From positions 186,001-250,000 of the IMG/VR virus record IMGVR_UViG_3300032675_000001: a DNA stretch of 64,000 bases; one strand, written 5' to 3'. The stretch's first letter is position 1, and each line of letters begins with the position of its first letter. The position numbers and the translations under genes are program-made. Under the pieces are notes generated by a model. It did no database searches, was not told the DNA's origin, and was given only the letters and a program-made list of their open reading frames with translations. Of the stretch, positions 1 through 64,000 are shown piece by piece.

Positions 1-2
1 AT

Positions 3-764
3 GTTCTTCAGACAGATGGAACTGGAAATCTTTCGTGGGTCTCCATAGGACAAGGTAATGGGATAGCCAACGGAAATTCAAACATAACTGCTGGGATCGC
101 CAATGGAAACATTACGGTATCAATTGGTGGAATTTCAAATACGGTAATATTCACCACCACCGGAGTCAATGTAGCTGGAAATCTCACTGTAGTTGGGAAC
201 ATAACCGATTCAAACACCGTCAGTGCAAACTATCTTATCTCTACTCAGGGGTGTGTTTCTGTATCACAAGGTGTTATTGCGGTAATAGGCAACAATGCTG
301 GTATTTTTAACACATTGACAGGAAATATTAATATTGGGACAGAAGCCAATGTTACGTTTGGTTCGCCAACAGGTAATGTTACTTCTCAAGGGACATTTAC
401 TGCTCCAAACATTGTAACCAGTGGAACGCTCAGTGCACAAAACATAACAGTTGGTGATCTCTATAGTGATAGAACGCCTATTACGGTAAGTGCTAATACA
501 GTTATAGATTCATTTCCTATCAGTGAGTACAGATCGGCAAAATACACAATTAATGCTAGTACTTCCGGTGGATATCAGGCACTCGAGGTCCTATTAATCC
601 ACGATAGTATAAATAGTATCACTACTGTTTATGGTAACTTAACTACCACCGGTTCTGATATTATAACGGTTGATTCAAGTATTAGCAGCAACGTAGTTCA
701 ACTTTTGGCTACTGCAACTGGCGGAACTACTACTGTAAATCTTTTGGGAACTTATGTTCCATGA
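3..764 (+). CDS. Tail fibre-like protein, 5'-partial (starts before the window)
   Basis: The frame of ORF 315..764 stays open back to position 3 (VLQTDGTGNLSW...GNSNI). Its C-terminal VIDSFP..RSAKY..GYQALEVLL domain is shared with the next gene. Confidence 0.75.
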   Translation, partial: VLQTDGTGNLSWVSIGQGNGIANGNSNITAGIANGNITVSIGGISNTVIFTTTGVNVAGNLTVVGNITDSNTVSANYLISTQGCVSVSQGVIAVIGNNAGIFNTLTGNINIGTEANVTFGSPTGNVTSQGTFTAPNIVTSGTLSAQNITVGDLYSDRTPITVSANTVIDSFPISEYRSAKYTINASTSGGYQALEVLLIHDSINSITTVYGNLTTTGSDIITVDSSISSNVVQLLATATGGTTTVNLLGTYVP

Positions 765-790
765 TGTCTGATGATCTAGGATGATATAAA

Positions 791-3700
791 ATGAGTACAA
801 AAAACTTTAACGTTAAAAACGGACTTACAGTAGGTGTTGCAAATATTGATGCCACAACTGGTAATACATATATTGGTAACTTAGTCACCAGTGGTCAGGC
901 GAATCTTGCTTCATTGGTTGTTCCCGGCACTTCAAATCTGGGTCCGATTGGTAATGTTACGATAACTGGTGGTTCATCTGGGTATTATCTTCAAACCAAT
1001 GGATCAGGTGGTCTTTCTTGGGCATCAGTTCCTACTGGCACTGGCATTTCTAATGGCAACTCCAATGTTAATATTCCTGTTGCCAACGGAAACGTAAACA
1101 TTTCGTCTGCTGGTAACGCTAATATTGTAGTAGTTACGGGCACTGGTGCAAACGTTAATGGATCATTAACAGTAAGTGGTGTTAGTAACTTAGGGCCAGT
1201 CAGTAACGTTGTTATCACAGGTGGTACATCAGGATACTATCTACAAACCAATGGATCAGGTGTTCTTTCTTGGCAACCCATTTCAGTTGGCACTGCACTC
1301 CAGAATGGTAATTCAAATGTTACTGTAACTGCTAACTCAAATGTCAATACTTCTGTTGCGGGTGTTGCTAACGTATTCGTAGTAACGAGTACCGGAGCAA
1401 ACCTGACAGGCACATTTAACACCACAGGTAATGCTAACGTAGGTAATTTGGGAACAGCCGGATTAATCACCGCAACAGGTAACGTCACTGGCGGCAACCT
1501 GACCACTGGTGGTATAGTTTCTGCAACAGGTAACGTCACTGGTGGAAACTTGACTACTGGCGGTATAGTTTCTGCAACAGGTAACGTCACTGGCGGCAAT
1601 ATTACTACTGCTGGACAGCTTGTTTCATCTGTTTCAACTGGTACTGCCCCACTTGTCGTTACATCAACAACACAGGTAGCAAACTTGAATGTCGCTACAG
1701 CCGGTACTGCAAGCAATGCTGGAAACGTTCAGGCCAACACCTCAACAAGTTCTACGGTATATTTAACTGGCACAACAAGTGCTACGAACGCATACGTTTC
1801 TTTGAACTTCGTATCTGGCATTTATGCCAATATGAGCAACAACTCAATTACTGCAACTCAGTTTGTTGGTACTCACATCGGTAACGTACAGGCCACTGGT
1901 GCAAATGGTACGGTATTCGCAAACAATGTAACTATATCAGGTGCAGCAGGTGGAAACAGTAACGTTTCTACTGTAACCGGTAACTTGGGCTTAAGAACTA
2001 TTGCTGCCACTTACACTGATACTACTGCTACATCAACTTCAACTATTGCTAATGCAGCTATCCATGCTATCGGCACTCCTACTTTGGCAGCAGCAAATAC
2101 TGCTATAACTGCAACTAATGCTGCCACATTCTACATTCAGGGTGCACCAGTAGCAACTGGTAACATGTCAATAACTAACCCATATGCATTGTTTGTGGGT
2201 GGTGGAAACAGCTATTTTGCTGGCGGCGCAAACATTATAGGTAATGCTAACGCAGGTAACATAGGCGCTGCAACTGGTGTGTTCTCTACAGCCGTCAACA
2301 CTGGCCTAGTTCAAAACGGCACTTCAAATATTACAATAGCATCTGGTGCAAACGTATCAACATTCATTGGTGGTAACTCAACTGCACAGATGGTAGTTAC
2401 ATCAACCGGCGTAAACGTTGCTGGATATACTACAGTTGCTGGAAATATCACTACAAGTGCTAACTTGATCACAAGTAATATTACAAGCACTGGTGCACTT
2501 ACGATCACATCTGGTGGCACTAATACCAATATTAACATTGCACCAATTGGTACTGGTAACATTACTGCAAATAATACTAACATCAATAACCTAAAAGACC
2601 CTGTACAGGCACAAGATGCTGCAACCAAGAACTATGTAGATACCACTGCACAAGGTCTTGATGTAAAGCAGGCAGTTGTAGTTGCAACTGCTACAACTCT
2701 TCCTTCGTATACGTATAATAATGGTTCAAGTGGTGTTGGTGCAACTCTTACTGCAACCACAAATGGCGCACTGTCTATAGATGGTGTTGCAGTTACTGTA
2801 AATTCTCGTGTTCTTATTAAGAATGAAGTAAGTGGAAACGCACCATATAATGGTATCTATAGTGTTACACAAACCGGTAATGCATCTGCTGTTTATATTC
2901 TAACACGTACCGCAGACTTTGATCTAAGCTCACCAAGCTCTGAAATTCCGGGTGCTTTCGTATTTGTAAACTCTGGTACAGTTAATCAGAATACAGGTTG
3001 GGTATGTACCACTACTTCACCCGTAACAGTAGGTACTACAGCAATCACGTTCACCCAGTTCTCAGGTGCTGGTACTTACACTGCTGGTACAGGGTTGACA
3101 CTTACTGGTTCTGTATTCAGTATCACTAACACTGCCGTCACAGCAGGAAGTTATGGTGGCGCATCTCAGGTTCCAACATTTACTGTGAACCAGCAAGGTC
3201 AGCTAACCGCAGCATCTAACGTAGCCGTTGTTGCTCCTGCTGGCACATTGTCTGGAACTACACTTAACTCAACTGTTGTCACATCAAGCTTGACTAGCGT
3301 TGGTACACTTGGAACATTGACTGTATCTGGTAATGCTAACGTTGGTAACATTGGCGCAACAGCAGGTGTGTTTACTGGTGCAGTTACCGGTGCAGCAAAT
3401 ATAACTGGTGCTAACTTAATTGCAAATACTGGCATATTTGCAGGAAACACTGCTTCCGGTAATATATTTATTGGATACGATAGTGCAAATTTAGCACTTG
3501 GAGAATTTGCAGGCAACGTTAACACTTACATTCAAGTGGCATTGTTTAATTCTAACGTAGGAAATCAAGCATCTGCTGACTTTGCTATTTACGATACTAA
3601 TGGTCCAACAAGTGTAACTAACAATTATATTGACATTGGTATTCTTGGTAACACATATAGCAATACATCTTGGACTATCAACGGCCCATCGGATGGTTAC

Positions 3701-5227
3701 GTATACACCGGTAATACCAATCTCTCAGTAGGTACTGCTGCTTCTAAATATATTAACTTCTTCACTGGAGGCACGTTAGCTGCTAATGAGCGTATGCGTA
3801 TTGATGCTAACGGCAATGTTGGCATTGGTAATACTTCTCCTACGAACAATCTTTCTGTTGCAGGTACGGCATTTATTTCTGGAAACGCTAACGTAGGTAA
3901 TATTGGTGCAACAAACGCTAACGTTACTGCTATAACCGTTTCTGCGAACGCCAATGTTGGTAACTTGGGTACTACTGGATTAATTACCGCAACAGGTAAC
4001 GTCACTGGTGGAAACTTGACTACTGGTGGTCTTGTATCAGCAACAGGTAACGTCACTGGTGGTAACTTGACAACTGGTGGTCTTGTATCAGCAACAGGTA
4101 ATGTCACTGGTGGAAACTTGACCACTAGTGGTCTAGCAAGCACAGGGTCACTTGTTGTTTCTGGAACTTCAAACCTAGGCCCAGTTGGCAATGTTACAAT
4201 AACTGGCGGTACAGCAGGTTATTACCTCCAAACAAACGGATCGGGTGTTCTCTCGTGGCAACCAATCTCTGCTGGATCAGCACTCGTAAGTGGTAATTCA
4301 AATGTCACTGTTGCTGCTAACGCAAACGTAAACATCAGTTCAAACGGTGTAGCTAACGTATTTGTAGTAACAAACACTGGCGTTAACGTTGCCGGTACAC
4401 TAAACGCAACTGGCAATGCTAACGTAGCTAACTTGGGCGTAACTAGTAACATAACTGTTGCCAACTTGACTGTATCCACATTCAGTAATTTGGGATCAAA
4501 CGCCAACGTTGTCATCACTGGTGGTACCAATGGTCAGTATCTACAAACAAATGGTTCTGGTGGACTTTCTTGGGCTACTATTAGTACAGCAGGCGTATCC
4601 AACGGAACTTCAAATATCAGTATTCCAGCAGTTAATGGAAACGTAAATACTTCTGTTGCTGGTAATGCTAACGTATTTGTGGTAACTGGCACTGGCGTAA
4701 ACGTTGCCGGAACGTTGAACGCAACTGGCAATGCTAACGTTGGTAATATTGGCGCTAACAACGCAGTATTTACTTTGGTAACTGGCACTTTAACAACTGC
4801 TGCACAACCAAATATTACTTCTGTTGGTACGCTAACATCATTGAATGTTAACGGCAATGCGAGCGCAAATTATTCTCTGTTAAGTGGAGGTATTGTATCT
4901 AATCGTACAAACGTAGCTGTAACCACTACTGCAACTGTAATTGATCAGTTCCCTCCTGCAACATTTAGAGTCGCCAAGTATATCATTATGGCATCTGGAA
5001 CTAATGGCTATCAAGCAAGCGAAATCTTGTTAGTGCAGGATGGTTCAAATGCATACATAACAGTATATGCTGATGTTATTTCCAATGCCACACCGGGTTC
5101 AGATGTCATTGATATTTCTGCAAATATCAACGGGGTATCTGGTAACGTCACATTGTATGCAGCAGCAAACGCAACTTTTGGTACAACTGCTAATGTTAAC
5201 GTAGTTCCATTGTACTTGAAACCATAA
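791..5227 (+). CDS. Long tail fibre protein, Gly/Asn/Thr/Val-rich (1478 aa)
   Basis: Recurrent YLQTNGSGxLSW and NGNSNV modules, ATGNVTGGNLTTGG repeats, and DAATKNYVD and ERMRIDANGNVGIG motifs typical of phage fibres. Confidence 0.8.
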   Translation: MSTKNFNVKNGLTVGVANIDATTGNTYIGNLVTSGQANLASLVVPGTSNLGPIGNVTITGGSSGYYLQTNGSGGLSWASVPTGTGISNGNSNVNIPVANGNVNISSAGNANIVVVTGTGANVNGSLTVSGVSNLGPVSNVVITGGTSGYYLQTNGSGVLSWQPISVGTALQNGNSNVTVTANSNVNTSVAGVANVFVVTSTGANLTGTFNTTGNANVGNLGTAGLITATGNVTGGNLTTGGIVSATGNVTGGNLTTGGIVSATGNVTGGNITTAGQLVSSVSTGTAPLVVTSTTQVANLNVATAGTASNAGNVQANTSTSSTVYLTGTTSATNAYVSLNFVSGIYANMSNNSITATQFVGTHIGNVQATGANGTVFANNVTISGAAGGNSNVSTVTGNLGLRTIAATYTDTTATSTSTIANAAIHAIGTPTLAAANTAITATNAATFYIQGAPVATGNMSITNPYALFVGGGNSYFAGGANIIGNANAGNIGAATGVFSTAVNTGLVQNGTSNITIASGANVSTFIGGNSTAQMVVTSTGVNVAGYTTVAGNITTSANLITSNITSTGALTITSGGTNTNINIAPIGTGNITANNTNINNLKDPVQAQDAATKNYVDTTAQGLDVKQAVVVATATTLPSYTYNNGSSGVGATLTATTNGALSIDGVAVTVNSRVLIKNEVSGNAPYNGIYSVTQTGNASAVYILTRTADFDLSSPSSEIPGAFVFVNSGTVNQNTGWVCTTTSPVTVGTTAITFTQFSGAGTYTAGTGLTLTGSVFSITNTAVTAGSYGGASQVPTFTVNQQGQLTAASNVAVVAPAGTLSGTTLNSTVVTSSLTSVGTLGTLTVSGNANVGNIGATAGVFTGAVTGAANITGANLIANTGIFAGNTASGNIFIGYDSANLALGEFAGNVNTYIQVALFNSNVGNQASADFAIYDTNGPTSVTNNYIDIGILGNTYSNTSWTINGPSDGYVYTGNTNLSVGTAASKYINFFTGGTLAANERMRIDANGNVGIGNTSPTNNLSVAGTAFISGNANVGNIGATNANVTAITVSANANVGNLGTTGLITATGNVTGGNLTTGGLVSATGNVTGGNLTTGGLVSATGNVTGGNLTTSGLASTGSLVVSGTSNLGPVGNVTITGGTAGYYLQTNGSGVLSWQPISAGSALVSGNSNVTVAANANVNISSNGVANVFVVTNTGVNVAGTLNATGNANVANLGVTSNITVANLTVSTFSNLGSNANVVITGGTNGQYLQTNGSGGLSWATISTAGVSNGTSNISIPAVNGNVNTSVAGNANVFVVTGTGVNVAGTLNATGNANVGNIGANNAVFTLVTGTLTTAAQPNITSVGTLTSLNVNGNASANYSLLSGGIVSNRTNVAVTTTATVIDQFPPATFRVAKYIIMASGTNGYQASEILLVQDGSNAYITVYADVISNATPGSDVIDISANINGVSGNVTLYAAANATFGTTANVNVVPLYLKP

Positions 5228-5303
5228 TGATAAGTAAAGGAGCGGGTATTTTCGTTTATACTCGCTCCTACATTAAATAAACGAAACAGGGATATATGGA
5301 ACT

Positions 5304-7634
5304 GTGACGACAAAAAATTTTACCGTTAAAAACGGACTTACAATAGGTGTCGCAAATATTGATGCCACAACAGGTAATGCTAATCTTGGTAACTTAGTTA
5401 CCAGTGGTCAGGCGAATCTTGCTTCATTGGTTGTTCCCGGCACTTCAAACTTAGGTTCAGTCGGTAACATCACAATAACTGGTGGTACATCAGGATACTA
5501 TCTCCAAACAAATGGGTCAGGTGGGCTTTCTTGGCAACCCATTTCAGTTGGTACTGCACTCCAGAATGGTAACTCAAATGTTACTGTAACTGCTAACTCA
5601 AATGTCAATACTTCTGTTGCTGGTGTTGCTAACGTATTTGTAGTAACAAGTACTGGGGTCAATGTCGCTGGAACTTTAAATGCAACAGGTAATGCTAACA
5701 CCGGTAACATCGGTGCAACATTTGGTGTATTTACTAACGTAAGCGGTAATGGTTCTACCCTATCATCTATAAATGGAGCAAATGTAACCGGTACTGTAGC
5801 TAACGCAACGTATGCAACGAGTGCTGGCTCCGCCACTAGTGCAACTACTGCTGGTACGGTAACCACAAATGCACAACCAAACATCACATCTGTTGGCACA
5901 CTGACTTCACTTGCTGTTACTGGAAATACAACTTCAAATAATTTTGTTGCAAGTACTACTAATATAGTTACTTCAAATGCAGTAACTATTCCTTCAGGAA
6001 CTGCCGTGGTATACGCCAGCCAGCAAGGAGGAAGAACTTATATTTCATACGATATGAACACATATCCTTCCTTGTACGAAGCAAGATTTGTCAATATCGG
6101 TACTAGTACTAATGTTCCAACTGGGGCTACCGGTGATGGTTATTGGTTTGGTATGGGAGCAGGAGATGTTGCCAGTAGGGGATATGATTTATTTGGTACT
6201 TCTGGAAATCAGTTCTTTGCTAGATCACGAGAAAATGGAAACGCAGGATGGATACAGCTAGCAAGTAACGTTAGCGGTACGGTATTAACTGCTAGTACAG
6301 TAACAACTAATGCCCAACCGAATATCACTAGTGCTACTAACTTAACAAGTATTGGTGCATTGGGTTCATTGACGGTTACTGGAAACGCCACTGTTGGTAA
6401 CTTGATAGGTCCTCACGCAAATGGAAACTCAAACGTAAGTATTCCTGTTGCCAATGGAAACATCAATTTAACAGCGGGCGGCAACGTAACACTAGTTGTT
6501 ACGCCGACCAATGTTAGCGTAACAGGAAGTACTGCTACTGTAATAGCAGACTCGGCTGCTACCGCCGATTCGGTTCTAATTTTAGAAGTAAAGAATGGTA
6601 CTCAAAATTTGGGTGTTATGGCTAATGCAAGTGCTGGTAGCTATAATCCATTGGTGGGTGTAAATGATATAACATTAGTAGGATCAAATAATTCTACCGG
6701 TGGTGAAGGTAATGTCAATATAAGTATAGTACCATGGTCAACTGGTTCAGGTGGTATTCGTATAATAACTACTAGCAACGTAACAACTGGCATAAACCTT
6801 GTAGCATCAACTACTACTATAACAGGTGTTGCAAACGTTACGGGAAATTTAAATGGTAGTAACATAGCCGCAGCTAATGGGACATTTGCTACTATAACTG
6901 GTACTACATTATCTTTTACTACAGTAAGTGGCACTACAGTAAATGCCGCCACACTAACTGGAGTTTTAACAACTAATGCACAGCCAAATATCACATCAGT
7001 AGGCACACTAACTTCATTATCGGTAACAGGTAATGCTAATGTTGGTAATTTGGGCACTACTGGACAGTTAATTTCAACAGTTGCAACTGGTACCGCTCCT
7101 TTAGTAGTATCTTCAACTACTCAAGTAAATAACCTAAATAGTCAGTATTTGAATGGTTTTACTTGGGCAATTCCTGCTGGTATAGGAACTACTACACCAA
7201 ACAGCGGTTCATTCACTACTCTAACGACAAGCGGTCTTACAACCCACAATGCTAACGTTGCAATGGGCAACAACTACATTACTTCACCAATCTTCAGTTG
7301 CTATAAAGAATATGTGAGTGCAATAACTATAAGTGGTTCTACGCAAACATTAGACTTATCTACCACTAACATTTTCAACATAACACTGACAGCAAATACT
7401 ACCCTATCGTTCATTAATCCACCTGCTGCTGGTATAGCTTACAGTTTCATGATATATTGTAAACAATACAATGTCGGAGGAAATACGATTACTTGGCCAT
7501 CATCAGTCAAGTTTCCAAATGGTTCTACTCCCTCATTGACTACCACTCAGAACTATATTGATATTCTGAATTTTTTCACACTTGATGGTGGTGTTACTTA
7601 TATTGGTGCACTATCACTGGCTAACGTTGCATAA
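5304..7634 (+). CDS. Tail fibre protein paralog (776 aa)
   Basis: N-terminus nearly identical to the 791 gene; AQPNITSVGTL repeats; C-terminal ITWPSSVKFP..DIL.F domain. Confidence 0.78.
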   Translation: MTTKNFTVKNGLTIGVANIDATTGNANLGNLVTSGQANLASLVVPGTSNLGSVGNITITGGTSGYYLQTNGSGGLSWQPISVGTALQNGNSNVTVTANSNVNTSVAGVANVFVVTSTGVNVAGTLNATGNANTGNIGATFGVFTNVSGNGSTLSSINGANVTGTVANATYATSAGSATSATTAGTVTTNAQPNITSVGTLTSLAVTGNTTSNNFVASTTNIVTSNAVTIPSGTAVVYASQQGGRTYISYDMNTYPSLYEARFVNIGTSTNVPTGATGDGYWFGMGAGDVASRGYDLFGTSGNQFFARSRENGNAGWIQLASNVSGTVLTASTVTTNAQPNITSATNLTSIGALGSLTVTGNATVGNLIGPHANGNSNVSIPVANGNINLTAGGNVTLVVTPTNVSVTGSTATVIADSAATADSVLILEVKNGTQNLGVMANASAGSYNPLVGVNDITLVGSNNSTGGEGNVNISIVPWSTGSGGIRIITTSNVTTGINLVASTTTITGVANVTGNLNGSNIAAANGTFATITGTTLSFTTVSGTTVNAATLTGVLTTNAQPNITSVGTLTSLSVTGNANVGNLGTTGQLISTVATGTAPLVVSSTTQVNNLNSQYLNGFTWAIPAGIGTTTPNSGSFTTLTTSGLTTHNANVAMGNNYITSPIFSCYKEYVSAITISGSTQTLDLSTTNIFNITLTANTTLSFINPPAAGIAYSFMIYCKQYNVGGNTITWPSSVKFPNGSTPSLTTTQNYIDILNFFTLDGGVTYIGALSLANVA

Positions 7635-7648
7635 AGGGATAATAGTAT

Positions 7649-11146
<3,498 letters not shown>

Positions 11147-11150
11147 TGTT

Positions 11151-11750
11151 ATGCTTAATGATATTACAGTGAAAAACAGATTTTTGCGATTGCAAGAAGT
11201 TCAACATGTCCCTGAAATAAAACTGTATCTAGCTGACACTGAATCTAACAGAAGAAACGCGAATGGTAGATATGATTGTTGGCCTTATGCTTGGGTAGGA
11301 GGACAGGCTCTCGCGAGATACATTATAGATAATCCCACAGTCGTAAAAGATAAAACTGTAGTTGATTTAGCATCAGGTTCTGGTATAGTAGCGATTGCAG
11401 CTAAACTTGCTGGTGCAAAAAAAGTCATAGCTATGGATGATTACGATCCCTGTATTGAATGCATCCATATAAATTCCAAAGCAAACAATGTGGATATTGA
11501 AATAGTTCAGTGTGATATTTTTAACTATTCGCCAACTGATGTGGATGTATTTTTAATAGGTGACCCGTTTTTAAATGAAAATCTGTTTGATCATCTAAAG
11601 CAGGCATTCAATCCTATAGTAGTAGGATGTCCTATACGAATGCCACACTACTCGTCTTATATATCAAATATAGTACAAACATACCAGCTAGAAACTAAAT
11701 TTGACGGTGAAGATGAATATGAAGTGTATGTTTGGCGGTTGAACGAATAA
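11151..11750 (+). CDS. Class I SAM-dependent methyltransferase, protein lysine MTase-like (ETFB-KMT/PrmA-like)
   Basis: WPYAWVGGQALARYI and VVDLASGSGIVAIAAK (motif I). ATG at 11151 follows the upstream stop. Confidence 0.8.
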   Translation: MLNDITVKNRFLRLQEVQHVPEIKLYLADTESNRRNANGRYDCWPYAWVGGQALARYIIDNPTVVKDKTVVDLASGSGIVAIAAKLAGAKKVIAMDDYDPCIECIHINSKANNVDIEIVQCDIFNYSPTDVDVFLIGDPFLNENLFDHLKQAFNPIVVGCPIRMPHYSSYISNIVQTYQLETKFDGEDEYEVYVWRLNE

Positions 11751-11806
11751 TTCAATGAATAGCCTATAGCATAAGTACACATATAATTGTAAGAAAGGAA
11801 CTATCT

Positions 11807-12133
11807 ATGATTGTTAGTATTGCAAATATTTACCTATATACAGGATTGACACCAACCGGTGGCAATGATTCTGCTTCGGTAATGCAATGGTTAGATCAAA
11901 ATAATATTCAATATACACATCTGTGGTATGGAGACCCGTCTCAACATCAATCAGTTTTTGATGCAGTCAATACATGGGGAATCGGTACATTTAGTGATTT
12001 TCCATTTGTGATATATGATGAAGTAGATGATAATGGTGCAACCCTTCAACAGGCACTAATTGGTCTTTCTGCTATAACAAGCAGTAATCTAGTAGAACTA
12101 TCGGCATTGGGTTCATCTTCCACGCCTAGTTAA
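11807..12133 (+). CDS. Hypothetical protein
   Basis: ORF with AAGGA RBS. Confidence 0.6.
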   Translation: MIVSIANIYLYTGLTPTGGNDSASVMQWLDQNNIQYTHLWYGDPSQHQSVFDAVNTWGIGTFSDFPFVIYDEVDDNGATLQQALIGLSAITSSNLVELSALGSSSTPS

Positions 12134-12134
12134 G

Positions 12135-12344
12135 ATGGGAGATGAGGTCAACATACAACGAATGATTTTAGTAATGCGGTGTTACGATAAACTGCCATTG
12201 CATCTAAGAGAATGGATAGCAGAATTGCATTTTAGTCTTCACGACGATCATATCCTTCGTGGCACCGCAGAAGTTGAAAGATGTAAAGCCTTCATTGAGT
12301 CTGGAGGTGTACATTATGAAAAACCAGGAAATGGACAGAATTGA
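12135..12344 (+). CDS. Hypothetical protein
   Basis: ORF packed between its neighbours. Confidence 0.5.
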   Translation: MGDEVNIQRMILVMRCYDKLPLHLREWIAELHFSLHDDHILRGTAEVERCKAFIESGGVHYEKPGNGQN

Positions 12345-13057
12345 TGTTCTCGTTTTTGAGAAAAAAAGAACCAAAGCTTGAGTTTCTCTGCTTTGATGAT
12401 GATTTAGGAAACATACCAGAACCGTATCCAGCAAGAAAATTGATGCCTGAATGGTACAAGGCATTGCCCATGAAACTGGGAAATGGATTTGAACAATCAA
12501 CACTTAAACGATGTCCGCCTTTTTTGGATGCAATGGTAACAGGGTGGATCATACCATTAGTGGCAGATGTAGAAATTATATCAAACCACGACTGTTCGCA
12601 CATTTCTTATGATACCAAATATCCTCGTCCTATGGTTGAGAATCACGGACAACTGCAAGTATCATCTGAAAAATGTCCAGCACCACACCTTCCTAAGCCA
12701 CCAGTGAAATGGATGAACTATTGGGCAATAAAGTGCCCTAAAGGGTATTCTCTTTTGTTTGTTCCTCCTCTCAACCGAGCAGATGAACGCTTTACGTGCT
12801 TTTCGGGATTAGTTGACTCTGATGGTTATTTTGAATTCATCAATTTTCCTTTTGTTTGGAACAAACCGAATGCACATGAAATTGTAACAGCGGGCACTCC
12901 CCTTATGCAGGTCATTCCAATCAAAAGAGACACACTGTTTACTAAACATGTAGTTCGCGGATTCACGGACGCAGATTACAAAGAATTGCGTGACACGCAT
13001 CGCAAACGTCAAAGCCATGAGTCTCATTACAGAGACTACATTTGGAATAAAAAGTAA
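12344..13057 (+). CDS. Conserved phage protein (DUF6065-like)
   Basis: TLKRCPPFLDAM..GWIIP and AGTPLMQVIP motifs, common beside phage 2OG oxygenases. Confidence 0.6.
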   Translation: MFSFLRKKEPKLEFLCFDDDLGNIPEPYPARKLMPEWYKALPMKLGNGFEQSTLKRCPPFLDAMVTGWIIPLVADVEIISNHDCSHISYDTKYPRPMVENHGQLQVSSEKCPAPHLPKPPVKWMNYWAIKCPKGYSLLFVPPLNRADERFTCFSGLVDSDGYFEFINFPFVWNKPNAHEIVTAGTPLMQVIPIKRDTLFTKHVVRGFTDADYKELRDTHRKRQSHESHYRDYIWNKK

Positions 13058-13653
13058 TGTCAGTATATCAACTCACTCCTCCACCGTCAATAGCGATTCC
13101 AGAAATAAACATTGCTACATGGCATGATGGTTTTTCAGATGAAGAACTTTCTAAAATAATTGAGATTGGAGATAGGCTTGCTATAAAAACGGCTACTGTT
13201 GGAAAAGATTCCGCAGTAAACAACGATATCAGGAAATCCAGCACGGGATGGATGCAGTTAACAAATGAAACTCAATTCATATATGATAAGTTGGGTTTCA
13301 TAGCGAGACAGCTAAATGGTCAATTTTTTGACTTTGACATTTGGGGTTTCGTAGAAGATTTGCAGTATACTATATATGAAGGAGATGGGGAGCACTATGC
13401 TTGGCATCTTGATAGAGGTGGAGCAACCTCAGACACGCCTCGTAAACTGTCAATGGTATTACAGTTGACGGACCCGAAAGAGTATGAGGGTGGAGAATTA
13501 GAAATTTTTGAAGGACCTACTCCTACAAAAATAAAGAGAGAAAAAGGCTTGATTTCTGCTTTCCCATCGTTTATACTACATAGAGTGACACCGGTCACAA
13601 AAGGTACCAGAAAGACACTAGTTGTTTGGTTAACCGGGCCGCGCTTCAAATAG
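13057..13653 (+). CDS. 2OG-Fe(II) oxygenase (PKHD/prolyl-4-hydroxylase-like)
   Basis: WHLD (HxD), RKLS, YEGGEL, HRVTPVTKGTR. Confidence 0.9.
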   Translation: MSVYQLTPPPSIAIPEINIATWHDGFSDEELSKIIEIGDRLAIKTATVGKDSAVNNDIRKSSTGWMQLTNETQFIYDKLGFIARQLNGQFFDFDIWGFVEDLQYTIYEGDGEHYAWHLDRGGATSDTPRKLSMVLQLTDPKEYEGGELEIFEGPTPTKIKREKGLISAFPSFILHRVTPVTKGTRKTLVVWLTGPRFK

Positions 13654-13661
13654 GATTTTAA

Positions 13662-14300
13662 ATGACTGATATACTTGATCAATGGCATTATTTTGCTTCA
13701 CCTGTGTATAGCATCAAGAAACTAGAATTTCTTGATATTGTACAGAAGGTAAGCAACGATGCGTTGCGTATACAGCGCAAACAGCAAAAGATGAATGAAA
13801 TATATCCGGTTATCCAAGCTGATATTTCTAATGCTGAAGCACTAAAAGAATTTCATGATTACGTAATCAATACTGCATGGAATCTATTGAATGATCAAGG
13901 ATATGCCATGGATGGGCAGTCAACGTACTTCACTGGAAGCTGGGTGCAAGAACATCACAAATATTCTTCAATGGAATATCATAATCACAATGATTGTCAA
14001 ATGGTAGCCTTTTATTTTGTAGAATGTCCAGTTGATCCTCCTAGGATGGTTATTCATGATCCAAGACCAGCAAAGACAATGGTTGATCTTCCGGAAGCCG
14101 ATGTGACCAATCTTACTATGGCTACTTCTACTATAAATTTCACACCTGAACCGGGTACATTGATGTATGCAAACTCTTGGCTACCACACAGCTTTACTCG
14201 TAATGCATCTACGAAACCTTTCAAGTTCATTCATATGAACATTGCTACTAGAGTACATAAGGAACCGGTCGTTTACCCTGCCACAGCGGAAATTATATGA
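13662..14300 (+). CDS. Putative 2OG-Fe(II) oxygenase (TIGR02466-like)
   Basis: HNH, HDPRP, PEPG..SWLPH. Confidence 0.75.
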   Translation: MTDILDQWHYFASPVYSIKKLEFLDIVQKVSNDALRIQRKQQKMNEIYPVIQADISNAEALKEFHDYVINTAWNLLNDQGYAMDGQSTYFTGSWVQEHHKYSSMEYHNHNDCQMVAFYFVECPVDPPRMVIHDPRPAKTMVDLPEADVTNLTMATSTINFTPEPGTLMYANSWLPHSFTRNASTKPFKFIHMNIATRVHKEPVVYPATAEII

Positions 14301-14713
14301 TAAGAAGATGCGGATCATGTCATAAATTCTGTGAGGGCCATCTTAGCGGAGAAGCAAATGGCTATTCATTTTGGAAAAGCAGAAAATGTCATTTTTTAAA
14401 CAAACACGGCTGTTCTATTTACGAAAACCGTCCAGACATACCATGTAAATCATACAAGTGTATGTGGCTTGAAGATGAGAAACAGGAGTTTCCAGAATGG
14501 ATGAAACCAGAAGAATCAAATGTTATTCTTACTTGGCGCGTTAAGGATGACATTGAATACGTAGAATTGCTTGAAGCAGGGGAAACAGTGAGGTCTGATG
14601 TTTTGAGTTGGGCTATTCAATATGCATTGAACAACGAGCTAAACATAAATTATCAAATAAACGGTGGTTGGAACAAAATAGGAAACCCGAAATTTTTGGA
14701 GACCGAAATCTAA
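14297..14713 (+). CDS. YkgJ-like cysteine-cluster (Zn/Fe-chelating) protein
   Basis: CGSCHKFC...CHFL...GCSIYENRP..C.SY.C.W. Confidence 0.7.
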   Translation: MIRRCGSCHKFCEGHLSGEANGYSFWKSRKCHFLNKHGCSIYENRPDIPCKSYKCMWLEDEKQEFPEWMKPEESNVILTWRVKDDIEYVELLEAGETVRSDVLSWAIQYALNNELNINYQINGGWNKIGNPKFLETEI

Positions 14714-14962
14714 ATGGCACAGTTTCATGTGAGATATAACAAAACTCGCGGAGAGATAAACAGAGGAACGATGGATCATGTCTGGCGTGTGTTCAGGGAT
14801 GGAAAAGAATATCTATGTAAACATGTAATCATAAATGTTCCTAGCTACGGTGCCAATACCAATGGTGATTGGAGTATTTGTTGTGAAGGGGAAATGATAA
14901 TCAACAGAGAAACATCCACTATTACTATAGAAAAAAGTGAAACAGATCATGAAATTTTATGA
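14714..14962 (+). CDS. Hypothetical protein, related to the N-terminal domain of 31423..32013
   Basis: The YNK...WRV..GKEY...HV...VP pattern is shared with the amber-containing gene. Confidence 0.6.
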   Translation: MAQFHVRYNKTRGEINRGTMDHVWRVFRDGKEYLCKHVIINVPSYGANTNGDWSICCEGEMIINRETSTITIEKSETDHEIL

Positions 14963-15443
14963 TAACGTATTGAGTGACCACATCATTGCTTGGATAGCAC
15001 GTGAAAGAGAAGAACTGCGATGGAAACAGGCTTGGAATTGCAGTCAGTTGTTCTGGGATGATAATATTAGAGTAGGAGTAACGGGGGTATGCGCTGCATC
15101 ACATGTAAGCCCTGAACTATATGATGCCATTTTTGAACATATGAAACCGTATCTACCTTATTATGATAGTCTTCACATCCAGCATTACATTTGGTTTAAA
15201 GGTAGTGGAATCTGTATGCACGATGACTATAAACATAAGTTTGGTGCAACAATCTACTTGAATGATGAATGGGACATGGCATACGGTGGAATATTTATTT
15301 GGGAAGATGAACATGGTCACCGTGCTGTGTGTCCGAAAAAAAACATGCTAGCACTGAATGATGATCGCACTAATCATATGGTTACTTTGGTTAGTGATTT
15401 AGCAGTAGAGCCTAGATACACGATTCAAATCTGGGGAAGATAA
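14949..15443 (+). CDS. 2OG-Fe(II) oxygenase
   Basis: HDD, ATIYLNDEW...GG, HMVT, RYTIQ. Confidence 0.85.
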   Translation: MKFYDNVLSDHIIAWIAREREELRWKQAWNCSQLFWDDNIRVGVTGVCAASHVSPELYDAIFEHMKPYLPYYDSLHIQHYIWFKGSGICMHDDYKHKFGATIYLNDEWDMAYGGIFIWEDEHGHRAVCPKKNMLALNDDRTNHMVTLVSDLAVEPRYTIQIWGR

Positions 15444-15444
15444 T

Positions 15445-16053
15445 ATGGAATTGGAATTTTCAGAAATAAAACTGTATAATCCCGGTGTACTCAAAACGCG
15501 ACTTCCTGTAAGAGTGTTTGCTGAATTGACTAGGGATTTGCAAAAACAAGTCGATTCTAAACCTAAAAGGTACAACACTGATTTAGCAGGGCATTTAGAA
15601 ACAGAATTGCAATATGACATAAACGGCGATTTCAGGCAATGTATAAACTCAATGTTTTTGGAGTACAGAGAACGTTTTGACTTCTATCGTAATGATGACT
15701 ATGTTATAGATTCAAGTTCTTGGGTCAACTTTCAGAAGAAACACGAATATAATCCATTGCATTATCATTACCAAGATGTGTCTTGGGTGGTTTGGATAAC
15801 TATTCCATATGATCTTCAAACTGAAATGTCTCTTCCCAGTATAAGAGAAGCAAACGGGAACGTAGCTTCAAAGTTTCAGTTTGTCTACAACAAGCTGGAT
15901 AGTGGAATACATATGCATGAAATCAATATTGACAAAAGTTGGGAAGGGGTACTTATCATGTTTCCCGCCTACCTAAAGCATCAAGTATATCCATTCCAAA
16001 CCTCAGACGAGCATCGCATTTCTATTGCAGGAAACATCAAGATTATAAAATAA
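15445..16053 (+). CDS. Putative 2OG-Fe(II) oxygenase
   Basis: WVNFQKKHEYNPLHYH, FPAYLKHQVYPF, RISIAGN. Confidence 0.8.
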   Translation: MELEFSEIKLYNPGVLKTRLPVRVFAELTRDLQKQVDSKPKRYNTDLAGHLETELQYDINGDFRQCINSMFLEYRERFDFYRNDDYVIDSSSWVNFQKKHEYNPLHYHYQDVSWVVWITIPYDLQTEMSLPSIREANGNVASKFQFVYNKLDSGIHMHEINIDKSWEGVLIMFPAYLKHQVYPFQTSDEHRISIAGNIKIIK

Positions 16054-16080
16054 CATGCGATTTGGTGAGATAAGTATAAT

Positions 16081-16527
16081 GTGATTAACGTATTTTTACA
16101 AGACTTCTACACTCGCCTTCGTGCTTGGCACGAACTCAAAGAAAACCTACAAAACAAAGACCTTGAGACGGTATGTGTTGAGGTTGATAGGTTTTGGCAA
16201 CGTTGCCCTATGAGTGCTCATTATCTGCATCCCGATGAGATTGAGTCATGGCCAAATCCTTGGGAACTCCTCAAGGATAATGACTATTGCTACTATGCCA
16301 GAGCATTGGGAATGATATACACCTTGTTGCATTTGGGTATCAAAAACATTGACTTTGTTGACGGAATAGACGATAATGGTGAAATGGCTGTATTAGTCTT
16401 AGTCGATAGCGCAAAATATGTGATGAATTGGTATCCAGACTCAGTATTAAATACAAACCTAACAGATTTCAAAATCACCAAACATATTAATATAGAAACG
16501 TTAATAAAGAAAATAGGCAAAGAATGA
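16081..16527 (+). CDS. Hypothetical protein
   Basis: 148-aa ORF. WPNPWEL...YC...ALG suggests a transglutaminase-like fold. Confidence 0.6.
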   Translation: MINVFLQDFYTRLRAWHELKENLQNKDLETVCVEVDRFWQRCPMSAHYLHPDEIESWPNPWELLKDNDYCYYARALGMIYTLLHLGIKNIDFVDGIDDNGEMAVLVLVDSAKYVMNWYPDSVLNTNLTDFKITKHINIETLIKKIGKE

Positions 16528-16563
16528 TTAATGTAGACATCGGTAGATTTACTGACTATAACA

Positions 16564-16633
16564 TAAATAAAGATGTAGTTCGCGGGACTGGAATCCCCAA
16601 CTACTCTAATACTATTACGGAGTATCAGTAATG
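16564..16633 (+). promoter_or_regulatory. Late promoter plus two hairpins, the second occluding the endonuclease RBS
   Basis: TAAATA at 16564; GTAGTT..GGGA/TCCC..AACTAC stem; ATACT/AGTAT stem overlapping GGAG. Confidence 0.6.
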
Positions 16634-17329
16634 ACTATTTATTCTAAAAATAATAATCCTTGCGGATATTATGTTTATGCATATTTGCGTAGCAAAGATT
16701 CTATCATTGCCAAAGTAGGAACCCCATACTATATAGGGAAAGGCATAGGACAACGGGCGTGGTGTCATTTTAAGGATGAGGCCACCCAACCACCGGTTGA
16801 TCACCGATATATAGTAATATTAGAATCCGGTCTTACTACTACCGGAGCACTCGCAATAGAACGCAGAATGATACGTTGGTATGGCCGAATCGATATCGAC
16901 CATGGTGGTATTTTAAGGAACATAACAGAAGGAGGGGATGGTGCTTCTCTGTCAGGAAAACTAAATGGAATGTACGGGAGAACTGGTGAATTACATCCTC
17001 ATTATTGTAAAAAAAGATTTGACATGATTGGTGATCTTAATCCGATGTTCGGGAAACGTGGTGAAGAACATCCGGCATTTGGGTATAGACATTCAGATGA
17101 ACGTCGAAAGAAAATTGCCGATTCCAAAAAAGGGGTTAAGCGAACCGTGTTTGATCAATCGGGAGAAAAGAATCCAATGTTTGGAAGAAAAGGTGAAGAC
17201 CACCCAAGTTTCGGTAAAAATCCTCCTAAAATAGTGTGTCCGAATTGCAGAAAGTTGGTAAGCAATGCAATGTTTGTGCGGTGGCACCAAAATGACAAAT
17301 GTGTACGGAAAGACAAAAATAGTGATTAA
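16631..17329 (+). mobile_element. Free-standing GIY-YIG-type homing endonuclease with NUMOD3-like repeats
   Basis: YYVYAYLR...[19 protein letters not shown], and repeated G..NPMFGK / HSDERRKKI. Confidence 0.85.
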
Positions 17330-18974
17330 TATTGTAAAGCGATCAGGAAAAAAAGAACCACTTAGCCTAGAAAAATGGCAGGCCCAAGTTGCTAAGGTAT
17401 GCAACGGGACTGCTGATGTAAGTCAATCAATGATTGAAATTAAGGCACACCCACATTTTTATGACGGAATCACTACCCAAGAGATTGATGAGATTACTCT
17501 TAGGGCCGTTGTGGATTTGATTGATGTAGAATCCAATTCAGACGTTGGACACACTAATTACCAGTATGTCGCCGGAAAGCAGAGATTGTCCATGTTACGG
17601 AAATCTGTCTATGGACAATATAACCCACCATCATTGTATGAGATTGTAAAGAAAAACGTTTCGGTGGGCCTTTACACGCCAGAACTCCTTGAATGGTATT
17701 CCGAAGATGAATGGAATAAAATGAATGATTTCATAGATCATACTAAGGATGAAGCGTACTCATACGCCGCAATCGAACAACTTATTGAAAAATATCTTGT
17801 TCGCAATAGAGCCACAAAGGAAATCTATGAAACTCCGCAGGTTCGTTACATGGTTGCAGCAGCAACCGTTTTTCACAGGGAGGAACCAAACACCGCAAGA
17901 ATGCGATTCATCAAAGAATACTACAATGCGGCCAGTGATGGGCTTTTTACTCTCGCTACCCCAGTACTTGCTGGCCTTGGAACTCCGACCAAACAGTTTA
18001 GCAGTTGTGTTCTTATTAGGAGCGATGATGACCTCGATAGTATTTTCGCTTCCGGAGAAATGATGGCAAAATATGCCAGCAAACGTGCTGGCATTGGCTT
18101 GGAAATCGGAAGACTTCGCCCTCTCGGTTCGCCTATCCGAGGGGGTGAAATCATGCATACTGGTATGATTCCATTTCTAAAGAAATGGTTTGGTGATTTG
18201 CGTTCTTGTTCTCAGGGAGGTATTCGCAATGCAAGTGCTACAGTATTTTATCCTATCTGGCATTATCAGTTTGACGATCTCATCGTTCTTAAGAACAATC
18301 AGGGAACTGAGGAGACCCGAGTGCGCCACATGGATTACGGGGTTGTCCTTTCAGGAATGTTCTGGAGAAGATTTAAAAACAAAGAGAACATTACGTTCTT
18401 CGATCCTAACGAAGTGCCTGATTTATATGAAGCCTTCTATTCAAACACGGCTAAATTCGAAGAACTCTACGTAAAATACGAAAAGCGTAAAGATTTACGC
18501 AAGAAGGTAATGAGCGCAGAGGAAGTCTTCAAGAGTGGCATTCTCAAAGAACGCACTGACACTGGACGTATCTATCTTGTATTCATTGATAACGTGATGA
18601 ATCAGGGTCCATTTGACCCTGAATACCACACTATCTATCAATCAAATTTGTGTTGTGTAACCGGAGACACTGTGGTTGAATTTCTACATCCTGACGGGAG
18701 AACTGAAAAAATGTCAGTAATGAGTGCCGTTGAAAGATTTCAACTTGGTGCGCTGACTGAATCAAAAATTAAGAGTTTTAGTAATGGAGAAGTTTCTTGG
18801 GAAAATGTTTCCGCTGCCATTAAAACCAAAACCGTTACTGAACTCTATGAAATTGAAGATGAATATGGCAATGTCTTGAAGTGTACTGGCGATCACTTGA
18901 TATACACTAAAAATCGCGGCTATGTTCGTGCAGATGAGTTAGTAGAAACAGACGAGTTATGTTCTGAAATTTGA
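17322..18974 (+). CDS. nrdA: Ribonucleotide reductase class Ia alpha subunit, N-terminal fragment fused to the N-half of a split intein (18654-18971)
   Basis: ATP cone (IVKRSG), [23 protein letters not shown] followed by intein CVTGDT...[12 protein letters not shown] start at 17322. Confidence 0.95.
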
Positions 18975-19007
18975 TTACCGAGTATAAATACATATGGAGA
19001 GCTTCAT

Positions 19008-19946
19008 ATGTATAAAGAACTGTATAAATTGTTGATTGATAATGCAAAGAAAGAGAACCGAATGAAAAATCAGGAAAATTATTATGAACGACACCATGTG
19101 GTTCCTGATTTCATGTTCAAAAACAGAAAGAGACCTGGACCAGTGGGGCACTTAGATGGTGATCCTGATTCTCCAGAAAATATTGTTTTTCTTACTTTTC
19201 AAGAACATCTTTTGGCGCATTATTATCTATATGAAATATATAAAGATACTCGTTATGAGTATTCTGCTGGCTCAGCCCTACAGTTTTTCTTTGTAAAAGC
19301 CACTGGAAATCACAAAAGACAATTAAATCTGTCAGAAGTAGATAAATCGTTTCTTAATGAAATGGAGCATTTGCGATTGTTAGGAAATGAAAGTATCAGC
19401 AAGGCGAGAAAAGGTAAGATGCCAGTAGTTGATGCAGTGACTAGAGAAAAAATCGGTTCTGTATCAATTAATCATCCCAAGGTGATATCAGGTGAATGGG
19501 TGCATCATAGTAAAGGCAAAAAGCAAACTTGGAAACATCGCTCAATGAAGGGCTCTATGAATACGAATTTCAAAGAATTGACACACGATAGAAAAGAACG
19601 CTTGTGGAAATGTGTAGCCGCTTCATGTGAAGAAGGTCATCTCAAGAAGAAACTATTATGCGAAGCATTGAAAAAAGAGTTTACCGAATTCAAAAAGATT
19701 TCATTAGCTTGGATAAAAAATAACTATGATTCATTTGATGATCTAGTTAAAGAAACAAATAAGAATTTAAAGCTGATCATAAAGTATGATCCATATCATA
19801 GAAGTAATGAGCAACGAAATTTGAATGCAATACAATCTTCAAAACATCGTTGGTATAATAACGGTAATCACAACATTAGAGTTACCGATGTTGACACTTT
19901 TATTAAAAACAATCCAGAATACATACCGGGAAAAATTAAATTATGA
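19008..19946 (+). mobile_element. Free-standing HNH homing endonuclease between the nrdA halves
   Basis: YERHHVVP...D.PEN.V.LT..EHLLAHYYL (MobE-like); TATAAATA late promoter at 18983. Confidence 0.85.
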
Positions 19947-21031
19947 TTAAGATTAGAAAAATTGAGGTAGAACCAACTGATGTATATGATCTATCTGTTC
20001 CAGAAACCGAGTGTTTTTTTGCAGACAACATGTTAGTTCACAACTGTGAAATTCTACTTCCGACAAAATCATTTAAGAGCCTTGATGATGAAAATGGCAG
20101 AATTTCTCTCTGCACTCTTGGTTCAATGAACTGGGGTGCATTTAGGAATCCAGAAGATATGCGTAGAGCGTGTCGCATTCTGTTACGAAGTTTGAACAAC
20201 ATTCTTGACTATCAGGATTTCCTGTCCATTCAGTCTAAGCTGTCAAACGATGAGATTAGACCAATCGGGATCGGAGTCACCAATCTTGCATATTGGTCCG
20301 CTAAACGCGGATACAAGTACGGCGAAGCAGAAGCGTTGCAGGAAATCAAGAGTTGGGCAGAGCATCAGACTTATTACTTGATGGAAGCTAATGTTGAGCT
20401 TGCTAAGGAACGCGGACCTTGCTTGCATTCTGACAAGACTCGTTACGGACAGGGAGTTTTCCCTTGGGAACTTAGAGCAAAGGGCGTAAATGACCTTGCT
20501 GACTTTACTCCTGAACTTGACTGGGAAAGCCTCAGAGCCGATATGATGACTTACGGTGTTCGTAACTCTACAGTTGGTGCTATTGCTCCTGTTGAATCAT
20601 CATCTGTTGCTATCAACTCAACTAATGGTATAGCGATGCCTATGAGCCTGATTTCAATCAAGGAATCAAAGGCAGGTTCATTCACTCAAGTTGTTCCAGA
20701 ATACCACAATGCAAAGGTTCGTAAGAACTATCAGTTGATGTGGGACCAGACAGACTGTATCGGATACTTGAAAACCGCAGCAGTATTGGCAGCGTATATG
20801 GATCAGTCCATCAGCACTGATACTTTCTACAACCCTGCTCACTTTCCTGATCGCAAGGTACCAACTACGCTCATCGCAAAGAACCTAATGTTGGCATATT
20901 ACTGGGGAATTAAGACCTTATACTATAGCCTTGTCAACAAACAGGGCGCAAAAGAAGAAGCAGATGAGGCACCACTTGAAGTCATTGACTTCTTTGAAGA
21001 AGACGGTGACTGCGAAAGTTGCAAGCTATGA
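19943..21031 (+). CDS. nrdA: Split intein C-half (19943-20044) plus the ribonucleotide reductase alpha C-terminal fragment
   Basis: MIKIRKI..VYDLSV..FFADNMLVHN|CEI, then LCTLG, IGIGVTNLA, KTLYY and C-terminal CESCKL. Confidence 0.95.
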   Translation: MIKIRKIEVEPTDVYDLSVPETECFFADNMLVHNCEILLPTKSFKSLDDENGRISLCTLGSMNWGAFRNPEDMRRACRILLRSLNNILDYQDFLSIQSKLSNDEIRPIGIGVTNLAYWSAKRGYKYGEAEALQEIKSWAEHQTYYLMEANVELAKERGPCLHSDKTRYGQGVFPWELRAKGVNDLADFTPELDWESLRADMMTYGVRNSTVGAIAPVESSSVAINSTNGIAMPMSLISIKESKAGSFTQVVPEYHNAKVRKNYQLMWDQTDCIGYLKTAAVLAAYMDQSISTDTFYNPAHFPDRKVPTTLIAKNLMLAYYWGIKTLYYSLVNKQGAKEEADEAPLEVIDFFEEDGDCESCKL

Positions 21032-21810
21032 AACTAGGCGTTTATGGGGACAGTTTTGGTACATCCAAAAATCCTGCCATAAAAACAGCTTGGTACAACT
21101 TGCTTGGTGAAATGCTAGGAGCAACTGTTGAAACTCATGCAGTTGGCGGCAGTTCTGTGTACTATTCTTACAAAAGATTTTTGGCTACACATGAAAGATA
21201 TGATGTCATTGTTTTTATGGTAAGCGATCCCATAAGGTATACAAGAGATATATCAGAAGACTTTCCTGATCTTTTTTTAAAAACGGCACCCTTAGACAAC
21301 TTTCGTAAAATGCTTCCAATACCAAATCAGGGAATGGTAAGCGTTATACGAGAGAAGTTGATTAAGGATGGTACAATGACTAAAACCCAAGAAAAGATTC
21401 TTGATGATTTGAATGGATGGTTCAACTCTGTTGATATAGAATACAATACTGATATGGTAGAATTGATGCTATCCAACATTGAGACCATTCATAGCGATGT
21501 CATATTTTATCCCGGCTTTAAGTTTAGCATGGCCAACGATAGAATGCTTAAAACTGGCATAGATAATAGATATAACATGTTGTCTTTAGTAGATGAACAG
21601 GCACACAAGCTAAAAATCAAAAACTTTAACCTATTGCAGTATTCTATGAAAGAAAATGAAAAAACGATGTCGGCGCATTTAGGTCCGGAGTATAATGCGA
21701 CACTGGCAAATCTTTTCTATAGTAAGATCACTGTCGGGAAATGGGACTGGAGTGACTTTGACAACATTGTAATAACTAACCCCACAGACTTTTATTATTT
21801 GAACCAATAA
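21028..21810 (+). CDS. Hypothetical protein, SGNH-like N-terminus
   Basis: GVYGDSF motif; ATGA overlap with the nrdA C-fragment. Confidence 0.6.
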   Translation: MKLGVYGDSFGTSKNPAIKTAWYNLLGEMLGATVETHAVGGSSVYYSYKRFLATHERYDVIVFMVSDPIRYTRDISEDFPDLFLKTAPLDNFRKMLPIPNQGMVSVIREKLIKDGTMTKTQEKILDDLNGWFNSVDIEYNTDMVELMLSNIETIHSDVIFYPGFKFSMANDRMLKTGIDNRYNMLSLVDEQAHKLKIKNFNLLQYSMKENEKTMSAHLGPEYNATLANLFYSKITVGKWDWSDFDNIVITNPTDFYYLNQ

Positions 21811-21833
21811 GATACATTAAAAGAAGAAGATAA

Positions 21834-22934
21834 ATGTCAAAACAGCAGTATAATCTAAACACAAAAACAGACTACCTTCAACGCAAGATGTTTCTTGATC
21901 CTGCTGGACCTGTAACGATCCAGCGTTTTGAAGAAGTCAAGTATCAGAAGCTACAGAAGATTGAGCAAACCGCTCGTGGATTCTTTTGGGTTCCGGAAGA
22001 AGTAAGTCTTACCAAAGATGCAAACGATATGAAGGATGCATCTGAAACGATTGCTCATATTTTTACGGGCAATGTTCTTAGGCAGACCGCACTTGACAGT
22101 TTACAGGGCAGAGCACCAGCACAGGTTTTCACACCCGTATGTTCTATTCCTGAACTTGAAGCAATCATGAGCAATTGGTCGTTTTTTGAAACGAACATCC
22201 ATTCCCGTTCATACTCGCACATCATTCGCAATATTTACAATGTTCCTAAGGAAGTGTTCAACACGATTCATGATACTACGGAAATCATTGATATGGCTGC
22301 AAGTGTAGGCAAGTATTATGATGACTTACATGTGCTCAATTGCAAGAAGGAAGTTGGCATTCATGTTGACGAACAGGAGCATATCAACGCTATTTGGTTA
22401 GCACTTCATGCAAGCTATGCACTTGAAGCATTTCGCTTTATGGTATCGTTTGCTACTAGTCTTGCAATGGTTGAGAACAAGATTTTCATGGGTAATGGTA
22501 ACATCATCAGTCTGATTCTCCAAGATGAACTGTTACATAAGGAATGGACTGCTTGGATTATCAATCAGGTTGTTAAAGAAGATGCAAGGTTCGCAAAAGC
22601 TAAGGTAGATTGCGAAGCAGAAGTACGTAAAATTTACGAAGATGTGATTCGTGAAGAAAAGGAATGGGCTGGGTATCTCTTCAAGAAGGGTCCAGTCATC
22701 GGTCTTAACGAACGCATCATGGTAGACTTTGTTGACTATAATGCCGTAGACGCTCTTAAACAGATCGGCATTAAATACTGGAATCCAGCACCAAAGACTA
22801 CTCCTATCCCATGGTTTAATAAGCATACGGATACGAGTAAGAAACAGACTGCACTACAGGAGAGCGAGTCAACATCGTATGTTATTGGCGTCATGTCCGA
22901 TACTTTGGATTATGATGAATTACCGGATTTATAA
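21834..22934 (+). CDS. nrdB: Ribonucleotide reductase class Ia beta subunit
   Basis: FFWVPEEV, LDSLQGR, ETNIHSRSY (radical Tyr), LEAFRF, DELLH. Confidence 0.97.
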   Translation: MSKQQYNLNTKTDYLQRKMFLDPAGPVTIQRFEEVKYQKLQKIEQTARGFFWVPEEVSLTKDANDMKDASETIAHIFTGNVLRQTALDSLQGRAPAQVFTPVCSIPELEAIMSNWSFFETNIHSRSYSHIIRNIYNVPKEVFNTIHDTTEIIDMAASVGKYYDDLHVLNCKKEVGIHVDEQEHINAIWLALHASYALEAFRFMVSFATSLAMVENKIFMGNGNIISLILQDELLHKEWTAWIINQVVKEDARFAKAKVDCEAEVRKIYEDVIREEKEWAGYLFKKGPVIGLNERIMVDFVDYNAVDALKQIGIKYWNPAPKTTPIPWFNKHTDTSKKQTALQESESTSYVIGVMSDTLDYDELPDL

Positions 22935-22945
22935 GGAGAAAAAGA

Positions 22946-23179
22946 ATGAAGGCAGTTGTATGGAGTAAAGAAAGTTGTCCGTTTTGCGTACAGGCAAAGG
23001 CTTTGTTAACACAAAAGGGAATTGAGTTTGAAGAGCGTAAGATAGGTGCAGAATACACGAAGGAAGACCTACTTGAAGCAGTACCCAATGCAATGACAGT
23101 TCCGCAAATTTTTCTAGACGGGGAACTAATTGGTGGATTTAAAGAGCTTCGTGCTAAGTTTTTAGCAGAAGCAGCATAA
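22946..23179 (+). CDS. grx: Glutaredoxin
   Basis: CPFC, TVPQIF, IGGF. Confidence 0.95.
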   Translation: MKAVVWSKESCPFCVQAKALLTQKGIEFEERKIGAEYTKEDLLEAVPNAMTVPQIFLDGELIGGFKELRAKFLAEAA

Positions 23180-23189
23180 GGAAAAAGAT

Positions 23190-23489
23190 GTGAATTATAC
23201 AGTTAATGAAGTTTATACGTTCAAGTTGAACAGTGGAGAAGAATTAGTAACTAAGGTGTTGGGAGTAGATGGGGATGATATTCTCATTTATGAGCCACTG
23301 GCAGTTACCCCTGCTCCTCAGGGCGTGGGATTGGTGATAGGAATGTTCACCGCAGACCCTAAGTCTGAAACACGACTAAATAGTAAGAACGTTGCTATCT
23401 CTGCACTGACCGATCATAGTGTGAAGGTCAAGTACGTTGAAGCAACAACTGGAATCAAGATTCCAGATAAGAAACTTATTTTAGGATAA
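23190..23489 (+). CDS. Conserved T4-like phage protein (possibly Sm-like)
   Basis: FKLNSGEELV..Y..ATTGI pattern. Confidence 0.6.
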   Translation: MNYTVNEVYTFKLNSGEELVTKVLGVDGDDILIYEPLAVTPAPQGVGLVIGMFTADPKSETRLNSKNVAISALTDHSVKVKYVEATTGIKIPDKKLILG

Positions 23490-23490
23490 T

Positions 23491-23760
23491 ATGGCAGCAC
23501 TTAGCAGAAAAGGCGACCAAAACCAAGTCGGCGGCAAAATCGTAAGGGGAGCATCAACGGTGTTTGCCAACGGTATTGCCGTTGGCTTACATGTAAGCGA
23601 TATCACTTCACATCCCGGTGGAGGCACACACAGTTCATCAAAGACTACCTCAGGTAGTCCGACTGTGTTTGCAGAAGGTGTTGCAGTCCTTCGTGTGGGT
23701 TCCAGTACAAACTGTGGACATTCTATCACACAGGGTAGCCCTAATGTTAACTGTCCGTAA
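23491..23760 (+). CDS. PAAR-repeat spike tip protein
   Basis: GS(P)TVFAEG, RVG..CGH.I..GSPNV. Confidence 0.9.
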   Translation: MAALSRKGDQNQVGGKIVRGASTVFANGIAVGLHVSDITSHPGGGTHSSSKTTSGSPTVFAEGVAVLRVGSSTNCGHSITQGSPNVNCP

Positions 23761-23769
23761 GAAAGAAAC

Positions 23770-26640
23770 ATGGCAGATTCAGGAACACAAAGCCCACTCG
23801 GCATAAACGTATTAGGATCAGTATTGAATAATACTGGTCTAACAATCAATCCTGTAGCTGCTGGCTACATGGGAGCAAGCAAGACAAACACTGATTATAC
23901 CTTTGGTAGTTTGGTGAGTAGCACCGCCCTTCGCTTGCTAACATGGGCAATCAATGACGGTTACAATAGAGGACCCGGCAACAGCAATGCAACTCTAAGT
24001 AACACAACTTATAACAATCTTATTTCAATTGGTAGTACCACAATTCCAGCGTTAGGCAACTCACCTCCTTCTACTTATGTTATCAGTGATCCGGCAAATG
24101 TTTGGACAGGTCAAGCAACATCTGGTTATGGCATTTCTGGTAATACTGGACAAGGACAGTCTGCTACTTGGTTACCGTATAGTACTAGCAATCCAAACAT
24201 GTCAGTTACTCAATGGGGTTACACAAGACTTCATGCTCTCCAAGCATGGAATGAGTTTAACTGGAACGGCACCAGCACAACACAGTCAGTTCCAGATTAC
24301 AAAGAGTTCTGCTCATCTGTAATAACTGCTAACGGTTTGATGACCGCAGCAAACAAAGTAACAACATCAGCAAACAACGCTAACACGTTCCTTGATGGCA
24401 CATACAGCAACATGAATGATCTAATCAGTGCTGATGTTGCGGGTATAAGTCTATCTACGGTTGATTTCGGTAATGATTTGGTAAATCTCGGAAACGCACT
24501 AGATTTAACCACGATTGAATCTTTTGGGCTACCATCTAATCTGTTGGTAACTCTCGGTAAGAACTTGGCAGTAACACAAGACTTAAGCTTGGCATTATTA
24601 GCTTCTGGTCTGTCTACTACTGACGTATCAAACATCACAAATGGTCTGGCTCCAAATATAACCACACAACAGCAACAGCAGATTTATGGTGCATTTTTGA
24701 TCATTACTGGGGAAAATCTACAGAATGTTTTGGCACCATTGCAGTGCAACACACAAGGATTGAATACTCTTGCTGATTTATTGAATGTTCAAAAGCTTTT
24801 TCCAACAAGCTATGCTTCATTAACTGTGCCAGTATACAATGGTGCACCGGGTCCAACAAACAGTAAGACATATTACTTGATTTACTCCAACGGCGGCGTT
24901 AACACAGCACTCAGTAATCCTGTCATTCAAAACTATGTAGGAAGCCAGATTCCAAATGGCACTCCTCAGATTTTTGATAAAGCTGTAGACCCTTCAAACT
25001 ATGCTCCCCCACCAATAGGATTTGGATCATATCTGAATAACATTCTTCCTTTTGATCAAGCTGTGGCTGCGGGCGCATTCTCATACACAATGAGACAGGT
25101 TCGCAATATTAAAAACTGCAACTTCGCAAAGTTTGCCAAAGTAGTTCAGGGTATTGAAAACACATCAGATTTACCATTAGTGGGTGGCACAAGTAAACCA
25201 ACAGATCAAACATTGAATGACATTGCTATATCAAAAACGGCAGTAGGTTCTGGTCTTCAAGGAACCTATACGATGTCTGATTTCTTTGGTTGCATGTCGG
25301 GTTTGCCTTATCCATGGCAGTTGATTCAAGAACGTATTACACAGCTTCAAACCACAAAACTTTACAATATATATCAGCAGTTACTCTTGGCAGTGGAATG
25401 GGAACAAGCAACGGCAACCGTTCAGTATACCACAAATGTGATTGGTGGCACACCGTATTATACAACAACTGGGGTTACTATAAACTCTCCGGGTGGTGGA
25501 TATGGACGAGGTGGCGCACCCGCTCCGACTATTACCATTTCAGATGGGTCAACTGCAACATGCACGATTGATACCAATGATGCAAATGCTGGCTCAAACG
25601 ATACTGGAACCTTTGGTAGAATAAAAACAATCACTTTTGGAACTGCAGGACCAGCTAGCACGACAATACCAACTGCACAGATTCAGGCACCACCTACGGC
25701 AGTACTCCCAGTAAACACAAATGGTTCAGTGGCTACCGGTGGCACCAACACTGCTTATGGTACATCTGGATGGACATCTACAATGAACACCGTGGTCCAA
25801 GATTATATTAATCAGGCCAATACGGAGATTGCTAGCATTCAGCAAAATAATCCAACCATTGCTAACTATTTGCAAACTTATTGGAACACATGCGGTGCAC
25901 AACTTACTATTGAACAGCGCACCCGCTATGTAAATATTATTCCTGTTCCTGTACCTAAGAACAACTTCCTCAATCTTTATCCATCATCATTGAACTTTTT
26001 TGTTGATACTGTTCCAACAATGGCACAGGATACTGGACCACACATGAGTGCACAGACACTTGAAGCTATTAGTGATTTAAGCACCACTGGCGGACAAAGT
26101 ATTGTAGCGATGATGAGACAGGAGCGAAATCAGTCTAGACTACAATCTGCTGGTATTGATTTGGACAATAATATACCAAATACCCCATCACCAAGTGATA
26201 TTAAAACATTGACAACTAATGGTACTATTGCTGGTGCGGTAACTGGAATCACAAGTCCAAATGGGAATACATATACAAATCCTGCTTGGCCAGCAAATAT
26301 ACAGGATGGGGTTATTATTTCTCCTTCCCCACTAGGATTGTATAATCCTACGACTGGATTCCAGCCAGCCGATAGCACTACTGCCGGTGACATTACGCAG
26401 ATTTTAAATGGAACTCAAAATCCATTGGTTAACCCTACCATTCCAGTAGGGCCTTCTGCAAATGTGGCACCTACAAACTCAGTGGTAATCATAGCCCCAC
26501 CAGCCGATCAGAATCCAAACAATCTTCCACCAAACTTGGACCCTAACTTTATCAATAGTGCGCTGTTACCAGCGTCACCAAGTGTTGATGATGCGATCCA
26601 TCACATAACAACGTGCAACTGTGATTGTTGGGTAGCTTAA
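23770..26640 (+). CDS. Large putative virion structural protein (956 aa)
   Basis: Long ORF after PAAR; SPGGGY..APTITI module; ends in CNCDCW. Confidence 0.6.
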   Translation: MADSGTQSPLGINVLGSVLNNTGLTINPVAAGYMGASKTNTDYTFGSLVSSTALRLLTWAINDGYNRGPGNSNATLSNTTYNNLISIGSTTIPALGNSPPSTYVISDPANVWTGQATSGYGISGNTGQGQSATWLPYSTSNPNMSVTQWGYTRLHALQAWNEFNWNGTSTTQSVPDYKEFCSSVITANGLMTAANKVTTSANNANTFLDGTYSNMNDLISADVAGISLSTVDFGNDLVNLGNALDLTTIESFGLPSNLLVTLGKNLAVTQDLSLALLASGLSTTDVSNITNGLAPNITTQQQQQIYGAFLIITGENLQNVLAPLQCNTQGLNTLADLLNVQKLFPTSYASLTVPVYNGAPGPTNSKTYYLIYSNGGVNTALSNPVIQNYVGSQIPNGTPQIFDKAVDPSNYAPPPIGFGSYLNNILPFDQAVAAGAFSYTMRQVRNIKNCNFAKFAKVVQGIENTSDLPLVGGTSKPTDQTLNDIAISKTAVGSGLQGTYTMSDFFGCMSGLPYPWQLIQERITQLQTTKLYNIYQQLLLAVEWEQATATVQYTTNVIGGTPYYTTTGVTINSPGGGYGRGGAPAPTITISDGSTATCTIDTNDANAGSNDTGTFGRIKTITFGTAGPASTTIPTAQIQAPPTAVLPVNTNGSVATGGTNTAYGTSGWTSTMNTVVQDYINQANTEIASIQQNNPTIANYLQTYWNTCGAQLTIEQRTRYVNIIPVPVPKNNFLNLYPSSLNFFVDTVPTMAQDTGPHMSAQTLEAISDLSTTGGQSIVAMMRQERNQSRLQSAGIDLDNNIPNTPSPSDIKTLTTNGTIAGAVTGITSPNGNTYTNPAWPANIQDGVIISPSPLGLYNPTTGFQPADSTTAGDITQILNGTQNPLVNPTIPVGPSANVAPTNSVVIIAPPADQNPNNLPPNLDPNFINSALLPASPSVDDAIHHITTCNCDCWVA

Positions 26641-26819
26641 GGTTTTGTTTTATTTGTTGCTGATTTGCTTTGGTCGGCAGTGGCAGAAAGACACTCATTA
26701 GCTTGTGTGTGAATCTTGACCATAAGAGGGTATACCCCGGATGATGTTGGTAGCTGTCCAATACATTCAAGCAATACGTTAACCTCATCAAGGCTAAGTT
26801 TCAGTTCAATCTGGTCCAT
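26637..26819 (-). CDS. Small hypothetical protein
   Basis: GGAG RBS before MDQIELKLSLDEVN. Confidence 0.6.
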   Translation of the reverse strand: MDQIELKLSLDEVNVLLECIGQLPTSSGVYPLMVKIHTQANECLSATADQSKSATNKTKP

Positions 26820-26920
26820 ATCATTTTTCTCCGTGTGGGCAATGCTAATATTTATATTTCCGCTTGACACGGTATCATTTTTCATCTATATGCTCGGTAT
26901 AGATTGAAAAGGGTATTTTT

Positions 26921-27382
26921 ATGCGTATTCGTGTTGATTATGAAGAAGACTGCACCCATTCGTATTTTGAGGATGTGGCGTATGGTGATTGGGAAGAAAA
27001 ATATTCTTCGAGTGTGACCGATGCCTATCGTATTGCAGACGATGCTGATGTTCCTTATCGCAGCGAATCGTTTGTCGTTCCTGATGATGCTGAATATGTC
27101 TATGTGGTCTACATGATCTACGACACTGGAGACAGCTTCGGTCGTGCTTATGGAAAGATCGACATTCTTCATGCTACCATTTCGGAAACTCAAGCGGACA
27201 AGCTGGCCAAGTACGTCACTGAACATTCCGAAGAATACACTATCAAGTTCAAGGACGACTTCGGGCGTGATATTTCCATTGACAACCGTGGTTCTGGCTA
27301 CTTCGAAGACATTCAATATGTCGGGGTAGAGCGATTTGCCATCGGAGACGGTGTTGCAAAGAAGCGTTATTTCGTTAACTAA
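26921..27382 (+). CDS. Hypothetical early protein (acidic)
   Basis: ORF after a TTGACA promoter at 26864. Confidence 0.7.
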   Translation: MRIRVDYEEDCTHSYFEDVAYGDWEEKYSSSVTDAYRIADDADVPYRSESFVVPDDAEYVYVVYMIYDTGDSFGRAYGKIDILHATISETQADKLAKYVTEHSEEYTIKFKDDFGRDISIDNRGSGYFEDIQYVGVERFAIGDGVAKKRYFVN

Positions 27383-27399
27383 CCCATAGGAGACTGACA

Positions 27400-27627
27400 A
27401 TGAACCGTAGTGAAGCTCTTGCACCGCTTAAAGCAGGTGAAGGACGTGTTCCAGTTACTGCTGGCGTAGTTATCCGTGGTCAGATTCGCAAGGCAGCACT
27501 GCTTTCGGGCATTGACTATTACGAAGAGAAAGGTTGGCTTGAATCAACTTTTATCTTTCGTGGTCCAGCAGATAAGTTGATGCGGTTCTATAAGTGGGCT
27601 AAACAAAACTTTGGCGATGAGGATTGA
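27400..27627 (+). CDS. Hypothetical protein
   Basis: AGGAG RBS. Confidence 0.65.
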   Translation: MNRSEALAPLKAGEGRVPVTAGVVIRGQIRKAALLSGIDYYEEKGWLESTFIFRGPADKLMRFYKWAKQNFGDED

Positions 27628-27630
27628 GAA

Positions 27631-27894
27631 ATGAAACTTGACTGTATTGGACGTAAACTCAAGGTTAATGATCATGTTTCCGTTCCATATGACCATAACT
27701 GGCTGATTTGCCCAACACAATTGATTGGTAAAATCACGCGGTTGGGAACGAAATATGTATATGTACGGTTAACGATTCCTCAACATGAAGGAGACACAAA
27801 GGGTCACGTGGAAGAAATTCCTGTTATTCCTAAGGATTTGTGTAAAATTGAAGACTCTTTTGATTTGTTGAAATATCTGATCACGAGGGATTGA
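27631..27894 (+). CDS. Hypothetical protein
   Basis: ORF in a tightly packed run. Confidence 0.6.
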   Translation: MKLDCIGRKLKVNDHVSVPYDHNWLICPTQLIGKITRLGTKYVYVRLTIPQHEGDTKGHVEEIPVIPKDLCKIEDSFDLLKYLITRD

Positions 27895-27964
27895 AAAATG
27901 ATCTTGACAAGGTGATGGTTTAGCAGTATACGCAACACATCACTCTGATACTAAGGAAAAACTA

Positions 27965-28150
27965 ATGCTGTTTCTTATTCAAAGCGGACTGCTCAGCTTT
28001 GCGGCTGCACTGTTCATCGCTCTTATGGGCATTCTTACTTGGCACTTGGGTCGCAGTGTTCCGGTTGCCATCATGAACTTCTGTTTGGCGGTAATGAACA
28101 TCGGGTTTGGTATCATGAATATTGTAACCCATCCTGGAATTTGGAATTAA
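27965..28150 (+). CDS. Small membrane protein
   Basis: Two hydrophobic segments; promoter at 27904; AAGGA RBS. Confidence 0.6.
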   Translation: MLFLIQSGLLSFAAALFIALMGILTWHLGRSVPVAIMNFCLAVMNIGFGIMNIVTHPGIWN

Positions 28151-28190
28151 AAGCTTCTATTAAGTCGCACTACAACTAAGGAGATAAGAC

Positions 28191-28436
28191 ATGGATTTGT
28201 TTCTGAATGGTCGCAGGGTTCTGTTTGCAGAAGTTGAAGGGGTTGACTTCAAGGACTATCCCAAGTTCTGTGATGCATATATCGCCTATGCTGAGTTTGA
28301 AAACGGGATGCCGCTGAACGATTTCCAGCTTGATCAGCTTACCGAAGAAAACTATGATTTCATTCACGCTGAGTGCATGGAACAGATGTTTGGTGCAGCC
28401 GATTCCGCTCGTGAATACACAAGTGAGTGTGGATAA
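28191..28436 (+). CDS. Hypothetical phage protein
   Basis: AAGGAG RBS; DYPKFCDAYI motif. Confidence 0.65.
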   Translation: MDLFLNGRRVLFAEVEGVDFKDYPKFCDAYIAYAEFENGMPLNDFQLDQLTEENYDFIHAECMEQMFGAADSAREYTSECG

Positions 28437-28501
28437 AAAGTTGTTGACACTATAATCTTTTGGTTCTATGATCACTTCATACTCAAACAAAGGAGTTTAC
28501 C

Positions 28502-28705
28502 ATGAACAAGTATCAAATCGCTTCTGCTGTTGTTGATGAATACATTGCTCTTCTTGATAAAAAGTATGAAAATGATCAATATAAATATCCATGCAAAACT
28601 GGTCATCTCCAAGAGGCTCTCGTGTGGGCAGTAGCTGAAGGCGTTGAAGCCATTCAAGAACGCATCAAGCGGTTGAAATCGGAACAGGAAATCAGCGATG
28701 CATAA
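28502..28705 (+). CDS. Hypothetical protein
   Basis: Promoter at 28444; AAGGAG RBS. Confidence 0.6.
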   Translation: MNKYQIASAVVDEYIALLDKKYENDQYKYPCKTGHLQEALVWAVAEGVEAIQERIKRLKSEQEISDA

Positions 28706-28889
28706 AAACATTGAATCTATTCCCACTGATCAACTCTTTGAGGACGGATTTGCAATGGTTGCTGTTGGTGCTTACCGTTTGATGGAAGACGGTAAGTACC
28801 AAGAAGCATACGATCAGTTGGGATATGTACTCGACTTGTTGATGGAAGATCGGCAAATGCTTCGTAAAAAGTATAAGGTAGAACCGTGA
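28698..28889 (+). CDS. Hypothetical protein
   Basis: Overlap-coupled ORF. Confidence 0.55.
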   Translation: MHKNIESIPTDQLFEDGFAMVAVGAYRLMEDGKYQEAYDQLGYVLDLLMEDRQMLRKKYKVEP

Positions 28890-29036
28890 TTCCTTTAGCA
28901 TTTCGCGGGCTTGCGTTATTTGCTTGTTCGGCGCTATTGATGTACTTCATCGTTAAGAACATGAATCGACCGCGCTAAGACACAATATAATAATATACTA
29001 ACTTTTTCATAAATAGTTACTCAAGGAGTTTAACTT

Positions 29037-29879
29037 ATGAAAAAGTTAGTAACCGCAGTTATGATGCTGCTATCATTGTCGTTGACGATAACAACGACAC
29101 CTGCATTTGCTTGGAATCAGAGAGCACCTCTTCCTCTACAGCAATGCTCAATCCATGCACCATTTGGTGCGCCTCAGTCTGCTCGTCCATTGGAAATGAT
29201 CTGCCGTGAAGCGTATCTTGTTGGATTTGATCCAACGGCACACATTCCCGAATATGTTGAGTGGACTCTTACTCCACAAGCTGCATTGGGTTGTGTAGCA
29301 CGTTCAAACGCATTTGCTACTGACATGAGTGTACCGGGAAGTGCTGCACCGCAAGACTATGCAGGTACAGGATATGATAAGGGACACATGGCACCAGACG
29401 GTGATCAATCTTGGAATCAGCAAGTAGAGTTTGAATCATTCTTGATGACCAATATGACACCACAAGCTGGATCACTAAACCGTGGTATCTGGAAGTTGCT
29501 TGAAACTTCATTCCGTGGTTGGGTATATCAAGAAAATCGTCCATTCACTGCCATCTCTGGTGCAATCTATGGACCACAAGATAAGAAAATCGGTCGTGGC
29601 GTTGTTGTTCCTCACGCATTCTACAAGATCGTGATTGATGACGAAACTGGTTATGTTGCTGCTTGGTATTTCCCACATGTTGCACCATATCCTAACCTAG
29701 GTAATGACTTGACACGTTATCGTAGATCGGTAGCACAGATTGAACAAGAAGCAGGCATTCGTATTGGTCTTCCAAAGAATGCACAGGAAGTTCCTGTCGG
29801 TAAGGAATGGCCAGTAAACTTTGGTGCACTCACACAGGCTAAAAGAGCCAAGTGTGGTGCAAATGCTTCTATTGACTAA
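29037..29879 (+). CDS. DNA/RNA non-specific endonuclease (NucA/Serratia family) with signal peptide
   Basis: YDKGHMAP, SFLMTNMTPQ...NRGIW..LE; hydrophobic N-terminus ending AFA. Confidence 0.92.
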   Translation: MKKLVTAVMMLLSLSLTITTTPAFAWNQRAPLPLQQCSIHAPFGAPQSARPLEMICREAYLVGFDPTAHIPEYVEWTLTPQAALGCVARSNAFATDMSVPGSAAPQDYAGTGYDKGHMAPDGDQSWNQQVEFESFLMTNMTPQAGSLNRGIWKLLETSFRGWVYQENRPFTAISGAIYGPQDKKIGRGVVVPHAFYKIVIDDETGYVAAWYFPHVAPYPNLGNDLTRYRRSVAQIEQEAGIRIGLPKNAQEVPVGKEWPVNFGALTQAKRAKCGANASID

Positions 29880-30087
29880 AATACAAGGGCAGTGCAGCAT
29901 TTATGTTGCACTGTCCACCAAAAGGTGATATGATGAATCTTAATCGTTTAGGAAGTGGTCGCAAACTTATTGACCAGATTTCCAACAAGGGAAACAATAG
30001 AAATATGGGTTGGACATATCAACAACAGCAAAAGTTGCTAGATACTCAAAAAAATCCTCACAATCCACAGACGAGAAACGTTAAGAA

Positions 30088-30351
30088 ATGAGCGATAATA
30101 GAGAGAAGAAGTCCATGCGCCGCGCAAAAACGGTGAATGCTATTGAACGTCAAAAACGTATAGCCAAAGCTGCAGGCGTAAATCATACCAAGAATCAGCC
30201 ACACCGTTATGCAAAGATGCATTCATTGAACTGTGGTGATCCTGATTGTGTAATGTGTGGAAATCCTCGCAAGTTTTTCAAAGAGCGCACATTGCAAGAG
30301 AAAAAGTTTATTGAAGGCACAAAACTTGATGCCCAAAATGGTTGCATTTAA
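30088..30351 (+). CDS. Small basic Cys-containing phage protein
   Basis: CGDPDCVMCGNPRK. Confidence 0.65.
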   Translation: MSDNREKKSMRRAKTVNAIERQKRIAKAAGVNHTKNQPHRYAKMHSLNCGDPDCVMCGNPRKFFKERTLQEKKFIEGTKLDAQNGCI

Positions 30352-30379
30352 CCAAAAACGTGTTATAGTTAAAACATAA

Positions 30380-30454
30380 GCGTCTGAGGTTGAGTGGCAT
30401 CACACGGGTCTCTAAAGCTCAGGATAGCGGGTTCGAATCCTGCCAGACGCGCCA
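30380..30454 (+). tRNA. Amber suppressor tRNA (anticodon CTA)
   Basis: Acceptor GCGTCTG/CAGACGC plus GCCA; T arm GCGGG-TTCGAAT-CCTGC; loop CT-CTA-AA in a wobble-rich CGGGT/GCTCA stem. Confidence 0.75.
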
Positions 30455-30474
30455 ATATTCTACAGGAGAATAAA

Positions 30475-31020
30475 ATGAGTGACGCACTTCCAACTGTCGT
30501 TCCGGCAGTAGTATTTAAGACTCGTGTCCGTGATGACAGCATCGAAGGACCTAATCCATATCGTTGGCAGGATGTAACCTCCTACGATTACTTCGGTGGC
30601 AAGCGAGTCGTTCTTTTTTCCCTTCCGGGTGCATTCACCCCAACTTGTTCAACTTACCAGCTTCCTGGATTTGAGCAGAATTTTACTGCTTTTCAGGAAC
30701 TCGGCATTGATGCAATCTATTGCCTTTCAGTTAACGACTCATTCGTAATGAACAAGTGGGCACAGGATCAGGGTATTCAGAATGTTCAAGTTATTCCGGA
30801 TGGTTCTGGTGTTTTCACTAGCGCGATGAACATGCTTGTTGCCAAGGACAATCTTGGCTTTGGTGCTCGTTCATGGCGCTATGCAGTCATCGTGGACAAC
30901 GGTGTCATTGAAAAGTGGTTCATTGAACCGGGAATTGAGCATAACTGTGCAACTGATCCATATGGTGAAACTTCGCCTGAGAATATTCTTGCCTATCTTA
31001 ACGGCTTGAATCAGGGATAA
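30475..31020 (+). CDS. Peroxiredoxin (Prx5/type II)
   Basis: LPGAFTPTCS, SVNDSFVM..W, RSWRYA. Confidence 0.93.
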   Translation: MSDALPTVVPAVVFKTRVRDDSIEGPNPYRWQDVTSYDYFGGKRVVLFSLPGAFTPTCSTYQLPGFEQNFTAFQELGIDAIYCLSVNDSFVMNKWAQDQGIQNVQVIPDGSGVFTSAMNMLVAKDNLGFGARSWRYAVIVDNGVIEKWFIEPGIEHNCATDPYGETSPENILAYLNGLNQG

Positions 31021-31023
31021 GCT

Positions 31024-31401
31024 ATGAACACTGTATTGTGGCTGCTGGTAGCATTTCAAATTAAACATTTTGTCTGTGACTTTCTGTTGCAGCCAGAATA
31101 CATGTGGAAAAATAAGGGGACTCTGGGACATCGTGGTGGAATTGATCACGCGGTGTTCCACGCCCTTACTACTTACGGGATTCTGTTGTATTTTTCGGTT
31201 CCAGTAGTTGAAGCATACACTATGTTTCTGCTTGAGTTCTTTGCTCACTACTTCATTGATTATGCAAAGATGAACATCAATCGTATCAAGGGCTGGAAAG
31301 CTGATACTCATCCTCAGTTTTGGAATGCACTGGGGCTTGATCAACTGCTACATCAACTAACTTATGTAGCTATTCTTGCATTCATTAATTTACCGCACTA
31401 A
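31024..31401 (+). CDS. DUF3307-like membrane protein
   Basis: HFVCDF.LQ, H...H, HYFID, DQLLH. Confidence 0.75.
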   Translation: MNTVLWLLVAFQIKHFVCDFLLQPEYMWKNKGTLGHRGGIDHAVFHALTTYGILLYFSVPVVEAYTMFLLEFFAHYFIDYAKMNINRIKGWKADTHPQFWNALGLDQLLHQLTYVAILAFINLPH

Positions 31402-31422
31402 ATATATCAAAGGAGAATAACA

Positions 31423-32013
31423 ATGGCATAGATTGAATACGCATGTAAAGATGTAGTCTTCCATTTCAATAAGAAGCATCTGGAAGATCAGACCATTCCC
31501 ATGTGGGTCGTTAAAACACAGGGTAAAACCTACTATGTAGAGCATGTGGAATGTACGGTTCCATGGTCTACCAAAGAAACCCCAGATAATCCTAGCACTA
31601 AAGGCAGCATCAAAGTCAAAGACTGTCTTCTCGTCATTGACGAGGAAAACTGTGCCAACATCACTAAACTCACTGCACATGACAAGATTCGTCTTCGTAA
31701 TGAGGCGAAGGGTATAACTCGCATCGTGTATACTTACAACGGTAAGAAAGATGTTGAAGACGCCATCAATCAATCCAAAATCAAACATGGTCCATTCAAG
31801 ACGCTTGGTGGCGGGTGCGGCACAAAATTTTATGTAACGGAAATCATGAATAAATCAGAACTATCATTCCTGACACTATCGGCGGGTGACAAGTTCCGTG
31901 TCCTTATGCCAAATGAAAAACAGTATCAAGACTATGATGATCCTAATCATGATCCTGATTGGTATTGGAAACAAGAGGTTGAAGAAGATGAAGACGAGGA
32001 TGAAGATGATTAA
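31423..32013 (+). CDS. Hypothetical protein with an in-frame TAG at codon 3 (readthrough candidate or amber pseudogene)
   Basis: AGGAG-ATG GCA TAG ATT GAA..., in frame with ORF 31501..32013. Confidence 0.7.
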
Positions 32014-32197
32014 TAGTCAGCGTATCGTAGTTCCTAAAAAGGATTTTAGAAAGGTAGAGCAGGCTATAAAACAGTCTGGAGTAAAATTCTACCCCTTCTC
32101 AAAAACTTCTGATGGATATGAAATCGAGTTCACGCCTCAAGATCACCCATTGGTATCGTATCTTTTACTAAAGTATGATGTGTCTATGATTGACTAA
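32006..32197 (+). CDS. Hypothetical protein
   Basis: ATG at 32006, coupled to the upstream stop. Confidence 0.5.
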   Translation: MINSQRIVVPKKDFRKVEQAIKQSGVKFYPFSKTSDGYEIEFTPQDHPLVSYLLLKYDVSMID

Positions 32198-32220
32198 ATA
32201 CTGATATACTCGGAGTCATC

Positions 32221-33114
32221 ATGTCAGTAATTATTTTATCTAAGCGTCCAGAAGAGTACGAATGCATTCGGCTACTTGAATCATTTCAAAAACTAGATAT
32301 TAACGCTGGCATTACCCATCCAGATAAATATGACATCGTGGTTAATCAGTCTAATGAAACTGGTATCAAGTATGAAGGTCTTGCCATTGAAAAGCCAAAG
32401 TTGTTTCTTACTCGCACCGGTTCGGGAACAAACAACTTTGCAAGAGCATTGATAAGGCAATTTGAACAAGAGGGAATACTTACAGTAAATTCATCTGACA
32501 GTATTGAGATTGCAAAAGATAAGATGAGAACTTCTCAGATTTTAGCAAGCAATCATATTCCCATTCCAACAACAATGCTTGTTCGCTTTCCCGTAGAAAT
32601 TGATATTGTGGAAAACAAGATAGGCTTCCCGTGCATCGTTAAAGTTCTGAATGGTAGTTACGGTGAGGGAGTCTATCTTTGCGAAAAGAAAAGAGACTTC
32701 AAAAAACTGATGGAGTTTGTAGACTCATTGAAGAGTGCAAAAACTCTTATTGTTCAGGAATATGTAGGTCACCGACCGGGAGAAGACCTTAGGGTTTTTG
32801 TAGTCGGTGGTAAAGTGATCGGGGCCATGAAACGTGTTGCTCCTGTCGGTGACTTCCGCGCCAACATTACAAATGGTGGACACGGAGAACGTTTTGAAGT
32901 CACCGACGAAATTGACTATATTGCTCGTGAAACTGCACGAGTATGTGGATTACAGATTGCTGGTATTGACTTACTGTTTGATGAAAATGGATTCAAAGTT
33001 TGTGAAGCGAACTCAGCACCGGGATTTGAGGGATTCGAGAAATACTGTGAAGTGAATGTTGCTGATCATATTGCTGAGTTCGTGAGATTCAAGCTAAATG
33101 GTATCAATTCTTAA
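32221..33114 (+). CDS. rimK: RimK-family ATP-grasp peptide ligase
   Basis: AKDK, GSYGEGV, QEY, DLRVFVVG, FRAN..GG, GIDL, CEANSAPGFEG. Confidence 0.9.
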   Translation: MSVIILSKRPEEYECIRLLESFQKLDINAGITHPDKYDIVVNQSNETGIKYEGLAIEKPKLFLTRTGSGTNNFARALIRQFEQEGILTVNSSDSIEIAKDKMRTSQILASNHIPIPTTMLVRFPVEIDIVENKIGFPCIVKVLNGSYGEGVYLCEKKRDFKKLMEFVDSLKSAKTLIVQEYVGHRPGEDLRVFVVGGKVIGAMKRVAPVGDFRANITNGGHGERFEVTDEIDYIARETARVCGLQIAGIDLLFDENGFKVCEANSAPGFEGFEKYCEVNVADHIAEFVRFKLNGINS

Positions 33115-33123
33115 GGAATAATT

Positions 33124-33360
33124 ATGTCAAAAATGTATACAAATAAGAGAATCGTAGAAACAGAAGACAATCTACTTCCGCTTCCAAAACAAACTGATTC
33201 TGAAAAAAGAATCAAGTATCTTGAGGAAAGAGTGAGAGTACTAAGTGAGCAGGTTCATCGCATGGCATCAGCACTTGAACTAAACAACAAAAATATTCGC
33301 CGTCAAGGAAGCAACATCAACACTTTGGGTAATGCTTTACGTAGTAGTAAAAACGGGTAA
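33124..33360 (+). CDS. Hypothetical coiled-coil protein
   Basis: AAGGA RBS. Confidence 0.55.
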   Translation: MSKMYTNKRIVETEDNLLPLPKQTDSEKRIKYLEERVRVLSEQVHRMASALELNNKNIRRQGSNINTLGNALRSSKNG

Positions 33361-33600
33361 ACATTAGAAACTCTAAGAAAGTCACAGGGGTAAGAACCCA
33401 AAAGCTTCGCGGCAACTTTACCCCAGAAGAAAGAGAAGCTAAGCGTATTGCTGCAATTGAATTGCAAAGAGCAAATAAAGAAAAAAACCTGACATGTAAG
33501 GGAAACGCTAAATAGTTTTACAAAGATAAGCTTTGTAACCAACGGAGTTTTAAGAATCGGGCCTTTACTCCGTAGCCCATTTAAATATGAAGGAAAAACA

Positions 33601-34452
33601 ATGATGTATAATAGTAAGCTGGTCGCCAGCATCAAAGCCAACGGAAAAGTACTCCGTGAATTCAAAGATACCGTTTATATTCCATTCGGTTCTGAATACT
33701 CAATCCTACTAAAGAATCTCAACACAGTTAGAGCAAATATCAACATCTATATTGATGGCGATAACATTGTTCCCGGTGGACTCGTCCTCAATGCTGGACA
33801 AGAGATTGATCTTCAACGTGCCATTCGCAATGGAAACATGAATGAAGGCAACCGTTTCAAGTTCATTGAACGTACAGGCAAGATTGAAGACCATCGTGGT
33901 ATCAAGCTGGAAGACGGTTTGATCCGAGTAGAATATCAGTTTGAAAAGGTATTCAAGCGTCAGGATGGTATCTATTGGAACAACTACATAACTTGGACTG
34001 CACCGTCGCAACCACACTACGGTGATCCAAGTTGGCAAATTCTACGTTCAACTGGTGGAGGCACTGCAACTCCATCTTGGATGACAGGAACCACAACTTG
34101 TGGTGGTGATGGACTTGGTACAACCTATGCCGCAGTTAACAACATGGCTGTTGGTGCTACACTGACTGCAAGTTCTGCACAGGCATTCAATGCTGCTCCT
34201 CAGACTGAAACAGGAATCACTGTTCCGGGTAGCAAGAGCGATCAGAAGTTTGTAACAGTCAGTGATTTCGTATGTGAACCAGAAAAGCACAATATCATTC
34301 TCAAGTTGCTTGGTGAAACTCCTGACAACGAAGTAGTACGTAAGCCAATCACTGTTAAAGCTAAGCCAAAGTGTGTGACTTGTGGTAAGCAAAACAAAGC
34401 AGCATCCAAGTTTTGTTCAGAATGCGGAACTGCACTAGAAATTTTTGCATAA
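33601..34452 (+). CDS. Conserved phage protein with C-terminal zinc ribbon
   Basis: CVTCG...FCSECG. Confidence 0.7.
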   Translation: MMYNSKLVASIKANGKVLREFKDTVYIPFGSEYSILLKNLNTVRANINIYIDGDNIVPGGLVLNAGQEIDLQRAIRNGNMNEGNRFKFIERTGKIEDHRGIKLEDGLIRVEYQFEKVFKRQDGIYWNNYITWTAPSQPHYGDPSWQILRSTGGGTATPSWMTGTTTCGGDGLGTTYAAVNNMAVGATLTASSAQAFNAAPQTETGITVPGSKSDQKFVTVSDFVCEPEKHNIILKLLGETPDNEVVRKPITVKAKPKCVTCGKQNKAASKFCSECGTALEIFA

Positions 34453-34506
34453 AACTGCTTGACAGCCTAAGGTCTCCTTGTTATATGATTTGTGTAACAA
34501 GGAGAC

Positions 34507-34821
34507 ATGAAGATGAGCAAAGGTAAGTACAGCCCGGCACTGACCCGTAAAATGATCGCTGCGTGGGATGATGACACTTTCATCTATAATGCTGACAAGC
34601 AGATTCCTCCCCTGACTTGGGATTTCGGTGAGTATAGCTCTCGGGTTCATTTGGCTAACCATGACAAGGACGGCTTTGATAGCTATGGCTACAGCGCCTT
34701 TGATGCTGACGGCAATTATGTTGGCATTGGTGATGGTGTTGATCGTTACGGCTACACTGAAATGGACTACCTCGCTATGAGCGATGATGAGTTTGAATCC
34801 ATCTGCATCTACGGAGCTTGA
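34507..34821 (+). CDS. Hypothetical early protein
   Basis: Promoter at 34459; AAGGAG RBS; DGFDSYGY repeats. Confidence 0.65.
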   Translation: MKMSKGKYSPALTRKMIAAWDDDTFIYNADKQIPPLTWDFGEYSSRVHLANHDKDGFDSYGYSAFDADGNYVGIGDGVDRYGYTEMDYLAMSDDEFESICIYGA

Positions 34822-35030
34822 TCATGAATCCGAATCGCAAACTCAAGCAAGAAGTTTATATTCGTATTTGTCAGGACTCTGGGTGGCAGCTTGATTATAT
34901 TGAGGCTGCTAAGTTGGCAGGTAAGGTTCTCACCTGCCACCCGTTTGAAGTTTATAATGCATTTGGCGATATGAGCAATATGCAGAAGGTAGCAACTGGC
35001 GAACATCCTGCCTGCAATCGGAAGGTATAA
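34818..35030 (+). CDS. Hypothetical protein
   Basis: Coupled ORF. Confidence 0.55.
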   Translation: MIMNPNRKLKQEVYIRICQDSGWQLDYIEAAKLAGKVLTCHPFEVYNAFGDMSNMQKVATGEHPACNRKV

Positions 35031-35142
35031 AATGGGCAACAGGGTGAAGGAAATTCTTGACTTCACCCTGTTATTCGTGTATAAATAGACTTGTAGAGGG
35101 ATAGACCTTCTATATAAAATCGCTAACAAGGAGTTTGTAGCA

Positions 35143-36252
35143 ATGGAAGATAAAGAGTTTGACCTATTGGTCTTTGTGGGCCGGTTTCAGCCCTTTCACA
35201 ATGAACATAAGCGTGTCATTGACATCGCACTTCAAAAATCCCGACATGTATTGATTCTCGTAGGTTCGGCAGGTAAGGCCCGCACGATCCGCAATCCGTT
35301 CACCTTTGATGAGCGTCGGCAGATGATTCAGAATTCATTCAATGACGAATTCAAGCATCAAATTGCGTATCGTGATGAATATGCAGATGCTTTGAGTAAG
35401 CGTATTATCATCAAACCTCTTTATGACAAGACCTACAACGATGCTGCTTGGATCAAGCAGGTTCAGGAACTCGTCAAGGATACTACGCTTGACGTAATGA
35501 ATCCTAGCGGGTTCATGGCATCTGGCTACAATGATGCAAAGGTCGGACTGATTGGTGCCAGCAAGGATGGCTCAAGCTACTATCTCAAGCTGTTTCCGCA
35601 ATGGAAGTCGGTGAATGTTGAGATTGAAGCTGACGTTCATGCTACTACCATTCGTGAAGCGTTTCTAGATTCTCCTCCGGTCTGGGTGCTGAAAAACATC
35701 GGCAAAACTGTTCCTAATAGCGTGATGAAATTTTTGATTGATTTTTCTGTAACGGAAGAATACACTACCCTTCACCGAGAACTACTATTCGTCCGCAGCT
35801 ACAAGAAGCAGTGGGAAGTTGCACCCTATCCTCCTATTTTTGTTACCACAGATGCCCTAGTTACTTGTTCTGGACATATTCTTCTAGTTGAACGCAAGGC
35901 GGAACCGGGTAAAGGTATGCTTGCTCTTCCCGGAGGATTTTTGAATCAAGATGAAAAGATCATTGATGGTACTATTCGTGAACTGCGTGAAGAAACCAAG
36001 ATCAAAGTCCCAGAACCAGTTCTTCGGGGTAATATTGTTCGCACTGATGTTTTTGATGATCCTCACCGGTCCTCTCGCGGCAGGACGATCACACATTGTT
36101 CTTTAATTCAGCTTCCTAATGCAGTTGAATTACCTAAGGTTAAAGGATCGGACGATGCGCGAACCGCAGGGTGGTATAAACTCGGTGATCTTGATGAATC
36201 CATGTTGTTTGAGGATCATTGGCATATTATTCAATACCAACTCGGCCTTTAA
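35143..36252 (+). CDS. nadM: Bifunctional NMN adenylyltransferase / Nudix ADP-ribose pyrophosphatase
   Basis: GRFQPFHNEH, NPFT..ER, HATTIR; Nudix GGF..RELREET, GSDDA. Confidence 0.93.
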   Translation: MEDKEFDLLVFVGRFQPFHNEHKRVIDIALQKSRHVLILVGSAGKARTIRNPFTFDERRQMIQNSFNDEFKHQIAYRDEYADALSKRIIIKPLYDKTYNDAAWIKQVQELVKDTTLDVMNPSGFMASGYNDAKVGLIGASKDGSSYYLKLFPQWKSVNVEIEADVHATTIREAFLDSPPVWVLKNIGKTVPNSVMKFLIDFSVTEEYTTLHRELLFVRSYKKQWEVAPYPPIFVTTDALVTCSGHILLVERKAEPGKGMLALPGGFLNQDEKIIDGTIRELREETKIKVPEPVLRGNIVRTDVFDDPHRSSRGRTITHCSLIQLPNAVELPKVKGSDDARTAGWYKLGDLDESMLFEDHWHIIQYQLGL

Positions 36253-36284
36253 TTAGTGTATTGATGAATAAGAGGGCTTTGATC

Positions 36285-36470
36285 ATGGAAGATAATGAAG
36301 TAGGCGGACATAAGTTTCCGGTCCAACTTGGAGAAGTTATTATGAGTGCTATTAATGCTCTACCAGAGGAAGAATATGCAAATGGCAGAACAGCGGCTTA
36401 TTGGCATATTATGGGCGTTCTTGATCGGCATCTTGTAAGGAATCACAATTCTACTGTTGAGGGACTTTGA
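36285..36470 (+). CDS. Hypothetical protein
   Basis: Small ORF in the operon. Confidence 0.45.
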   Translation: MEDNEVGGHKFPVQLGEVIMSAINALPEEEYANGRTAAYWHIMGVLDRHLVRNHNSTVEGL

Positions 36471-36964
36471 TTATGCTTAATCACATTAAAGGCAATCTCA
36501 TTGACCTTGCTGAGCAGGGTGAATTTGATGTTATCGTGCATGGGGCGAACTGCCAAAATGTTATGGGGAGTGGTATTGCCAAAGAGATTCGCGCACGATA
36601 TCCTCAAGTATATGAAGCCGATACTATTGCCACCAAGCAATGGAAAAATCCTGTTGCAAAGTTAGGAAACTTTAGTACATATGCTACTTATGGTAAGCCA
36701 AGTGATAGTGAACACCCTTTTATCATTGTAAACGCTTACACCCAGTTGCACTATCTGCCTCGTGGAGTTGATCATTTTGAGTATGAAAGCTTCTATCTCA
36801 TCTTGAAGAAGCTAGCGGTACTTGGTGGAGTTCGTTTCGGCTTCCCACTAATTGGATGCGGGTTAGCAGGCGGTGATAAGGATCGTATCATTGCCATGCT
36901 GGAAGACTTTGCTGAAAAGGTTTCTGCTAAGGGTGGGGCTGTCACTCTTGTGGAATTCGGTTGA
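36467..36964 (+). CDS. Macro domain (ADP-ribose binding/hydrolase) protein
   Basis: KGNL, VHGANC..MGSGIA, NAYTQ, FPLIGCGLAGG. Confidence 0.88.
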   Translation: MIMLNHIKGNLIDLAEQGEFDVIVHGANCQNVMGSGIAKEIRARYPQVYEADTIATKQWKNPVAKLGNFSTYATYGKPSDSEHPFIIVNAYTQLHYLPRGVDHFEYESFYLILKKLAVLGGVRFGFPLIGCGLAGGDKDRIIAMLEDFAEKVSAKGGAVTLVEFG

Positions 36965-36971
36965 GGTTATT

Positions 36972-37172
36972 ATGATTGAACTAGATGATTTTCCAAAATG
37001 GGAAAGGTTTGGAATTCACAACGACCTTCCCGTATATAAAGTATACACATCTGAAATTCGCAGTTGGGTAGAATCGCAGTCAGAGAAGTTGTGGAAACCC
37101 TATATGTATGGTTATGTAGATTATGTTTTTACTAAAGAACTTGAAATGCTATTCCTATTGAGGTGGTCATAA
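36972..37172 (+). CDS. Hypothetical protein
   Basis: GAGG RBS; ends in FLLRWS, a frequent phage small-protein tail. Confidence 0.55.
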   Translation: MIELDDFPKWERFGIHNDLPVYKVYTSEIRSWVESQSEKLWKPYMYGYVDYVFTKELEMLFLLRWS

Positions 37173-37230
37173 ACTGTAGTTTTTGATTACAAAGTATAAA
37201 TACTGTCATATTAATCAGTATGAGGTATTT

Positions 37231-37989
37231 ATGGACTACACAAAGTTATACGAGTTGTTGATAGAAACAAGGAGAAGTAAAGGAATTCCAGAAGGCTATA
37301 AAGAGGTTCATCATATTGTCCCTAGAAGTTTCGGGGGAAGTGATGATCCAGAAAACTTAGTGGTCTTGACTGCACGGGAACATTTTGTTGCTCATAGACT
37401 ATTAGCCAAGATGTATCCTAACTCAGGCATGGTTCACGCAGTATATAAGATGGCTTGCTCTAACCTCACTATGAAACGATTCAAAGTTACGAGTAGAGTA
37501 TATGAACATTTGCGTAGTGCCCATGCCCATAGAGTTTCTACCGACGAAGTTGCTAAGATGAAGAAGTCGCTTGCTGGTAAAGGAAAGAAGCAAAGTGAAG
37601 ATCATATTAAAGCAAGGACTGAAAGTAGAAAGCAGAACGGAAAATCTTGGTTAAGTGATGAAGCTAAACGAAATATGTCTAAACCAAGAATCAAAGTTAG
37701 CTCAAGGAAAGGACGAAAGTTTAGCACACCGGAAGAACTTGCAGGTATTGCCAAGATGGTGGAAGCTAGGAAACAGAATGGATCATATGCTTGGACAGAG
37801 GAACAGAAACTAGCACAAAGTCTCAGATTCACTGGGAAGAAAAAGAACACGAAACCATTAACTGACGATCAAAAACAAAGGTTAAGGCAAGAAAAAACAA
37901 AACCAGTTACTTGTCCGCATTGTGGAAAAGTAGGAGCAATGATGGTTATGCCTAGATGGCATTTTGACAATTGCAAAAATAAAAGTTGA
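37231..37989 (+). mobile_element. Free-standing HNH homing endonuclease with NUMOD3-like repeats
   Basis: EVHHIVPRSFGGSDDPENLVVLTAREHFVAH; C-terminal CPHCGK..RWHFDNC. Confidence 0.88.
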
Positions 37990-38071
37990 CAAATCAATTC
38001 GGGTTTGTTATACTCACAAATGCAAAGGCGATAGACGTCGAAGCACATTGTTAATAAAAGGAGTTTTTATT

Positions 38072-39436
38072 ATGACACAACACAACATTTGCCTGAATGC
38101 AGATTCTTACAAGTACTCAATGTATGTGCAATACCCTCCTAACACGACTGGCATTTACAGCTACATTGAAAGTCGCGGCGGCGTTCACAGTTCTACTGTG
38201 TTCTTCGGCTTGCAGGCATTCATCAAGGAATATCTTTGTGCTCCAATCACGCAAGAAATGATTGACGAAGCCGAAGCTATTATCCTTGCACACGGAGAAC
38301 CTTTCAATCGTGAAGGTTGGGAATACATTCTGCGTGAACATGATGGCTATCTGCCTGTTCGCATCAAGGCAGTGCCTGAAGGTACTGTTGTTCCTGTCAA
38401 GAATGTTCTCGCTACTATTGAGAACACTGATCCCAACTGCTACTGGCTGACCAGCTTCCTTGAAACTGCGCTGCTTCGTGCAATTTGGTATCCTACAACT
38501 GTTGCTACCAACAGCTACGAAAACAAGAAATTGATTCTTGAATATTTGGAGAAGACTGGTGACCCTACTACTATTGATTTCAAGCTACACGATTTTGGTG
38601 CTCGTGGGGTATCGAGCCTTGAGAGTGCTGGCATCGGAGGCGCTGCCCACTTGGTTAACTTCATGGGAACAGACACGGTTGAGGCTCTTCTGTTTGCTCG
38701 TCGTTACTATAATGCTGATATGGCAGGGTTTAGCGTACCTGCTATGGAACACAGCACTGTAACTAGCTGGGGTCGCGAATACGAAGTTGATTCGTATCGC
38801 AACATGGTCAAGAAAAACGGCAAGCCCGGTGGCATTGTTTCGGCAGTATCGGATAGCTATGACATCTTCAAGGCTTGCGAACTGTGGGGTACGGAACTCA
38901 AGCAGGATGTGCTTGATAGTGGTGCTACTCTTGTTGTTCGTCCTGATTCGGGCGATCCGGCCGATGTGGTTAGTAAGTGCTTGAAGATTCTTGACAAGTA
39001 CTTTGGTCACACTGTCAATGACAAGGGCTTCAAGGTCCTGAACAATGTTCGTGTGTTGCAGGGCGATGGTATCAATCACGCAAGCATTCGCAGCATTCTC
39101 TACACTATCACGCTTGCTGGCTACAGTGCTGACAACGTGGTGTTTGGTCAGGGTGGTGCATTGCTCCAGATTGTGAACCGCGATGATCAAAAATTCGCTC
39201 TTAAGTGCAGTGCTGCATTAGTTAATGATCAATGGGTTAACGTATTTAAAGACCCTATCACTGATCAAGGCAAACAAAGCAAGAAAGGTCGCGTAACCCT
39301 TTACCAAGATTCGGATGGAAAATACTTTACCGATATTGAGGGGAAGGGCGAGTCAGTACTAGTAACCGTTTTTGAGAACGGTCACTTGATTACTGAACAC
39401 ACATTTGATGATATCAGGAAACGAGCTTCGCTCTAA
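38072..39436 (+). CDS. nadV: Nicotinamide phosphoribosyltransferase
   Basis: DSYK, LHDFGARG, AMEHS, VSDSYD, RPDSGDP, QGDG, KDPITD..K.SKKG. Confidence 0.95.
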   Translation: MTQHNICLNADSYKYSMYVQYPPNTTGIYSYIESRGGVHSSTVFFGLQAFIKEYLCAPITQEMIDEAEAIILAHGEPFNREGWEYILREHDGYLPVRIKAVPEGTVVPVKNVLATIENTDPNCYWLTSFLETALLRAIWYPTTVATNSYENKKLILEYLEKTGDPTTIDFKLHDFGARGVSSLESAGIGGAAHLVNFMGTDTVEALLFARRYYNADMAGFSVPAMEHSTVTSWGREYEVDSYRNMVKKNGKPGGIVSAVSDSYDIFKACELWGTELKQDVLDSGATLVVRPDSGDPADVVSKCLKILDKYFGHTVNDKGFKVLNNVRVLQGDGINHASIRSILYTITLAGYSADNVVFGQGGALLQIVNRDDQKFALKCSAALVNDQWVNVFKDPITDQGKQSKKGRVTLYQDSDGKYFTDIEGKGESVLVTVFENGHLITEHTFDDIRKRASL

Positions 39437-40418
39437 TACCTACAATTTCTTTAGTTATCCATCTAGGGTCATCTTTTTCTACCCTTCCAACTGACTTGCC
39501 CGTTCTAGAGCATTTTGCAATAATAGTGTTTTTAGAACGGGCAATTATTTCTCCAGTACCCCATCTTGGATCATTCCTGTGAATATTTCCCAGAGATTCA
39601 CGGGTTTTTGAATCTTTGGCGGGTATGAAGTCTTTAGACATACTGATGATTTCTCCAGTTTTCCATCTCGGGTCTGTTACGGATATTCTTCCTAATGGCA
39701 TATTAGTTGTGGCATCAATTGCAGGAGCATTTTTAGAATTCACATGTTTAATGGTTCCATTTATGTAGTCTGGGTCATTGCGTGAAATCATACCATTTTT
39801 GGTAGCAACGAATTCGGAAAAGAGCGGAGACCCTATTATTTCTCCAGTTTTCCAGCGCGAGTCTGTTACAGCAATTCTTCCAATACATTTCTTTGTAACA
39901 GGATCATATGCTGTTCCGTAACCATTACTGGTGCTTTTCAACTTTCCTGAAAGATATGTTGGATTAGTTTTTTCTGTTTGAAATGTCTTTCCGTTTTCAT
40001 CGCGAACTGCGAGCTTGCCTTTTGTATTTCCTTGAATTTCTCCAGTTTTAACTCTTTCGTCTTCACAGTCAACCCACACTAAGTTACCATTATGATCAAT
40101 TCCGCAGAAATGTCCAGTTGTATCAAATTTAGAATTACCATACGCTCTATTGAGCCATTTTTGGTCGTGTATTACATTCAGTTTGCGTTGAACTTTATCC
40201 TCCCACTGTCTGGAAGCTAATACATTGTTAAAGATTTTTCTAACTTGGATAACATCGGGGTGTCCGTTATCTTCTATAAACTGTTTGACAATTGGACTTG
40301 AAGTAAAGTATGTGGTCCATAGATCAGATGGGTGGCAGTTTTTGGCGTATCGCACACCATAGTACCATTTGTTGAGATTGGTCCACCCGATAAGATATGT
40401 AAATGGAGTATGTTGCAT
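39414..40418 (-). mobile_element. Seg-like GIY-YIG homing endonuclease with repeated C-terminal modules
   Basis: PFTYLIGW...YYGVR..YFTSS; about 7 D(P)RWxTGEI-like repeats. Confidence 0.8.
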
Positions 40419-40524
40419 TTTTATCCCTTTTGAAAGTTTGCTATGATTATTTATCTTTTCTCTTGACATTCCGATCAACTTAGTGTAATGTGAAAACATG
40501 ATGAACGAACACACAGGAGTTAAG

Positions 40525-40857
40525 ATGAAGAGGTATGCTTATTTCTTCACGCGACAAGACATTTTCCGCGAGTACCAATTGGTGCAGACGGCTCATGTCG
40601 TTATGAAACTCGGCTACGGTCTTTGGAAGAACGGTGATGCTGACGCTGATCCGGACAACACTTACTTCACTTGTGTTGGTGTTCGCAATCTAGAAGCCCT
40701 TGCGGCTGTTGAAAAGATTCTCATTAAGTTTGGATTCAAGTACGAGAAGTTTCTTGAACCTGATCTAAACGATGGTGAGTATACTGCACTGGCAGTTTAT
40801 CCAGTTGATGAAGATAAGCGGGATGTCCTGCTTGCATTTAACCTGCTAAAGTTTTGA
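40525..40857 (+). CDS. Peptidyl-tRNA hydrolase 2-like protein
   Basis: QLVQTAH...F.EPDL....TALAVYP...LL pattern. Confidence 0.55.
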   Translation: MKRYAYFFTRQDIFREYQLVQTAHVVMKLGYGLWKNGDADADPDNTYFTCVGVRNLEALAAVEKILIKFGFKYEKFLEPDLNDGEYTALAVYPVDEDKRDVLLAFNLLKF

Positions 40858-40864
40858 GGAAAAA

Positions 40865-41926
40865 ATGGCATACTTTTTGAAGAACGGTAATACTTTCCGA
40901 GTTTCCAGCAAGGAAGCTATGGATTTGCACGAACAACTTCCTGCAGGCAACTACACTATTGCTCAGGATATGATGGGCAACTTCTATCTTGAACAGATTG
41001 ATGACTTTGAGATTCCTGCGAAGATGTATGGCAATACTCTTCGTCATACTGATCGCATCATCAATACGTTCTGGGAACGTCCACAGCAGACCGGTGTTCT
41101 GTTGAACGGTGAAAAGGGTTCGGGTAAGACTTTGCTTGCCAAGAATCTCTCTACTGAACTTGCAAAGCAGGGTGTTCCTACTATCGTGATCAACCGCGAT
41201 TGGAAGGGTGACGCATTCTTCAAGCTGTTGCAGGACATTGATCAGCCTTGTGTCGTTCTCTTTGACGAGTTTGAAAAGGTCTATGATCGTGAAGATCAGG
41301 AACAGATTCTGACTCTGCTTGACGGTGTGTTCGGCAGCAAGAAGCTTTACGTTCTTACTTGCAATGACAAGTACCGCATTGATTCGCACATGCGTAATCG
41401 TCCGGGTCGTATCTTCTACCTGCTTGACTTCAAGGGTCTTGATTCTGCATTCATTCGTGAATACTGTGAAGATCGTCTGAACAACAAGCAGTACATTGAT
41501 CAGATTTGCGGTCTTACGAGCCTCTTTAATCAGTTCAACTTTGACATGCTCAAGGCACTTGTTGAAGAAATGAACCGTTACAACGAGTCTCCGTCCGAAG
41601 CCCTTGAAATGCTCAATGCGAAGATTGAGTATGATGACGGTGCCAAGTTTGACCTCAAGTTGATTGACAATGGTGTTGAAGTTGAGGACGTATGTCCGTC
41701 GCAGTGGCGAGGCAACCCGCTTGCTGTTGCTGGTATCAATGTTGAATATGACACTGATCCCAACGACGATGATGCGGAGTACAAGGACCTTCGCTTCACT
41801 CCTGAACATCTGATCAACCTGAACACTCAGGAAGGTCGCTTCATCTTTGAAAGCAAGGGCGCGCGTCTCATTATGACTCGCGCTAAGGAGAAGCCGTTGT
41901 TTGATTACATTTATCTTGCTATCTGA
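40865..41926 (+). CDS. AAA+ ATPase
   Basis: GEKGSGKT, LFDEFEK, RPGRI. Confidence 0.9.
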   Translation: MAYFLKNGNTFRVSSKEAMDLHEQLPAGNYTIAQDMMGNFYLEQIDDFEIPAKMYGNTLRHTDRIINTFWERPQQTGVLLNGEKGSGKTLLAKNLSTELAKQGVPTIVINRDWKGDAFFKLLQDIDQPCVVLFDEFEKVYDREDQEQILTLLDGVFGSKKLYVLTCNDKYRIDSHMRNRPGRIFYLLDFKGLDSAFIREYCEDRLNNKQYIDQICGLTSLFNQFNFDMLKALVEEMNRYNESPSEALEMLNAKIEYDDGAKFDLKLIDNGVEVEDVCPSQWRGNPLAVAGINVEYDTDPNDDDAEYKDLRFTPEHLINLNTQEGRFIFESKGARLIMTRAKEKPLFDYIYLAI

Positions 41927-41936
41927 AAAGGAGAGG

Positions 41937-41958
41937 TGTAGGGGCTTCGGCCCCTACA
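41937..41958 (+). terminator. UUCG hairpin, probable terminator
   Basis: TGTAGGGGC-TTCG-GCCCCTACA. Confidence 0.7.
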
Positions 41959-41965
41959 TTATTAC

Positions 41966-42388
41966 ATGCTAGAATGCTTAATCATCGGAGATAGTATTGC
42001 ACATGGTGTTGCTATGCAGCGCCATGTGTGTGCTGATTATGGTCATGTCGGTTGGACCAGCAAACAAGTGAACCGACACTACAAAACTTTTTCACTGAAT
42101 GCAGACACTGTGGTAATCAGTTTGGGAACAAACGATACTGCAATGATAGATACTTATAGCGAGATTAGCCAGCTACGGTCTAGAATCCAAGCCAAGCGAG
42201 TAATCTGGATCATTCCTGCCGCAGTTAATCCTAAGTCAGGCACAACAGCACTGACAATCCAGCACATCGTGTCAACAGTCGCATCAATGTACAAAGATTA
42301 CACACTAACGATTCCCAAGCCACTAGCCGACCATTATCATCCTACTGGTAAGGGATATAAACAACTCGCAAAGGAAGCAGGATTATGA
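41966..42388 (+). CDS. SGNH/GDSL hydrolase
   Basis: GDSIA, SLGTND, DHYHP. Confidence 0.85.
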   Translation: MLECLIIGDSIAHGVAMQRHVCADYGHVGWTSKQVNRHYKTFSLNADTVVISLGTNDTAMIDTYSEISQLRSRIQAKRVIWIIPAAVNPKSGTTALTIQHIVSTVASMYKDYTLTIPKPLADHYHPTGKGYKQLAKEAGL

Positions 42389-42882
42389 ACTGGTTAACTA
42401 TGGTAGGCGGAACCATACCCAAATACGCACAGGAGATTGCTACTGATTTGGAAGAAGCAATGTCTTCTGATAGTGGGCTTACTGAGATTGATTCTCATGC
42501 GTGTGCATTGGCAGCAGCAGTAGCAACCGGAAACGGTGGACTCGGATTTGAGATTTCAATGAATGGTCCTCTGTTCAAGACAAATGAGCGTGAAGCAGCA
42601 AAACGTGCAGCCACACTTCTTTCTTACAAAGATACATTATACATTTTTAACTCCTGCTTTGAATGGTCCGGATTGACTCCTGACATCAGCTATTCTGACA
42701 GCAGTGTAACTGAAACGCAGTATACAATGTATGAGTTTGCGGCTGCAGTGGCTCTTAAGAACAAGGTTTTCATTGCAGAGCGAATGAAGAACCTGACTAG
42801 CATGGGTGTTCCGCACTCTCAGATTATGGCAATCTCTAAGATTGCGGCGGTGGTTGCAACCTTCTCTAAGATTGTTGTTTGA
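42385..42882 (+). CDS. AhpD-like protein lacking the CxxC motif
   Basis: IPKYAQ..L, ACALAAAVA.GN, EAAK.AA, YEFAAAV, KIAAVV match the AhpD layout. Confidence 0.55.
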   Translation: MNWLTMVGGTIPKYAQEIATDLEEAMSSDSGLTEIDSHACALAAAVATGNGGLGFEISMNGPLFKTNEREAAKRAATLLSYKDTLYIFNSCFEWSGLTPDISYSDSSVTETQYTMYEFAAAVALKNKVFIAERMKNLTSMGVPHSQIMAISKIAAVVATFSKIVV

Positions 42883-43437
42883 TTACTTAATACCGATAAT
42901 CATAAATCTACGATACCCGTTGTCATCACTATACCTAATCTCTTTAGTACCAGAGAACAGATACTTTGACATCGGGTATTTTTGTGCCAAATCATCAAGT
43001 TCCTCGTTTGGATTAACGCACAACCAAACATCATCATCGCCAATCGTGACATCACTTGATTGGATGCAAACAAGTTTGCCGTACTCAAGATTCTCAAACC
43101 AATCGTTGGTAGCCATATGTTCTGGCGAACAGTTGATAATCACATCATACCAAGATACATCATATGACCCAGCATCAGCGGTTAAGTTTTGAACTTTTCC
43201 ATCTATCGTCCAAGCGTCTACTATTTTATCAGCGATAGGCTTCACATCAGGGTCTAAATCAATGCCCAAAAAGGCTTGACATTGATCTGGGTTACGTGTT
43301 AGAAGCATAAATGCAACGAGGTTGTACCAACTTCCAAGCACTGCTACCTTAGCATTGTCGGGAAGAAACGGTTCAAGTTCTTTGCACAACCAGAGTTTAC
43401 TCTGGATTTGTCCATGAGAGAAAGCATCAAAGTTCAT
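42883..43437 (-). CDS. Class I SAM-methyltransferase-like phage protein
   Basis: FSHGQIQSKLWL, VLGSWY, GIDLD, VIINCSPEH, RFMIIG. Confidence 0.7.
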   Translation of the reverse strand: MNFDAFSHGQIQSKLWLCKELEPFLPDNAKVAVLGSWYNLVAFMLLTRNPDQCQAFLGIDLDPDVKPIADKIVDAWTIDGKVQNLTADAGSYDVSWYDVIINCSPEHMATNDWFENLEYGKLVCIQSSDVTIGDDDVWLCVNPNEELDDLAQKYPMSKYLFSGTKEIRYSDDNGYRRFMIIGIK

Positions 43438-43461
43438 GTGAATATTTAGATGATTTTTTTC

Positions 43462-43567
43462 TTGACAACAGTTTTTGAATGATATATAAGAGTGAATATG
43501 AAGCGATTTTGAGGAAAAGTTGAAAAACAGCCCCTTAAATGGCGTTTTTTTAAACACGGAATAAATA
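43462..43567 (+). promoter_or_regulatory. Tandem sigma70-like and late promoters heading the tRNA region
   Basis: TTGACA at 43462 with a TATATA/TATAA -10 region; TAAATA at 43562. Confidence 0.6.
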
Positions 43568-43575
43568 AACTTACT

Positions 43576-43722
43576 ATGAATAACACTTGTAACATATGTC
43601 TGCAACAGCATAAACAACTCTGGGCACTCGCCACAGAAGGGTTAACTATGCCTGTAGCATATCCTACAAGCATCCGCGTTAGCTTTAATTCATTGAATGG
43701 TGACGGGGGTACACAGGTTTGA
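43576..43722 (+). CDS. Putative attenuator leader peptide (48 aa, all 20 amino acids)
   Basis: MNNTCNICLQQHKQLWALATEGLTMPVAYPTSIRVSFNSLNGDGGTQV*; the stop lies in the antiterminator arm. Confidence 0.65.
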   Translation: MNNTCNICLQQHKQLWALATEGLTMPVAYPTSIRVSFNSLNGDGGTQV

Positions 43723-43758
43723 CAAAGAAGTAGAAACTTCAAACATCAAATCTAAGGT

Positions 43759-43787
43759 ACCCCGGAAAGAAGTTTCCGGGGTTTTTT
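43759..43787 (+). terminator. Rho-independent terminator (attenuator), mutually exclusive with antiterminator 43706-43763
   Basis: ACCCCGGAAA-GAAG-TTTCCGGGGT-TTTTT. Confidence 0.85.
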
Positions 43788-44019
43788 GTTAGTCAAGGCC
43801 AAAAACTTTGACAGTTGGGATGAAAGACCTGACAAAAGTGCAAGTCGGAACGAGGCTGCAAAGCACTATAAAAAAAGAACGGGCGTCACTGGGATGAAAT
43901 CTGTGGAGGTAACACAGAGAGTAAAAAAGGTGGGGAGCGGGTCAGTCCGAATTGCCGGACAACATATCTCGCTCCATCAAGAAACAAAAGGCTATTTCAT
44001 ATTAGATAGGAGTACGAAT

Positions 44020-44214
44020 ATGTACAAGAAAACTGCAAAAGCGACACAACGAAAAATGATGAAGACTGCAGAATATGCACCAAGTCTCGCTACTTTATAT
44101 GATAAACATGACAAATCACAGTGGTCCGCTAAAACCATTAACCGAGCGATTTCTTCTACAAAGAAAAGAAGGAAAAACTTTGGAAATTATATGTTTGGTA
44201 TGAAGTTCCGTTAA
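44020..44214 (+). CDS. Small basic hypothetical protein
   Basis: AGGAG RBS before ATG 44020. Confidence 0.55.
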   Translation: MYKKTAKATQRKMMKTAEYAPSLATLYDKHDKSQWSAKTINRAISSTKKRRKNFGNYMFGMKFR

Positions 44215-44334
44215 ACATCTATTACTTGAGAACATTGAGATTTAAACACACGCCCTCTTACCATGAATAAGAGACTAGCACATCAGAAATGTTTTCAAGT
44301 AACAGATGTATTATAAATATCACGCAGGATTCAT

Positions 44335-44408
44335 TGCCCCTTCGTCTAAAGGTAGGACAACAGATTTTGATTCTGTTTACGTTGGTTCGAGTCCAGCAGG
44401 GGCATCCA
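44335..44408 (+). tRNA. trnQ: tRNA-Gln(TTG)
   Basis: ACAGA-TTTTGAT-TCTGT; CCA end. Confidence 0.9.
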
Positions 44409-44425
44409 AACTCTTATAAAATAAT

Positions 44426-44500
44426 GCTGCTTTAGCTCAGTGGTAGAGCAACGCATTAGTAATGCGTAGGTCGTCAGTTCGAATCCGACAAGCAGCACCA
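44426..44500 (+). tRNA. trnT: tRNA-Thr(AGT)
   Basis: ACGCA-TTAGTAA-TGCGT. Confidence 0.9.
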
Positions 44501-44507
44501 GAAAAAT

Positions 44508-44584
44508 GGTCCCTTAGTTCAGTGGAATAGAGCGCCTGTCTTCGAAACAGGATGTCGGGAGTTCGAATCTCTCAGGGACTACCA
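44508..44584 (+). tRNA. trnR: tRNA-Arg(TCG)
   Basis: CCTGT-CTTCGAA-ACAGG. Confidence 0.9.
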
Positions 44585-44798
44585 GATTACCTTGTCCTGA
44601 CTGTGAAGAAGGAAACCCGTAACCCTTGATATCCGCAGTGTCCGCCAAGGATGAGTCGGAAGGGAAAAGTTGGAACAAAGCATTCGGGTCCAACAAGGTA
44701 TATAGTTTCGCCGGATTACTAAACAGCGGTTCCTAGGTCTGCCGTGGTGTTTACCGGTAGAGGTTCCCGATACCTCTATAAAAACAGGGAGAATTCAT

Positions 44799-44875
44799 GC
44801 AGCCATAGCTCAACTGGATAGAGCATCGGTCTACGAAACCGAAGGTTATAGGTTCAAAGCCTATTGGTTGCACCA
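44799..44875 (+). tRNA. trnR: tRNA-Arg(ACG)
   Basis: TCGGT-CTACGAA-ACCGA. Confidence 0.9.
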
Positions 44876-44882
44876 TTTTCAT

Positions 44883-44957
44883 TGACTAATAGTATAATGG
44901 TAATGCACTTCGCTGTTAACGAAGGTTATGTAGGTTCGAGTCCTACTTAGTCAGCCA
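44883..44957 (+). tRNA. trnN: tRNA-Asn(GTT)
   Basis: CTTCG-CTGTTAA-CGAAG. Confidence 0.88.
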
Positions 44958-45001
44958 TTTTAACACTTGACATTGTTTCACAATCTGATAGAGTAACACA
45001 C

Positions 45002-45424
45002 ATGAGCTATCATCTTTTTCTTGACGATGAACGTGTCCCCAGTCAGGTGACTTGGGTTGCGATTCCGGATGACGTTTATCACGTTGTGCGCAGCTACGAT
45101 GATTTTGTAGCTATGATTACTCAATGTGGTGTTCCATCATTCGTGACGTTTGACCATGACCTTGCTGATGTTCACTATCAGCATATGCTCAGAGATTGTC
45201 AGCAGAACAGTACTGGACAGTTGTTGTTCGCTGTTGCTGATCAAGTGTCTGATTACGACTATGGTCCAGAGAAGACCGGATACGATTGTGCTAAGTGGCT
45301 TGTTGATTATTGTGCAGACAATGGTGTCAAGTTTCCAGAATACACGGTTCATTCTATGAACCCTATCGGTGGCAAGCGTATCAAAGATTACGTTGAGAAT
45401 GCTAAAAAGCATCTTGACATTTAA
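45002..45424 (+). CDS. Cyclic-phosphate-processing receiver-like domain protein
   Basis: LFLDDER, FDHDL, TGYDCAKWL, HSMNP.G. Confidence 0.7.
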   Translation: MSYHLFLDDERVPSQVTWVAIPDDVYHVVRSYDDFVAMITQCGVPSFVTFDHDLADVHYQHMLRDCQQNSTGQLLFAVADQVSDYDYGPEKTGYDCAKWLVDYCADNGVKFPEYTVHSMNPIGGKRIKDYVENAKKHLDI

Positions 45425-45427
45425 TAT

Positions 45428-45503
45428 GGTGTTTGTAGCTCAGTGGTAGAGCGGCGGTTTGTGGTACCGCATGTCGCGGGTTCGATCCCCGTCTTACACC
45501 CCA
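45428..45503 (+). tRNA. trnH: tRNA-His(GTG) with G-1:C73
   Basis: GCGGT-TTGTGGT-ACCGC; two T-T mismatches in the acceptor stem. Confidence 0.85.
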
Positions 45504-45532
45504 GTTTACGTGCGTGAATGATAAATAGAGTT

Positions 45533-45754
45533 ATGGTAGACTTAACTTTCTTTAATCCGTATGGAAGAATGTTTGGGATTTCCCTTATCATTCTTGGCTT
45601 CTTTATCCTAGTAGCAGGTGCGCTGGGTGGCTTGGGTTTGTGGGTATACTATCTTGCAACTCATGGTCAGATTCCTCTTGCAATCCTAGTTACTGGATCA
45701 AGTTGCATTATCCTTGGATGGATCATCAAACTTATTTTTCGTTCACGTACTTAA
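45533..45754 (+). CDS. Small membrane protein
   Basis: Two hydrophobic helices; TAAATA upstream. Confidence 0.55.
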   Translation: MVDLTFFNPYGRMFGISLIILGFFILVAGALGGLGLWVYYLATHGQIPLAILVTGSSCIILGWIIKLIFRSRT

Positions 45755-45755
45755 C

Positions 45756-45830
45756 GCATCCTTAGCTCAGTGGTAGAGCATCTGCTCGACACGCAGAAGG
45801 TCGTTGGTTCGAAACCATCAGGATGCACCA
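45756..45830 (+). tRNA. trnV: tRNA-Val(GAC)
   Basis: TCTGC-TCGACAC-GCAGA (C33). Confidence 0.88.
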
Positions 45831-45836
45831 GTTTAT

Positions 45837-46145
45837 GGCGGCGAGTGACACCACTATTTGGTGCACCGTAATAGTGACGAATGAACGTTACCACTGCCCC
45901 ATTTTGAAATCTATGTTTTCGTCGCAATGTGACATAGATATTATTATGCCGGGTACGGGTCATCGCGTATGATGCGACGAACATACGGCTCCTCCCGGCT
46001 CCAGTTTTATGCGCCCATCGTGCTGGTTTTGACTTCCAAAATCAGAAACGGCAGAGAAAAATAAGTGGGCGCGCCAATCTTATGCCCTTGGCTTGTATGA
46101 CTTTGTGGAGATGATTACAGCAAGACGAAAATTACAAGGGCACCA
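45837..46145 (+). ncRNA. Four short acceptor-stem/CCA tRNA-like RNAs lacking D and T arms (45837-45901, 45948-46003, 46011-46076, 46084-46145)
   Basis: Each has a 6-7 bp terminal stem, an internal hairpin and a CCA end. Confidence 0.6.
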
Positions 46146-46162
46146 AACTTAAGGAGAATGAC

Positions 46163-46342
46163 ATGAAGCGTGACATTTATTTCGCCAAGCCTAGCCTGAT
46201 CGAGCGTTGCTGTCCCGGTCATGATACTTTTCCTACTGAAACCTATAATAGCCGCCGCAGCAAGAAGGCTCGTAGCCGCGATAAGAAGCTTGAACATCGC
46301 ATGGCTCGTCATCTGCTGAATCGTGCTATTGATACTGAATAA
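46163..46342 (+). CDS. Small basic hypothetical protein (59 aa)
   Basis: AAGGAG RBS; MKRDIYFAKPSLIERCCPGHD... Confidence 0.55.
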   Translation: MKRDIYFAKPSLIERCCPGHDTFPTETYNSRRSKKARSRDKKLEHRMARHLLNRAIDTE

Positions 46343-46344
46343 AT

Positions 46345-46434
46345 GGAGTCGTGACAGAGTGGCCGAATGTGACACCCTGGAAAGGTGTTGTACTCGCAAG
46401 GGTACCGTGGGTTCGAATCCCACCGACTCCGCCA
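46345..46434 (+). tRNA. trnS: tRNA-Ser(GGA)
   Basis: ACACC-CTGGAAA-GGTGT; long variable arm. Confidence 0.92.
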
Positions 46435-46440
46435 AAATTG

Positions 46441-46594
46441 TGCAGTTTAGAAAAACGTTATCGGTGGTGGAAGCGGCATACACATCTGTCTAGGGAAATA
46501 GCGTCACAATAGCCCCGACAACGGACTTCGCGTAGTAAGTGACTAGCTAATGCGATTGCGGGTTCGAGTCCCGCCCACCTAAACTGCATTACCA
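46441..46594 (+). ncRNA. Expanded tRNA-like RNA
   Basis: TGCAGTTTAG/CTAAACTGCA closing stem, D-like segment and perfect T arm GCGGG-TTCGAGT-CCCGC. Confidence 0.55.
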
Positions 46595-46598
46595 ATAA

Positions 46599-46677
46599 CG
46601 AGCATTAGGAAAGTCTGGTTTAATCCGCCTGGTTTGGGACCAGGAGATCGTAGGTTCGAATCCTACATGCTCGACCA
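46599..46677 (+). tRNA. trnP: tRNA-Pro(TGG)
   Basis: CCTGG-TTTGGGA-CCAGG. Confidence 0.9.
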
Positions 46678-46757
46678 GTTAGAAGTCATTATCGTTAAGC
46701 TCGGATGTACAGTAAACGATAATGGTTTCGCCTTCTAAAATGTGATATATATAAGAA

Positions 46758-48356
46758 ATGAAAGAACATGGTTTAATATTTGGCGGTATGATCAATATGG
46801 ATGAATCCATCCATCCTAATGATTTGTTTGGCATCAGCTACAGTTCTGTTCGCCGTCATGCCGGGTCACATAGAATTGCGTCTTTCTTGCGCAATCGCGG
46901 AATGGATATTGAAGTCATAGATTATGCACCATCTTGGAAGTTTGAAGAATTCAAAGAACTAATAAATTCTAGAGTTCATTCTAAGACTAGATTTGTCGGT
47001 CTTGGTTCAATTTTTAATATGAACACTGAAACGTTGTACAGATGTTTTCATTGGCTAAAGCAAACATATCCGGACATCTTGATTATTACTGGGGCAACTG
47101 AGTTCCATAATGTTCATTTCATTCCTGCTGATTATATGGTTGTTGGCTACGGAGAACTCGCCATTTTGGAAATCCTCAAAGGAACAGCAAAATGGAACGA
47201 AGAAGTCATTGACAAGAACGGCAATACTCGTAAAACCGTTCATGCATTACGCGATTATCCAGCGTATCCGATGAAAAATTTGTCAATAGATTATGAACAG
47301 CGAGATTTCTTGCAGCCATATGAAGCAGTAACCATGGAAACTAGCCGTGGATGTAGATTCAAATGTGCTTTTTGTACATATTCGGTTCTTGGAGTCAAAG
47401 AAGATCACACTAGGGATGCACAAGACTTTAAAGACAATCTGATTCGCAACTATGATAATTTTGGCATATATCGCTATTCAATTGCTGATGAAACTTTCAA
47501 TGATTACACTGACAAAATCATCAAGTATGCAGATGTAGTTGACGGTCTATCATTTAGTCCAAATTTTGGTGGATATATTAGAGCGGACCTCCTTCATGCT
47601 CGTCCAAACGATATTGAACATCTAGCTAGAATGAGATTTAATGGTCAATTCTATGGAGTTGAGTCATTTCATAGACCTAGTGCAAAGATGATTGGTAAAG
47701 GTATGGAACCAGAAAAAATCCAACAGGCGATTCTGGATACCAAAGAGTATTTCATGAAACATCTTGGATACTATAAAGGGACTATCAGTCTTATTGTTGG
47801 CTTACCCAATGAGACTGAGGATACCTTACTGGAAACTAAAAAGTGGTGTGATGATAATTGGCAAACACAGCATGTTGCGTATACACCATTATTCATTACT
47901 ACTGACCACAACAATGTTAAACAGAGTACACTCACTGCAACATATAAAAAGCAGGGGTATACACTGGTAACACCTGATGATATAAAGCTAGATGAATCTC
48001 ATCCCGATTTAAAACTTATATTTTCTAGTAATTCTGTACCAACTGAAATAAAGAATTATATAAGAGTTTTCTTGAGAAATCTTGGTCCAACAGTTCTTTT
48101 TCATCATTGGAAAAGTAACACCGGAATGACTGAGCGAGACGCATTGCTTTGGATTTCAAAAAATGTATGGGGCACAGAAGATTACTTAAGATTCGGTGTA
48201 GACCACTGGCGCATGGATGAATGGTATATTGCAGGTAAGACTGATCAAGAAATGCTAGGATCATACCATGATTTAGGTGGAATACGTCCACCATCGCAAG
48301 TCAGAGTTGACTTCATTGAAGATTATAAGACTAAGAAACTCAACTACGTTTCTTAA
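46758..48356 (+). CDS. Radical SAM protein (B12-binding/class B-like architecture)
   Basis: ETSRGCRFKCAFC, ADETFN, YIRADL, GVESF, IVGLP.ET. Confidence 0.88.
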   Translation: MKEHGLIFGGMINMDESIHPNDLFGISYSSVRRHAGSHRIASFLRNRGMDIEVIDYAPSWKFEEFKELINSRVHSKTRFVGLGSIFNMNTETLYRCFHWLKQTYPDILIITGATEFHNVHFIPADYMVVGYGELAILEILKGTAKWNEEVIDKNGNTRKTVHALRDYPAYPMKNLSIDYEQRDFLQPYEAVTMETSRGCRFKCAFCTYSVLGVKEDHTRDAQDFKDNLIRNYDNFGIYRYSIADETFNDYTDKIIKYADVVDGLSFSPNFGGYIRADLLHARPNDIEHLARMRFNGQFYGVESFHRPSAKMIGKGMEPEKIQQAILDTKEYFMKHLGYYKGTISLIVGLPNETEDTLLETKKWCDDNWQTQHVAYTPLFITTDHNNVKQSTLTATYKKQGYTLVTPDDIKLDESHPDLKLIFSSNSVPTEIKNYIRVFLRNLGPTVLFHHWKSNTGMTERDALLWISKNVWGTEDYLRFGVDHWRMDEWYIAGKTDQEMLGSYHDLGGIRPPSQVRVDFIEDYKTKKLNYVS

Positions 48357-48364
48357 AATACTAT

Positions 48365-48450
48365 GGAGTGTGCTGAGGTTGGCTCCTCGCACTGTCTCGA
48401 AAACAGTAGGTACTGCAAGGTACATAGTTCGATGCTATCACACTCCGCCA
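48365..48450 (+). tRNA. trnS: tRNA-Ser(CGA), atypical 8/4 fold
   Basis: GGAGTGTG/CACACTCC 8-bp acceptor; ATAG/CTAT 4-bp T stem; ACTGT-CTCGAAA-ACAGT. Confidence 0.8.
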
Positions 48451-48533
48451 GAGGTTTAGAGCATTGTGGGTATGGCTGTAATTTTTCCGCCGATGTGGAT
48501 CGTGACTGGACAAACCCTCCGATAAAGATTTTT

Positions 48534-48606
48534 GGGGCCGCTAGTGGGTCTAGCGGTTGGGCTGGCAGTCCGACTTGCGAGAGTTCAATTCTCTCCGGCT
48601 CCACCA
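48534..48606 (+). tRNA. trnA: tRNA-Ala(GGC), atypical D arm
   Basis: GGGGCCG/CGGCTCC (G3:U70) plus ACCA; loop CTGGCAG. Confidence 0.75.
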
Positions 48607-48615
48607 AATATTTTT

Positions 48616-48703
48616 AAAAATAGTTCTTGACATTATCTGAACTACACGCTATTGTGAGTTCATAGAGAGCGACGAAAGAAACTCTCTGTTCTTTGACATT
48701 GTT
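48616..48703 (+). promoter_or_regulatory. rrn-like promoter with boxB hairpin and boxA
   Basis: AAAATAGTTCTTGACA...GCTATTGT; AGAGAG/CTCTCT hairpin; GTTCTTTGACATTGTT. Confidence 0.7.
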
Positions 48704-48936
48704 GAATGAATAAAATCTATCGGGTGGTCAAGCTAAGGGCGTGAGCGTGGCACTGGCAAGACCTGAAATAGAGTAGCGGACCCTCCCTAGCACCGTGACT
48801 CTTCCCTACGATAGACTGTTTAGATGAACCCTGTTGACGTAATTGTGCAGTGGTAGCTCGTCCGTTAATTCGGTGGTCCTAGCGCAGGTTCGAATCCTGT
48901 ACGAAGGGTACGACTTTATATAAAGAAAGGAAGATC

Positions 48937-49176
48937 ATGTTCTATGAAAAGTGTGCCGAGTTACTCGGTGCGACATATGAATGTGAATCTTTCCCTTATC
49001 GCTATCGTACTCGCTGGAACAATCGTTCTCCGGGCAACGGTAGGTTTGAGGGCTTTGGAATAATCAGAAAGTTTGGTGATAACTATCAAGTGGCGTTAAC
49101 TCGTCCGATATCGCATCATGCTATCTATCATTCCGAAGAAGAAGTATTCGCATTCCTGAGAAGTTTATCTCAATGA
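48937..49176 (+). CDS. Hypothetical protein
   Basis: AAGGA RBS; TRWNNR.PGNGR motif. Confidence 0.6.
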   Translation: MFYEKCAELLGATYECESFPYRYRTRWNNRSPGNGRFEGFGIIRKFGDNYQVALTRPISHHAIYHSEEEVFAFLRSLSQ

Positions 49177-49267
49177 TAGACTTATTAGATGAACACTGTT
49201 AGTCTGATAAACTCATAGAGCTAGAAGGGCGACAGCAAGAGAAACAGTGTTCTTCTAATAAGTTTAT

Positions 49268-49343
49268 GCTTCTGTAGCTCAGTTGGTAGAGCACCAGACT
49301 GAAAATCTGGGTGTCGCCGGTTCAATCCCGGCTGGAAGCACCA
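49268..49343 (+). tRNA. trnF: tRNA-Phe(GAA)
   Basis: CCAGA-CTGAAAA-TCTGG. Confidence 0.93.
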
Positions 49344-49365
49344 GAATTAAAACCAAATAGTTAAT

Positions 49366-49450
49366 GCGGGTATGGTGTAATTGGTAGCCACGGCAGACTT
49401 AGAATCTGTTGCTTTATCGCGTGGGGGTTCAAGTCCCTCTACCCGCACCA
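49366..49450 (+). tRNA. trnL: tRNA-Leu(TAG)
   Basis: GCAGA-CTTAGAA-TCTGT. Confidence 0.92.
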
Positions 49451-49656
49451 AGTTTTGCTCAAGTGTGATTAGCTTGAGAACAGAGTAGACGATTCATGTC
49501 GGGCAAGGCAACTCTTATCAAGTTGTTAGTTGTGGCACAGGATGGGGACGGTCTCTATAAAAACGTGTATCCAGCTATTCATGTTGAGTGAGAAATACTC
49601 GGAAGATCGCTACGGTGCCCGATCACTTGACTAAATACTCTCAACAGGAGAGTAAA

Positions 49657-49830
49657 ATGGACCCAGAACTGCAAGCACAGATTAAAGATTATCTAGCAAA
49701 CAATCTGTCAATGACATTTGGTATTAGTCAAGACCCATATGGTCTATGGCAAGATCAGATAACGATCAACTTATGCCTTGAAGGTGAAGTGATCAATACT
49801 ATTGTCATGTATGACTGGAGTAATAACTAA
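49657..49830 (+). CDS. Small hypothetical protein
   Basis: TAAATA and AGGAG upstream. Confidence 0.55.
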   Translation: MDPELQAQIKDYLANNLSMTFGISQDPYGLWQDQITINLCLEGEVINTIVMYDWSNN

Positions 49831-49836
49831 GTAAAT

Positions 49837-49922
49837 GCCCCGATGGTGGAATCGGTAGACGCGGGAGACTCAAAATCTCTTGCCCAAAAGGCGTGGGGGT
49901 TCAAGTCCCTCTCGGGGCACCA
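49837..49922 (+). tRNA. trnL: tRNA-Leu(CAA)
   Basis: GGAGA-CTCAAAA-TCTCT. Confidence 0.92.
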
Positions 49923-49923
49923 T

Positions 49924-50400
49924 TTAACTTTTTGGACCAGTAAATTTGATATAGCGTTTTTCGCCAGTTTCAAAGTTTACAAGCCTGTCAAGTAGGTGAC
50001 CGCCTTCTTCGTAGTCACCATTTGGGTCTTCTCTTCGAAGATACACTATAGGTGTGTAAAATCCATCTTCTGTAGGTAAAAAGTATGCTGGACCAAAATT
50101 AAATTCTTGACGTATATGGGCAGAATGAGCACTTTCTTGTCCTGTCTTAGATCGTGTCACTCCATGTCTAATAACTTTGTAAATTCCGCCTTTTGGTAAA
50201 CGAATTCTACTGCCAATCGGAAGATCATCAAACAGACCTTGCTCATTCATTGCTGATAATGCAGATTGAGAACCACTTACACCATTCTGGACTTTATTCA
50301 TAAGTTCTTTATGGAATCCACGTAGTTCTTTGTCTTTTTTTGCAGAATCAAAATCAACAACATTTGATTCTATTATGTTAATAAGGTCTCTCATATTCAT
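49924..50400 (-). CDS. Hypothetical protein, possible internal virion protein
   Basis: N-terminal MRDLINIIES. Confidence 0.65.
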   Translation of the reverse strand: MNMRDLINIIESNVVDFDSAKKDKELRGFHKELMNKVQNGVSGSQSALSAMNEQGLFDDLPIGSRIRLPKGGIYKVIRHGVTRSKTGQESAHSAHIRQEFNFGPAYFLPTEDGFYTPIVYLRREDPNGDYEEGGHLLDRLVNFETGEKRYIKFTGPKS

Positions 50401-50420
50401 TTGATGATTCCGTTTATAGT

Positions 50421-50999
50421 TTATAGGCCAGCTTCCGCTTTAAGAGCGTTGAGTTTCTGGTCATAACTCTTAGCCCAAGAATAAACGGCCTTCTTTAGGC
50501 GGGCAAAAATGCTTCCAACGGCTTCGTTTATGGGCTTAACTGTCAAGGCTGGTGCTTTCTGTGTTTTTGTGACCATTTCTTCTTGACTCTTGATGCCCTC
50601 TAACACTTTGATAAGTTCAGGTGTAAGATGCTTTTCAAGTTCTTCAAGAATGTTCTTATACTTTGGAGCCTCGGTAACTTTAGGGTCTTTGGTAAGATTG
50701 AAAATGAAACTGACTGTTTCAATGACACGAGTACGAGCAGCATCTGCAGCATCAAAAAGATCAGCAACGTCTTCTCTAGTGTGTTGCTTGATTTCATCTT
50801 TTAGTTGCTTCATTTCTTCTGTGAGTTCTTCCATTCGCTGTAGCTTCTGAGCAAGCTTAGTGTATGTTTGGCTCTTATAGCTGCGAAGTCTTGCGATGAC
50901 TTTGGTCCCCTTGGGATCATCTTCGTATTCAATATCCGGGTTGTCTGTAATTCTGCCTTCGCAGATCATCATGAGTTTTTTAAAGCTGTCAATATCCAT
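50421..50999 (-). CDS. Hypothetical coiled-coil protein, possible internal virion protein
   Basis: Minus-strand TAAATA near 51028; FKKLMMICEG N-terminus. Confidence 0.65.
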   Translation of the reverse strand: MDIDSFKKLMMICEGRITDNPDIEYEDDPKGTKVIARLRSYKSQTYTKLAQKLQRMEELTEEMKQLKDEIKQHTREDVADLFDAADAARTRVIETVSFIFNLTKDPKVTEAPKYKNILEELEKHLTPELIKVLEGIKSQEEMVTKTQKAPALTVKPINEAVGSIFARLKKAVYSWAKSYDQKLNALKAEAGL

Positions 51000-51217
51000 G
51001 GGAAGTTACCTTGTTAATATGGTATTTATCTCATATAGTTTTGTAGTGGGTGTTAGTAAGGTGAAATCTCAGCGTAGGCATACGTTGAAAAAGGATGGCG
51101 TATCCTGAAAGTAATCTGCAATAACGTACCCAAAGGACGTAAGTCCACAGGCGGAGGCGCTGATAAATTCCGCATAATGCTTCCTATGTTGTGGAGGAAG
51201 GCCCGCTACAATTTTTT

Positions 51218-51293
51218 GCTCTATAAGCATTGCTGGCGATGCGCCGGATTCGTAACCCGGAGATAACAGGTTCGATTCCTGTATAGAGCACCA
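51218..51293 (+). tRNA. trnT: tRNA-Thr(CGT)
   Basis: CCGGA-TTCGTAA-CCCGG. Confidence 0.87.
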
Positions 51294-51294
51294 T

Positions 51295-51387
51295 GCACCC
51301 GTAGCTCAATGGTAGAGCGGTGAGCTTATACCTCATGATCGGCAGATTACCGAACGGTTGGCGGTTCGAGTCCGTCCGGGTGCACCA
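51295..51387 (+). tRNA. trnI: tRNA with TAT (Ile) anticodon and long variable arm
   Basis: GTGAG-CTTATAC-CTCAT; variable arm TCGG/CCGA. Confidence 0.8.
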
Positions 51388-51394
51388 ATTTAAT

Positions 51395-51480
51395 GCCCAG
51401 GTGGTGGAATGGTAGACACGCAACGTTGAGGTCGTTGTGGACGAAAGTCCGTGAAAGTTCGAGTCTTTTCTTGGGCACCA
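51395..51480 (+). tRNA. trnL: tRNA-Leu(GAG)
   Basis: CAACG-TTGAGGT-CGTTG. Confidence 0.92.
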
Positions 51481-51497
51481 GATTTAGGAATATAGTT

Positions 51498-52328
51498 ATG
51501 GATACTATTGTGGCAATTTTAACATCTGGAAAGTTGGATAAGCTGGAGAGATGTATTCAGAGTGTATTGGGACAAACAAAAAACATCGTAGTGATCATTA
51601 ATACTTTAGATGAAGAATATATCCCACATGCACAACGCCTTTCATCATTGATGGGAATACCATCAATTGTTACTCCATCTAATGGAAAACCGGGAAAAGG
51701 AAAAAACTCGCTGATTGAGTACTTTCTGACTACTGAGTTCACTCATGTTATTCCAGTAGATGGCGATGATTATTTGATGCCAAACGCAGTATCCATACTG
51801 GAACATGTTGCAAACAGAGAATCAGCAGATGTGATAGGTCTTATTGATGCCCTTGCTCTTTTAGATGGTTCACATCTTATGGTAGAGGATTGGCTACACA
51901 CTGATGTTTATCTAAACAGAACAATCAGCAGCATAAACGAAAAAGATTTCAAAAAGTTCAATCTTCACATTGAAAAGATACGCCGGGTATCTACTGAGCA
52001 TGGAAACTTTTTTAACCGATTAGTGCTTCTTTCTAAAGCTGCCGCCTCTCTCATTGACTATGAAGAAGAAATGGGTGGCGCAGAAGATGTCAAGCAAAGC
52101 CTCTTGCTCAAACTTGCACATAATAGTCAAATCATCCGGTATGTGTTGTTGAGCAGTAAAAACGTATATGTTCATGATGTCAGCGATACTGGCGTGTTCT
52201 TTAATGTTTTGTGCAAATGTGATCCAGATAAAGAGAAGTATTTTTTCTGGAAAGACCTTCCAAGAGAACAAATAAATACACTCAAGTCTTTTGAACTGGA
52301 GTGTGTGTATGAGCAAGATGGAATTTAA
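51498..52328 (+). CDS. Glycosyltransferase family 2-like protein
   Basis: LERCIQSVL, NG.PGKGKN, VDGDD, ED. Confidence 0.75.
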   Translation: MDTIVAILTSGKLDKLERCIQSVLGQTKNIVVIINTLDEEYIPHAQRLSSLMGIPSIVTPSNGKPGKGKNSLIEYFLTTEFTHVIPVDGDDYLMPNAVSILEHVANRESADVIGLIDALALLDGSHLMVEDWLHTDVYLNRTISSINEKDFKKFNLHIEKIRRVSTEHGNFFNRLVLLSKAAASLIDYEEEMGGAEDVKQSLLLKLAHNSQIIRYVLLSSKNVYVHDVSDTGVFFNVLCKCDPDKEKYFFWKDLPREQINTLKSFELECVYEQDGI

Positions 52329-52986
52329 TATTGATTGGTTGGATGGATGGTCTAACTTTAAAAAAATGTTCAAAGACCCGTCCTCTACCAAGCACATACT
52401 TGCTTTGGCAAAAGCGATGAATGGTCCCGCTCTGAAAAGATCGTATAGTAGGCTTCTTGAAACCGAAGAGGGAACAAACATTGCAACGTCTTTTCCGGAA
52501 ATAGCCGATCTTTATGAACATCTGGTTGATTGCCAAAGTGGAACAGTTGGAAATGCTATATTGAGCAATCAAAACTCAATTGAAGTATTGATTCGTCTCA
52601 GTCGGCTAGGAACACGCAACAGAAGTTGGATCAACAGAAAACATCCATACATATGGATGGCCAGAAGATTCAGAGACACTCATGACATTTGGCATGTTTT
52701 AACCGGGTACGATATGGACTTTTTTGGAGAAATCTGCTTAGCGGCATTTAGTTATGGGCAGACCAAAGCATATCAGTGGGGACTAATATGTGTTATGGGA
52801 GTCTGGAAACTTAAGACATCTCCAAAAAAACTCTTGGCAGTCTATGAAGCTTATCGTCGCGGTAGAAAATGCTCATGGTTGCTGGCAGAAAACTACGAGC
52901 ATGTCCTCAAAGAAAACCTAGATGATTGTAGAAAAAGATTGAACATATTCACTGCAAAACGTTATGATAAAATTACAAAAAATTGA
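52309..52986 (+). CDS. coq4: Coq4-family protein
   Basis: RFRDTHDIWHVLTGY...GEICLAAFSYGQ; C-terminal L.E.L...R..L.I. Confidence 0.8.
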   Translation: MSKMEFNIDWLDGWSNFKKMFKDPSSTKHILALAKAMNGPALKRSYSRLLETEEGTNIATSFPEIADLYEHLVDCQSGTVGNAILSNQNSIEVLIRLSRLGTRNRSWINRKHPYIWMARRFRDTHDIWHVLTGYDMDFFGEICLAAFSYGQTKAYQWGLICVMGVWKLKTSPKKLLAVYEAYRRGRKCSWLLAENYEHVLKENLDDCRKRLNIFTAKRYDKITKN

Positions 52987-53596
52987 CAGTTCATATCCGA
53001 TAGAAAAGATTATCGCGTTCTGTGACGAAGCTATTGCAGACACCAGACCCGGCGCACAGAACATGAGTCCTATTGATTGGGAAAATAACCCATCTTCTTT
53101 TCTCTATCTTCTCTATTGTGAAAAACGATATGATGGAGAGGGAAATGGATATGTCATATGCGAAAAAGACGATAAGATTATTTGTGGTAGTGGCTTTTCG
53201 GCATCAGATATTGATGAAAAAATGACTCATCTAAGTTCACGAAGCTACACCATTCCCGGAATACGAGTTCCAAGGATACATGGAGCAATTCACGATTTTG
53301 CCGTGGATACCAGCATAGAGGCAGGTAGATATGGCGCGTTTTCATCATTAAATGAATACAACAAGAGATTTGTAGAAGGTTATTTGTATCTCAATGATCC
53401 AAAAAATCATAAACAATATCATGTTGTTGATGGAAAACATTATGCCAAACCGGGCGTAAGAATCCATCCTATGGAAGCCGCTGGTCCTTTGAGATTGAAA
53501 GGCACTAAACAGTGGATAACTTATATGATTTGGAATGAGTCACATCGTGACGTATTTCTGAGCACATTAACAAAGATAAAATGGGAAGAAACTTAA
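52964..53596 (+). CDS. Hypothetical protein
   Basis: 210-aa ORF. Confidence 0.6.
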   Translation: MIKLQKIDSSYPIEKIIAFCDEAIADTRPGAQNMSPIDWENNPSSFLYLLYCEKRYDGEGNGYVICEKDDKIICGSGFSASDIDEKMTHLSSRSYTIPGIRVPRIHGAIHDFAVDTSIEAGRYGAFSSLNEYNKRFVEGYLYLNDPKNHKQYHVVDGKHYAKPGVRIHPMEAAGPLRLKGTKQWITYMIWNESHRDVFLSTLTKIKWEET

Positions 53597-53706
53597 AAGT
53601 GCAAAGCTGATTATATATTTATAGATTTTGCTTGCACTAAGAGAGATTATAGACTACAAAGGAATCACGGTCTAAATATGTAGAAAGAAAGCAAACAGGA
53701 GATTTT

Positions 53707-54270
53707 ATGGCAATTCTAGCACTAGATATTTCAGGTGTCCCTCGGACGTGGGTCACCCACGACGAAGCAATTTCGTATTACGCGAAGGACCTCGTAGCCT
53801 GGACTCTCGGTGATGTAGTTGCCAAGTATCGTGGTGGTACTCGCCGTGACGGTTCGCAAAGTTACCTTGAAGCAGCAAGCATCATTGCTGTAAAGGGTCA
53901 TGGCTTTGACTTCAACAAGCACAACAAGGTTGTGTTGACGAACAAGACTTTGTTCGCACGTGACCGTAATGTGTGCGCTTACTGCGGTTCGCACTTCCAC
54001 AGTGTTAACTTGAGCCGTGATCACATCTACCCTAAGTTCTTGGGTGGTATTGATGAATGGACCAACGTAGTAACTGCATGTAAGGTCTGTAACCAAAAGA
54101 AGGGTTGCAAGACGTTGAAGGAAGCCCGTATGGAACTGCTTTACGTCCCTTATGAGCCAAACCACTTTGAGAATCTGATTCTCCAGAATCGCAACATCCT
54201 TGCGGATCAGATGGAATATCTGTTGTCGGGTGTTCCGAAGCACAGTCGAATTATTGATATGGCAGCATAG
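53707..54270 (+). CDS. HNH endonuclease (McrA/HNH_5-like)
   Basis: LFARD..CAYCG, DHI.P..GG..W.NVVTACK.CN..K. Confidence 0.88.
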   Translation: MAILALDISGVPRTWVTHDEAISYYAKDLVAWTLGDVVAKYRGGTRRDGSQSYLEAASIIAVKGHGFDFNKHNKVVLTNKTLFARDRNVCAYCGSHFHSVNLSRDHIYPKFLGGIDEWTNVVTACKVCNQKKGCKTLKEARMELLYVPYEPNHFENLILQNRNILADQMEYLLSGVPKHSRIIDMAA

Positions 54271-54320
54271 AAAAATAATTCGACTCTGCTTTCAACCATT
54301 AAATATTATTAAGTTATCAT

Positions 54321-54396
54321 TCCTCAGTAGCACAGTGGTAGTTGCATCGGTCTGTTAAACCGAATGTCGTTGGTTCGAGTCCAACCTGAGGAGCCA
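54321..54396 (+). tRNA. trnN: tRNA-Asn(GTT), second copy
   Basis: TCGGT-CTGTTAA-ACCGA. Confidence 0.92.
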
Positions 54397-54456
54397 ATTT
54401 AAAACCTCTAACCTGCAAAACTTTGATAAATATATTTGCAGGTTAGAGGTTATATT

Positions 54457-55029
54457 ATGAGTTACATGTCGGATAATGTAAAACGTTGGCGAGACAGAAC
54501 CAAATCTAGAATGGTTGAATCAATGGGTGGTAAATGTCAGTGTTGCGGCTATGATACACATACCGCTGCTTTAGCATTCCACCATATTGATCCCAGTCAG
54601 AAGGACATTAAATTTGGGGACGCAAGAGCGAACCCTAGTTCTTGGTCTAAGATCGTAGCTGAACTTAAAAAATGTATTTTGGTATGTCACAATTGTCATA
54701 GTGAAATACATGCTGGAGTTAGAGCAATTCCGGACTCATTTGCTACTTTTAATGAAGACTTTGCTGACTTCAAAAAAGTATCTGATTATGATTCGTGTCC
54801 GGTATGCAGTAAACAAAAACCAGTAGGACAAAAGTTTTGTAGTCATACTTGCGCTCAGCGCAACAGCCGAAAGGTAGATTGGGATAGTATTGACTTGATT
54901 GCGTTGCTTGACAAGCATGGAATTAGAGAACTAGAAAATATGCTAGGAGTTTCTAATGCGGCTATATACAAGCGGAGAGACAAAATATTACGCTCTAAAA
55001 GCATTGCTGGCGATGCGCCGGATTTGTAA
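54457..55029 (+). mobile_element. HNH homing endonuclease whose 3' end overlaps tRNA-Thr(TGT)
   Basis: CQCCG, FHH.DP, C.LVCHNCH.EIH. Confidence 0.8.
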
Positions 55030-55067
55030 CCCGGAGATAGTGAGTTCGATTCTCGCTTAGAGCACCA
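54992..55067 (+). tRNA. trnT: tRNA-Thr(TGT)
   Basis: CCGGA-TTTGTAA-CCCGG. Confidence 0.87.
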
Positions 55068-55123
55068 TTTTTATCCCAAGATTGCACTAAATAAAGTGTG
55101 AGAATCAGTAAAGGAGAACTGAA

Positions 55124-55486
55124 ATGGGAATGTTAGATAAGATTGCACCTTGGGTGCAAAAGGCGGAAGAAGAAGTTATTCATCTTGAGCAGGTTATTGT
55201 TCAGGACGCAAAGTATCTTTATGAAAAGGCACACCAAGAAGCACTAGCTGCCAATCAGGAAGTTGTTCGTCTTAAGGGGCTTTTGCAGGATGCACTTGTC
55301 AAGTCACGCGATTTGCATCAGGTAGCAATCAATGCTGCTCAGGAAGCAGGAAAAGTGGCAGAAGCAGAGTTCAACAAACTCAAGCAAGCTGTAGCCGCAC
55401 ATACGGCAGATTTCAACACTCAGCATAGTCAGATTGTTGGTTCTAATCCACCGGCACCAAGCAATACTCCTGAACAAAGTTCTTGA
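55124..55486 (+). CDS. Hypothetical coiled-coil protein
   Basis: TAAATA and AAGGAG upstream. Confidence 0.65.
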   Translation: MGMLDKIAPWVQKAEEEVIHLEQVIVQDAKYLYEKAHQEALAANQEVVRLKGLLQDALVKSRDLHQVAINAAQEAGKVAEAEFNKLKQAVAAHTADFNTQHSQIVGSNPPAPSNTPEQSS

Positions 55487-55530
55487 CATTAGCATCAAAC
55501 CTGCTATACTGAGGGCATGTTAAAGAGAAT

Positions 55531-55608
55531 GGTGCCATAGCTCAGTTGGAGTAGAGCACGAGCCTTCTAAGCTTGGGGTCGTAGGTTCGAGTCCTACTGG
55601 CATCGCCA
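55531..55608 (+). tRNA. trnR: tRNA-Arg(TCT)
   Basis: CGAGC-CTTCTAA-GCTTG. Confidence 0.92.
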
Positions 55609-55652
55609 CTCTTTTTGTTTGATAGAGATTTTACGATATAAATAGTTTTAAT

Positions 55653-55727
55653 GGGGCCTTAGTGCTAACGGGAACACGGTAGCTTTGCAAGCTTCAATTA
55701 AGGGTTCGATTCCCTTAGGCTCCACCA
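55653..55727 (+). tRNA. trnA: tRNA-Ala(TGC)
   Basis: G3:U70; loop TTTGCAA. Confidence 0.88.
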
Positions 55728-55828
55728 AGTTTAAGAAATCTCCCTTGAGGGGATCAGGTTGTGGATGTCTTAGGTGGCATCGGATATGCGGCAGGACACG
55801 AGAAGCCAGTATATCATGAAGTTTATAA

Positions 55829-55905
<77 letters not shown>

Positions 55906-55913
55906 GTTTACAT

Positions 55914-55988
55914 GCCGGGTTAGCTCAGTGGTAGAGCACCGCCTTTACACGGCGATTGCCGGGGGTTCAAATCCCTCACCCGGTACCA
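55914..55988 (+). tRNA. trnV: tRNA-Val(TAC)
   Basis: CGCC-TTTACAC-GGCG. Confidence 0.9.
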
Positions 55989-56066
55989 TATTCATGAAAA
56001 ACTACAGGTTATATATCTGTAGTTTTTCTTTTTGTGATAAATATATAACTATTCTTTACGGAAGAA

Positions 56067-56480
56067 TTGGAAGAAAGGTTTTATGAGTTGGCACAAGTTA
56101 ATAAACATATCCTCGTTACAGGATACCTAGCAGACGCCCCTGAGGCAGAATACGTTACTTTTCTAGCAGACTGGTTCAAACGCTTAGTTGAAGCAGTTGA
56201 CATGAAGGTCCTTATTGAACCTATTTGTGTTTGGTGCGATGATGAAGGTAACGAAGGCGTAACGGGGATGGTAGGAATAACTACTAGCCATTCATCAATT
56301 CATTTTTGGTCTGGTGAGCCATCGTATTACAAGTTTGATCTGTATTCGTGCAAGGATTTCTCACTTGACGCAGTAGCAGGTATGCTCAAGGAACTTGGCA
56401 CACATAAATTCACCTACACCGTAGTTGATCGCACAGATGATGAACATCCTGTGATTGATAGTGGTGTTGTCACTTTCTAA
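56067..56480 (+). CDS. speD: S-adenosylmethionine decarboxylase proenzyme-like protein (start uncertain, possibly TTG 56088)
   Basis: GVTG...ITTSHSSIHFW...DLYSCKDF. Confidence 0.75.
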   Translation: MEERFYELAQVNKHILVTGYLADAPEAEYVTFLADWFKRLVEAVDMKVLIEPICVWCDDEGNEGVTGMVGITTSHSSIHFWSGEPSYYKFDLYSCKDFSLDAVAGMLKELGTHKFTYTVVDRTDDEHPVIDSGVVTF

Positions 56481-56618
56481 ATAACGAGGTTGGAGTTCCC
56501 GTGACTCCGTTGGTACCTGAGGACAAAGAGGAAAATAACACTAGTTTTCTCTCCTGCTGGGCCAGAATAAAATTGCGGGCGGATACGGAGAGAGTTGTGT
56601 TAACTCTCTCCCCGACAT

Positions 56619-56693
56619 GCAGGTGTGATGTCAACGGTAGCATGACGGTCTCCAAAACCGTTCGTCTGGGTTCGAATCCTAGCACCTGTGCCA
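56619..56693 (+). tRNA. trnW: tRNA-Trp(CCA)
   Basis: ACGGT-CTCCAAA-ACCGT. Confidence 0.92.
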
Positions 56694-56702
56694 AACTTTC
56701 TG

Positions 56703-56787
56703 AAAATAGTTCTTGACAATACCCCAACAATGTCATATAACGATAAGACAGAGAGCGTAAAACGCTCTCTAGTTCTTTGACATTGTT
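56703..56787 (+). promoter_or_regulatory. Second rrn-like promoter with boxB hairpin and boxA
   Basis: AAAATAGTTCTTGACA...CATATAA; AGAGAGCGT/ACGCTCTCT; GTTCTTTGACATTGTT. Confidence 0.7.
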
Positions 56788-56801
56788 AGAAAGTTTAATG
56801 T

Positions 56802-56885
56802 GCGGGCTTGGCGTAATTGGTAGCCGCAAGGGACTTAAAATCCCTCGATTTATTCGTACCGGTTCGAGTCCGGTAGCCCGTACCA
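56802..56885 (+). tRNA. trnL: tRNA-Leu(TAA)
   Basis: AGGGA-CTTAAAA-TCCCT. Confidence 0.92.
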
Positions 56886-56897
56886 AACATATTTTAG

Positions 56898-57056
56898 ACT
56901 TGTTACGCTATTACTGCAGTCTACGGTTGCAAACGTTGAAAGTAGATGTAGTATAATCCGGTAGTACGCTGCCCGACGATAGCCGTTAAAGGTGACAATA
57001 GGGCGGAGGTTTTGGTTCAAATCCAAACCCTACATTGCAGTAATAGCGTAACAAGT
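56898..57056 (+). ncRNA. tRNA-like core enclosed in a 21-23 bp stem
   Basis: ACTTGTTACGCTATTACTGCA and its exact complement; D-like arm; T arm TTTGG-TTCAAAT-CCAAA. Confidence 0.65.
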
Positions 57057-57147
57057 TTAATACATTCAATACACAGAAAAAAACGGCTAAAATCCACCGG
57101 ACTGATAAACCGGAATCCTTCTGTGTATTGGATATTGATAGTATAAT

Positions 57148-57225
57148 GGAGCATACGGCTAACAGGATGGGTCACCTGATTTTCAGTCAGGAATAAAGTC
57201 GGTTCGAGTCCGACATGCTTCACCA
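57148..57225 (+). tRNA. trnE: tRNA-Glu(TTC), atypical D region
   Basis: CCTGA-TTTTCAG-TCAGG. Confidence 0.78.
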
Positions 57226-57231
57226 TTTAAT

Positions 57232-57308
57232 GGCCCCATAGATTACGCTGGCTAGATCACTGCCCTTTCAAGGCGGAGGAACGGGATCGACACCCGTTGG
57301 GGTCACCA
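57232..57308 (+). tRNA. trnE: tRNA-Glu(TTC)
   Basis: CTGCC-CTTTCAA-GGCGG. Confidence 0.85.
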
Positions 57309-57342
57309 TTTATACATTATAGTATAACAAATCTTATTAAAT

Positions 57343-57417
57343 GGCCCCTTCGTCTATCGGATAGGACACAAGGTTCTCATCCTTGAAAGAGGAGTTCAAT
57401 TCTCCTAGGGGTCACCA
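57343..57417 (+). tRNA. trnE: tRNA-Glu(CTC)
   Basis: CAAGG-TTCTCAT-CCTTG. Confidence 0.9.
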
Positions 57418-57426
57418 TTTATACAT

Positions 57427-57502
57427 TGCCCGATAGATCAATTGGCAGATCGTCTGACTCTGACTCAGAAGGTTCTAGGTTCGACCCCTAGTCGGGCATC
57501 CA
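57427..57502 (+). tRNA. trnQ: tRNA-Gln(CTG)
   Basis: TCTGA-CTCTGAC-TCAGA. Confidence 0.9.
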
Positions 57503-57526
57503 AGTTTAACAACATAGGAGCATAAT

Positions 57527-57757
57527 GTGAACAACATCATTACTGTAGACTTTAGTAAGAGGAATGTGATCGGACGACAGGTAAATCCATCAATAGGAGA
57601 TGGGCTGACTGCTTATCTAGATAGTCTACGGCAATCTGGTTTGGATGAAGATGATGTTTTGGACACACTTGATGCTATCAATGATGTGAACACGTATTTG
57701 AATGCTGATCCAGAAGTTCAATCATTTGCTGATGGATGGCTAGAGAAGTTTCTGTGA
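57527..57757 (+). CDS. Hypothetical protein
   Basis: AGGAG RBS, GTG start. Confidence 0.6.
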   Translation: MNNIITVDFSKRNVIGRQVNPSIGDGLTAYLDSLRQSGLDEDDVLDTLDAINDVNTYLNADPEVQSFADGWLEKFL

Positions 57758-57820
57758 GTTAATGGGGAAGTAGATTTCATATCTGACTTACAAATGATAA
57801 ATACATTTGAGGAGTTAGAT

Positions 57821-58246
57821 ATGAAACAGAATCATAAAGACAAATTTACTGATGAGGAGTTAATCGCTCAATATAACTTGACACCTGTTCTTAGTAAGAT
57901 TTCAAGCCATTTTAATGTTCCTGATGTCACCGTGTGGCGAAGAGCAAAAAAGTTAGGTCTTGAGTTTTCTGGCAGTGGTAAAGGGGCGATGATTCCTACG
58001 GCAGAGATATTAGAAGGAAAGCATCCTCAATATCAAACTAATAAATTAAGAAAACGCCTTCTAAAAGAAGGTATCAAGGAAGACAAATGTGAAGAATGTG
58101 GAATCACTTGCTATAACAATAAACCCATCGTTATGCATCTTGATCACATTGATGGGAATAGCAGAAATCATAATTTAAATAATCTAAGATTGCTATGTCC
58201 AAATTGTCATTCCCAAACTGATACTTGGTGCGGAAAGAACAAATAA
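57821..58246 (+). mobile_element. HNH homing endonuclease
   Basis: CEECG, HLDHIDGN..N..L.NLRLLCPNCHSQT. Confidence 0.88.
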
Positions 58247-58254
58247 AATTTATT

Positions 58255-58339
58255 GGGGAGGTAAAGCCGATAGTTTCGGCAGTCGGTCTGTAAAACCGAC
58301 CTGTAAAAGGGAGTGGAGCGTAACCACACCTCCCCACCA
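58255..58339 (+). tRNA. trnY: tRNA-Tyr(GTA), atypical 8/4 fold with non-canonical T loop
   Basis: GGGGAGGT/ACCTCCCC; GTCGGT-CTGTAAA-ACCGAC; GTGG-AGCGTAA-CCAC. Confidence 0.75.
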
Positions 58340-58444
58340 AAAAAAATGAAAAAAACGAAAAAAAGTTATTGACAGCGATCTTGGTTTGAATTAATAGAGG
58401 TTCATCAGCGAGACACGGTGTTTCGCGAAACACGGAGACGTAAA

Positions 58445-58651
58445 ATGAATATCGGTGAAATGTATACCTTCAAGCGCGCTGCTGGTCGTGGTCGTCCCTT
58501 CGTTGGTGAAGTGGTTCGCAAGGCTGGCCTCTTCACTTACATGAAGATGAAGGATGGTACCACTGTTGCAGTGTACACCAATCGTGTCCTCAACAAGTAC
58601 GAATTCAAGCCTTACAACACCAAGGCTCGTCGTGAACTGGTGAGCGAATAA
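58445..58651 (+). CDS. Small basic hypothetical protein
   Basis: Promoter at 58368; GGAG RBS; hairpin terminator at about 58670-58707. Confidence 0.65.
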   Translation: MNIGEMYTFKRAAGRGRPFVGEVVRKAGLFTYMKMKDGTTVAVYTNRVLNKYEFKPYNTKARRELVSE

Positions 58652-58715
58652 TAAACATCTTCCTGATGGGATTATGGTCTCGGGTTATTCCGGGACCATA
58701 ATCTTTTGATATAAT

Positions 58716-58792
58716 GCTCCTGTAGCTCAATTGGTCAGAGCTGTCCGCTCATAACGGATAGGTTGGGAGTTCAAGTCTCTCCGGGAGCACCA
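58716..58792 (+). tRNA. tRNA(CAT), Ile2- or Met-type
   Basis: GTCCG-CTCATAA-CGGAT. Confidence 0.88.
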
Positions 58793-58798
58793 AATTAT

Positions 58799-58830
58799 GC
58801 TGATATAACACAGCGGTTTTATCAGCACCA
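58799..58830 (+). pseudogene. Internally deleted tRNA (Thr-like acceptor minihelix)
   Basis: GCTGATA-TAACACAGCGGTTT-TATCAGC-ACCA. Confidence 0.65.
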
Positions 58831-58848
58831 TTTCTGATAAATAATTAT

Positions 58849-59211
58849 GTGAAACTACTGAGAATCTTGTTACCTATCATGGTATTAATTCCTAGTCCGG
58901 CACTGGCGGCTGATCCTTCATGGGAAGAGATTAAACGCCTTGAAATTACATATGATGTATTAAATGTCGCAGACTTAGTAGAAACTGAAAGTTGTTTACA
59001 TGCTCATACCTGCGTAGAAGGCAATCCTATATTAGGACATCATCCTAGTCTAGGCAAACTTCTTGTAGCAAAAATAGCATTTTCTGGTGTGCATTATTAT
59101 GCATCCAGAGAGATTTTTGAAAAACATATCAAACTAATTAGGGGATTTGAGTATGCTAGTATTGCCATTCAAGGTGGCGTAGTTGTAGCAAATCTCCGTA
59201 TTGTTTTATAA
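58849..59211 (+). CDS. Hypothetical protein with signal peptide
   Basis: Hydrophobic N-terminus ending ALA; TAAATA upstream. Confidence 0.6.
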   Translation: MKLLRILLPIMVLIPSPALAADPSWEEIKRLEITYDVLNVADLVETESCLHAHTCVEGNPILGHHPSLGKLLVAKIAFSGVHYYASREIFEKHIKLIRGFEYASIAIQGGVVVANLRIVL

Positions 59212-59482
59212 TACATGACAGTATAGCTTATATGGGATAGGTCGTAAGTTCGAGTCTTCCCGAAAGCACCATTTTAAAGAATGCGACAGCCCTCTATACC
59301 CATGAACCCAGTCGCGAGGGTAGGTAATGACATGGTGATAGTGCATCAACTGCGAGGGACTAGGGGTGGAGATTGAACCCTAATCTGGGTGGGAGTCCCG
59401 GAAACAAAAATATTAAATGGTTAAATGCATTTATTTGATGTTCTTATGCGATGAAGCATAAATAGTAGTAGGAGATACTACT

Positions 59483-59983
59483 ATGAAATGTCTATATTGT
59501 GATAGAGAAATAGCAAACAAAGGGTCATTGACTGCCCACCAAATGAGTTGCCACAAAAACCCTAATAGGGTGATACATAAACGTTCACCACTTGCCGGGC
59601 ATAAAAAAGGGAATCCATCCCGATTAAAAGGAATAAAAAAGACAGATGAAGTGATCGCTAGAACCATTGCTATAGTAGAGTCTGGCGGACTACCATTACT
59701 TTCTGAAGTTTCCAGCCGCAAACATGCAAAGAGATATTTAATACATACGAAGGGTCACAAATGTAGTGTATGTGAAATAACTGAATGGATGGGTAAACCA
59801 GTTCCTTTAGTTTGTGACCATATATCTGGTGATAGTACTGACAATAGAATTGAAAACTTTAGATTAGTTTGTTGCAACTGTGATGCTCAACTTCCGACAT
59901 TTAAGAGTAAGAACAGAGGCAACGGAAGATATTATGATAGAGAATATAGACAGAAAAAATCTGCAGAGAGAACTAACACATAA
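59483..59983 (+). mobile_element. HNH homing endonuclease with N-terminal zinc finger
   Basis: CLYC...H...C; CSVC; DHISGD..DN...N.RLVCCNC. Confidence 0.85.
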
Positions 59984-59993
59984 ATACAAATAT

Positions 59994-60083
<90 letters not shown>

Positions 60084-60104
60084 ACCCGAGCAACGGAAGC
60101 CCCC

Positions 60105-61169
60105 ATGTCAACAGTATTGTTCATTTTAAAGAGAAAAGACAACTATAACCACGAGCGTGATGGTAGACATGTTGGCTTAAGTACAGGGTTATTTAACTCT
60201 GCATCTTTTGTGAGCGATATGCTTAATGATGTGGGTATTGATGCTGCGATGGAAGTCGCAGTTGATAACAACTGCATTGATAGGCTTGTGTCAAAGCACA
60301 AGCCAAAGTTTGTAATAATTGAAGCACTCTGGGTAGTCCCACAAAAGTTTGAAATCCTTCAAAAGTTACATCCTGATGTGATTTGGATTCTTCGTCTTCA
60401 CAGTGAAATGCCTTTTATGGCAGGTGAAGGAATGGCGATGAACTGGATTGGTGAATACTCCAACATTCGCAATATGCTTATTTCGGTGAATGCGCCTCGT
60501 ATGCTTAGAGAAGTAAAAGTATTCTTGAAGGCAATGCATCACTGGACAGACAAGCAAGTGAATAACAAGGTCCTTTATCTTCCAAACTTCTATCCTCAGG
60601 ATTATGCAAAGCCAAAGAAGATTGATCATTCAAGTCATTTCATTGACATCGGTTGCTTTGGTGCCATTCGTCCATTGAAGAATCATATGGTTCAGGCAGT
60701 TGCTGCAGTAGATTTTGCAGAAAAGCTTGGTAAGAGAGTCCGGTTTCATATCAACTCTGGTCGTATTGAAATGAAGGGTCAGCCAGTTGCTCATAACCTT
60801 GAACATTTCTTTGCTCATTTGTATGATCGTGGTCACAGACTGATAAATCATACTTGGGCACCTAGAGAAGAGTTTTTGAAAGTATGCGCTCAGATGGATA
60901 TCGGAATGCAGTGCAACTTTTCTGAAACCTTTAATATTGTTGGTGCTGATTTGATTAGTCAGGGTGTTCCTCTTATCGGAACATCTGAGATTCCTTGGTT
61001 GGCAGCAGGTAAGGCAAATGCGACAAATAGCGCAGATATTGCACATGCTTTGGAACATGCTTATCGTTTCTCATGGTTGAACGTGAAACTCAATCAGTGG
61101 ACTTTGACTAAATACACTAAGAAAACTTCCAAGATTTGGAAGAAGGTATTTAAAAAGTTAGGAGCATAA
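60105..61169 (+). CDS. Glycosyltransferase, GT-B/GT4-like
   Basis: FGAIRPLKN; SETFNIVGAD...GVPLIG. Confidence 0.75.
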   Translation: MSTVLFILKRKDNYNHERDGRHVGLSTGLFNSASFVSDMLNDVGIDAAMEVAVDNNCIDRLVSKHKPKFVIIEALWVVPQKFEILQKLHPDVIWILRLHSEMPFMAGEGMAMNWIGEYSNIRNMLISVNAPRMLREVKVFLKAMHHWTDKQVNNKVLYLPNFYPQDYAKPKKIDHSSHFIDIGCFGAIRPLKNHMVQAVAAVDFAEKLGKRVRFHINSGRIEMKGQPVAHNLEHFFAHLYDRGHRLINHTWAPREEFLKVCAQMDIGMQCNFSETFNIVGADLISQGVPLIGTSEIPWLAAGKANATNSADIAHALEHAYRFSWLNVKLNQWTLTKYTKKTSKIWKKVFKKLGA

Positions 61170-61170
61170 C

Positions 61171-61383
61171 ATGTATAACAGACATACTTACAGGGTCCGT
61201 ATTCACGGATGGGAAGGCGGAGAACTTGTGGTTGGTGTTCTCACGTTTGCAACAAGAGAAGAAGCATTTTCCTTTGCTACTGAAAAGAGCAATACCTACG
61301 GTCATTTGGTAAAAATCTACAATGAGTTTAATGAACTCATTCATGAAATTGCAGCGTTAGTAGATCAACCTACATACGCATAA
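61171..61383 (+). CDS. Hypothetical protein
   Basis: AGGAG RBS. Confidence 0.6.
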   Translation: MYNRHTYRVRIHGWEGGELVVGVLTFATREEAFSFATEKSNTYGHLVKIYNEFNELIHEIAALVDQPTYA

Positions 61384-61390
61384 CGAATAT

Positions 61391-61482
61391 GGAGAGTTGG
61401 GTGAGTGGCTTAAACCATCTTCCTGCTAAGAAGGCGTACTGAGAAATCGGTACCGAGGGTTCGAATCCCTCACTCTCCGCCA
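61391..61482 (+). tRNA. trnS: tRNA-Ser(GCT)
   Basis: TCTTC-CTGCTAA-GAAGG. Confidence 0.93.
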
Positions 61483-61561
61483 AATTTTTTAAAAATAATA
61501 GTTGACATTTGTTCTGCTCTCGCTTATAGAGAGTTATCAAACGAACAAATGGAGTTACGAA

Positions 61562-61750
61562 ATGTTTATTACCCTGAATGCTGTGGCCACAGACAGGCCC
61601 GTCATCGTCAACACTGCTTATATTCTCGGTGTTGTTCAAGACGGCGATGACGTTTGGGTGTCCAGTAAAGGTCAGGATGCGTTCAAGGTGTCTGAAACGA
61701 TTGATCAGATTGAACGTATGCTGATGCGGGCAGAGTTGCTCGTCATTTAA
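61562..61750 (+). CDS. Small protein, FlbD/SwrD-like pattern
   Basis: FITL..PVIVN..I..V...VSETIDQI; promoter at 61502. Confidence 0.5.
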   Translation: MFITLNAVATDRPVIVNTAYILGVVQDGDDVWVSSKGQDAFKVSETIDQIERMLMRAELLVI

Positions 61751-61761
61751 TAAAGTTTAAT

Positions 61762-61839
61762 GCGTCGGTGGCAGAGTGGCCCAATGCAAGTGCCTGCAAA
61801 GCACTAAAGCCGCGTGTTCGAATCACGCCCGACGCTCCA
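61762..61839 (+). tRNA. trnC: tRNA-Cys(GCA)
   Basis: AGTGC-CTGCAAA-GCACT; U73. Confidence 0.92.
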
Positions 61840-61846
61840 TTTTAGC

Positions 61847-62104
61847 TTCACGGTTTACCGAGGGGCAGGAAGAGCCTACATCAATCTTGCGGAGTATCTG
61901 AAAAGTCTGATGCAACTTACATCGGAAACTCTCAGAACAGAAACAAGATCATGATAACACCACTCAACGATGTGGTAGGTACTATAGTTGTAGTCCGAGA
62001 AAAAGCCGAGACTTTGAGGTAGAGGAAGAAGTTCCCGAGCCAAAGAGTCGGAGCAAGTATCCCGCTATAGTGGAGAGTTTTCCTGTCACGCGGTAAGCCG
62101 TGAA
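61847..62104 (+). ncRNA. Unassigned structured RNA of about 260 nt
   Basis: TTCACGGTTTACCG/CGGTAAGCCGTGAA closing stem and inner GGCAGGAAGA/TTTTCCTGTC stem; no ORF. Confidence 0.55.
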
Positions 62105-62108
62105 TAAT

Positions 62109-62183
62109 GCGAGTGTAGCTCAGTGGAAGAGCACCGTGCTGATAACGCGGTGGTCGGTAGTTCGATCCTACCCACTCGCACCA
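62109..62183 (+). tRNA. trnI: tRNA-Ile(GAT)
   Basis: CCGTG-CTGATAA-CGCGG. Confidence 0.92.
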
Positions 62184-62188
62184 TACTT

Positions 62189-62265
62189 GGACCCGTAGCT
62201 CAATAGGTTAGAGCAGGCGACTTTTAATCGAAAGGTTCCCGGTTCAAGTCCGGGCGGGTCTACCA
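62189..62265 (+). tRNA. trnK: tRNA-Lys(TTT)
   Basis: CGA-CTTTTAA-TCG. Confidence 0.88.
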
Positions 62266-62287
62266 AATACACAGAAAGGAGAAGGCA

Positions 62288-62662
62288 ATGGGCTGGTACG
62301 ATGTACACGTAGACGTTAATGATATGATTGGTAAGACCTTCTCTAAAATTACTTCTGATGGCTGGACTGTAGATTTTGAAAATGATGAAGTGCGTTATAC
62401 ACTTTACCATAATCAGGATTGTTGTGAAGACGTAAGAGTAGAAGATGTAATTGGTGATTTGGAAGACTTAGTGGGCTGGCCAATATTGATTGCCAGAGAA
62501 GATTCTAATGCAGATGATCCTGGGACATGCAATAGCGAAAGTTATACATGGACTTTCTACAACTTCGCTACCTTCAAGGGGTACGTGACTATACGTTTTT
62601 TGGGTGAGTCCAACGGTTACTATAGTGAAGAAGTTTCGTGTAAAAAAGAAGTACTGAAATAG
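62288..62662 (+). CDS. Conserved phage hypothetical protein
   Basis: H.QDCCE.V, TWTFY, GESNGYYSE. Confidence 0.75.
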   Translation: MGWYDVHVDVNDMIGKTFSKITSDGWTVDFENDEVRYTLYHNQDCCEDVRVEDVIGDLEDLVGWPILIAREDSNADDPGTCNSESYTWTFYNFATFKGYVTIRFLGESNGYYSEEVSCKKEVLK

Positions 62663-62686
62663 TGCTTCTTTTTGCATAAATACTTA

Positions 62687-64000
62687 ATGCAAATTAAACA
62701 CCTTCTAGAAGCTATTGATCAAACTAGTTTTTTGACTCAGGACACCTATAGCCTGTTGTCCAAAGACATTGATCGCTTCATCAACGCTAATGCAAATCGT
62801 ATTTTTGCTTCTGTTGGCGAAGGTAGTTATCTAAAGAAGATGAATGCGATAGACAAACAAAAGCAAGAAGTGCGCGACCAAAATCTTGACTGGAAAGAAG
62901 AAGATAAACTTCTATCAAGGCTATCTGATAAAGAACAGACACTGAGTGGCCAAGTTCAAAGCAAACTGCATGACAGTGACCCAGACCCTGAAATAGTAGA
63001 AGACTTCATTGATACTCTTGAGTTGCATCTACAGGATTTGGCTCGTGACTACATGGAAGCCCAGTTTGGTAAAATTGAAAAATATAATCATGACGAGCCG
63101 TGGGAAGAAAACAGAAAGAAAAACCTGTATTGGCTTCAACATATTATTGTACAGATTGACACTAAAGGAAAAAATAAAACAACCGACCAGACAAAAACTG
63201 GAGGAGGATATTTTAGTAGATATCCACAGAAAGATGAATTGCATAGCAGATCATCACAAAAAGTAAATTTACAAAACGAGTTAGGCAATCATATCAATAT
63301 CTATTCTTCTGTTGCAAATATTTGGGAAGTGTTGATCCATAGATTGTTAGAGCGGGATTCGGTGAATCGTTACGGGGACTCAGGATATGACAATCCGATA
63401 CCTGGTTTTGTGAAACCTATAATAAGTGTGTTCGTTCATGAAGTCGTACATATGGAGCAATATGCTCGTGCAAGTATGAGGCAGCAGAAAACAGATAAAG
63501 GTTTCAGACGAGGGGATTACTCAATGATTCCCAATCCTGAACAGCCACGCCCCAAGCTAAACACATATACTAAAACTGATGCACGTGGTCCTAAAAATCA
63601 AAAAGGTAACTACAGAACGTATCGTGGCGGAAAGCGTGGTAACGAAACATATGATGTTGGCAACTATGGATATAATGTGGATCGGTGGGCAGCATATCTC
63701 GGATCGGTAAATGAAATTGAAGCACACGCTGCTCACCTAGCAACTGAACTTTATTCTGATTTTGTGGAAAGTAATCCGTTCCGTTATGCATATTCGGCAA
63801 ATGAAAAGCAACGAATCATTAATGATTTCGTTGATCATTCGGTTGAAAATGTGAAATGGGGTTATATGCCCAACAACTCGTATGAGCAAATAATAGCAAA
63901 AACTGCAAGAGAGGCTGCTAAAAATCCAAACCCAACGTCAAGAGAAAAACAGTTTCTCAAGGTTTGGAAGTTGTATCTCAAAAAGGTCATTAAACACCTG
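62687..64000 (+). CDS. Zincin (HExxH) metallopeptidase-like protein, 3'-partial and absent from the ORF track
   Basis: Open frame from ATG 62687 (MQIKHLLEA) with FVHEVVH and later NEIEAHA; TAAATA at 62677. Confidence 0.75.
   Translation, partial: MQIKHLLEAIDQTSFLTQDTYSLLSKDIDRFINANANRIFASVGEGSYLKKMNAIDKQKQEVRDQNLDWKEEDKLLSRLSDKEQTLSGQVQSKLHDSDPDPEIVEDFIDTLELHLQDLARDYMEAQFGKIEKYNHDEPWEENRKKNLYWLQHIIVQIDTKGKNKTTDQTKTGGGYFSRYPQKDELHSRSSQKVNLQNELGNHINIYSSVANIWEVLIHRLLERDSVNRYGDSGYDNPIPGFVKPIISVFVHEVVHMEQYARASMRQQKTDKGFRRGDYSMIPNPEQPRPKLNTYTKTDARGPKNQKGNYRTYRGGKRGNETYDVGNYGYNVDRWAAYLGSVNEIEAHAAHLATELYSDFVESNPFRYAYSANEKQRIINDFVDHSVENVKWGYMPNNSYEQIIAKTAREAAKNPNPTSREKQFLKVWKLYLKKVIKHL

Follow-up and report, generated by a model that had tools for sequence, protein, structure and literature searches.

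In one phage tRNA operon, four short stretches of DNA begin and end as tRNA genes do, and the body of a tRNA is missing between the two ends. This locus raises the question of what such genes encode and what an RNA reduced to a tRNA end could do for a phage. The virus record that holds them is 360,683 bp long, has direct terminal repeats and was assembled from lake-water metagenomes; the stretch analysed here, the window, is its bases 186001–250000 (64,000 nucleotides (nt)). ARAGORN finds 43 tRNA genes genome-wide, every one of them on the + strand in the interval 216–256 kb, with 35 inside the window, and two odd tRNAs that the program misses bring the total to 45. Nearly all 45 have an A/T leader ending in T, 44 encode their CCA, and tandem tRNAs are spaced by 5–7 nt. 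Searches of cultured phages by megablast, blastn or tblastn revealed no close relative, the matches being tRNA parts only.

The array stands in an operon whose order, after a candidate promoter, is cRec, tRNA-His, a 78-aa open reading frame (ORF), tRNA-Val, the array, a 59-aa ORF, tRNA-Ser, X RNA and tRNA-Pro; a scan of 44200–46800 found no terminator-like site on the + strand. cRec is predicted to be an enzyme that processes cyclic-phosphate RNA ends and is linked, in jumbo phages, to RNA repair; its homologues in cultured phages have <45% identity. The Shine-Dalgarno sequence of the 59-aa ORF begins 5 nt past the CCA of the last unit. X RNA, downstream of tRNA-Ser, is 154 nt long (46441–46594). 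The promoter, the upstream tRNA and the parts of the array are as follows.

44967–44994, + strand: candidate sigma-70-type promoter, TTGACA-16-TAGAGT, a consensus match only (consensus scan, 10/12 matches).
45756–45830, + strand: tRNA-Val(GAC), canonical (ARAGORN, Rfam), directly 5′ of U1, its CCA 6 nt away.
45837–45901, + strand: U1, 65 nt; 7-bp helix GGCGGCG/CACTGCC leading straight into CCA; contains GACGAA.
45902–45947, + strand: SP, 46 nt, a conserved hairpin that lacks a CCA end; stem AUCUAUGU/ACAUAGAU, loop UUUUCGUCGCAAUGUGA.
45948–46003, + strand: U2, 56 nt; 6-bp helix GCCGGG/CCCGGC plus U.U; discriminator U; CCA.
46011–46076, + strand: U3, 66 nt; 7-bp helix GCGCCCA/TGGGCGC; discriminator G; CCA.
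46084–46145, + strand: U4, 62 nt; 7-bp helix GCCCUUG/CAAGGGC; discriminator A (G in the related lineage L120); CCA; GACGAAAA.

Four acceptor stems without a tRNA body

The array (45837–46145) follows tRNA-Val in the order GTTTAT (6 nt), U1, SP (46 nt), U2, 7 nt, U3, 7 nt, U4. Each unit starts with G, ends in CCA and has its two ends joined by a G+C-rich terminal helix of 6–7 bp. In strand, A/T leader, G start, encoded CCA and spacing the units match the phage's 45 tRNAs. An earlier note on this DNA had described four consecutive units with TTAT leaders like those of the neighbouring tRNAs, acceptor-like stems, CCA ends and a different base before each CCA (C, T, G, A). Direct reading bears out the units, the leaders (U1 gTTTAT, U2 attATTAT, U3 gtTTTAT, U4 atCTTAT) and the stems, some of which prove longer (7 bp in U1, 6 bp plus U.U in U2). 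The CCA ends stand for all four units in the window, although in relatives the U1 tail can differ (see below). Some points had to be revised. First, the 46 nt between U1 and U2 are no plain gap but the conserved hairpin SP. Second, the discriminator series does not hold, as U1 has no such base and that of U4 is G in L120. Only four C follow CTG in U1, leaving none for a discriminator, so that the full stem–discriminator–CCA end is found in three of the four units (U2–U4). The terminal helix of U1 contains one G.U and one C.A; the C.A is replaced by C-G in every relative, where the 3′ strand reads CGCTGCC (three relatives) or CGCTGCT (L016).

The interiors are specific to each unit. U1 folds into hairpin A (CACCA/UGGUG, extended by GUG/CAC) and hairpin B (GUGACG/CGUUAC, 6 bp), which adjoins the 3′ strand of the terminal helix in the position of a T arm (predicted fold −22.4 kcal/mol, z −2.7); the term armless, which the earlier note applied to all four, therefore suits U2–U4 better than U1. 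In U2 a second helix, GGGU(C)/(G)GCUC, is accompanied by an inner hairpin that carries UGCGACGAA in its loop or 3′ side. U3 has a central hairpin of 4–5 bp with the loop UUCCAAA and an A-rich 3′ linker, AGAGAAAAAUAAG (predicted fold −25.6 kcal/mol, z −3.7). For the interiors of U2 and U4 the fold is ambiguous. SP, single-copy in the genome, has a predicted fold with z −2.3. The motif GACGAA, already pointed out in three units, is present in U1, U2 and U4 and absent from U3; a 6-mer common to at least three units arose in 81 of 5,000 interior shuffles (1.6%), and GACGAA recurs in the X RNA of three lineages. The locus comprises four small genes, and one conserved hairpin, that keep the tRNA acceptor stem without a tRNA body.

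To count comparable sites we used a strict acceptor rule (G start, 7 bp with at most one G.U and at least four G-C pairs, N-CCA, 45–75 nt). Shuffled genomes yielded about 2.3 matches per 360-kb strand, and the real genome has seven non-tRNA matches on the + strand and two on the − strand. U3 and U4 are two adjacent strict matches, and two near-misses (U1 and U2) tile the site in phase with them. The other strict matches are apparently coding and lack the A/T leader, as judged from the four + strand ones inspected. The array is therefore no product of chance.

Database comparison places the units outside known families. ARAGORN makes no tRNA call on them, either by default or at 80% threshold or in standard mitochondrial mode, and Rfam 15 has no match overlapping 45837–46145 at gathering score or at E ≤ 10. 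It follows that there is no cloverleaf or T loop, as the earlier note had observed for the D arm and T loop. The canonical body of RF00005, with D, anticodon and T arms and a UUCRANY loop, is absent from all units. By contrast with the missing body, the acceptor end (7-bp stem, discriminator, CCA, RNase P-type leader) is complete in U3 and U4 and partial in U2 (6 bp plus U.U) and U1 (7 bp and CCA without a discriminator). In sequence, all four units have the features of an RNase P substrate as given in PMC11143913, namely a helix of about 7 bp or more at the cleavage site, a 3′ RCCA and, preferably, U at −1, except for N73 in U1. The units show no similarity to one another or to any other part of the genome, where they have no paralogues, and Tandem Repeats Finder detects no tandem direct repeats of the ToxI kind in the array. 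In RNA libraries and metatranscriptomes the units are uncovered, and matches fall only on conserved tRNA parts from other organisms.

The one setting in which ARAGORN responds, mitochondrial mode with a lowered threshold, calls U3 as Trp(cca) and U4 as His(gtg), and this bears on a first alternative, that the units are tRNAs which still work in reduced form, either as armless adaptors or by carrying amino acids to a non-ribosomal transferase, with U3, for example, Trp-like (UUCCAAA plus G73). The U3 hairpin can indeed be drawn as 5 bp (with a C.A beside the loop) and a 7-nt loop with U33, CCA and A37; next to the loop a C.A or A.C mismatch is conserved, which gives anticodon-arm geometry, and in the window the loop nearly equals the CUCCAAA loop of the phage tRNA-Trp. 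The helix of U1, for its part, contains a conserved G.U, and a G-1:C73 is possible there; both features permit minihelix charging with Ala and His. However, none of the units combines a 7-nt loop containing U33 with an anticodon that orthologues share, and U1 and U2 lack any credible anticodon loop. For U3 the window has the loop UUCCAAA, three lineages have UUCCAUA, L200 has UUCCGAA and L024 has UUCCAAC, so that the triplet is CCA or CCG; in U4 it is GUG or GCG. The CCG of L200 weakens the reading of U3 as a tRNA-Trp mimic (CCA loop plus G73), and, together with the U at position 37 in three lineages, leaves a conserved decoding or TrpRS identity without support. The phage, moreover, already holds canonical tRNAs for all 20 amino acids, including Trp, and to our knowledge bacterial EF-Tu and ribosomes do not accept tRNAs without both arms. 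Because the candidate anticodon triplets are not conserved, the adaptor or donor idea is weakened, and we consider it very unlikely.

Conservation, covariation and gain or loss of units

Homologous arrays occur in five other phage lineages, making six in total, and in every lineage the array lies between tRNA-Val(GAC) and tRNA-Ser(GGA). tRNA-Val(GAC) is kept in all related arrays and shows compensatory change in its D stem. The order U1-SP-U2-U3-U4 is found in L090 (also L094) and L120, U1-SP-U2-U3 in L016 (also L014, L095, L118 and L119), a shortened U1 followed by U3 in L200, and U3 alone in L024 (also L167 and L191). Accordingly, U1 has homologues in L090, L120, L016 and L200; SP occurs only where U2 does; and U4, present in the window, L090 and L120, is absent from L016, L200 and L024. 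Because the sets of units differ among lineages, the array is modular, with U3 its oldest and most widespread member and U4 the most restricted. Close lineages have thus gained and lost units in the manner of accessory or conflict cassettes.

Scans for further members added little. An exact-pattern scan with a U2 15-mer gave mostly chance matches and one further contig, an SP 20-mer scan of metagenomes added one lineage (L120), and a U3 descriptor pattern gave 78 matches, among which no lineage was new. None of 185,579 bacterial and archaeal genomes contains the U2 core. Distant cRec-linked contigs (L197–L199 and L201–L207) contain odd tRNAs and no units. The covariance-model check proposed in the earlier note could be carried out for U3, but its models (R1, R2) recovered no new members from related loci amounting to about 0.9 Mb; run unfiltered, the U3 model scored L092:406–471 at 13.9 bits (E 0.39) and L024 at 8.1 bits, no better than ordinary tRNAs. 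The U3 homologues outside the longer arrays are L200:6886–6950 (loop UUCCGAA) and L024:5455–5523 (loop UUCCAAC, motif AGAAAAAC), and we accepted the latter because of its synteny, the shared AGAAAAAC motif and the UUCCA loop. A radical-SAM neighbour was rejected as a synteny anchor, its relatives not lying beside such arrays.

Selection on structure is clearest in U3. In an alignment of five lineages, pairing is complete (100% of cells) in the terminal helix and in the inner 4-bp helix, and six of the 11 pairs have changed on both sides; none of 500 column shuffles reached any of four measures, and when partners were slid by 1–3 columns pairing fell to 27–44%. In U1, changes in hairpin B keep pairing (U-A to U.G, G.U to G-C), and the sole unpaired cell of the terminal helix is the window's own C.A. 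The 53-nt U1 of L200 has lost hairpin A and retains the terminal helix stacked on hairpin B (z −4.7). Its tail is CUA, and the U1 tails of the five lineages are otherwise CCA (three times) and UCA (L016). All four changes in U4 of L090 that lie in proposed stems are switches between wobble and Watson–Crick pairs. U2 varies in three of 56 columns: two changes keep pairing (G-C to G.U, U.G to C-G), and the third breaks a pair of the minimum-free-energy hairpin but sits in the loop of an alternative hairpin, CGUAUG/CAUACG. SP varies in one of 46 columns among four lineages. With only these three and one variable columns in six lineages, the U2 and SP folds and the SP–U2 pairing described below draw no support from covariation.

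The sequences have also diverged slowly. Between the window and L016, U1, SP and U2 differ at 11 of 168 positions (6.5%), compared with 14 of 44 fourfold sites of cRec (32%; Fisher p = 3e-5), a baseline that is approximate, the region being mosaic. Coding readings at 45823–45972 (+) and 45751–45984 (−) were excluded by 1-nt indels between lineages. The units are genes for structured small RNAs, conserved, single-copy and under selection.

These data bear directly on the possibility that the units are functionless, either pseudogenes or recent internal-deletion derivatives of tRNAs. Phage tRNA clusters turn over fast, orthologous tRNAs among these lineages differ by up to a third, and units have been lost in some lineages, all of which would suit decay. 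Yet the helices are upheld by compensatory change, the terminal stems are intact in every lineage and the units diverge more slowly than fourfold sites. Nor do the interiors resemble any phage tRNA: in best global alignments with the phage's 45 tRNAs, the units score no better than interior-shuffled versions of themselves. The covariation in particular counts strongly against this explanation, to which we give very little credence. The earlier note had argued against simple decay and had named covariation among homologues, and alignment to tRNAs as a check for deletion derivatives, among the deciding observations; both came out on the side of that argument.

A more serious alternative, possible although we regard it as unlikely, is that the units are cis-acting processing modules: entry points for RNase P and exonucleases that separate or end-protect their neighbours (here tRNA-Val, the mRNA of the downstream 59-aa ORF, tRNA-Ser and X RNA), the excised pieces being by-products. 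The units do lie between a tRNA and an ORF whose Shine-Dalgarno sequence closely follows U4, the acceptor helix and end of U3 are more clearly conserved than its interior, the number of units varies freely among lineages, and published work shows mRNAs and operon transcripts to be RNase P substrates as well. On the other hand, one unit would suffice for this purpose, whereas arrays contain as many as four in addition to SP; SP throughout, and U1 and U2 in their interiors, have changed less than fourfold sites; and the inner hairpin of U3 covaries, with its UUCC loop retained across distant lineages. Nor does the distribution of the ORF agree, as in L090 tRNA-Ser comes directly after the array with no ORF between to release, whereas in L201 the interval between tRNA-Val and tRNA-Ser holds the 59-aa ORF only, without any unit.

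SP–U2 complementarity and possible roles of the units

SP and U2 are complementary over 9 nt (100%), TTCGTCGCA in SP (45918–45926) against TGCGACGAA in U2 (45973–45981), and the SP loop holds UUCGUCGCA, the exact complement of UGCGACGAA in U2. The predicted duplex has −18.6 kcal/mol (z −3.9, reached by one of 500 shuffles), with nine contiguous pairs and six more. The SP loop is also complementary to GACGAA(AA) of U1, U2 and U4, and pairing of SP with U4 is predicted at p = 0.04. In the cis fold SP and U2 stay separate domains, so that a loop–loop contact between them, as modelled, is possible and unproven. SP was also considered as a sigma-70 promoter or an intrinsic terminator; neither scan flagged it.

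This complementarity is the basis of another alternative, in which the units are base-pairing regulatory RNAs: the tRNA-like ends would serve as a device for processing and stability, and the interiors would do the work by pairing through the SP loop and GACGAA or with other transcripts. The strength of the SP–U2 duplex and the SP–U4 value favour it, as do the sharing of GACGAA beyond chance, its recurrence in X RNA, and the joint occurrence of SP and U2, the elements with the greatest conservation. Against it, the SP–U2 duplex shows no covariation because nothing varies, the cis fold separates SP from U2, U3 lacks the motif, and no target was found outside the array. We consider regulation by pairing decidedly unlikely as the main function.

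The account that we hold most likely, with roughly even confidence, is that U1–U4 are independent small-RNA genes in the phage tRNA operon that are excised by the tRNA machinery and act in trans as mimics of the acceptor end. The units retain the signals of that end: an A/U leader with U at −1, then G+1 and a G+C-rich helix of 6–7 bp, followed by N73-CCA in U2–U4 and directly by CCA in U1. Unit-specific hairpins take the place of the D arm, of the T loop and of an anticodon arm whose anticodon is conserved. Since leader, helix and CCA are laid out as in tRNAs, excision by the tRNA-processing machinery is the natural inference. In tandem tRNA transcripts, each RNase P cut exposes the next trailer to exonucleolytic trimming. 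Here the units would be co-transcribed with the flanking tRNAs; RNase P would cut at each G+1, also freeing the 5–7-nt trailer of the preceding unit; 3′ exonucleases would trim back to the encoded CCA; and the products would be stable RNAs of about 55–66 nt. The earlier note had proposed a class of processed small RNAs, of which the structured small-RNA genes are now established by covariation and conservation, while the layout makes processing probable. A search for a CCA-adding enzyme encoded by the phage found none, and the unit ends are therefore genomic or host-repaired. Model hairpins that combine an acceptor stem with a T stem-loop are cleaved by bacterial RNase P at the correct site, the RNA of the enzyme pairing with their 3′ RCCA (PMC11143913). 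How efficiently RNase P would act on U2–U4 is uncertain, because no hairpin is stacked on their terminal helix.

The products, we suggest, would not be translational adaptors but would occupy in trans a protein that reads only the acceptor stem and the 3′ end. Such a partner is indicated because the terminal helix (with N73-CCA in U2–U4) is what the units have in common and what is selected. The target could be a synthetase, a processing enzyme or a tRNA-end-modifying toxin of the host; the SP hairpin, as a partner or switch, may pair via the GACGAA motif with U2 and, less strongly, with U4 and U1. Proteins with this mode of recognition exist. The toxSAS toxins, to which a part in antiphage defence has been ascribed, recognise the CCA and the first five pairs of the acceptor stem, and one of them, FaRel2, efficiently modifies a tRNA-Gly minihelix; MenT toxins, which extend acceptor ends, read only the acceptor stem and CCA. 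All the FaRel2 determinants (G1-C72, C2-G71, G4-C69, Pu5-Py68) are present in U2. The toxin decoys suggested in the earlier note would agree with what is published on these toxins. This specificity, the determinants in U2 and the presence of cRec in the operon make a decoy or inhibitor role plausible by analogy, though kinetically demanding, for a decoy substrate would stop a catalytic toxin poorly unless it bound very tightly or were very abundant. It also counts against the mimic account that the CCA end is not essential for every unit, U1 having no discriminator and ending in UCA in L016 and CUA in L200.

More tentatively, and with doubts about as great as those attached to the processing modules, the array could be a counter-defence cassette in which each mimic blocks or soaks up a different acceptor-end toxin or enzyme and SP gates U2. 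Toxins such as toxSAS (CapRel, FaRel2), MenT/AbiE nucleotidyltransferases and GNAT toxins are conceivable targets, likewise doubtful. If this were true, gain and loss of units between lineages would track the toxin repertoire of the hosts.

Comparison with known systems

Phage tRNA clusters are usually read as supplies that match codon usage or replace tRNAs lost to nucleases. The present locus is a compact case, supported by covariation, of a phage maintaining several RNAs reduced to the acceptor end, and it is this end that RNase P, several synthetases and a growing number of defence toxins active on tRNA ends recognise. If the units are decoys or inhibitors, they would be an RNA counterpart of the 'replacement tRNA' strategy and ready-made probes for toxins that read the acceptor stem. 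tRNA finders overlook these genes, as well as at least two odd tRNAs of the same cluster.

The tRNA region of phage T4 provides the nearest precedent in two stable RNAs, RNAC and RNAD, also called species 1 and 2 (PMC3014915, PMC9697503). Like them, the units are small non-tRNA RNA genes on the tRNA strand that abut tRNA genes within a phage cluster, although their phage is known from metagenomes only. The architecture differs: RNAC and RNAD have 139 and 119 nt and the units, at 56–66 nt, are half that size; RNAC keeps a canonical T arm (CCGGG UUCGAAU CCCGG) and encodes no CCA, whereas the units encode CCA and have no T loop; and up to four unrelated units stand in one array, unlike RNAC and RNAD. 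X RNA resembles T4 RNAC more than U1–U4 do.

Synthetic minihelices of acceptor stem and T arm, and the hairpins used as RNase P substrates, share with the units a terminal helix and a single-stranded (N)CCA, and in U1 also a second, stacked hairpin. RNAs of the minihelix type are cut by RNase P (PMC11143913) and modified by toxSAS toxins. The minihelices are, however, synthetic, whereas the units are natural conserved genes with a unit-specific interior of 40–50 nt in place of the T loop. The armless mitochondrial tRNAs of nematodes and mites also combine an acceptor helix with a central hairpin, have linkers for the D and T arms and are well below 76 nt; U3 is closest to them in topology, with linkers of 11 and 20 nt around its 5-bp/7-nt hairpin. 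Those tRNAs differ in having a conserved anticodon, in working in translation with co-adapted factors and in receiving CCA post-transcriptionally, whereas the triplets of the units vary and the units belong to a phage of bacteria.

The tRNA machinery is borrowed for small, stable, non-decoding RNAs elsewhere, as in the MHV68 vtRNAs and mascRNA, which are processed but uncharged; unlike the units, these are eukaryotic, have a cloverleaf-like body and gain their CCA enzymatically. ToxI RNAs neutralise a defence toxin, and phages copy ToxI as pseudo-ToxI decoys. ToxI arrays are, as this array would be, short tandem RNAs cut from one transcript, but they consist of direct repeats cut by the toxin itself, whereas here the units are unrelated and carry processing signals of the tRNA type. 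By analogy with these systems, the units may represent a further sort of tRNA-mimicking small non-tRNA RNA in phage tRNA operons, beyond RNAC and RNAD.

Complementarity and likeness of the tRNA-like units

The first of the four short tRNA-like RNA genes that follow tRNA-Val(GAC), U1, carries 29 interior nucleotides (45859-45887; UGGUGCA...GACGAAUGAACG) that are 72% complementary to the 3′ part of tRNA-Val (45802-45830), including a perfect 7-nt match to the tRNA-Val end, UGCACCA. Because the complementary U1 segment is deleted in the related lineage L200, this complementarity may be due to chance.

Searching with the covariance model built from homologues of U3, the most widespread unit, gave as its best match outside the family the following feature, which scored only 13.9 bits (E 0.39).

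L092:406-471, 66-nt unit that follows tRNA-Cys; the viral contig, 184 kb long, is unrelated

The helix of this unit, GGCUCGU/ACGGGCC, is 7 bp long; the discriminator base is G, the 3′ end is CCA and the hairpin loop reads UUCCAAA. The unit could be either a distant relative of U3 or a convergent form.

Protein-coding and noncoding neighbours

Further elements lie in or beside the tRNA cluster of this phage or its relatives.

45002-45424 (+), gene for cRec, the cyclic-phosphate processing receiver, within the tRNA cluster
46163-46342 (+), 59-aa basic ORF 3′ of the fourth unit, U4, containing CCPGH
L201:6852-7031, counterpart of the 59-aa ORF
L024:5624-6170, approximately 550 nt of noncoding sequence that follows tRNA-Ser in one of the related phages

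The cRec gene has a candidate promoter at 44967-44994, a good sigma-70-like match. The family is common across T4-like and jumbo phages, and its predicted role is to clear 2′,3′-cyclic RNA ends for ligases. The window shares the 59-aa ORF with L120 and L201, whereas L090 and L016 lack it; in L201 it is the sole element between tRNA-Val and tRNA-Ser. A comparison of the ORF with Pfam returned no match. The noncoding stretch of L024 holds two copies of the motif TAATAAGTCTT, and several apparent hairpins are visible there, judged by eye only.

Unusual tRNAs of the window

Four tRNAs of the window have unusual features.

30380-30454 (+), tRNA whose anticodon, CUA, is that of an amber suppressor; ARAGORN labels it Pyl
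48365-48450 (+), class II cloverleaf tRNA with anticodon CGA (Ser)
51295-51387 (+), tRNA-Ile(UAU), 93 nt
58255-58339 (+), cloverleaf tRNA with anticodon GUA (Tyr)

Both the CGA and the GUA tRNA escaped detection by ARAGORN and by Rfam; the T loop is UUCGA (in AUAG UUCGAUG CUAU) in the former and AGCGUAA in the latter, and comparable tRNAs with odd T loops occur in related contigs. As its 93 nt far exceed the length of a class I tRNA, tRNA-Ile(UAU) may contain an insertion or intron. The CUA tRNA stands apart from the main cluster, approximately 14 kb upstream.

A structured RNA with a T arm

Between tRNA-Ser(GGA) and tRNA-Pro lies a further RNA, which we refer to as X RNA.

46441-46594 (+), structured RNA of approximately 154 nt

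A terminal stem, 10 pairs long and without a mismatch, joins its two ends, and the RNA contains a canonical T arm (GCGGG UUCGAGU CCCGC). X RNA is kept in L090, L016 and L200, and across these lineages and the window compensatory changes affect 7 of the 37 predicted pairs. The tail, ACCA in the window, is not constant among lineages (ACCA, ACCA, AUUUU and ACUA). No Rfam family matched X RNA; within this phage locus, it is the closest analogue of T4 RNAC, the stable non-tRNA RNA of the phage T4 tRNA region.
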